From: Candidatus Harpocratesius repetitus | Lineage (GTDB): Archaea > Asgardarchaeota > Lokiarchaeia > Sigyniarchaeales > Promethearchaeaceae | Direction of reading: 5' to 3' | Length of the DNA: 32,000 nucleotides | Assembly: GCA_021498095.1 (NCBI GenBank) | Contig: JAIZWK010000001.1 | Coordinates: 1-32,000 of the forward strand | Part shown: one piece after another, positions 1-32,000 of the stretch | How the letters are laid out: the number at the start of each line of letters is the position of its first letter | How positions within the stretch are numbered: position 1 is the stretch's first letter | Position numbers and translations under genes: made by a program | The notes under the pieces: model-generated | Told to the model about the DNA's origin: nothing | Database searches by the model: none | Seen by the model: the letters and a program-made list of their open reading frames with translations, nothing else

Positions 1-123
1 TTATTTGTTACCAAAATTTAATGTACCTACTAATTTTTCTAAATCGTTTATTAATAGAAAAAACGCGATTTTAGGAAAAGAAAAAAGGGTTTATTGGTTT
101 AGAAAAAACGAAAGGTTTGTAAA

Positions 124-909
124 ATGTCATATCACACTCCAGGTATTATTTCTGATGGTGGATCAAAAACAACAATTTTTGCAGTTCGAACCACAATTGG
201 ACAAGAAAAATCGGTTTTACAAAATATTTTTAATCGATTACGTGTATTGAACCCATTTCCTGATTTAAAATGCATGATGATTGCAGAAGAATTACGAGGG
301 TATGTTTTTATCGAGGCAGTTCATCAACGAGATGTGATGATTGCAATCTCTGGATTACGACATGTAAAAGGTAAAATTGTTGGTTCAATTTCTTTAGAGT
401 CTATTGCTCACGTAATTTCACCCCGAAAGGTTACCGAAATTTTAGAAGAAGGGGATACAGTTGAAATTATTTCAGGAATTTTCACTGGTCAAAAGGCAGA
501 AGTTGTAAGAATGCCTAAAGAAGGTGCTAAAGAAGAGGTAACTTTGCGATTGTTAGATTCTGATTCCGCAATATCCATAAAAATTCATGGTGATTTTCTT
601 AAACTGGTTGAAAAAGGTGCGCGCCATCAAGAAGTATATGATATTAAAGAAATGGAAGAATTAAACAACACAACAATTCCATCTTCAAGTTTTTCAAAAG
701 ATGATACTAAGGTAAGAATTGCTGATTCTGACACTTCAATTTCTTCACATCCTGAAGAAATATTCTCGTTTGATTCTGGTGAAGAAGAGTTAGAAGAGAA
801 TGATAAAGAAGGAGAAGAAGAAGAATTTACTTCAAAAGAAATGTTTGAAAAATCAAAAGAAGAAGAAGAGGAAGAAGAAGAAGATGAATGGGCAAAATTT
901 GGTTTTTAA
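124..909 (+). CDS. spt5: Transcription elongation factor Spt5 (NGN + KOW) with long acidic C-terminal tail
   Basis: N-terminal FAVRTTIGQEKSV and LRGYVFIEA match the archaeal Spt5/NusG NGN domain; EGDTVEIISGIFTGQKAEV is a KOW motif; the last ~95 aa are Ser/Glu-rich. Confidence 0.92.
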   Translation: MSYHTPGIISDGGSKTTIFAVRTTIGQEKSVLQNIFNRLRVLNPFPDLKCMMIAEELRGYVFIEAVHQRDVMIAISGLRHVKGKIVGSISLESIAHVISPRKVTEILEEGDTVEIISGIFTGQKAEVVRMPKEGAKEEVTLRLLDSDSAISIKIHGDFLKLVEKGARHQEVYDIKEMEELNNTTIPSSSFSKDDTKVRIADSDTSISSHPEEIFSFDSGEEELEENDKEGEEEEFTSKEMFEKSKEEEEEEEEDEWAKFGF

Positions 910-975
910 TTCATCTTTTTGATGAATATTAAATTTTAATCATTCAAAATAATTTTTTCTTAATTATTTCTGAAG

Positions 976-2226
976 TTGATTGAGATGCATGGATTCTTAC
1001 ACATTTTCTTAATTCAGGTAGATACTGGAGAAATTTTAACAGAAATAGATAATTTGACATTAGATAACTCCTATTTTAAACTAGATTTTATGCAAATTCT
1101 TATAGAAGAGGGAATTGATTTAAAAAATACTGAGACATTAGTAAATGCTTCTCTAATTCAATTTCAATTAGAAAAAACCAAATTTCCTTTAGTTTATCAT
1201 TTCTTTTCCAGCAAGCATTTTATTCTTATTTTGATTGCCACCCATCACGACAAAAAAATTCAATTTTATATTGATCCACTGTTAGAAGATTTAGAACAAG
1301 AAAAAATAGTTTTTATGAACACAAATATTGTCGAAATGGTTGATGAACAGACAATTTCAGAAAAAAATACAAGCGAAATAAAGGGAAAAATTCAAAAAAA
1401 GAACGATTTTGATCAAAAAAATAGTGAAATTAACCAAGGAAAGGATTATTTTAGAAACCTTAAGAAATTTAGATTTTTACGAATGATTGCAAGGAATTTA
1501 GCTGAATATCTACTTCCCTCATTTTTGATTCCAGAAAAGCGATTTAATTATCAAATTCTTGATGTGAATCAACCTCCCGAAATATTTAATTACTTGAAAG
1601 AAATTTGCCAAAAAGATTATAATATTTCATTTTTAGATCAAATTTGGGAAAAATTAGATGGAACATGGTCGATTCTTGAATTTAGTGAAGTTTATTCAAT
1701 ATCAATTGATTCATTGCGAGAAATTTTCTTCTTTTTATGGAAAACAAATTTTGTTGTCTTACGAATGGAATACTTTCCATGGGACCGATTTAAAACAACA
1801 ATAAAAGCACCACTTTTTTTAGATGAAGGAAGTAAAGAAAATTTACTACTAGTTAATAAATTTAATTCGAATAAAATAATTCAAATAATTAAATATATTG
1901 GAGATGGATGTTCATACACAAATCTGGTAAAGAATTTTGATATTACTAAAACAAAGTTAAATATATATCTATCCGAACTACTTCAAAGGCAAATAATTCA
2001 AAGAGAAGAATATAAACCTGTACTTGAGATTATTCCTGAAGACTTGATCCCTCTTTTAAGCTTACAAGGATTTGAAAAAGAAGATTTTAAATTATTAAGC
2101 GATTTAGCAAAAATTTTGAATGGAACAAGAAGTATACGATCAGCTTCACTAAGATTGCAAATTGATCCTTCCCGAATAAAGGGTTTACTAGATAAATATG
2201 AATCAGCTGTTAAAATCTTGACTTAA
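976..2226 (+). CDS. Longin-like domain plus three winged-helix repeats; NPRL2/Npr2-like protein
   Basis: N-terminal alternating beta/alpha longin-like pattern; three wHTH-like segments (LDGTWSILEFS, IGDGCSYTNL, LNGTRSIRS) align without gaps to the human NPRL2 C-terminal domain as recalled from memory. TTG start at 976, alternative ATG at 985. Confidence 0.65.
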   Translation: MIEMHGFLHIFLIQVDTGEILTEIDNLTLDNSYFKLDFMQILIEEGIDLKNTETLVNASLIQFQLEKTKFPLVYHFFSSKHFILILIATHHDKKIQFYIDPLLEDLEQEKIVFMNTNIVEMVDEQTISEKNTSEIKGKIQKKNDFDQKNSEINQGKDYFRNLKKFRFLRMIARNLAEYLLPSFLIPEKRFNYQILDVNQPPEIFNYLKEICQKDYNISFLDQIWEKLDGTWSILEFSEVYSISIDSLREIFFFLWKTNFVVLRMEYFPWDRFKTTIKAPLFLDEGSKENLLLVNKFNSNKIIQIIKYIGDGCSYTNLVKNFDITKTKLNIYLSELLQRQIIQREEYKPVLEIIPEDLIPLLSLQGFEKEDFKLLSDLAKILNGTRSIRSASLRLQIDPSRIKGLLDKYESAVKILT

Positions 2227-3251
2227 GAAGGAAACCAATCGAGTAAATAAGCAAGAAATAGTAGTGCTGCAATAAAATCTGCAGTGGTCCCAGGATTTAA
2301 TTTTCCATTACTAGAATTTAACCATTGAGAAAAATTTTGATATAGTACTTTCCCAGAATCTAATAAAAGACCTCCTTCGTGAATAATTTTTTGAGCTCTT
2401 TTTTGGACATTATTTGCGATAATTAAAGAATTTTTCCTCAAAATAAGAGAATCTGGATAAGTAGCTAAGAATTTAATAAATAATTGCTGAATAATAAAGG
2501 ATGTATTAAGATTAATTTCATTTTTGCTCCTTCCTTTTTTTAAAGAATCATTATAAATGCTATAAAAATAATTTTTTAACCAAAATTGACAAATTTGATA
2601 ACCAAATACCCATTCTCTACTTATAAGATCATAATTCATGCTTTTTTGAAATAAATCAATCAAATGTATTTTATTTTTGTTTACATAACTAGGGAATTCA
2701 GGGTTTAGTATATTAAATTTTTCTGGGACATCATTCCCACCAGGATTAATTAATCCTCCAGGGCTCGCACGTTTGATAGCATCAGCAACTAAAATTGTAT
2801 CCTGTTCTGTGGTCTTTAAAATTGTTTCTTTTACTTCATTCCAAAAACAATTAAATTTAAATTTAGTTTTGGTTGGACTTTTATGTTTCAGTCTAAAAGC
2901 AGAAAGAATTAAAGGAGAAATCAGCAAAATATTTCCTAATAACAGATTTTGATGAGGCGGTGTCTTCATCATCACATTAACAATTTCCCAAATAAATTTT
3001 CCTAAATAAATTGATGAGAGTGAAGACATATGGGATAAAAGATATTCATTTATTGCATTATTTACATTCACATAATCTTGAAAAGTAATCTTATTGGTTG
3101 AATGCCATGGACTAATATTTCCGGGCTTATTAGTTGAAAATTCGAGTTTATTAGCATATTTCCAACTTAAAATTACTGATTGAAAGGACTCAAAATTGAA
3201 ATTTTGAGATAATATAAAAAGTCTGTTAGAAAGAAATCGCTGAAATCTCAT
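2223..3251 (-). CDS. citG: Triphosphoribosyl-dephospho-CoA synthase family protein (archaeal CitG-like)
   Basis: LEFSTNKPGNI, NLLLGNILL and LNPGTTADFIAA are CitG family motifs; 4-bp overlap with the convergent upstream ORF. Confidence 0.85.
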   Translation of the reverse strand: MRFQRFLSNRLFILSQNFNFESFQSVILSWKYANKLEFSTNKPGNISPWHSTNKITFQDYVNVNNAINEYLLSHMSSLSSIYLGKFIWEIVNVMMKTPPHQNLLLGNILLISPLILSAFRLKHKSPTKTKFKFNCFWNEVKETILKTTEQDTILVADAIKRASPGGLINPGGNDVPEKFNILNPEFPSYVNKNKIHLIDLFQKSMNYDLISREWVFGYQICQFWLKNYFYSIYNDSLKKGRSKNEINLNTSFIIQQLFIKFLATYPDSLILRKNSLIIANNVQKRAQKIIHEGGLLLDSGKVLYQNFSQWLNSSNGKLNPGTTADFIAALLFLAYLLDWFPS

Positions 3252-3323
3252 TTTTGGACAGCATTATCCATTTTTATTATAACAAAAATCAAAATTTGAA
3301 TTTATAAAATTACTTTTAGTTAA

Positions 3324-3354
3324 AAATCTGAAATCTGAAATTTGAAATTTGAAA
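3324..3354. repeat. Heptamer tandem repeat (AAATCTG)2(AAATTTG)2AAA
   Basis: Read directly from the rpl22e-citG intergenic region. Confidence 0.7.
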
Positions 3355-3382
3355 AAAGATAAAGGGGTTTTTATTCTTAAAA

Positions 3383-3682
3383 TTAAACTCGAGAGAGAAT
3401 TTGAAAACCCGAAGTCTCGCCTTTTGGTAAAGCTACAAGTTTAAATTCATCTTTTAACCCAGCTTGATAAATATATTTCTTAATTCGAAGTTTTAAAACC
3501 TTTTTTGATATAGAAATTGGAACTTCAATTTTTACAAGATTGCCGTCTTTCGAAATTTTACTATCAGGCACATTTTCTTCCAAGTATTGCATAATTTGTT
3601 CGATGTGTTTTTCTTTCATCGCAGAAATTTTACTAACATCAAGATGAAAAAGATTTAACTCGACTTTTTTTTTTCTAGCCAT
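3383..3682 (-). CDS. rpl22e: Large ribosomal subunit protein eL22 (L22e) homolog
   Basis: 99 aa, basic. FHLDVS..IEQIMQYLEE..ISKKVLKLRIKKYIYQAGLKDEFKLVA parallels eukaryotic eL22 [40 protein letters not shown] (reference from memory). Confidence 0.8.
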   Translation of the reverse strand: MARKKKVELNLFHLDVSKISAMKEKHIEQIMQYLEENVPDSKISKDGNLVKIEVPISISKKVLKLRIKKYIYQAGLKDEFKLVALPKGETSGFQILSRV

Positions 3683-3791
3683 ATGAATTCACTTTAAATG
3701 AGAATAAGAGTGTTAAAGAAGGAAAAAAAAAAAGTTTTGCGGATTTATTAGTTAAAATAAGATCTTCCTATAATACTTATTCTACAAAAAG

Positions 3792-6026
3792 TTATTTTTC
3801 AAGCAACTTCTTTTTGCTTGATTTTTTCTTTTCCCTTTGTGTGGGTTTCTTTTTAGAAGATACGGAATCTTCCTTTAATTTCTTGGATTGTTTTAATTTT
3901 TCTTTCAATTCTTTTACTCTGGCTAAACGTTCTTCTTCCAATTTTATTCGAACTTGCATTTCGCGCTGTTTTTCCGCTTGATTAATTTTTTCTTGCTTTA
4001 TTGCAATTAGACGATCTCGTTCTTGCTGTAATTTCTCAAGATTGGATAATTCTTCAGTTTCCTTTTGAAAGTTTTTGCTGGTTTCATCATCTGCTTTAAT
4101 GCTAGTTTCATTTTCTGGTTCATTGGTGGATTTTTTTCTCATTTGTTTATTCGAGTCACTTTTAGATTCGAGTCTAAGTTCGTCTCTTTCTAATTTTTCA
4201 TCACTTTCTTGTAATGGAGTGACTAACTTAGTTTCTTCAAGTGTTGAAACAAAATTATCTTGTTCTTCCAAATTAAGATATTTTAGTTGATCGATAAGAA
4301 AATACTTTTGATTTTCAGGAATTGATAAATTTTGAATTATTTCCTTTAATTCTTCTCGAGTTTCAGAATTTGGGTTATTAACTGCCGCGATTTCTTCAAG
4401 ATATTTTTTTTGTTGAGAATAATTTAGATAAATAAACGATTTGGCAATCATATTTCTTTCTTCTTCAGATATAGAAAGATTTAGCAAACTTTCTCTGATA
4501 TCAGGTTCTAATACAGTATAGATCTGACTAAAATCAAACTGAGACTCTTCTTCTTTTGATGGATGATGTTCAGTTGAACTTGAAGGTTTAGATGATTTTG
4601 ATGATGAAAAAGTTTCAGATAATTTTGATGTCTCTGATAATTCTGATAATTCTGATAACTCAGATAACTCAGACAACTCAGATAATTCAGACAACTCAGA
4701 TAATTCAGATGAAGTAGATGATTTCGATTGTTTTGATGGCATAGAATTATTACCCGAATCTGGAGAAGAAGACAATACGGATTTTGAAGGATGAAGTAAT
4801 GTTTCAGCTGTATTTACTTCATCTATTCTTGATGATGTTGCAGTTTGTTCTGAAGAAATCAAAGGTTTTCCAGTAAAAGGATCAAAACGTTTTGCATGTT
4901 TTAAAGGTTTACCTGTTAATGGATCAAAGTTAGCAACCTTCTTTTTGGGATGAGTTCTCTTTTTTGTTTGTGTTATAGGGGGTTGAAATGATTGTACTTT
5001 AGTTCTTAAATGAGGAGAAGAAGGGGGAATAATAGGCAAAACAGAGTCATTTGAACGTAATTGAGCAGGTTGAAATATTTCAGGAACTGGAAGAGTAAAT
5101 ATCTGAGGATTAAATATTTTAAATTCATTACTTATAACAAGTTGGGGTTCATATTTCCAATATTGCAAAAATTGTCTATTTAATGTCAGAGAATACTTTT
5201 TCCATTGATTTATATTCATATTTAATATTTGATTGTAGTTTTGCTGATTCGCTTTTTTGGTTGTTTGATATATTTTTTTATTTGATTTTAAAATTTGCTT
5301 ATAAGATTTAGTATATTGTGATTTAGCACGAGAGAATTGACGCCTATTTCTCCTTCTCAACCGCCGATAATTACGCTTTATTTTTGCAATTTCCTTTGGA
5401 TTTCCTCCAACTAATGTCAAAAGAGCAAGTTGATAAATCCGTTTGTTTTCTTCACGAGCTCTTCTAAAGATTTTTCTTAAATCATGAATAATTTTTTTAT
5501 ATTCGAATTTCGTTTGCTTTTTAGGTTGTTTATATCGTGATTTATTTATTCTCTTTGCATTTTTATAATCCTTTCTAATCTGTTTTTGTATGGTTTGAAA
5601 TTGTCGATATTCTTGTGTATTATTCAAACTTTTTTCTTCTTTTTGTGCAATTGGAGAAACTGGATGTGAAACATAAGAAGAAGTAGTTTTAAGGGATGTT
5701 TTTTGAGAACTAGAAGAATTATAATTTGATGATGAAAAAGTTGAATTCGTTATGGTTTTTGGATGTGATTCTTGCTTTTTATATCCAATTGATGGAGAAG
5801 AGATACTTTTTGATGATGATTGCTTTATAGCTTGAAATCTATGTTTATAATGTTCAAATTCAAATTTATTACCACATGATGGACAGTAAATGGTAATTCC
5901 TTCTGCCAAATCTTGAACCAATTCTGAATCAACCTGAGTACCACAAGTAGGGCAGAAAATTGAAGGAATTTTCGGTAATTTAGTTATTTTTGATATTTTA
6001 GGTATTTTATGGCTCATTTTTATCAA
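3792..6026 (-). CDS. Multidomain hypothetical protein: N-terminal zinc ribbon, basic 11-mer helical repeats, Ser-rich low-complexity linker, duplicated helical motif, C-terminal charged coiled coil
   Basis: CPTC..CPSC zinc ribbon at aa 25-51; aromatic residue every 11 aa from F143 to F286; (SEL)8 repeat; Lys/Glu-rich C-terminus. TTG start at 6026, alternative ATG at 6017. Confidence 0.8.
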   Translation of the reverse strand: MIKMSHKIPKISKITKLPKIPSIFCPTCGTQVDSELVQDLAEGITIYCPSCGNKFEFEHYKHRFQAIKQSSSKSISSPSIGYKKQESHPKTITNSTFSSSNYNSSSSQKTSLKTTSSYVSHPVSPIAQKEEKSLNNTQEYRQFQTIQKQIRKDYKNAKRINKSRYKQPKKQTKFEYKKIIHDLRKIFRRAREENKRIYQLALLTLVGGNPKEIAKIKRNYRRLRRRNRRQFSRAKSQYTKSYKQILKSNKKIYQTTKKANQQNYNQILNMNINQWKKYSLTLNRQFLQYWKYEPQLVISNEFKIFNPQIFTLPVPEIFQPAQLRSNDSVLPIIPPSSPHLRTKVQSFQPPITQTKKRTHPKKKVANFDPLTGKPLKHAKRFDPFTGKPLISSEQTATSSRIDEVNTAETLLHPSKSVLSSSPDSGNNSMPSKQSKSSTSSELSELSELSELSELSELSELSELSETSKLSETFSSSKSSKPSSSTEHHPSKEEESQFDFSQIYTVLEPDIRESLLNLSISEEERNMIAKSFIYLNYSQQKKYLEEIAAVNNPNSETREELKEIIQNLSIPENQKYFLIDQLKYLNLEEQDNFVSTLEETKLVTPLQESDEKLERDELRLESKSDSNKQMRKKSTNEPENETSIKADDETSKNFQKETEELSNLEKLQQERDRLIAIKQEKINQAEKQREMQVRIKLEEERLARVKELKEKLKQSKKLKEDSVSSKKKPTQREKKKSSKKKLLEK
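4632..4709 (-). repeat. 9-bp coding tandem repeat encoding (Ser-Glu-Leu)8-Ser-Glu
   Basis: Plus-strand triplets ctc tga (taa/caa ttc/ctc tga/aga)x8; variation between units is synonymous only. Confidence 0.95.
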
Positions 6027-6121
6027 AAATTTTATTTGTAGATATTCTGAATTTAATAATGAGTCTAATAGTTAATAAAGGATTTTGGGACCATTTATAT
6101 TTAAAGGAATACAAGAATAAA

Positions 6122-6672
6122 AAAAATCAATTTAAGAAAGATTTGACTATTTTTAAGAATGAAGGATCAATTAAGAGAAGCCTTATTTTTTAAATTATTT
6201 AAATATTATCGTTCAAAAAAATCTCATTGACAATTTCATTGAAGTTTTAGAGCAAAACATACACTATTTTAAAGCTTATGACAAAGAAAAGCAGGGATAT
6301 GCATAAATTGATATTTTTATAAAACTCTCAAACTGGCAAAAATATGCTTTCCGCAGTTACAGTTGCTATAAAGGAAATACAAGACTATTTATGGCAAAAG
6401 TTATATCAAATAATCTGGCGGAGAATATTAATAGTAGGATTAAGACTCGTGTGCATTTAACTGTTCCTAAAACACCTGAGGGTTTAGAACAGCGATTTCA
6501 GGGATATATTACAGTCATAAATGAACCCGAAATCTTAGGAATTACCATTGTTCTGCACCGATTTAGCCCAAAAATTCTCTCTAATGAGTGGAATAATTCA
6601 GAAATTAAACAATTATTTCAATTAAACGAAAAATGGGGGAAAAAAATTCAAACCGAGGTGTTAGTGAATTGA
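6122..6672 (+). pseudogene. Probable degraded transposase (C-terminal DDE fragment)
   Basis: The frame of ORF 6391..6672 stays open back to about 6178 except for one in-frame TAA at 6304-6306, and appears to continue in frame 2 further upstream. SNNLAENINSRIK resembles the TNNxxExxNxxxK catalytic-Glu segment of IS6/IS256/IS1-type transposases. Confidence 0.45.
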
Positions 6673-6700
6673 TCCTTCGTAATTAAAAATAGCCAAAGAT

Positions 6701-8386
6701 TTAATTATCCATAATTTTTTCTGCAAGTTCGGGATTCCATTTGCGAATATCAGCAGCAAGTGCATGGAACTTCTCAATAGCATCCTTTATGCTTAAATGT
6801 GGAGGTTCAGGTTCAGAATATTCACCATTTTTCATATATACACGCATATCAGGTTCAACAACAATCTTACTTTCTTCTGTCAAAGTTTTTATCCATTCGG
6901 TATATTTGGCACGATCCCATCTTCGAAATGCCAATAAAGATTCAAAATGAGAAGAAATTGTTTCAAAAATGGATTTACCTTTTAAAATTGCATCACGAGC
7001 TTGAACCATAGATTTAGCGCCTCCAAATGTTCCTAAAGGATGAGAATGAGTTCCTCCTCCGGCTTGACAAATAATATCTTGATTAGGCACATCACTGTTA
7101 GGATTCATTACACGGGCAACATCCCATAAAACAGTCGCTTTTAGACCTCCAGAACAAATAGGCCGCATAGTTTTAATTTTACCCAAAGGTCGAACACAAG
7201 CTTCCATATTTTCTAAAACAGTATGTGATGATGCTTCCATTTTTCCCAATGGTGCGCCAATGTGAAATTGATCAATCCCACCTAATCTTGCAATCAAAGT
7301 CCATACTTTCATTGAAACTCCATGGCGTAAATCCATAGGTTGACCGTCAACAATAATCTCAGGAAAAATTGTTTGTGCTCCATGACCTGCTCGATGTCCA
7401 TGAAGAATCATATGTGGAAACTTTTTTCGAATGGTTTGAACTCCAACCATCCCAGTGGCAAGAATATCAATCATAAGACAGTTTCCACCAAGAGATCGAA
7501 TTAATTCTCCCCGCTTAATCATTTCGTCCATATCTCCATGAGTTATATTCGCAACGTAGATAAGATTCCGACCTGTTAGATTAGTAATTCGATGACATTC
7601 ATTCAATACTAACTGGGCGCGTTTTTCAAAGGTACAATAGTCTTGAGAGGTAAGATTCTCATCATCTTTAACAACATCCAATCCCCCTTCAAATGAACGG
7701 CGTGCAGCTTTTGCCCAATCTTCTTCACTTAGTCCTGTCTTTGGTTTGACAATTGTGCCTACTGTCATGTAATTTCCTAATATTTCTTTAATTCCAACAT
7801 TTCCTAAAGTTGGACCAATAAAACTATTAGCATATTTATCTGGAAAATCCACATCTTCTAAACGCACACCCCATGCTGCACTTGTCATTCCGGTATAATT
7901 TCCCATAATTACGCTTAATAATTGTGGAATATTACCCGGCTCAAAACCTTCAACAGGTAATGCAATTGCAGCCATACCAGAAAAAAAGTTTAATCCAATA
8001 ATTTTTGCTTCTAATTTTTTCATATTACGTTTAGAATTTTCGTCCATCTCCTCTGGAAGAAGAGTTTTCAAATCAGGATCCCATGTTCCAGTAGATTCTT
8101 CTGCAGCAATTTCCAACGCTGCTCGATAAAGTCCATAACGAAGTGTCCAACCTTCTCGTAATTTTGGGCTTATCGAAAGATACATTATAATGTAATTTTG
8201 CCGATAGTAGTTAAAGTCAAAAGACGTTTCAGGATCGAGTAAATATGGTCCTAATCGTTTACGCATTTGTTCGTCAATAAGTGCAGGATCTGGCACTTTA
8301 AAACCGTAATATTCATAACGGTTACAATCAATAATGGGGAGAGTAATTCTTTCTGGAAAAAACTCCCAATTTTTTACTTCTAACAT
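6701..8386 (-). CDS. rbcL: Ribulose-1,5-bisphosphate carboxylase large chain, form III-like, with terminal extensions
   Basis: All key motifs are present: AEESTGTW (E60/T65), GN (N123), IVKPK (K175/K177), KDDEN (K201/D203/E204), GHRAGH (H294/R295), HIGAPLGKM (H327/K334), SGG (S379/G381), GGG (G403/G404). Confidence 0.93.
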   Translation of the reverse strand: MLEVKNWEFFPERITLPIIDCNRYEYYGFKVPDPALIDEQMRKRLGPYLLDPETSFDFNYYRQNYIIMYLSISPKLREGWTLRYGLYRAALEIAAEESTGTWDPDLKTLLPEEMDENSKRNMKKLEAKIIGLNFFSGMAAIALPVEGFEPGNIPQLLSVIMGNYTGMTSAAWGVRLEDVDFPDKYANSFIGPTLGNVGIKEILGNYMTVGTIVKPKTGLSEEDWAKAARRSFEGGLDVVKDDENLTSQDYCTFEKRAQLVLNECHRITNLTGRNLIYVANITHGDMDEMIKRGELIRSLGGNCLMIDILATGMVGVQTIRKKFPHMILHGHRAGHGAQTIFPEIIVDGQPMDLRHGVSMKVWTLIARLGGIDQFHIGAPLGKMEASSHTVLENMEACVRPLGKIKTMRPICSGGLKATVLWDVARVMNPNSDVPNQDIICQAGGGTHSHPLGTFGGAKSMVQARDAILKGKSIFETISSHFESLLAFRRWDRAKYTEWIKTLTEESKIVVEPDMRVYMKNGEYSEPEPPHLSIKDAIEKFHALAADIRKWNPELAEKIMDN

Positions 8387-8489
8387 TTCACATTCTCCTT
8401 TTTTTTATTCTCGATTCATTTTTATTTAGTATATTTAATCCTTTACAACTTTCATTTAACTTGATATTTCCTATTTTAGAAAGAAAGAA

Positions 8490-9479
8490 TTAAATATTAA
8501 ATTCTAATTCTTCGTGTTCAATAGATTGATAAGCATTCTGCAAAAAAGGATATACTTGTTGAAAATTTGAATGAACTTGTCCACTAGGAAAAATTCCCGC
8601 TTCAGTAATAACTCCTGAAATATAAAGACGGTTGACTGTTTCAAAAGCAGGATTTAAGATTTTTAATTGCTCCGGCTTTTCATCCCAATCTTTGTAAATT
8701 TCAACCGTATCTCTCATTTCAATTTTCTCAAAATTACCAAACGCAGTCCCAGGATTATATTTCAATAGAGGAGTCGCAACATATAAGGGAATATGTTCTT
8801 CATGGGCAACTAATGCTAATAAACGAGAGCCAATTTTATTTAAAACAGTTCCTTCACTGGTAACTGCATCAGCTCCAATTATTATTAAATCTGTCCCTAA
8901 ATTTCGAGCAGCCCAACGCATTGCACTGTCAACAACTTGAATAACTTCAATTCCATGGTCGATCAGCTTTTTTGCTGTAATTCTTCCTTGATAAAATGGG
9001 CGAGTTTCGGTGGAAATCACCTTAAACTGCCGTCCTTGCTTCTTTGCTTCCACAAGAATTGCTTCTACAATACTACTATGACAATGAGTTTGAACAACAA
9101 ATGGTTCTGAAGAATTTTTAGGGATTAATCTCGCACCATATTTAGCAATTTGACTTTTAGATGCTTTTAAAATGCTGATATATTCATTTCCATATATTTC
9201 AACCATTTTTGCGAGATTAACTTCAATACCCTGTTGATGATCATGCTTTATTTTGCCTAAAATGAATAAAAGACCATTTCGCATCGCGGGTTCTGTGCTA
9301 CGAGATCTCGCAAAAACTTGTTCTGCTGTTAAAAGATCTTTCCAAAGAGATTCGTTTGATTCATCTTTATGTCGTTGAGCAAATGCAATGAATTCCTTAA
9401 CTGCATAGATGGCAATATTGGTTGCACCTTGAATTTCTAAAGAAGTAATTTTCAACGCTGCTGATTTTAAACGATCCAT
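8490..9479 (-). CDS. e2b2: Ribose-1,5-bisphosphate isomerase (eIF-2B alpha/beta/delta family)
   Basis: EIQGA, THCHS (catalytic Cys), TETRP..QG, GADAV (catalytic Asp), NKIG, IEMRD and NPAFE motifs; directly upstream of and co-oriented with rbcL. Confidence 0.9.
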   Translation of the reverse strand: MDRLKSAALKITSLEIQGATNIAIYAVKEFIAFAQRHKDESNESLWKDLLTAEQVFARSRSTEPAMRNGLLFILGKIKHDHQQGIEVNLAKMVEIYGNEYISILKASKSQIAKYGARLIPKNSSEPFVVQTHCHSSIVEAILVEAKKQGRQFKVISTETRPFYQGRITAKKLIDHGIEVIQVVDSAMRWAARNLGTDLIIIGADAVTSEGTVLNKIGSRLLALVAHEEHIPLYVATPLLKYNPGTAFGNFEKIEMRDTVEIYKDWDEKPEQLKILNPAFETVNRLYISGVITEAGIFPSGQVHSNFQQVYPFLQNAYQSIEHEELEFNI

Positions 9480-9720
9480 AATTCTATCATATCCAAACTT
9501 TTTTTCTATACGACTAATAATTGTTATAACTGCTTCCTAAAATTCTTTGTATTTGTTTATATAAAAATAAATTATAGGATGAAAGTTATCATATTCGTAA
9601 AAATTATTATTTAATTATTTATACTTTCTTGACCAATGAAAATACAACTATCGAAATTAAACATTTATTTTTTAAAAGTTGAGATTTCAAATTTTTTTTT
9701 AAGATTATGTTAATTTTCTG

Positions 9721-12510
9721 GTGAAAAGCATGAATTTAATGAAAAAAACTTCCATCTCCGTTTCCCTCTTAATTTTTATATTATTTCTCGGCTTGGTGGG
9801 AATTAATCTCTTTATTCCATTTACAGCAGCTCAAACCTCGAATCCTACAGAGGTGCTCTACCTGGGAGAAGAAAATGAACATGTTGCTAAAGCTTTAATG
9901 CTTGATTCAGATAATATGCATGTTACTGTTCAAAATCCATCGAATGTTGATCTTTCAAACTTAGATGAATACGACGTGGTGGTAATAAATGATGTATTAA
10001 TATCTGCGAGTGCCCGTTCCACATTAGTTTCATGGGGATCGCAAACAGATCACGGAATAATGGTGATTATGGGGCCTCAACTAACTGCAGATTCATCTCT
10101 TTTGGTGGATTTGGGAATATCTACATCGAATTCGTTTTCAAATAACTCAGGATATATTAATGAACCTGATGAATTAAATGACAAAAAAGGCCTTTCATTA
10201 GTCTCAGATGAATTTAAAAATAGCACACTTCCCTTTATCTCGTCAGTTGTATGGAATACCGCTCCGGAAACCTTCTATTTTACGCTCATGACAAATCTAA
10301 CCCCAGAAATTAAAACTATCGTAAGAATGCAATGGACGGATGCAAATTTTACTAAAACGAACTACCCACTAATTGCGGGAAGATCTTTGGGAAGTAACAA
10401 TCATTTGAATGTGTATGTGTTTACGGGATGGTTCCAAAACGAATTCGATGATACAGATTCCAATCAACATTTTATGGTCTGGTTATATTTTAATTATCTT
10501 ATGTATTCAACAGCCCAAAGTACAGTAAGTTATCCCAATATTCCACTTTATGGAGATTGGTTAGGCAGTCCTGTACCACACTTCCAAGCCAGACTTATTT
10601 TAGGAATTGTAGTGTTGCTAATAGGTGTAGGTTCCACCGTGGCATATTATTATGTTAGAAAAAATAAAAAGGAGCATCGGGAAATATTCATCAGTGATGA
10701 AATTATAGTTGACAAGAAAGAGAAAGAAGAAATTCCCGCAGATGAAATTTTTGTAGATAAAAGTGATAAGTGGGAAGTTGTAGGAATGCATCGACAAATT
10801 GCCGGGTTCTTCAAACTCTTCTTTGTAATGATTTTACTATTAATTCCACAGTTGATTGTAACTTCTTTCGTTATGCCTGTGTACTTAAATCCATATCCTC
10901 AATCGAGTGGATGGTATTCCTACACGCTCCATTTCTTTGAAGCAATATGGCTGGTTTTTGATATGGGTTTTAACTTCGCAATAACAAAGTTTTTTGCCCA
11001 ACACAGAATAGAAAGACCAGAAAAGGCATATCACTACGTGCAACTCTTTATTTGGTGGGAGATTCTTTCGGGCGTAGCACAAGTATTTTTCGTAGCTTTT
11101 ATAGGCTCATTTATATTCCCACACACAAACTTTTCCTATCTATCTTGGATGTTTGTTGTGCATTCTCTAATTCAATTCCCTGGAATATTTTTGGTATTTC
11201 AGTATTTCTTCCAGGCATATCAGCGAACTGATTTCAGCATGATTTCATTTGCCCTCCAAGTATTCGTTCTGCGACTGGCACTTCAAATCGCGACTGTTCC
11301 CATTTTCAAGGCCATTTTTGCGAATAATATTATGTATGGTCCTGCATTTGGCGCAGGAATCGGTATGCTGGTTGGACAACTGCTGGGTGATTGGGTATTA
11401 TTCGGAATTACCTTGAAAATGTATAAAAGTTTAAAATTACCACTACTTCCTATCTTTACAGCAGATTTCACCAAATCTGAATTTGTAGAGACATTTAAAT
11501 TCGGAGGAAAAATGGTACTAGGCCAAATGTGGGTACCATTAGGTTGGCTTTTACAGGTTTTTCTAGTAGCTATTTATTTACCCAACAGTAGCGCTGAACA
11601 AGGCTATTTTGAATTAGCATATACTGTTTCAACCATACCTCAAGCGATATCTTTATTAATGACTTCAATGTTAGGAGGTTTAACAGAAGCTTATGAATAT
11701 AAAAAGACAAATCTTCACAATTATACATCTTTTTCAGGAACCAAATGGGGAAGTTTGTGGACATTTTATCTTGTATCAACATTCTTAGCCATTGGAGGAC
11801 CTTTTATATTAGGTGCAAGTGGACCTAATTGGGCTCGGGCTGCATCATTAATTCCTCTTTTAATGCTATTTCAAGCACTTGGACCTACATCTTGGCAGGC
11901 AGATTACGAATTTGCCGCGGCGAATAAACCAATTTATGCAGGAATTGCATGGATAGTCGAGCAATTTATCCGGGGAATTCTTACTTTCGTCCTTTTGGCA
12001 GAAATGCATGTTATGGAAGCAGTAATCATCGCATACATTATCTCACTTTCCATTAAAAACGTTTTAGTGTTAATTTTGATTCGAACTAAAATCCATAAAT
12101 GGGATTGGAATGTTTGGCAGGCATATATTGCTCCTCTGCTTTCTGCGGCTGTAAATTATCTCATTCTTAGAGGTGTGATCTTTTTGGTAATTGATGTAAT
12201 GTTTGGTGGAGAATACAACATTATTAATGCTATAATTTTATTTGTTATAGGAATGTTCGCTATGGAATACATATATGCTTTTATTGACGGATTATTTGGT
12301 GGATTCTGTGATAATACACTTAGTGAATTAGACGTTGCTACCAATATGGTTACAGGCGTGAAAGGTTTGGCTCGAGGATATTATAAAATGGTTGCTCTTG
12401 GTGCTAAACTATCACCACTTCACAATAAGTTTAAAATAAAGGTTTACGACGACGCTTTTAGAGAAGCACAAGAGCTTACTGATATCAAAAAGAAAGTGGT
12501 TAAGAATTAG
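9721..12510 (+). CDS. MOP/MATE-superfamily flippase-like membrane protein with N-terminal extracytoplasmic domain
   Basis: Signal or anchor peptide, ~260-aa soluble alpha/beta domain, one TM helix, then about 12-14 hydrophobic helices with FDMGFNFAITKFFAQHR, typical of the first segment of polysaccharide-export/MOP flippases. Confidence 0.65.
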   Translation: MKSMNLMKKTSISVSLLIFILFLGLVGINLFIPFTAAQTSNPTEVLYLGEENEHVAKALMLDSDNMHVTVQNPSNVDLSNLDEYDVVVINDVLISASARSTLVSWGSQTDHGIMVIMGPQLTADSSLLVDLGISTSNSFSNNSGYINEPDELNDKKGLSLVSDEFKNSTLPFISSVVWNTAPETFYFTLMTNLTPEIKTIVRMQWTDANFTKTNYPLIAGRSLGSNNHLNVYVFTGWFQNEFDDTDSNQHFMVWLYFNYLMYSTAQSTVSYPNIPLYGDWLGSPVPHFQARLILGIVVLLIGVGSTVAYYYVRKNKKEHREIFISDEIIVDKKEKEEIPADEIFVDKSDKWEVVGMHRQIAGFFKLFFVMILLLIPQLIVTSFVMPVYLNPYPQSSGWYSYTLHFFEAIWLVFDMGFNFAITKFFAQHRIERPEKAYHYVQLFIWWEILSGVAQVFFVAFIGSFIFPHTNFSYLSWMFVVHSLIQFPGIFLVFQYFFQAYQRTDFSMISFALQVFVLRLALQIATVPIFKAIFANNIMYGPAFGAGIGMLVGQLLGDWVLFGITLKMYKSLKLPLLPIFTADFTKSEFVETFKFGGKMVLGQMWVPLGWLLQVFLVAIYLPNSSAEQGYFELAYTVSTIPQAISLLMTSMLGGLTEAYEYKKTNLHNYTSFSGTKWGSLWTFYLVSTFLAIGGPFILGASGPNWARAASLIPLLMLFQALGPTSWQADYEFAAANKPIYAGIAWIVEQFIRGILTFVLLAEMHVMEAVIIAYIISLSIKNVLVLILIRTKIHKWDWNVWQAYIAPLLSAAVNYLILRGVIFLVIDVMFGGEYNIINAIILFVIGMFAMEYIYAFIDGLFGGFCDNTLSELDVATNMVTGVKGLARGYYKMVALGAKLSPLHNKFKIKVYDDAFREAQELTDIKKKVVKN

Positions 12511-12626
12511 AAAACCTTCCTTCACTCAATCCACATCTTATTTTTTTTATTTTTCTGATCTTCTGATATTTTTTCGTTGAATTCTGCTGATATATTAGTG
12601 GTGTTGATGAACCCAGCCATTAAAGT

Positions 12627-12983
12627 TTAATGCTGTCGCAAGTGAGATTCAATAAATTTTCGAACCGAGCTTTTTCCTTTAATTATACCATAATGTCCTT
12701 CACAAAGTATATCGGGCTCAAATGAAAGCAGATATTTCATTGATTTTCGCCAATCTTCGACATTTGAATTAAACTCTTCCATGAAGGGTCCGTGAATATC
12801 TTGTCCGAATAAAATCGTTCCAAATTTAGGATGAAGATAAATCACACTGATAGAACCTGGTGTGTGTCCTGGAGTATGAATTATTTTTAACTCAAGCCCA
12901 TTTAATCGGAGTATATATTCATCATCTTTAATTGATTGATCAACCTTTACAGCTATATAATTTACAAATCTTAATTTAACAAT
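12627..12983 (-). pseudogene. 5'-truncated MBL-fold metallo-hydrolase
   Basis: The frame is open upstream of the tracked GTG (12845) to a TAG at 12984-12986, adding IHTPGHTPGSIS. It contains the later MBL motifs (PGH, GQD, EGH) but no HxHxDH, and there is no start codon upstream. Confidence 0.7.
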
Positions 12984-13039
12984 CTATCAATTTTTCCATA
13001 TCTTTTTTTTAAATCTTCCCTTTACTTTAATGATTCTCA

Positions 13040-13930
13040 ATGCGATCTTCTCTCGTTGTTAAATCGAAATTTGAGCATATTTGTAATGCCCAATATATTC
13101 CAATGAGCGATGGAACTCAAATTCAAGTTCTTACCACAAAATTGAAAGATCTTTCAGATAACTCTCAACAATCTGCTACCATACCTCATTATACTCTTAT
13201 GCTCATTCCAGGCTGGGGAACAATTGTTCCATCTTGGGATTCTTTCTTAATGGAAGCAGTTAATTTATTTAATATCGTCTATTTCGAATCTCGAGAAAAA
13301 GATTCAAGCATTCTGGGAAAGCATATACATTCGAATATGGACAGATTGGCACAAGACATTGAAGAAACAATAAAATTTCTAAAAATTCCTTCCAACCAAT
13401 TAATTTTGGTTGGTTCTTGCATCGGTGCAAATACTATCGCATATGGTTTAATGAACAACCGTTTTTCACCAAAATTAACAATTTTTATTGGTCCTCAACT
13501 GCATTTTCCACTACCTTGGTATGCCCGTTTTCTCATTCCTATTTCACCACATTGGCTCTTTCGTTTTTTCCGCCCAATTTTGCGATTTTGGGTAAAATAC
13601 TTTCAAACTGCCGATAAAGATCAAGCACAAAAATATATTAGAATAATTAATGAAGCAGATTCAAAGAAGTGGAAGAAAGTCGGAAAGGCAATAGCATTTG
13701 AGCAATTTGACTCAATATATCCACAAATTACCCAAACTGTGCATGTAATAGGAGAAGGAAATGATAAAATGCATAAAGCATCCGATGCTTTGAAAATTGC
13801 TCAATTACTTAAGAATGCAGTATTTGTCATGATGGATAGTAATGCAGCCACACATAGTGGGGAAATGGCTCAAAAAATCCACAATCTAATCCTTCAAGAG
13901 CAATCAGCACGAATTAACGAGGATTTTTAA
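13040..13930 (+). CDS. Alpha/beta-hydrolase fold protein with Cys at the nucleophile elbow
   Basis: LIPGWG oxyanion strand, LVGSCIGA elbow, GEGND acid, ATHSG histidine. Confidence 0.75.
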   Translation: MRSSLVVKSKFEHICNAQYIPMSDGTQIQVLTTKLKDLSDNSQQSATIPHYTLMLIPGWGTIVPSWDSFLMEAVNLFNIVYFESREKDSSILGKHIHSNMDRLAQDIEETIKFLKIPSNQLILVGSCIGANTIAYGLMNNRFSPKLTIFIGPQLHFPLPWYARFLIPISPHWLFRFFRPILRFWVKYFQTADKDQAQKYIRIINEADSKKWKKVGKAIAFEQFDSIYPQITQTVHVIGEGNDKMHKASDALKIAQLLKNAVFVMMDSNAATHSGEMAQKIHNLILQEQSARINEDF

Positions 13931-13958
13931 AAAAATATTCATAATTAAATCTATTTGA

Positions 13959-15215
13959 TTATTTTTTTATCTGCATTGTTCCTTCAGAATCAAAAACTAT
14001 ATGTAAACCCTCTTCGATAATGTCCAAATGCGAATTCTGTTCGATTTGTGAGCGATAATCTTCTGAAACAAGAAATTCTTCCAATTCAAGAGTATTTTTA
14101 ATCCAAACTAATCGAAATTGAGAAATATCATCATTACGTCCCGACATTTGGGTTGCAATCTTAAGAACTTCAAAATCATTATTCAAAGCCATTGGAACTT
14201 TACATGTGTCTGTGCGGTAAGCTGTTTGAGAATTAAGATATGTAGATTTAAAATCGATTTTTTTTAGAAGTTTTTGAGAAGTAAAATCAGCAAGACCAAT
14301 TCCTTGAGCATTACCATGCGTAGATTCTGTCAAATCACGAATATATAAACGATGAACTTTCATGGTTGATCCTTCTTTCCGCCCCGTAATATTGGTATCC
14401 ATACCAGTCCCACTAAATTCTTTCCCCATTTCATCCACGACCAGCAAATCAATCTCTGGAAATGGAATTCGTGCCATCCATTGATATGCTAACTTAAGTA
14501 ACTCCGGCTCTTGCTTTGGAATTTGCTCAGGTATCAAACACTTTAAAAGCCCTATCTCTTCGTATGCATTCTGTAAAATAGCCAATCCCCCTAAAACTGG
14601 AACCTTATTCAATAAAACATCATATACAGCGAAGGCAATATCATCCCATGAAAAATGTTCGGCTGCACGATGATAAATCCGAGCACCTTCTCGTTTTCCC
14701 ATTCCAATTAAACACATTTTCATCAAACCACTTTCAACTGTGGCGGTAAATTTTGTGTGAGGTTTGATTCGATTAACAACAAAAATATGATCCGCTTGTG
14801 CTGCATAATGATCGAGATAAACTGGAGTTCCCAGCGAGGTATAATCAATTAGATCAACATCCATAGTTCCCTTAATTGGACAACCTGTGATTTCTTCTGT
14901 AATTCCATAGTTTGTCAAAATCTGAAGCTGTCCTTCGCGGGTACCTCCACCATGACTACCCATAGCAGGAAAGATGAATGGTTCAGCCCCAAGTTGCTTA
15001 AATTCATGAACAATGCATTTTAATATTAAGGAAATATGGCAGATTCCCCGACTTCCTGCAGTAATCGCAACAGATTCTCCCTGTTTGACTCGATTTGCTA
15101 AGTTCAACTTTTGAAATTCGTTATGAATTACATTGGGAATTAAATCTTTAGATATTGATGGTTGATCAAAACTTTGTCGAATTCTGAGCATGGATGGTAA
15201 TTCAATATTTTTCAT
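13959..15215 (-). CDS. LarA-superfamily (DUF2088/DUF362-type, nickel-pincer-dependent isomerase-like) protein
   Basis: VAITAGSRGI, PAMGSHGGGT, NRIKPHT and ESGLMKMCLIGMGK motifs of this family. Confidence 0.75.
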   Translation of the reverse strand: MKNIELPSMLRIRQSFDQPSISKDLIPNVIHNEFQKLNLANRVKQGESVAITAGSRGICHISLILKCIVHEFKQLGAEPFIFPAMGSHGGGTREGQLQILTNYGITEEITGCPIKGTMDVDLIDYTSLGTPVYLDHYAAQADHIFVVNRIKPHTKFTATVESGLMKMCLIGMGKREGARIYHRAAEHFSWDDIAFAVYDVLLNKVPVLGGLAILQNAYEEIGLLKCLIPEQIPKQEPELLKLAYQWMARIPFPEIDLLVVDEMGKEFSGTGMDTNITGRKEGSTMKVHRLYIRDLTESTHGNAQGIGLADFTSQKLLKKIDFKSTYLNSQTAYRTDTCKVPMALNNDFEVLKIATQMSGRNDDISQFRLVWIKNTLELEEFLVSEDYRSQIEQNSHLDIIEEGLHIVFDSEGTMQIKK

Positions 15216-15355
15216 TTATCATTCACCAATCATTTATACAAATTATACAGTTATATTCAGTAGCATTATCTCACAACAATTCTTATTCGCACAGACCATA
15301 TTTCTGACTTTATTTCATTATTCTTTATCGATGTTAGCAACTGAAATAATCATAA

Positions 15356-15916
15356 TCAATTATTATTCCTTTCAATCTGATTTAATTCTCGTTCAAACCA
15401 GTAAAAAGCAGCAATAATAAATGTATTTGTTATTTTGCCTTCTCCAATCAACTCTCGTACTTTTTGGATGGAAACTAGCTCATATTCAATTTCTTCTGTA
15501 GGATCGAAATTAATCTGCCCAAAAGGACGAATATTTTTCGCTAAAAATGTATAACATATATTATTTTGAATGGCAGGATTGGCATCAACTCGGCCTATCA
15601 ATTTCCAATCATCTGATACAAAACCTGTCTCTTCTTCAAGTTCTCGCTGAATTCCAATTAAAGGTTCTTCATCGGGTTCTAATACTCCGCCGGGTATTTC
15701 TAATTCAACATGATCTGTGCCAAATCTATATTGCCTAATCAATAATATTTCGTTATTTTCCGTTAAACCGACAACATTAGCCCATCTTGGTGCATCGATA
15801 ACAAATGCGGTAAAATTCTGATCCCTTGTGGGATTATAATAATCTTTGCTCAAGATATTAAATGGTTTACTCCCAAAAATAATTCGTTGGGATTTCACAA
15901 TCCATTGAGATATCAT
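15356..15916 (-). CDS. NUDIX hydrolase (ADP-ribose pyrophosphatase-like); start revised to 15916
   Basis: Nudix box GGVLEPDEEPLIGIQRELEEETGF plus RQYR, ELEIP and ANP motifs. The tracked start at 15976 lies inside the adjacent IS, so the ATG at 15916 is preferred. Confidence 0.88.
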   Translation of the reverse strand: MISQWIVKSQRIIFGSKPFNILSKDYYNPTRDQNFTAFVIDAPRWANVVGLTENNEILLIRQYRFGTDHVELEIPGGVLEPDEEPLIGIQRELEEETGFVSDDWKLIGRVDANPAIQNNICYTFLAKNIRPFGQINFDPTEEIEYELVSIQKVRELIGEGKITNTFIIAAFYWFERELNQIERNNN

Positions 15917-15918
15917 AT

Positions 15919-15926
15919 TATTATAA
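15919..15926. repeat. Target-site duplication, left copy (TATTATAA)
   Basis: Identical 8-mer at 17410-17417, abutting the other IR. Confidence 0.85.
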
Positions 15927-17409
15927 CTTGAGTTTGTCAAAATAAAATAAATTTCTTCATATTTGATTTTTTGCATCGTTTTATCACGACAAAAATTGCT
16001 TGCTTAAAAAAGTAACCTTTAAATCTAAGGAACTCTTTGTTTAAATAAGCATGAAAACCTTGGGCTTCTACGACTTACCACACCAATTTCTAAAGAATAT
16101 ACTCCAAAATACCGTCCATCAAAGTCCTAATATGAATTACTTGATAGAACGTCTAATTACAGGTATTTTGGGTCAAGAAAAGCCTTCAGCTCGCAAGATC
16201 CATCAGGAACTTGTGGTTGGCGAAAGTTTGAAAACGTTTTATCGCCAGATTCATCACTTAGCTGCTCAAATGCCCTTTCTTTTCTCCAATATAATCAAAT
16301 CACTCCAAAATGGGTCTGATATTCCAATGAAAGTGGATGGAGTGTTGAGCATCGATGAACACTTAATTCCCCACACGAGCCCAAAGATGGAAGGGGTGGA
16401 TTATTTCCACTCTTCTTCTTCAAATGGGAAAATTTTGGCGCATTCGATCATCTCAACTCATTATTTTCGACGGGGGATTGAGTATCCTGTCTCGTTCCAG
16501 TTTTATCGGCGTGAGCGCGAGCTAGAAAAATGGGGTGAAATAGAAAGTTATCACAAAAAAAATGACATTGCCCAAGAGGAACTTGAAAAAATTTGTAAAA
16601 TGGCCAATTCGCCCAAATATGTCCTTATGGATTCCTATTTTATGACAAAAGAAAATTGTCGATTGCTCCAAAATTATAAAAAAACATATATTTCTCGCCC
16701 AAAACGCAATTGGAAAGGGACATTGGGCCACAAACGCCAAAGCTTGACTGAAATATTTGAAGGGATTCCTGACAGAGAATTTCAACAAACATGCATTCGA
16801 AATTCAAAAATAGGGTCGAAGAAATATTATTTAACAGCGAGTCGGAACATCTTTTTTCCCAAAATCGGAAACCATCAAGTAATTTTCGTTAAAATCTTGT
16901 CAGATACAGTACGATCGCCTGATCTCTTTCAAAATGTCGAAGAAACTGTAGATTCTCGTGGTTACGCTTTTCGGGTGTTTATTACCAATAATCTAGAGAT
17001 GTCCGTAGAACGAGCACTCTCTTTATACAGCCTTCGGTGGACAATTGAGACCGGTTACCGAGATATGAGCCAAAATTTAGGCCTTCATGGATGCATATGG
17101 CAAAATCTGAGCGGACAATACTGCTTTATTGGTCTGTCATTTCTGTGCTATATCTTTTTGATGTGGGCTCGGCATCGCGGTGCGTTTTCTCATTATGGTT
17201 TAGATTTACGAACGATAGGGCAACTACGAATGGCTTTTCGTCATTATTTACAAAGAGAATTTGCGGAATGGCTGGAGAAGATCCATCTTCAGTGTCAAGA
17301 CTGCAAAATGGCAAATTGGTTATATCAGCATGTATTTGTAGGAAGTTGAGGACAAAATACCGCATAAAGAAGAAAAGAAACAAATTTAAGTATTAATGAC
17401 AAACTCAAG
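15927..17409 (+). mobile_element. Intact insertion sequence, 1483 bp, IS4-superfamily (IS701-like) DDE type
   Basis: Perfect 13-bp terminal inverted repeats CTTGAGTTTGTCA (15927-15939 and 17397-17409), with a second match TAAATTT at IR positions 22-28; flanked by the direct repeat TATTATAA (15919-15926, 17410-17417); visibly more GC-rich than the flanks. Confidence 0.93.
16051..17349 (+). CDS. DDE transposase (IS701/IS4-like)
   Basis: LSIDEHLIPH (D1), VLMDSYF (D2), YSLRWTIETGYRDMSQNLGL (YREK-type catalytic Glu). Confidence 0.92.
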   Translation: MKTLGFYDLPHQFLKNILQNTVHQSPNMNYLIERLITGILGQEKPSARKIHQELVVGESLKTFYRQIHHLAAQMPFLFSNIIKSLQNGSDIPMKVDGVLSIDEHLIPHTSPKMEGVDYFHSSSSNGKILAHSIISTHYFRRGIEYPVSFQFYRRERELEKWGEIESYHKKNDIAQEELEKICKMANSPKYVLMDSYFMTKENCRLLQNYKKTYISRPKRNWKGTLGHKRQSLTEIFEGIPDREFQQTCIRNSKIGSKKYYLTASRNIFFPKIGNHQVIFVKILSDTVRSPDLFQNVEETVDSRGYAFRVFITNNLEMSVERALSLYSLRWTIETGYRDMSQNLGLHGCIWQNLSGQYCFIGLSFLCYIFLMWARHRGAFSHYGLDLRTIGQLRMAFRHYLQREFAEWLEKIHLQCQDCKMANWLYQHVFVGS

Positions 17410-17417
17410 TATTATAA
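17410..17417. repeat. Target-site duplication, right copy (TATTATAA)
   Basis: Identical 8-mer at 15919-15926. Confidence 0.85.
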
Positions 17418-17432
17418 ATAAGACATAAAAAG

Positions 17433-17440
17433 AATTAAAA
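17433..17440 (-). promoter_or_regulatory. Candidate TATA box of the NUDIX gene, displaced by the IS
   Basis: TTTTAATT on the minus strand falls at -33..-26 from the NUDIX ATG once the IS and one TSD copy are removed. Weak evidence in AT-rich DNA. Confidence 0.3.
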
Positions 17441-17464
17441 TATCGGTTTATTTCAAGAATAATC

Positions 17465-18289
17465 TCAATTATAATGTTTTGTTATATTATTCAAATTTTG
17501 CTGATGATATTCGTTTACATGTATATATTCATCCAAGTTTCCTTTTACACAATTGGATATTTCAGCATTTGCACCAATTTCCTTCAATTTTGTTAAATAA
17601 TACAAATTACGCTCAATACTTTCATTTATTTGATTCTTTCCCATCAAGACAGGTCCATGTCCTAAAATAACTGTTGAAAATGAATATTCTTGCAATTTTT
17701 TTAATGATTCGATATAGTTTTCTAAAGAATCTTGTTCAATACCAACCAAAGGGAGATAATACTTTCCAGCATTATTCATGATTAATAGATCACCTATATG
17801 AAGGAATTGTCGATCAATTATTGTAATTAAAGATTCGGCAGTATGACCAGGTAAATTAAAGACTTTTATATGATGATGGCCAAATTTAATTTTATCACCA
17901 TTTTTTAATAATGTAAATCTAACAAAATTTTCTGTATTTTCAGAACTTCTACTTCTTTTAAAATTGTCTTCATATTTTTCATATCCGTAAAAATGAGCAT
18001 CTTGAAAAATAACTCGTCCTTCAATATGATCAGTATGAAAATGTGAGAAAATAATTGATTTAACTGTTATTCCTTTTTCTTTCAAATCATTTTTTACTTG
18101 ATAAGCATATTTTTGGATAGAAGAATCAATCAATAAAGCATTGTCATTATCAATGATGGCCATAATATTAGCATCAAAATTTGCTGAATTTCTTATTCCA
18201 TCCCCTAGTGTTGTTAGATCTGCGCTTTCATCACTATCGAAACTATACACCCAAATATCATCTTTTAATCGAATAATATTCATACCCAA
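17465..18289 (-). CDS. MBL-fold metallo-hydrolase
   Basis: LLIDS, SHFHTDH (HxHxDH), PGHT, IGDLL and LGHG motifs. Confidence 0.9.
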   Translation of the reverse strand: MGMNIIRLKDDIWVYSFDSDESADLTTLGDGIRNSANFDANIMAIIDNDNALLIDSSIQKYAYQVKNDLKEKGITVKSIIFSHFHTDHIEGRVIFQDAHFYGYEKYEDNFKRSRSSENTENFVRFTLLKNGDKIKFGHHHIKVFNLPGHTAESLITIIDRQFLHIGDLLIMNNAGKYYLPLVGIEQDSLENYIESLKKLQEYSFSTVILGHGPVLMGKNQINESIERNLYYLTKLKEIGANAEISNCVKGNLDEYIHVNEYHQQNLNNITKHYN

Positions 18290-18380
18290 ACCTTCAAAAA
18301 TGTAAATATTCTTGATCTTAAGTATAATTTATGTTCTTATTCAATAAAGACTTTCATTTTTATATCATTGAACTACTTGT

Positions 18381-18547
18381 ACATAATGGTTCATATGGGT
18401 TTTAGAATTCCATATGGCCCCATTTTCTACCGTAAAGAACAATGGTAAAAAATTCTTCAAGTTCTCGCCCGTTTTCTCAAATTAGGGAACAAAGGTGAAA
18501 AAACATTATGAACCATATGTACTTGAGAATCTCATATGGCCCCATTT
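18381..18547. repeat. Two imperfect 45-bp direct repeats (18381-18425, 18503-18547), each with two CATATG palindromes
   Basis: Ungapped alignment gives 35/45 identity with a 122-bp period; the last 15 bp (CATATGGCCCCATTT) are identical. Confidence 0.9.
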
Positions 18548-18690
18548 ACCCGCTTAATATTCGCTGGGAAAGTTTTAATCAAAGGAATAGAGCCTTTGTT
18601 CTCTTACTGGTCAGGAATGTTTATTGAATTAATTTCATGAAAAATGGAATTTTAAAGCAAACATTTCAGATCAAGGAAGTGTAAAAAAAT

Positions 18691-19362
18691 ATGTTGGTTG
18701 CAGAAGAACTTATATTAATGAGTATATCGCCCGAAAATGGGAGCGAGATTTTTTTCAACGCCTGGAAAAATGTGAAAGCAGGAATTGCTGGAGCATTAAT
18801 TATGGATTTAGCATTATTAAGAAGGATTTTTTGCAGAAATGGAAAGATTATTTTACTCTCGACAAAATCTACAGGAGACCATCTTCTGAATGAAATCTTA
18901 GCCAATATTCAACGATCAGACTCTGCTAAGTCAATCGATTTCTGGGTTTCTGAAATTCATTCGAATATCCGTAATTTACAAGATCGACTGATTGAACGAA
19001 TGGTAAATCAAGGTATAATAGAACGAGAAATTCATCCTGCAAAATTCGGAATGAAAACCTACTATCCTATTGTAAAGAAGGAAATCTACCGCGATATCTT
19101 GAATCGAATCCAATCACTTGAGTATGCAAACGAAATTCAAGATTTTCACACGTATACATTGGTATATATCCTGCAATCTTGCGGATTGAATAAATTATTT
19201 CGATCTCACCACATGAATTTGCCAACAGTACGAATATCATCTTCAAAGATTTTTAGTTTAATTGAGCAGGAAAAGCGAACAACAAAACAATATGTTAAAG
19301 AATTACTTTGCAACATAAGCACCTATATCAGTCGAGAGCATGTAATTTCAATCGCAGTCTAA
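18691..19362 (+). CDS. GPP34 family (GOLPH3/Vps74-like) protein
   Basis: LVAEELILMS, GIAGALIMDLAL, TGDHLLNEIL and RMVNQGII are the GPP34 family pattern. Confidence 0.85.
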   Translation: MLVAEELILMSISPENGSEIFFNAWKNVKAGIAGALIMDLALLRRIFCRNGKIILLSTKSTGDHLLNEILANIQRSDSAKSIDFWVSEIHSNIRNLQDRLIERMVNQGIIEREIHPAKFGMKTYYPIVKKEIYRDILNRIQSLEYANEIQDFHTYTLVYILQSCGLNKLFRSHHMNLPTVRISSSKIFSLIEQEKRTTKQYVKELLCNISTYISREHVISIAV

Positions 19363-19430
19363 ATATTCAGAATATACCAAATCGAATCAAATATGTAACA
19401 TACAACAAAATAAAACATATTTACATTATG

Positions 19431-19463
19431 AGAAAAAGGTGAAGCACCAGCTTCCTTTTTTCT
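19431..19463. terminator. Hairpin between convergent genes; possible bidirectional terminator
   Basis: GAAGC-ACCA-GCTTC core, extendable through AGAAAAAGG/CTTTTTTCT to about 14 bp with one bulge and one G:U pair; lies between the GPP34 and Rab-like stop codons. Confidence 0.45.
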
Positions 19464-19514
19464 TCTCCGCTTTTTACTTAGGATAAAAGGGTAAAGTGAT
19501 AATTAAAAAAATAA

Positions 19515-20099
19515 TTAATTAATTTCTTTACCGCAATAAGTACAAAAATGGAGATCCTTGGCGATAATTTCATGACAATGAGGACATTCATCCAGTGTAT
19601 TATTTACAATCATTCTTGTGATTGTTTCGAAAACTTGATCAACATTCTCTCCCGTTTTCGCTGAACATCTTAGAACACCATCAATTTCGTTCAGATGTAC
19701 AAATTGTTCAATGTCTTTATCAGATATTGATGCAGAATCTTTGAGATCGATTTTTGAAATTACTAAAAGTTTAATCATTTTTCCAGATGAATTATTGATT
19801 AATTCCATCCAATTATTAAGATCGAAAAATGATTCCTGATTAGATATATCAAAAAGAATTAAAGCACCGCTCGAGCCACTTATATAACCAGGAAATAAAG
19901 AACGGAATTTTTGTTCACCTCCAAAATCCCAAATACTTAATTGAATAGATTTTTCATCAAGCTCTAGGCGTTTAATCATAAAATCAACACCAATCGTTGA
20001 AATTGTTTCAGATTGGAACGTCCCATGAATATACCGGCGAATCAAAGATGTTTTTCCTACATCTTTTGCCCCAGCTACAATAAGTTTTAATTTTATCAT
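19515..20099 (-). CDS. Rab/Ras-like small GTPase with C-terminal zinc ribbon
   Basis: G1 GAKDVGKTS, G2 STIGVDF, G3 WDFGG, G4 SKID, G5 CSAK; C-terminal CPHC..CTYC. Confidence 0.92.
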   Translation of the reverse strand: MIKLKLIVAGAKDVGKTSLIRRYIHGTFQSETISTIGVDFMIKRLELDEKSIQLSIWDFGGEQKFRSLFPGYISGSSGALILFDISNQESFFDLNNWMELINNSSGKMIKLLVISKIDLKDSASISDKDIEQFVHLNEIDGVLRCSAKTGENVDQVFETITRMIVNNTLDECPHCHEIIAKDLHFCTYCGKEIN

Positions 20100-20332
20100 C
20101 TTATCCCCTTCTGAAAAAAAATATAATTATTTATTTTTTAATATATCACTAAATCATTGTTTTTTTCTCGGTTATTTAAATTATTGTATATAGTTTGACG
20201 TCATTTGAAAGCAAAGCATATAATATCTATGTTTTTAAGAATTCATAGAAATCTTTTCTTTTTTTTATCTTTGTAAAATAAATATTAAAATAACATTAAT
20301 AGGATAAGATTACAAAGTAAATAACAGTTAAA

Positions 20333-21556
20333 ATGAAAATACCGGGATCTTTTTTTGAAGTTGAACTAATGCTGAAAGATGAACTGATTGAATTCCTCAT
20401 AAAGAAGCAGAATGTTATTGAATATCGTGCACACATTATGGATTTTTCTGAGATTGAGATAGATTTGCCCGAAATCTTAGAAGAGAACCAAATTTTTGTT
20501 CCAAAAAATAGATTAGAACGAATTTTGCAAGAATTGGAAGCTCAATATATGGAACTTCTTCAAGAACAACGTGAGATCCAAAACCAACATTTACAAAAAC
20601 AAAAAGCTTTCACACAAGGATATCAAGCTTTAAAAACGCAAAGAGAAGATGTAAAAATCCTATTAACCGGCGGTTCTGGTAAATCATCTATTTATCAAAT
20701 TATTTTTGAAGGTAAATTAGCTAATGAAATTCAAACAACTATTCCAACCCGTCGTATTGAAAAACATAATTTAGATTATTCATTTCTTTCCAAACAGAAT
20801 CGAGGTCAAAAACTAAAGATTTGGGAGAGTGGTGCTGAATTTCCTAATGATGATTTTTTTAAAAATGGTACCATTCTTTTATTCATAGTTGATGCATTTA
20901 ATGTGGAATATTATGAACAAGCAAGATTGAATTTGCATAAAGCTATAGAAAAAATCAATAAATTTGGCACAAAAACTCCACATCGAGTTAAAAAACATCA
21001 AAATGTTTTCTGTTTCATCCATAAAATGGATAGATTTCAAAAAATATCAGAAAAATTCAATTCATTAGTTAAATATTTCAGAACTAATCCAAAAGATGGT
21101 AAAATGGTCAATAATATCACCTTTTTTCCAACCTCAATTTTCGATTCGAGTCTTTACAGGGCTTGGACCCAAATTGTAGAAAATCTTATGCCGAAATCAT
21201 CTAAACTTGACCAAATCTCAAATCAATTAAAGGAAGAATTAGGCTTATATACAGTTTTGATCATTGAGAAACGAACAGGCTTACCAATTTGTGCATCGAA
21301 GACTTTGCTTGATGATGCAACCTTAGTTGGAACGACAAATCGGATAATTATTACAATTGAAAAAGTACTTTCAGATTATAAATTAACGAATTTACGAGAA
21401 TTGAGAATAGATACTGCCACAGGGTTTGTAAAGGTTCATATTTTTAATCAATATTATATTCTTCTACTAATTTGTCCACCTAATGTAAATATGGAGACAC
21501 CTGCTGCAAAAAAGAAATTGAAAGATTTTCTAGAAGATATGAAAAATTACATTTAA
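20333..21556 (+). CDS. RagA/B (Gtr1)-like GTPase domain plus C-terminal roadblock domain, with N-terminal helical extension and degenerate G1/G3
   Basis: FIHKMD (Rag-type G4), TSIFDSSLYRAWTQIVENLMP (cf. RagA [21 protein letters not shown], from memory) and VLIIEKRTGLPI at the roadblock start. Alternative ATG at about 20369. Confidence 0.82.
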   Translation: MKIPGSFFEVELMLKDELIEFLIKKQNVIEYRAHIMDFSEIEIDLPEILEENQIFVPKNRLERILQELEAQYMELLQEQREIQNQHLQKQKAFTQGYQALKTQREDVKILLTGGSGKSSIYQIIFEGKLANEIQTTIPTRRIEKHNLDYSFLSKQNRGQKLKIWESGAEFPNDDFFKNGTILLFIVDAFNVEYYEQARLNLHKAIEKINKFGTKTPHRVKKHQNVFCFIHKMDRFQKISEKFNSLVKYFRTNPKDGKMVNNITFFPTSIFDSSLYRAWTQIVENLMPKSSKLDQISNQLKEELGLYTVLIIEKRTGLPICASKTLLDDATLVGTTNRIIITIEKVLSDYKLTNLRELRIDTATGFVKVHIFNQYYILLLICPPNVNMETPAAKKKLKDFLEDMKNYI

Positions 21557-21672
21557 TTTCTTATATTTTTTCTTCATTTCTTCTATATTTAGTGGGAAAA
21601 TTATAAAAAAGACATTTTTTTCTTCTTCTTGTTCTTTTTCTTTACATTTTCTTTTCATTTTAAAGAATAGCG

Positions 21673-22536
21673 TTAATTCTCAAAGAATAAGAATTGGAAA
21701 TTATTATGTTCAGGAAGCGTTGAATGAAGAAAATCATGCGAGATAACTTCTTTTAAAGAATCTAATACCAAGTTATGTCGATGTCCCCAAAAGAAATGAA
21801 GATTTGGATAATATTGTTTTTTAATGACATTAATTATTGAGAAAATGAAATTTGGGGAAAAATGCGAAAAGAGAAATATTGGTGTTCGACTTTTTGGTGG
21901 AAGAGTTGAAGATAAAAGAGATAACAAAGATTCCAAAACACTATTATAATTTTGTGAAATATTGTTAAACATTTTATCTGAAAGCCCGTAGAGCAATGTT
22001 TTCTTAATCCAAATTCCTGAATTCTGAAGAATATGACAATTTGAAGCCACTTTAATGCGATTCCGCATAGAAGAAGGCAAATTAAATGTATTCAAAGCCA
22101 TTTTCATGATTTCTTGCATAATATCCTGTGAAAATTTATAATGTTCCATTAAAAAACGAGAATATAATCCCCAATCCAACCAAAGATCGTTTTCCTTCTC
22201 GTAAATATATGAATTCAGCCATGAATCATGATTACCTTTTATAAATATTAATGGAATTGCCGGATGGAGCCATTGTCGAACAGTTATGAGATAATATAAA
22301 GGCGCATTAATGAGATCCCATCGATCAGTTTTGATTGGCATTGAAACAAGAGTTGTTAAATCCCAAGCAAAATCTCCATTAATAATTACTCCATCGAGAG
22401 TTGCAGGATCAAAATTTTGGAAGGAAAGTTGAAGATTATGATAAAAAGTGGAAGAATATCCATGCTTAGTATCAAAACTAATTTGTTTCGTTAGAAATGC
22501 AGGATAATGGAGATCAGAGAGAATAGCAACTCTCAT
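21673..22536 (-). CDS. Calcineurin-like metallophosphoesterase
   Basis: SDLH, NGD, GNHD, SH and GHRH metal-binding motifs in canonical order. Confidence 0.88.
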   Translation of the reverse strand: MRVAILSDLHYPAFLTKQISFDTKHGYSSTFYHNLQLSFQNFDPATLDGVIINGDFAWDLTTLVSMPIKTDRWDLINAPLYYLITVRQWLHPAIPLIFIKGNHDSWLNSYIYEKENDLWLDWGLYSRFLMEHYKFSQDIMQEIMKMALNTFNLPSSMRNRIKVASNCHILQNSGIWIKKTLLYGLSDKMFNNISQNYNSVLESLLSLLSSTLPPKSRTPIFLFSHFSPNFIFSIINVIKKQYYPNLHFFWGHRHNLVLDSLKEVISHDFLHSTLPEHNNFQFLFFEN

Positions 22537-22648
22537 AAATTGAATAGCATTCCATTATAAAAAAATAAATCTGCTGAAAAGAAATAAAGAAATAGGAAAG
22601 AAAAAGCTTTAATGCGAGTGTGAATGTGAGTGTACATATGGTGTTATT

Positions 22649-25600
22649 ATGCATCAATTAGAAATTCAAGCAATAAATGAAATCATTCAGAAATGGATTA
22701 GTTGGCATCTCGAAAAAAATCATTTAAGTAATGTAATTCTTGAAGAGCGAATTGGTGCACAAATTAAAAAAGAACTAGATAATAATGTTAGAAACATATT
22801 AGAGAATTCAAAAATTAACTCAGAAAAATTGGAGACAAATCCTGAAAAATTAAAAAATGACTCGAAAAAATTGAAAACGGATGAAAAATGCACGGGGATT
22901 AAAATTTGGTTAAGAAATTTTATTGATCAGAATTATTCGAATCATAAGCTACATTTTAATTCTGATTTCAGAGATAAAATATGGGATACAAGGTATATCA
23001 ATGTTCGCAACATAAACGCACGAGTTTCCCATATCAAGTATTCATGGCATAATTCCGACGTCTTAATTCATCAAACGAGTAATTTTCATAAAATATGGCA
23101 GTTTAAATTTAGATCACTCACATGTAATTTTTGTTTGACTTTAAATGAACCGAAAGAGGCTGGAAAACACAATCCTAAGAAGTATTTTGTTCCAGTTAAG
23201 CCATCAAATCCGAATTTTATGACATTTTCAAAAGTAAATAAGCAGATAACATTTTGGTTTGAATTTAGAAGATTGACAGATTCAGAGCGTAAGCAATACC
23301 GATATAAACCGCAAAAGCAGATTCAAAAGGATTTTCTACAGGGGCTGATGCATAATTTCAATCGATATTTTGATGAATGGCATGAAGTAATCCAAAATAA
23401 AGATGATTTTTTAAAAAGGATACAAGAACAGTTTACTTTCTATACAAGCAAAAAGGAATCATTTATAGAATTATATCCTTACATTAAAGAATACTTAACG
23501 TCACAATTATTCCAGTTCAGCGAAAATCTCAAATTGAGTTGGTTCAATAAGCAAAATTCCATTCAAAAACAGAACACCTTAGAAAATTGCACCATATTAG
23601 AAGATTCATTGATGCTTTTTAATGAACAGTTGGAATTATTTCAAAAAATCACAAAATTAGTTATTGATTCGATTTGGCAGATAGAATGCGTTAAGCTGCA
23701 AGTTTTTATTAAACCTAAATTTGTTTTGAGCACCAATTGGATAATAAATGAGCCCAAAGTCGATATTTTTGGTGAATTGACTTCGTCAAGCCAAAAACGT
23801 TTGTATTTAGATTATATTCAACATTCCCATCCACTAAATTATCCATCCACTGATATTTTGAAGAAAAGAGAAAAAATCTCATTATCATTATTAGAAAAGA
23901 AATCCGCCCCAATCCGCAATTTTATTATAGATACTGGAATTATACGAAAAGAAGAGCGAATTCAGATAATAAAAAAAATGTTAACGCTTAACAAGTATAT
24001 TGTGGGATATTGTATAAAAAGTGAGAATTGGCAGGCTTTGAAGTGGCTAAAAAATTGGGATAGGGCAAACCACTCTTTAAATTCAAGATCAGGATTTAGC
24101 GTAATTTATATTGATCCGCCTTATAATACTGGAAATCAAGATATGATTTACCAAGATAGATTCACACGTGCACAGTGGATGACATTTATAAAGAATAGAT
24201 TGGAATTAAGTTATGATCTCTTAGATAAAAATGGTGTTTTCTTTTCCAGTATTGATGATAATGAGTTAATTCCTTTTTCATTAATCATTCAGCGAATTTT
24301 TCCTTATACGTTAGATAATATCATTTGGCATAAGAAAACTCAACCTTCTTATCTTTCAAAACAGCTGATTACAGTTACAGAATATATTGTTGGAGCAAAA
24401 AAGGTTTCAACACCAATTTCTTTGATGGGGAGTTTGGGAAATCCCGATAAATTAACCGAACTTATCAATATCGGAAATAAAGTTACTCGAAGAATCTTTC
24501 CACATAAAAGCGTGATTATTGCCAATGGATGGAGCGGAAAACTGCAATCAAAAATCTATGGAAAGGGAAAATTGCAGATTTCCTTGTTAAATGGCCCAAT
24601 TTCAGTTATAAATGGAAAACCAGACCATGATCTTCAATTAGAGGGGAGATTTAAATGGAAACAAGAAAGAATAAATACTGAACTTCAAAAAGGAGGTATA
24701 ATCCATATTAAATCAATTGTTAGTTTACGCCCCACAATAGCCCGCAAATATGATTCGCCCATCATTAAAGCACCCACCACATTATTATCAAAGAAAATTA
24801 ACGACCTTCCAACGAATACAGATGCAAATATGGAGTTAAAAAACCTTTTCGGTATTTCTCCATTCGATTATTCTAAACCAACCAAATTGATTAAATTTTT
24901 AATCCAAGCAGTAACCTTCACATCAAAATCAGGAATGATATTGGATTTTTTTGCCGGTTCCGGAACCACAGGTCAATCTGTAATAGAATTGAACCAATTA
25001 GATGGGGGAAATCGACAATTTTATCTTATTGAGAAGAATGAGCTTTTTAATACTGTTCTACTTCCCCGTTTAAAAAAATTAATGTATTCGCCAAAATGGA
25101 AGAATGGATATCCAGTTGAGAATGATCCGGCTAATGGATATCAAGGAATTATTCAATATGGTGAATTAGAGCAGATCATGGATATTTGGTTGAATTTAGA
25201 TCCACCTCCTTTCTCATCAAGTATTTTACACAACTTTCCACCTTATTTGGAAGATCCTTTTGATACAAAACATTTTCAATACTTACTTATGTGGGAATCA
25301 AATAAATGGAATCTTCGATTGAAACCGCTAAAAATAACATCCCCCTTTGGATATTGGATTTATTCTTTAAAAGATGGGATTTTTACAGTAAAAGAAGTCG
25401 ATTTAATTCAATCATTGAATTCATTTTTGGGAGTAACCTCATCAAAAATAACAATAAATAATATACAAGATCAAGAATATATTATTATAGAAGCAACAAA
25501 AATCTTAAAACAAAAAGATAACTGCAAAATGGATTCAAAATCTTCTCAGAATATTTTGATAGTGTGGCAGAATCTTTCCACACTTGAAATGAAGCAAATA

Positions 25601-25801
25601 TCTCCCATTGAAGAACGAAATCAAAAGGAAATGAATCAGAACTATATTGAAATAATATCTACCGAATTATTCAGCTCGATAAAAAAGAAAGATTCAGATT
25701 TTGATAAAATTTATTCAAATGGATTTAAAATTCATCCAAAAGCAATTCTTATTGAATTTGTATTTCAATCATATATTAATTCAGCGATTAAGGAAATTTA
25801 A
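22649..25801 (+). CDS. mod: Site-specific DNA amino-methyltransferase, beta class, large type III Mod-like
   Basis: Motif IV YIDPPYNTG precedes motif I LDFFAGSGTT; also SIDDNE and KPTKLI; C-terminal PFGY..EVDLIQSLNSFLG segment typical of large Mod subunits. Confidence 0.85.
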   Translation: MHQLEIQAINEIIQKWISWHLEKNHLSNVILEERIGAQIKKELDNNVRNILENSKINSEKLETNPEKLKNDSKKLKTDEKCTGIKIWLRNFIDQNYSNHKLHFNSDFRDKIWDTRYINVRNINARVSHIKYSWHNSDVLIHQTSNFHKIWQFKFRSLTCNFCLTLNEPKEAGKHNPKKYFVPVKPSNPNFMTFSKVNKQITFWFEFRRLTDSERKQYRYKPQKQIQKDFLQGLMHNFNRYFDEWHEVIQNKDDFLKRIQEQFTFYTSKKESFIELYPYIKEYLTSQLFQFSENLKLSWFNKQNSIQKQNTLENCTILEDSLMLFNEQLELFQKITKLVIDSIWQIECVKLQVFIKPKFVLSTNWIINEPKVDIFGELTSSSQKRLYLDYIQHSHPLNYPSTDILKKREKISLSLLEKKSAPIRNFIIDTGIIRKEERIQIIKKMLTLNKYIVGYCIKSENWQALKWLKNWDRANHSLNSRSGFSVIYIDPPYNTGNQDMIYQDRFTRAQWMTFIKNRLELSYDLLDKNGVFFSSIDDNELIPFSLIIQRIFPYTLDNIIWHKKTQPSYLSKQLITVTEYIVGAKKVSTPISLMGSLGNPDKLTELINIGNKVTRRIFPHKSVIIANGWSGKLQSKIYGKGKLQISLLNGPISVINGKPDHDLQLEGRFKWKQERINTELQKGGIIHIKSIVSLRPTIARKYDSPIIKAPTTLLSKKINDLPTNTDANMELKNLFGISPFDYSKPTKLIKFLIQAVTFTSKSGMILDFFAGSGTTGQSVIELNQLDGGNRQFYLIEKNELFNTVLLPRLKKLMYSPKWKNGYPVENDPANGYQGIIQYGELEQIMDIWLNLDPPPFSSSILHNFPPYLEDPFDTKHFQYLLMWESNKWNLRLKPLKITSPFGYWIYSLKDGIFTVKEVDLIQSLNSFLGVTSSKITINNIQDQEYIIIEATKILKQKDNCKMDSKSSQNILIVWQNLSTLEMKQISPIEERNQKEMNQNYIEIISTELFSSIKKKDSDFDKIYSNGFKIHPKAILIEFVFQSYINSAIKEI

Positions 25802-26369
25802 AAGATTTATCTTGAATTTTATCTAAAAATTGCTCGATTGAAGGAATCAAAAAATCTATTGATTTTAGATATGATCTTACTTCATTTATTTTAAGTAAAT
25901 CCATTAATCCTACTTTAAAATCTTTTTTTGTCTGATAAAAAAGAATGAAACCATCTTGAACTTCTTCATAAGAAGCTCCAAGTCCAATCAATTCAATAAT
26001 CTTAAAAGTAAAACTATAATTATTCCTTATTGGTTCTTTATAATTAGTTCTGTACTTCATCATTAAATAGATTGATTGATCATCATGTTTCGTACTTCGT
26101 TCTGCAATTTTATCAAAAGAAATTTCTTGTAAATTAATAAATTTAATAAAATTTTCATATACTGATCGATCTCTATTATAGCCTGCTCGGAATTGCTCAT
26201 ATGATTCGTAATCGACTCGTAAAATTGGATTATCATCAGTTCCTTTCCATGTTGTTTTAACATGATGATTTTTAATTGCTCTCTCTTCCAATAAATCTAG
26301 AATTTTCTTTTTAGGATCATCGCAGCTAAGTATTTCAACTTCAATATAAGGTTTTTGCAATTTTTCCAT
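25788..26369 (-). CDS. Hypothetical protein
   Basis: 193-aa ORF with plausible composition filling the gap; overlaps the methyltransferase 3' end by 14 bp; no motif recognised. Confidence 0.65.
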   Translation of the reverse strand: MEKLQKPYIEVEILSCDDPKKKILDLLEERAIKNHHVKTTWKGTDDNPILRVDYESYEQFRAGYNRDRSVYENFIKFINLQEISFDKIAERSTKHDDQSIYLMMKYRTNYKEPIRNNYSFTFKIIELIGLGASYEEVQDGFILFYQTKKDFKVGLMDLLKINEVRSYLKSIDFLIPSIEQFLDKIQDKSFKFP

Positions 26370-26484
26370 TATACGTAATTAAATTTTGATTATTCACTAT
26401 TAAAAATTATCTTTTAGATAAAATCTCTGATTATTAAAATCAAAATGAATGAAACAAATATAAGGTAAAACGATTTAGTTATAT

Positions 26485-28188
26485 GTGAATGATATGGAAT
26501 TAACACAAGATTTTGATGCAATTATTATAGGAGGAGGCATTTGTGGAGCTGGAATCGCTCGTGATCTTGCCTTACGCGGGTTAAAAGTCATTCTCTTTGA
26601 GAAAAAAGATTTGGCAGAAGGTACTACTGGTAGATGTCATGGATTATTGCATTCTGGAGCGCGGTATGTATCCACTGATCCACAAACAGCTAAGGAATGT
26701 GCAAAGGAGAATGAAATTTTACGTAAAATTGCAACCCATATCATTGATTCTTGTGGGGGTTACTATATTGCTTTAACCGATGAAGAAGCAAATTATGGAG
26801 AACAATTTATTGAATATTGTACAACAGCAGAAATTAAAATTGAGGAGATTAAACCAGAAGAATTTCTTCATCTTGAACCAAATTGTAACCCACAAGTTAA
26901 GAGAGTTTTTCGAGTTAATGATGCATATATTGATCCTTTTTTACTTACTTATTATAATGCATTAGACGCCAAGCAACACGGAGCGATAATTAAGACCTAT
27001 ACCTCAGTAGAACATTTAATCTTAACAGAAAAGGAAATCGTAGGTGTTAGAATTCATGATACAATTTCAGATGAATTCATGAATATCTATGGTAAAATCA
27101 TAATTAATGCAACAGGCCCTTGGTCTGCTCTATTAGAATCCGATTTAAAACTTAAAAACACCCTCCAAATAGTCCCAACTAAAGGAACTCTGCTTGTTTA
27201 TAAAAAACGCTTAGTTTCTAGTGTAATTAATCGATTACGAAAACCAGGTAATGGAGATATTATTGTTCCAAGCCATCAATCAGTTATTTTAGGCACAAAT
27301 GCAATTCCTGTAAATGAACGAGAATTAGATCGATTAAAAACAACATACGAAGAAATAGACGAATTAGAACATTTAGGCGAAGAATTACTCCCAATATTGA
27401 AATCAGCAAGGTTAATTAGATATTATACGGGTGCTAGGCCACTAATAAAATCAAATTTATTCACAGAAAACTCACATCAAGGAAAAAATTCAATACATGA
27501 CTCATCTCTACATAATTCATCCCGACAATTTAAAATAGTTGATTATTCAGATGAGGGTTTTTCTGGATTTGTTACTGTATTTGGGGGTAAATTAACCATT
27601 TATAGATTATTGGCAGAAAAAGTATCAGATTATGTTTGTCATCAACTTGGGATCATTGAAAAATGTTCCACAGACACAACTCCATTACCTGGAGCAGATT
27701 TAGCTTATACTAAAGAAGAAATACAAGAAATGTTTAACATTAATGAACAGCGTGCTACTGATATGAGTTTTAAATGGGGATCTTTTGTAGAAGAAATGGG
27801 AAACTTATGTATCACATGTCTTGATTCTGCTAAAATTGACCCAAATATAGAAATAAATGAAAGAAATAAAAATCGCATCATTTGTGAATGTGAAAAAGTT
27901 ACTGAAAACGAATTAAAATGGGTTCGAGAGCATTTATTTGTGCAAAAAATTGACGATTATAGGAGACGTACAAGACAAGGGATGGGTGTCTGTCAAGGTC
28001 AATTCTGTCTATTCAAAGTGGCAGATATGGAATTGCAATGGTCAAATAAAACACATATACAAATTATGGAAGAACTCAAAGAAGCATTAGAAGAGCGTTG
28101 GAAAACCGAAGATCTTGTAGATCAATTACAAAAACGACAGATTAAGCTCGCAAAATATATGTATATCCTTGGAGGCAATTTATTATGA
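26485..28188 (+). CDS. glpA: Anaerobic glycerol-3-phosphate dehydrogenase subunit A (FAD, C-terminal BFD-like Fe-S domain)
   Basis: IIGGGICG, GTTGRCHGLLHSGARY, INATGPWS, GGKLTIYRLLAE, C-terminal ICECE..GMGVCQGQFC. Confidence 0.93.
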   Translation: MNDMELTQDFDAIIIGGGICGAGIARDLALRGLKVILFEKKDLAEGTTGRCHGLLHSGARYVSTDPQTAKECAKENEILRKIATHIIDSCGGYYIALTDEEANYGEQFIEYCTTAEIKIEEIKPEEFLHLEPNCNPQVKRVFRVNDAYIDPFLLTYYNALDAKQHGAIIKTYTSVEHLILTEKEIVGVRIHDTISDEFMNIYGKIIINATGPWSALLESDLKLKNTLQIVPTKGTLLVYKKRLVSSVINRLRKPGNGDIIVPSHQSVILGTNAIPVNERELDRLKTTYEEIDELEHLGEELLPILKSARLIRYYTGARPLIKSNLFTENSHQGKNSIHDSSLHNSSRQFKIVDYSDEGFSGFVTVFGGKLTIYRLLAEKVSDYVCHQLGIIEKCSTDTTPLPGADLAYTKEEIQEMFNINEQRATDMSFKWGSFVEEMGNLCITCLDSAKIDPNIEINERNKNRIICECEKVTENELKWVREHLFVQKIDDYRRRTRQGMGVCQGQFCLFKVADMELQWSNKTHIQIMEELKEALEERWKTEDLVDQLQKRQIKLAKYMYILGGNLL

Positions 28189-29546
28189 ATAAAGAAGAAT
28201 CTAAAAATGAACTTGCGAATAATAAAAAATCATTAGATAAATCTTTTGAAAAATCAATTGATGTTATTATTATCGGAGGGGGATTCGCAGGAATGAATAC
28301 AGCTAGACTTTTAGCCCAGCGGGGAATCTCATCTGTCATTTATGATGCAGGATATGGAGCATCTAATTTATGGCTAGGAACAGTTGATGTTTTGAATTAT
28401 CCGGGGGATAATCTTTTATTAGAATTAGCAAAATTTCAAGTCTCAATTCCTGCCCATCCATATGCCCACCTTAGTATGGATAATTTGCAAGCAAGTTTAG
28501 ATGAATTTTATGAAAAATTTTCATCATTTGCATCTTTTGCTTCTTTTAATAATAATTCAAATGAAATTTGTAATGGTCATGTACTTACCTCGCTAGGAAA
28601 TACAAAACTTACAACTGGAGTTTGGAATACAATTTTTAGAGAATTTAATTCATTAAATGATCAATCTCTCTGTGTTTTAGTTGAATTCATAGAATTTTCT
28701 CATTCTCCAATGCATTTAGTCGCTAAAGGATTGGAGGAAAAATTTCCAGGAACATTCCTGGTCCTTTCAATTTCGCTACAAAAATTATTTAAACAAATGA
28801 ATGCAGATATTCCTGTAAATACAGATAGTGGAACCTTATCTGCAAAGACTATTGCTTCATTTTTTGATAGTAAAGCCATCCATATGTCACCTCTAGCATC
28901 ACTAATTAAGTCAACATTTACTTCAAAGTATCCAGAATTTTCATGGAAAAATATTTCCTTATTCCTTTTTCCCCCCATTTTAGGAATTGAAAATTCACCT
29001 ACAATCTTTACACATCTAAGTTCACATTTAGGTGTTGAATGTTATGAAATGGTTTCATTAAGCCCTTCTATAATGGCCGAACGTTTCATTCGCCAATTTC
29101 ATCGCAAGCTTCAAGTTTTTTCCGTCCCTATAAATAAACCTTTCACTTTAGTGGATTTTATAAGGGATGGAACAGATTGGATATGTTCTTTTCAAGATAA
29201 TAAGGGAAACATTGAAAAAATGAAAGCAACATATATTGTAATCGCAGTTGGTTCTCTTTTTACTCAAGGAATTTTCACAGAGCCATATGAATTAGGAAAT
29301 AAATTTCATCAATTAGGATTAGATTTCCCTGATTCGATTAATTCTAATTATGAGATAGCTTCAACAGAAAAAGAATCGAATATTTTCGTTGTTGGAGCTG
29401 CAAATTATATTTTCTCAACTGATCTAAGCGAAGAAGACGAGGTGAGAGATGGAACAGGACTAGGTGTTGCAATTGCGACCAGTTATAAAGTTGCAGAAAT
29501 TATTCATTCACGCTATTCTAAAAAATCTAAGAATTATGGAAATTAA
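28185..29546 (+). CDS. glpB: Anaerobic glycerol-3-phosphate dehydrogenase subunit B
   Basis: IIGGGFAG, GASNLWLGTVDVL, PPILG, SLSPSIMAERF, GTGLGVAIATSY; 4-bp ATGA overlap with glpA. Confidence 0.85.
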   Translation: MNKEESKNELANNKKSLDKSFEKSIDVIIIGGGFAGMNTARLLAQRGISSVIYDAGYGASNLWLGTVDVLNYPGDNLLLELAKFQVSIPAHPYAHLSMDNLQASLDEFYEKFSSFASFASFNNNSNEICNGHVLTSLGNTKLTTGVWNTIFREFNSLNDQSLCVLVEFIEFSHSPMHLVAKGLEEKFPGTFLVLSISLQKLFKQMNADIPVNTDSGTLSAKTIASFFDSKAIHMSPLASLIKSTFTSKYPEFSWKNISLFLFPPILGIENSPTIFTHLSSHLGVECYEMVSLSPSIMAERFIRQFHRKLQVFSVPINKPFTLVDFIRDGTDWICSFQDNKGNIEKMKATYIVIAVGSLFTQGIFTEPYELGNKFHQLGLDFPDSINSNYEIASTEKESNIFVVGAANYIFSTDLSEEDEVRDGTGLGVAIATSYKVAEIIHSRYSKKSKNYGN

Positions 29547-29929
29547 TGATTAATTGAGGATGTTTTATCTTTTTTAATTTATACGCTTTTTTGAATATCA
29601 TTTATATCTATCCGACTTAAATCTGAAATGTCGCAAATCTTTTTTTGTCGAACTCGATTTTTTCAAAGAATTTATTAAAAATTACCATCCTGTTTATAAA
29701 TTCTTCAATCTGATGTCGATTTATTATAATTTTTGATTTGCATATCTTGAATTTAGCACCTTGGTAAAATCGACAAAAAATAAGGAAGGATATTTTAGAT
29801 TTGAATCGGGAGAATTAAGATGATGAAATGAAAAACTTCGAATCTTTAAAATTTAAAATACCCTCAATTAGAAGATTAAGATTAAAAATAATTTAAAAAA
29901 TTTTTTTAGAGCATTGAAATTTTGGAGAA

Positions 29930-30670
29930 TCAAGATTTTGATTCCAATCGCACAGGTTTTGACCAGAATCCAAGATTTATGAAGTTAAATGCCACAATCA
30001 TCAAGCCGCGCACAAATACAATAATCCCAACGGTATTTGGAGGCACCATTGCATCCATTACTCCTGAAACCACAAAAAGGAGCCATCCTAAACCTATCAT
30101 AAACGTTTTACGAACCCCTTTTTTTGGCATGTTGTTCTTTTTTAACTTTCTAGCAAGAAGAAAGAATCCTGCACTATCAATAGTAAGAACACTGATTAAT
30201 GATATTGCAGTGACAATTAATGAAACTCCAGTATGACTTATATCTAAAAGTTCGCCTGTTTGAGAAAGTTGTTCTTCTTGAAATTGAGCATCACCAAATC
30301 CAAACATGAAAATCCAATAAATAACCGCAATAATCCCATAAAATATGAAGGCAATTTTTTGATATTTAGGATAAAATACATTTAGTGCCATTTGTACGAT
30401 TCCGATCGTTCCTATAGGCATCCAAACATAAGATAGAATATAATATAAGTATCCAGAAATGTTCTGACCTGTGATTAGCAACGAAATAAAACTTACAGAT
30501 GGTCCTAAATAAAAGGAACCTGAACAAAAAGCGACTATTGCTACCATCGGGACTAACATTTTCTTTACATAAATATATTTAATCCAAAAAAGAATAGAGT
30601 AAGTATATCCCAAAGCCAAAAGAATTAGCGAACTAATTCCGAGCACCCAACTAGTTAATATTATTTCCAC
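29930..30670 (-). CDS. Hypothetical membrane protein with about 7 TM helices
   Basis: Seven hydrophobic segments separated by short, often Lys-rich loops; GTG start. Confidence 0.75.
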   Translation of the reverse strand: MEIILTSWVLGISSLILLALGYTYSILFWIKYIYVKKMLVPMVAIVAFCSGSFYLGPSVSFISLLITGQNISGYLYYILSYVWMPIGTIGIVQMALNVFYPKYQKIAFIFYGIIAVIYWIFMFGFGDAQFQEEQLSQTGELLDISHTGVSLIVTAISLISVLTIDSAGFFLLARKLKKNNMPKKGVRKTFMIGLGWLLFVVSGVMDAMVPPNTVGIIVFVRGLMIVAFNFINLGFWSKPVRLESKS

Positions 30671-31037
30671 AATTAACCACCATTTTGTAAATAAAAAATT
30701 ATGTTACTCTTATTCTTTCTTTAAGAATAAAACATTTTCTAAATCATAAAAAATCAATGTTTATTTCTTTCGAGGAAATGAACGAATTATGAATTCTTCG
30801 ATATATTTGAGTTAAAAAGGGAAATAATTTTCCAAATAAAATCCCAATTTCAAATAATAGCACATATTCAACCTTAAATCTTTCTTAGGCCAACTTTATT
30901 AAATGATTACAAAGAAATACATATTTTTATTAAGATTAATTCCCAAAAGCTTTTATTGAATAGCAATATTGCATGGCAATAAAATACCATTTACCAATAA
31001 CACATGGTTTTTACCAACATAATGGAAGTATTTTTAA

Positions 31038-32000
31038 ATGTCAATGAGTAATCGTTTGGGTGTGAAAGGTTTGGGAACATATCCCACAATAATACCGCAA
31101 AATACATATATAAATGATCTTAATAAGGTATACATTCCATTTAGGCCAATTCTTGAAGCAGAACTTATGATATCAGGAATTTTAGCGGTTCGTAATTATG
31201 AATTCTTGTTAAAACTACCGATTCGCTCTTTGGATGCAAATATAGTAATGAAAGAACTAGAATTAGGTGAAAATCACCTTTTTCAAAAGATATTAGAGCG
31301 ATTTTTTATAGTACTCAAAAGAATAATTCCTGTAGCATCAGAATTAGGTCCAAATAAGAAAAATGAACTACGTTATGGAAATGTCAATGCTTATACAGAA
31401 TCTAGAATCCCTCTCTTTTATTCTGTTGATCGACTTAAAATAAAAGTATTAATTCTAAGAAATTTCTTTTTATACTTGAAAGAACATCATTATCAATTAA
31501 ATTCATTTCCATCTTTTATTAGAAAGGCAGATAAATCCCTTTACGGTATTCTATTTGCCGAATATTATGAACGAATGTTAAAATACTTCCAAACAGTTGT
31601 GTGGGAACCCACATACAAAACAAATTATCTTAATACATACGATGATGTGAATTTTCGAGTTCTTTATGAATTGCATTCATTTCAACAAAAATCAAGTTTA
31701 AGTAAAGTTAATTATATAATACGTGGATTAAAATCGTCTCTATTTATTGCTAAATTAATATTTGAACTTTGCGATATTCCCCAACCATTTGAAACTGCTA
31801 ATGATGCTGTTGAGTCACTGATTTTAAACCGTGATTTTATTCCTGGTATGATAAATATAATGAATTCTGCCTACCGTATAGGTGATACTCTACGTTTGCA
31901 TGAAATTGTTGATTTATTTTTAGCGTATTTAAATAATATTTTAAAAGGTATTAATCATGGGATTTATTTAGCATCTAATAGGAAGATCATGCTAAATCTT
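31038..32000 (+). CDS. Hypothetical protein, 3'-partial (absent from the ORF track)
   Basis: ATG at 31038 directly after an in-frame TAA; 321 codons without a stop to the window edge (MSMSNRLGVKGLGTYPTIIP...RKIMLNL). Confidence 0.8.
   Translation, partial: MSMSNRLGVKGLGTYPTIIPQNTYINDLNKVYIPFRPILEAELMISGILAVRNYEFLLKLPIRSLDANIVMKELELGENHLFQKILERFFIVLKRIIPVASELGPNKKNELRYGNVNAYTESRIPLFYSVDRLKIKVLILRNFFLYLKEHHYQLNSFPSFIRKADKSLYGILFAEYYERMLKYFQTVVWEPTYKTNYLNTYDDVNFRVLYELHSFQQKSSLSKVNYIIRGLKSSLFIAKLIFELCDIPQPFETANDAVESLILNRDFIPGMINIMNSAYRIGDTLRLHEIVDLFLAYLNNILKGINHGIYLASNRKIMLNL

Follow-up and report, generated by a model that had tools for sequence, protein, structure and literature searches.

GATOR1 is the GTPase-activating protein (GAP) that turns off Rag GTPases and TORC1 in eukaryotes, and its catalytic arginine is supplied by the NPRL2 subunit, from inside the longin domain of that subunit. 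In human NPRL2 we take this residue to be Arg78, which we place, following the GATOR1 structures, in the loop between longin strands b4 and b5; the longin domains of NPRL2 and of the archaeal protein described here do not align by sequence. NPRL2 and its yeast counterpart Npr2 (PDB 6CES, 7T3A-C, 8FW5, 8ADL, 9H4Q and 9O5A) share with the archaeal protein a longin domain, a connecting helix and three winged-helix/helix-turn-helix (HTH) modules, and human NPRL2 is of similar size (380 vs 413 aa). NPRL3, at 569 aa and with large inserts, exceeds the archaeal protein in length and functions solely as a heterodimer with NPRL2. The FLCN-FNIP and C9orf72-SMCR8 pairs resemble these proteins in being longin-domain regulators of Rag or Arf GTPases that pair via their longin domains, but their C-terminal halves are DENN domains rather than winged helices, and they possess both an arginine finger and the GP motif. 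The latter motif, located before longin strand b2, is found in NPRL2 and missing from NPRL3 and other non-GAP longins (PMC12290439).

Archaeal relatives have also been described. According to Liu et al. (preprint of 2020, 10.1101/2020.10.19.343400; then Nature 2021), most Thor MAGs and a small number of Loki MAGs encode "NPRL2-like" longin proteins, in which, as in the protein studied here, a longin domain is combined with an NPRL2-type C-terminal domain (CTD), and the asCOG "NPRL2-like longin domain" has served as one of the ESP categories in work on Lokiarchaeum ossiferum (PMC9834061). The reading "NPRL2-like" is therefore not new, as the original prediction, which mentioned such reports, had suspected. 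The Harpocratesius protein belongs to this published Asgard "NPRL2-like" superfamily, of which it is a Lokiarchaeales-specific, single-copy form.

The window analysed here is the whole stretch of 32,000 nucleotides, i.e. the first 32 kb of the one closed contig of 4.36 Mb that constitutes the genome. Positions 976..2226 of its forward strand form an uninterrupted open reading frame of 416 codons, counted from an in-frame TTG. The ATG at position 985 (MHGF...) is kept as the start in 24 of the 26 homologue sequences, so the true coding sequence is most likely 985..2226: the open frame that was originally proposed is real, but the ATG at 985 is favoured as its start over the TTG at 976. Throughout the text, residue numbers refer to the 416-aa translation that starts at TTG 976. 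The closest database protein is a partial hypothetical protein from "Candidatus Harpocratesius sp." (83% identity), a genus placed in Promethearchaeaceae, within the Lokiarchaeia. In profile searches of the closed Lokiarchaeial genome with alignments A1 and A2, the latter being the 26-sequence alignment of the NPRL-like family, the gene was found in a single copy at E<=10. The gene and its parts are as follows:

985..2226 including the stop, forward strand: NPRL2/NPRL3-like coding sequence, 413 aa from the conserved ATG
985..1323, forward strand: longin domain core, residues 4-116 (b1 7-14, b2 20-27, a1 38-44, b3 60-63, b4 72-78, b5 82-88, a2 95-115)
1324..1443, forward strand: low-complexity insert, predicted to be disordered, residues 117-156 (pLDDT 26-43; gapped and unconserved in alignments A1 and A2)
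1444..1620, forward strand: long helix (residues 158-179) and conserved motif region (invariant columns E177-E187 in alignment A1)
1621..1803, forward strand: winged helix 1 (wH1), residues 216-276, with the IDGxW motif and R263 in the wing; aligns to NPRL2 192-259
1804..2025, forward strand: winged helix 2 (wH2) with its lead-in helices, residues 277-350; aligns to NPRL2 ~260-333
2026..2223, forward strand: C-terminal HTH module 3 (wH3), residues 351-416, positionally equivalent to the C-terminal HTH of NPRL3/NPRL2

The AlphaFold2 model of the full-length protein, built with nine homologues, is of moderate confidence (pLDDT 68, pTM 0.67), and the model of the CTD only (the C-terminal 260 residues, with 25 homologues) reaches pLDDT 92.8 and pTM 0.86. 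Residues 7-115 of the full-length model adopt the longin topology bb-a-bbb-a, and the N-terminus as a whole displays the longin arrangement bb-a-bbb-aa, so that the "longin-like" N-terminus noticed originally is a longin fold in the predicted structure. A long helix (about residues 150-179) packs back onto the longin domain in the model, and the structural alignments of the longin domain obtained in the VIA scan (see below) run up to model residue ~180. Between the longin domain and this last helix, the archaeal protein carries the disordered insert, which separates them in the NPRL-like protein but not in NPRL2, and whose length ranges from ~0 to 100 aa between homologues. The motif EYLLPxFLIPE (residues 177-187) is the most conserved element of the NPRL-like family and is followed by a short strand and a helix (residues 202-215). 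The CTD model contains three helix-turn-helix modules, at approximately residues 216-276, 277-350 and 351-416, the first two of which are closed by a beta-hairpin wing; the three wHTH-like segments recognized in the initial reading of the sequence thus reappear in the high-confidence model.

Structural comparisons relate this architecture to the NPRL proteins. When the full-length model was compared with the PDB by Foldseek, the 15 best matches were all chains of yeast Npr2, human NPRL2, human NPRL3 and yeast Npr3 from the GATOR1/SEACIT structures, with E-values from 2.6e-7 to 7e-3 and with alignments of 390-600 columns that cover the whole protein, while the generic longins (zeta-COP, sigma-adaptins, VAMP7) ranked below them. 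The TM-scores of the PDB matches are near 0.3 and the rmsd values are 12-19 Å, which indicates that the domains of the predicted model stand at different angles to each other, rather than that the individual domains match poorly. In the exhaustive VIA scan of 48,161 chains, the NPRL2/NPRL3-type chains took the top two places, well apart from matches to single winged helices, and the order, number and packing of the modules agreed with the NPRL2/NPRL3 CTD over 214-233 residues. The three modules superpose on that CTD as one unit, and the structural alignments extend to residues 250-257 of the 260-residue CTD model. Among the 550,129 AlphaFold models of Swiss-Prot entries, the first 26 matches were all NPRL2/Npr2 or NPRL3/Npr3 proteins of animals and fungi; the three-module tail, taken as a unit, is therefore specific to the NPRL proteins. 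FLCN-FNIP and C9orf72-SMCR8 were absent from the top matches of the PDB, VIA and Swiss-Prot AlphaFold comparisons. Hence, rather than only generic wHTH proteins, the structural lists are headed by NPRL chains, and the longin fold is present at the N-terminus.

Sequence comparisons give a weaker signal in the same region. The Pfam families NPR2 (PF06218) and NPR3 (PF03666), which the original prediction proposed as a check, show no match at E<=1 to the NPRL-like protein or to its 26 relatives, and PF06218 shows none at E<=10 when the whole genome is scanned in six frames; within the protein itself, Pfam reports only sub-threshold HTH_45 and z-alpha matches, over residues 299-348 of wH2. Queries of PDB sequences, whether with the protein alone or with the full-length profile, returned only p300 and eL20, which we rejected as spurious low-complexity matches, and in a language-model atlas, which we regard as a lead only, the eukaryotic NPR2 clusters rank no higher than 12 and 34 (with scores of 0.79 and 0.75). 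The CTD profile A3, used with HMMER, reaches human NPRL2 (6ces_N) at E 0.3, with a gap-free alignment of 75 residues over NPRL2 185-259. Comparison by hhalign of A2 with A4, an alignment of twelve NPRL2 sequences, all of them vertebrate (Neff about 1.4), aligns residues 219-351 with NPRL2 192-333 over 130 columns (P 0.0033, probability 9.7%), and slices of the CTD give P 0.0015 and a probability of 16.7%. This weak match over wH1-wH2 is collinear with the structural one. Between the longin domain of the archaeal protein and that of NPRL2, hhalign detects no similarity in sequence.

Three gap-free blocks of similarity to human NPRL2 had been aligned in the original prediction. The first is recovered by HMMER in the 75-residue alignment, and the first and second both lie within the hhalign alignments mentioned above. 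The third block, at the C-terminus, coincides with the best local alignment that hhalign finds between the last module and NPRL2, which is not significant by sequence (P 0.076); it agrees with the structural match and with PF24064 (HTH_NPRL3), which produces sub-threshold matches at this module in 6 of the 26 family members (the best with 3.5e-5 and 24.1 bits, compared to a cut-off of 27.2), and whose best six-frame match in the whole genome is the last module of the NPRL-like frame, though with E 0.64. A DG-x-[RKH]-[ST] motif opens both wH1 and wH3, at equivalent positions in the NPRL-like protein and in NPRL2.

It could be argued that the resemblance to NPRL2/3 is only an analogy, arisen when an unrelated longin protein acquired three winged helices independently. 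The lack of a significant database-level match to NPR2/NPR3 would agree with such convergence, as would the low hhalign probabilities (10-17%) that accompany the small pairwise P-values, and both longin and winged-helix domains are abundant and promiscuous in Asgard archaea (10.1101/2020.10.19.343400). However, convergence would have to account for the agreement in order, number and packing of all modules, for the collinear sequence signal (P 0.002-0.003), for the recurrence of the DG-x-[RKH]-[ST] motif at the corresponding places of wH1 and wH3, and for the PF24064 matches at the equivalent module, and we consider it very unlikely. The Harpocratesius protein is, in our opinion, very probably a genuine, if very divergent, homologue of NPRL2/NPRL3.

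It cannot be attributed to one of the two paralogues in particular. NPRL2 and NPRL3 score equally well in the structural comparisons, to within roughly one Z unit, and therefore the protein is assignable to neither of them; specific orthology to NPRL3/Npr3 is no more claimable than that to NPRL2/Npr2. The initial designation "NPRL2-like" holds in so far as fold and structural matches identify a relative of NPRL2/NPRL3, but not in the sense of NPRL2 as opposed to NPRL3. The protein looks like an equal relative of both, as a form that preceded their duplication or had not specialised would.

As to catalysis, the original prediction described NPRL2 as the catalytic GAP subunit of GATOR1 and could not locate an equivalent of its arginine finger in the archaeal sequence; that observation stands, and extends to the whole family of 26 sequences. 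The vertebrate NPRL2 alignment A4 shows no variation at R78 or G20 and none, or almost none, at P21. By comparison, none of the longin columns of the 26-sequence NPRL-like alignment contains a conserved Arg, and hence there is no equivalent of R78, the residue that was to be sought at this position; the b4-b5 loop itself (residues 79-81, SKH in Harpocratesius) is variable across the family. The GP motif is absent from the b1-b2 loop, where Gly occurs in 12 of the 26 sequences without a Pro after it, the following residue being Glu in Harpocratesius and mostly Phe, Lys or Asn elsewhere in the family. The family conserves a single Arg, R263, which is situated in the wing of wH1 and is aligned to a Val of NPRL2. 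Since the protein has neither the arginine finger nor the GP motif, the role of a catalytic GAP subunit is not transferable from NPRL2 to the archaeal protein. The setting differs from that of NPRL2 as well: in the closed 4.36 Mb genome, no DEPDC5/Iml1 was found (no match to PF12257 IML1 at E<=1), nor any paralogous NPRL3-type partner detectable by sequence with profiles A1 and A2 at E<=10.

Rag/Gtr-like GTPases, on the other hand, are plentiful, with 37 matches to PF04670 in the genome, of which 14 are below 1e-15; Gtr1/RagA-like paralogues number at least 14. The best of them lies within the window, 18 kb from the NPRL-like gene:

20333..21556: best PF04670 (Rag-like) gene, E 1.2e-30

The abundance of such GTPases, the proximity of this gene, an overall architecture equal to that of the catalytic GATOR1 core, and the suggestion that some Asgard longins retain the GP motif and the arginine finger (PMC12290439) might all be taken to mean that the protein is an active GAP for a host GTPase of the Gtr1/RagA type, with catalysis relying on a residue at a non-homologous position (e.g. 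a lysine, or R263), on one from a partner subunit or on one of the GTPase's own. However, the family lacks a conserved longin Arg and shares the lack of the GP motif with NPRL3 and the non-GAP longins, R263, in the wH1 wing, is separated from the longin face by a long stretch of sequence, and the orthologues of the Rag-like gene from the window do not track the NPRL-like family. Clear orthologues of that gene are confined to part of the family-level clade, and genus g7, a sister-family genus that possesses the NPRL-like gene, yielded none at E<=1e-20; the candidacy of the Rag-like gene as the specific partner thus receives no support from the phyletic pattern. An active GAP appears to us quite unlikely. 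The lack of the arginine finger, the GP motif, DEPDC5 and a paralogous partner together lead us to prefer the interpretation that the protein looks like a non-catalytic NPRL scaffold of a pre-duplication type.

The distribution of the family bears on its relationship to the published Asgard proteins. A word-indexed search retrieved eight relatives, all of them hypothetical proteins of the Loki group, and an exhaustive profile search of 1.84 billion representatives returned about 34 cluster representatives, none of them eukaryotic. The NPRL-like relatives split into two subgroups, which are 21-23% identical to each other in A2. Profile matches occur in 132 of 301 Asgard genomes. The full-length protein is found in all six other sampled genomes of the family-level clade to which the window belongs and, in the sister family, in all four genomes of one genus, with two other sister-family genera showing it in 0/28 and 2/22 genomes. 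Another family, a large one, has matches in 64 of its 76 genomes, over the last two modules only, with 1-4 copies per genome that often form adjacent pairs. The two loci of that family that we examined (L022 and L024) look Thorarchaeial, and in both of them a protein of ~300 aa and another of ~425 aa, each with a longin domain and winged helices, form a pair that is followed by a gene for a MinD/ParA ATPase. The homology of the Loki family to these Thor members is evident over wH2-wH3, where hhalign gives probabilities of 96.2% and 97.1% to the two paired proteins. The genomic organization differs: instead of adjacent paralogous pairs with MinD/ParA, the Loki form is single-copy, without a MinD neighbour, and sits between the spt5 gene and the eL22-like/CitG genes.

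The original prediction placed the gene directly downstream of spt5, and this proves correct: the Spt5 frame ends at 909, which leaves 75 nt to the ATG. The neighbours are:

124..909, forward strand: Spt5 (261 aa, NGN and KOW domains, long acidic tail; Pfam NGN 1.6e-14 plus KOW), the upstream neighbour
2223..3251, reverse strand: CitG-family gene (triphosphoribosyl-dephospho-CoA synthase-like; Pfam 2e-34; synteny by tblastn)
3383..3682, reverse strand: eL22-like protein of 99 aa (weak PF01776 match, 5.9e-4; conserved in loci L010-L013 and L015)

The spt5 gene is the only gene with an NGN domain in the genome. Immediately after the spt5 stop, the 75-nt spacer has the sequence of a small hairpin with a T-run (TTCATC-TTTTT-GATGAA), and it is AT-rich thereafter, and therefore the NPRL-like gene may have its own promoter. 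The CitG-family gene is convergent with the NPRL-like gene, their stops overlap, and this neighbour is kept within the family-level clade. In four genera of that clade the order spt5, NPRL-like, eL22-like and CitG is preserved, with one rearrangement. In the sister family, spt5 is also found directly upstream of the diverged gene of the second subgroup, with ~25% identity between the proteins. The five sister-family genomes that lack the NPRL-like gene have, after spt5, a gene for an unrelated protein of ~250 aa, and eIF1A on the other side. We considered whether this ~250-aa protein might be a truncated or diverged NPRL-like copy, and rejected the idea, as hhalign reveals no relationship between them and the only match is a weak one to Fuz_longin_1. 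In the genome from which the window derives, eIF1A and an FtsJ methyltransferase are encoded ~3 kb upstream, across the contig junction. The surroundings are thus those of information-processing genes. It may be added as a separate observation that the NPRL2/3-like protein and the longin protein that replaces it are both encoded among genes for eL22-like, eIF1A and rRNA-methyltransferase proteins.

That the gene keeps its place beside the sole spt5 gene across Lokiarchaeales would be explained if the protein were a DNA-binding transcription factor, functionally tied to Spt5, whose tandem winged helices bind DNA and whose longin domain serves as a sensor or partner module. The relatives indeed show sub-threshold to borderline matches to TrmB, HTH_24 and HTH_47 on wH2 and wH3 (in some of them TrmB lies close to the cut-off, on either side of it, with one module), and the CTD of the Harpocratesius copy has a pI of 8.6. 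On the other hand, the CTDs of the family are mostly acidic (median pI 5.8), and structural matches to DNA-binding wHTH proteins span one module only, so we regard a transcription factor as an unlikely explanation of the adjacency. It is tempting to speculate further that the order-wide presence of a longin-type protein after the sole spt5 gene reflects functional coupling, in which a GATOR1-type scaffold would relay a GTPase or nutrient signal to the transcription elongation and ribosome machinery; we consider this highly improbable, but if true, the coupling to spt5 would represent a TOR-less ancestor of eukaryotic growth control.

Returning to the non-catalytic scaffold, the joint statement that the protein is a homologue of NPRL2/3 and works as a non-catalytic NPRL-type scaffold has, in our estimate, a probability of roughly 60%. 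In such a scaffold, a small GTPase, or else a roadblock/longin partner, would dock onto the longin domain as a platform, and the winged-helix tail would serve protein-protein assembly, probably a self-association that replaces the NPRL2-NPRL3 heterodimer, so that the protein would act by assembly and not as an arginine-finger GAP in the manner of NPRL2. That it functions as a GTPase platform in particular we propose tentatively, at somewhat less than even odds.

In the literature that we searched, we did not find a report of the entire NPRL CTD in a single-copy Loki protein, nor of the absence of both GAP signatures throughout a subfamily, and the conserved linkage of the NPRL-like gene to spt5, likewise not found there, seems to be undescribed. 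Since NPRL2-like proteins of Asgard archaea are already known, the value of the present finding is incremental, and lies in the conserved spt5 linkage and in a well-defined construct with which structure and binding can be studied. How the NPRL2-NPRL3 core originated is part of the larger problem of the emergence of eukaryotic nutrient signalling and GTPase regulation from Asgard archaea, to which the locus described here adds an example from a closed Loki genome, in which a whole NPRL CTD stands beside a longin domain in a single-copy protein without the arginine finger, the GP motif or DEPDC5. If this form is ancestral-like, the scaffold function would have come first, and the paralogous heterodimer and GAP catalysis would have been added later or in other lineages.

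Spt5, whose gene lies directly upstream of the NPRL-like gene, is the only Spt5 of the genome (a single NGN match in the genome search), and its annotated start is overlapped by another reading frame:

Window 124-909, plus strand: Spt5, 261 aa, NGN and KOW domains
Window 2-250, plus strand: ORF already open where the window begins, apparently joining 2669-4000 of L040, the stretch at the contig end

This ORF appears to be the continuation, over the numbering origin, of a reading frame at the contig end that exceeds 444 aa. Its overlap with the annotated spt5 start amounts to ~127 nt, and therefore the real spt5 start may lie downstream of the annotated one; the alignment with relatives begins only at residue 14-15. 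Spt5 orthologues from related genomes are likewise ~253-269 aa long. Behind NGN and KOW there is a tail of ~95 aa, first Ser-rich and then poly-Glu, of a kind unusual among archaeal Spt5 proteins.

Other genes of the window include the following:

Window 3383-3682, minus strand: eL22-like protein, 99 aa (weak eL22 match, PF01776, 5.9e-4)
Window 3792-6026, minus strand: low-complexity protein, 744 aa
Window 16051-17349, plus strand: DDE transposase (PF01609, 9e-11)
Window 18691..19362, plus strand: GPP34/GOLPH3-like gene (1.4e-25)
Window 19515..20099, minus strand: Ras-family GTPase with C-terminal zinc ribbon (4e-40)
Window 20333..21556, plus strand: Gtr1/RagA-like gene, 407 aa, best such match in the genome

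In five related genomes, too, the eL22-like gene is found next to the NPRL-like gene as a conserved neighbour. The 744-aa protein combines a double CxxC zinc-ribbon-like motif at the N-terminus with a strongly basic repeat region and tandem SELSEL repeats. The transposase, which has a NUDIX gene on one side and a metallo-beta-lactamase-fold gene on the other, probably marks an insertion sequence. The last three genes form a cluster of eukaryote-signature genes (18691-21556), in which the Gtr1/RagA-like protein carries ~107 additional residues at its N-terminus.

Paired longin + winged-helix genes were found at two loci of Thorarchaeia-type genomes:

L022, 840-3858: two adjacent paralogous longin + winged-helix genes, then a MinD/ParA-type ATPase gene
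L024, 788-3891: the same arrangement

The paired proteins measure ~302-320 and 425-427 aa, and the ATPase gene directly 3' of them matches AAA_31/ParA (1e-15 to 1e-17). According to the profile scan of 301 Asgard genomes, the pair recurs with equal ~1.3-kb spacing in many genomes.

In Lokiarchaeales genomes without the NPRL-like gene, eIF1A lies upstream of spt5, and the position right behind spt5 is held by an unrelated protein of ~250 aa:

L028, 463-1215, minus strand: weak longin N-terminus (Fuz_longin_1, 1.7e-3)
L026, 436-1182, and L030, 2378-3127: further loci with the ~250-aa protein

Since this protein with its weak longin match occupies the post-spt5 slot, a longin protein may come right after spt5 throughout the Lokiarchaeales.
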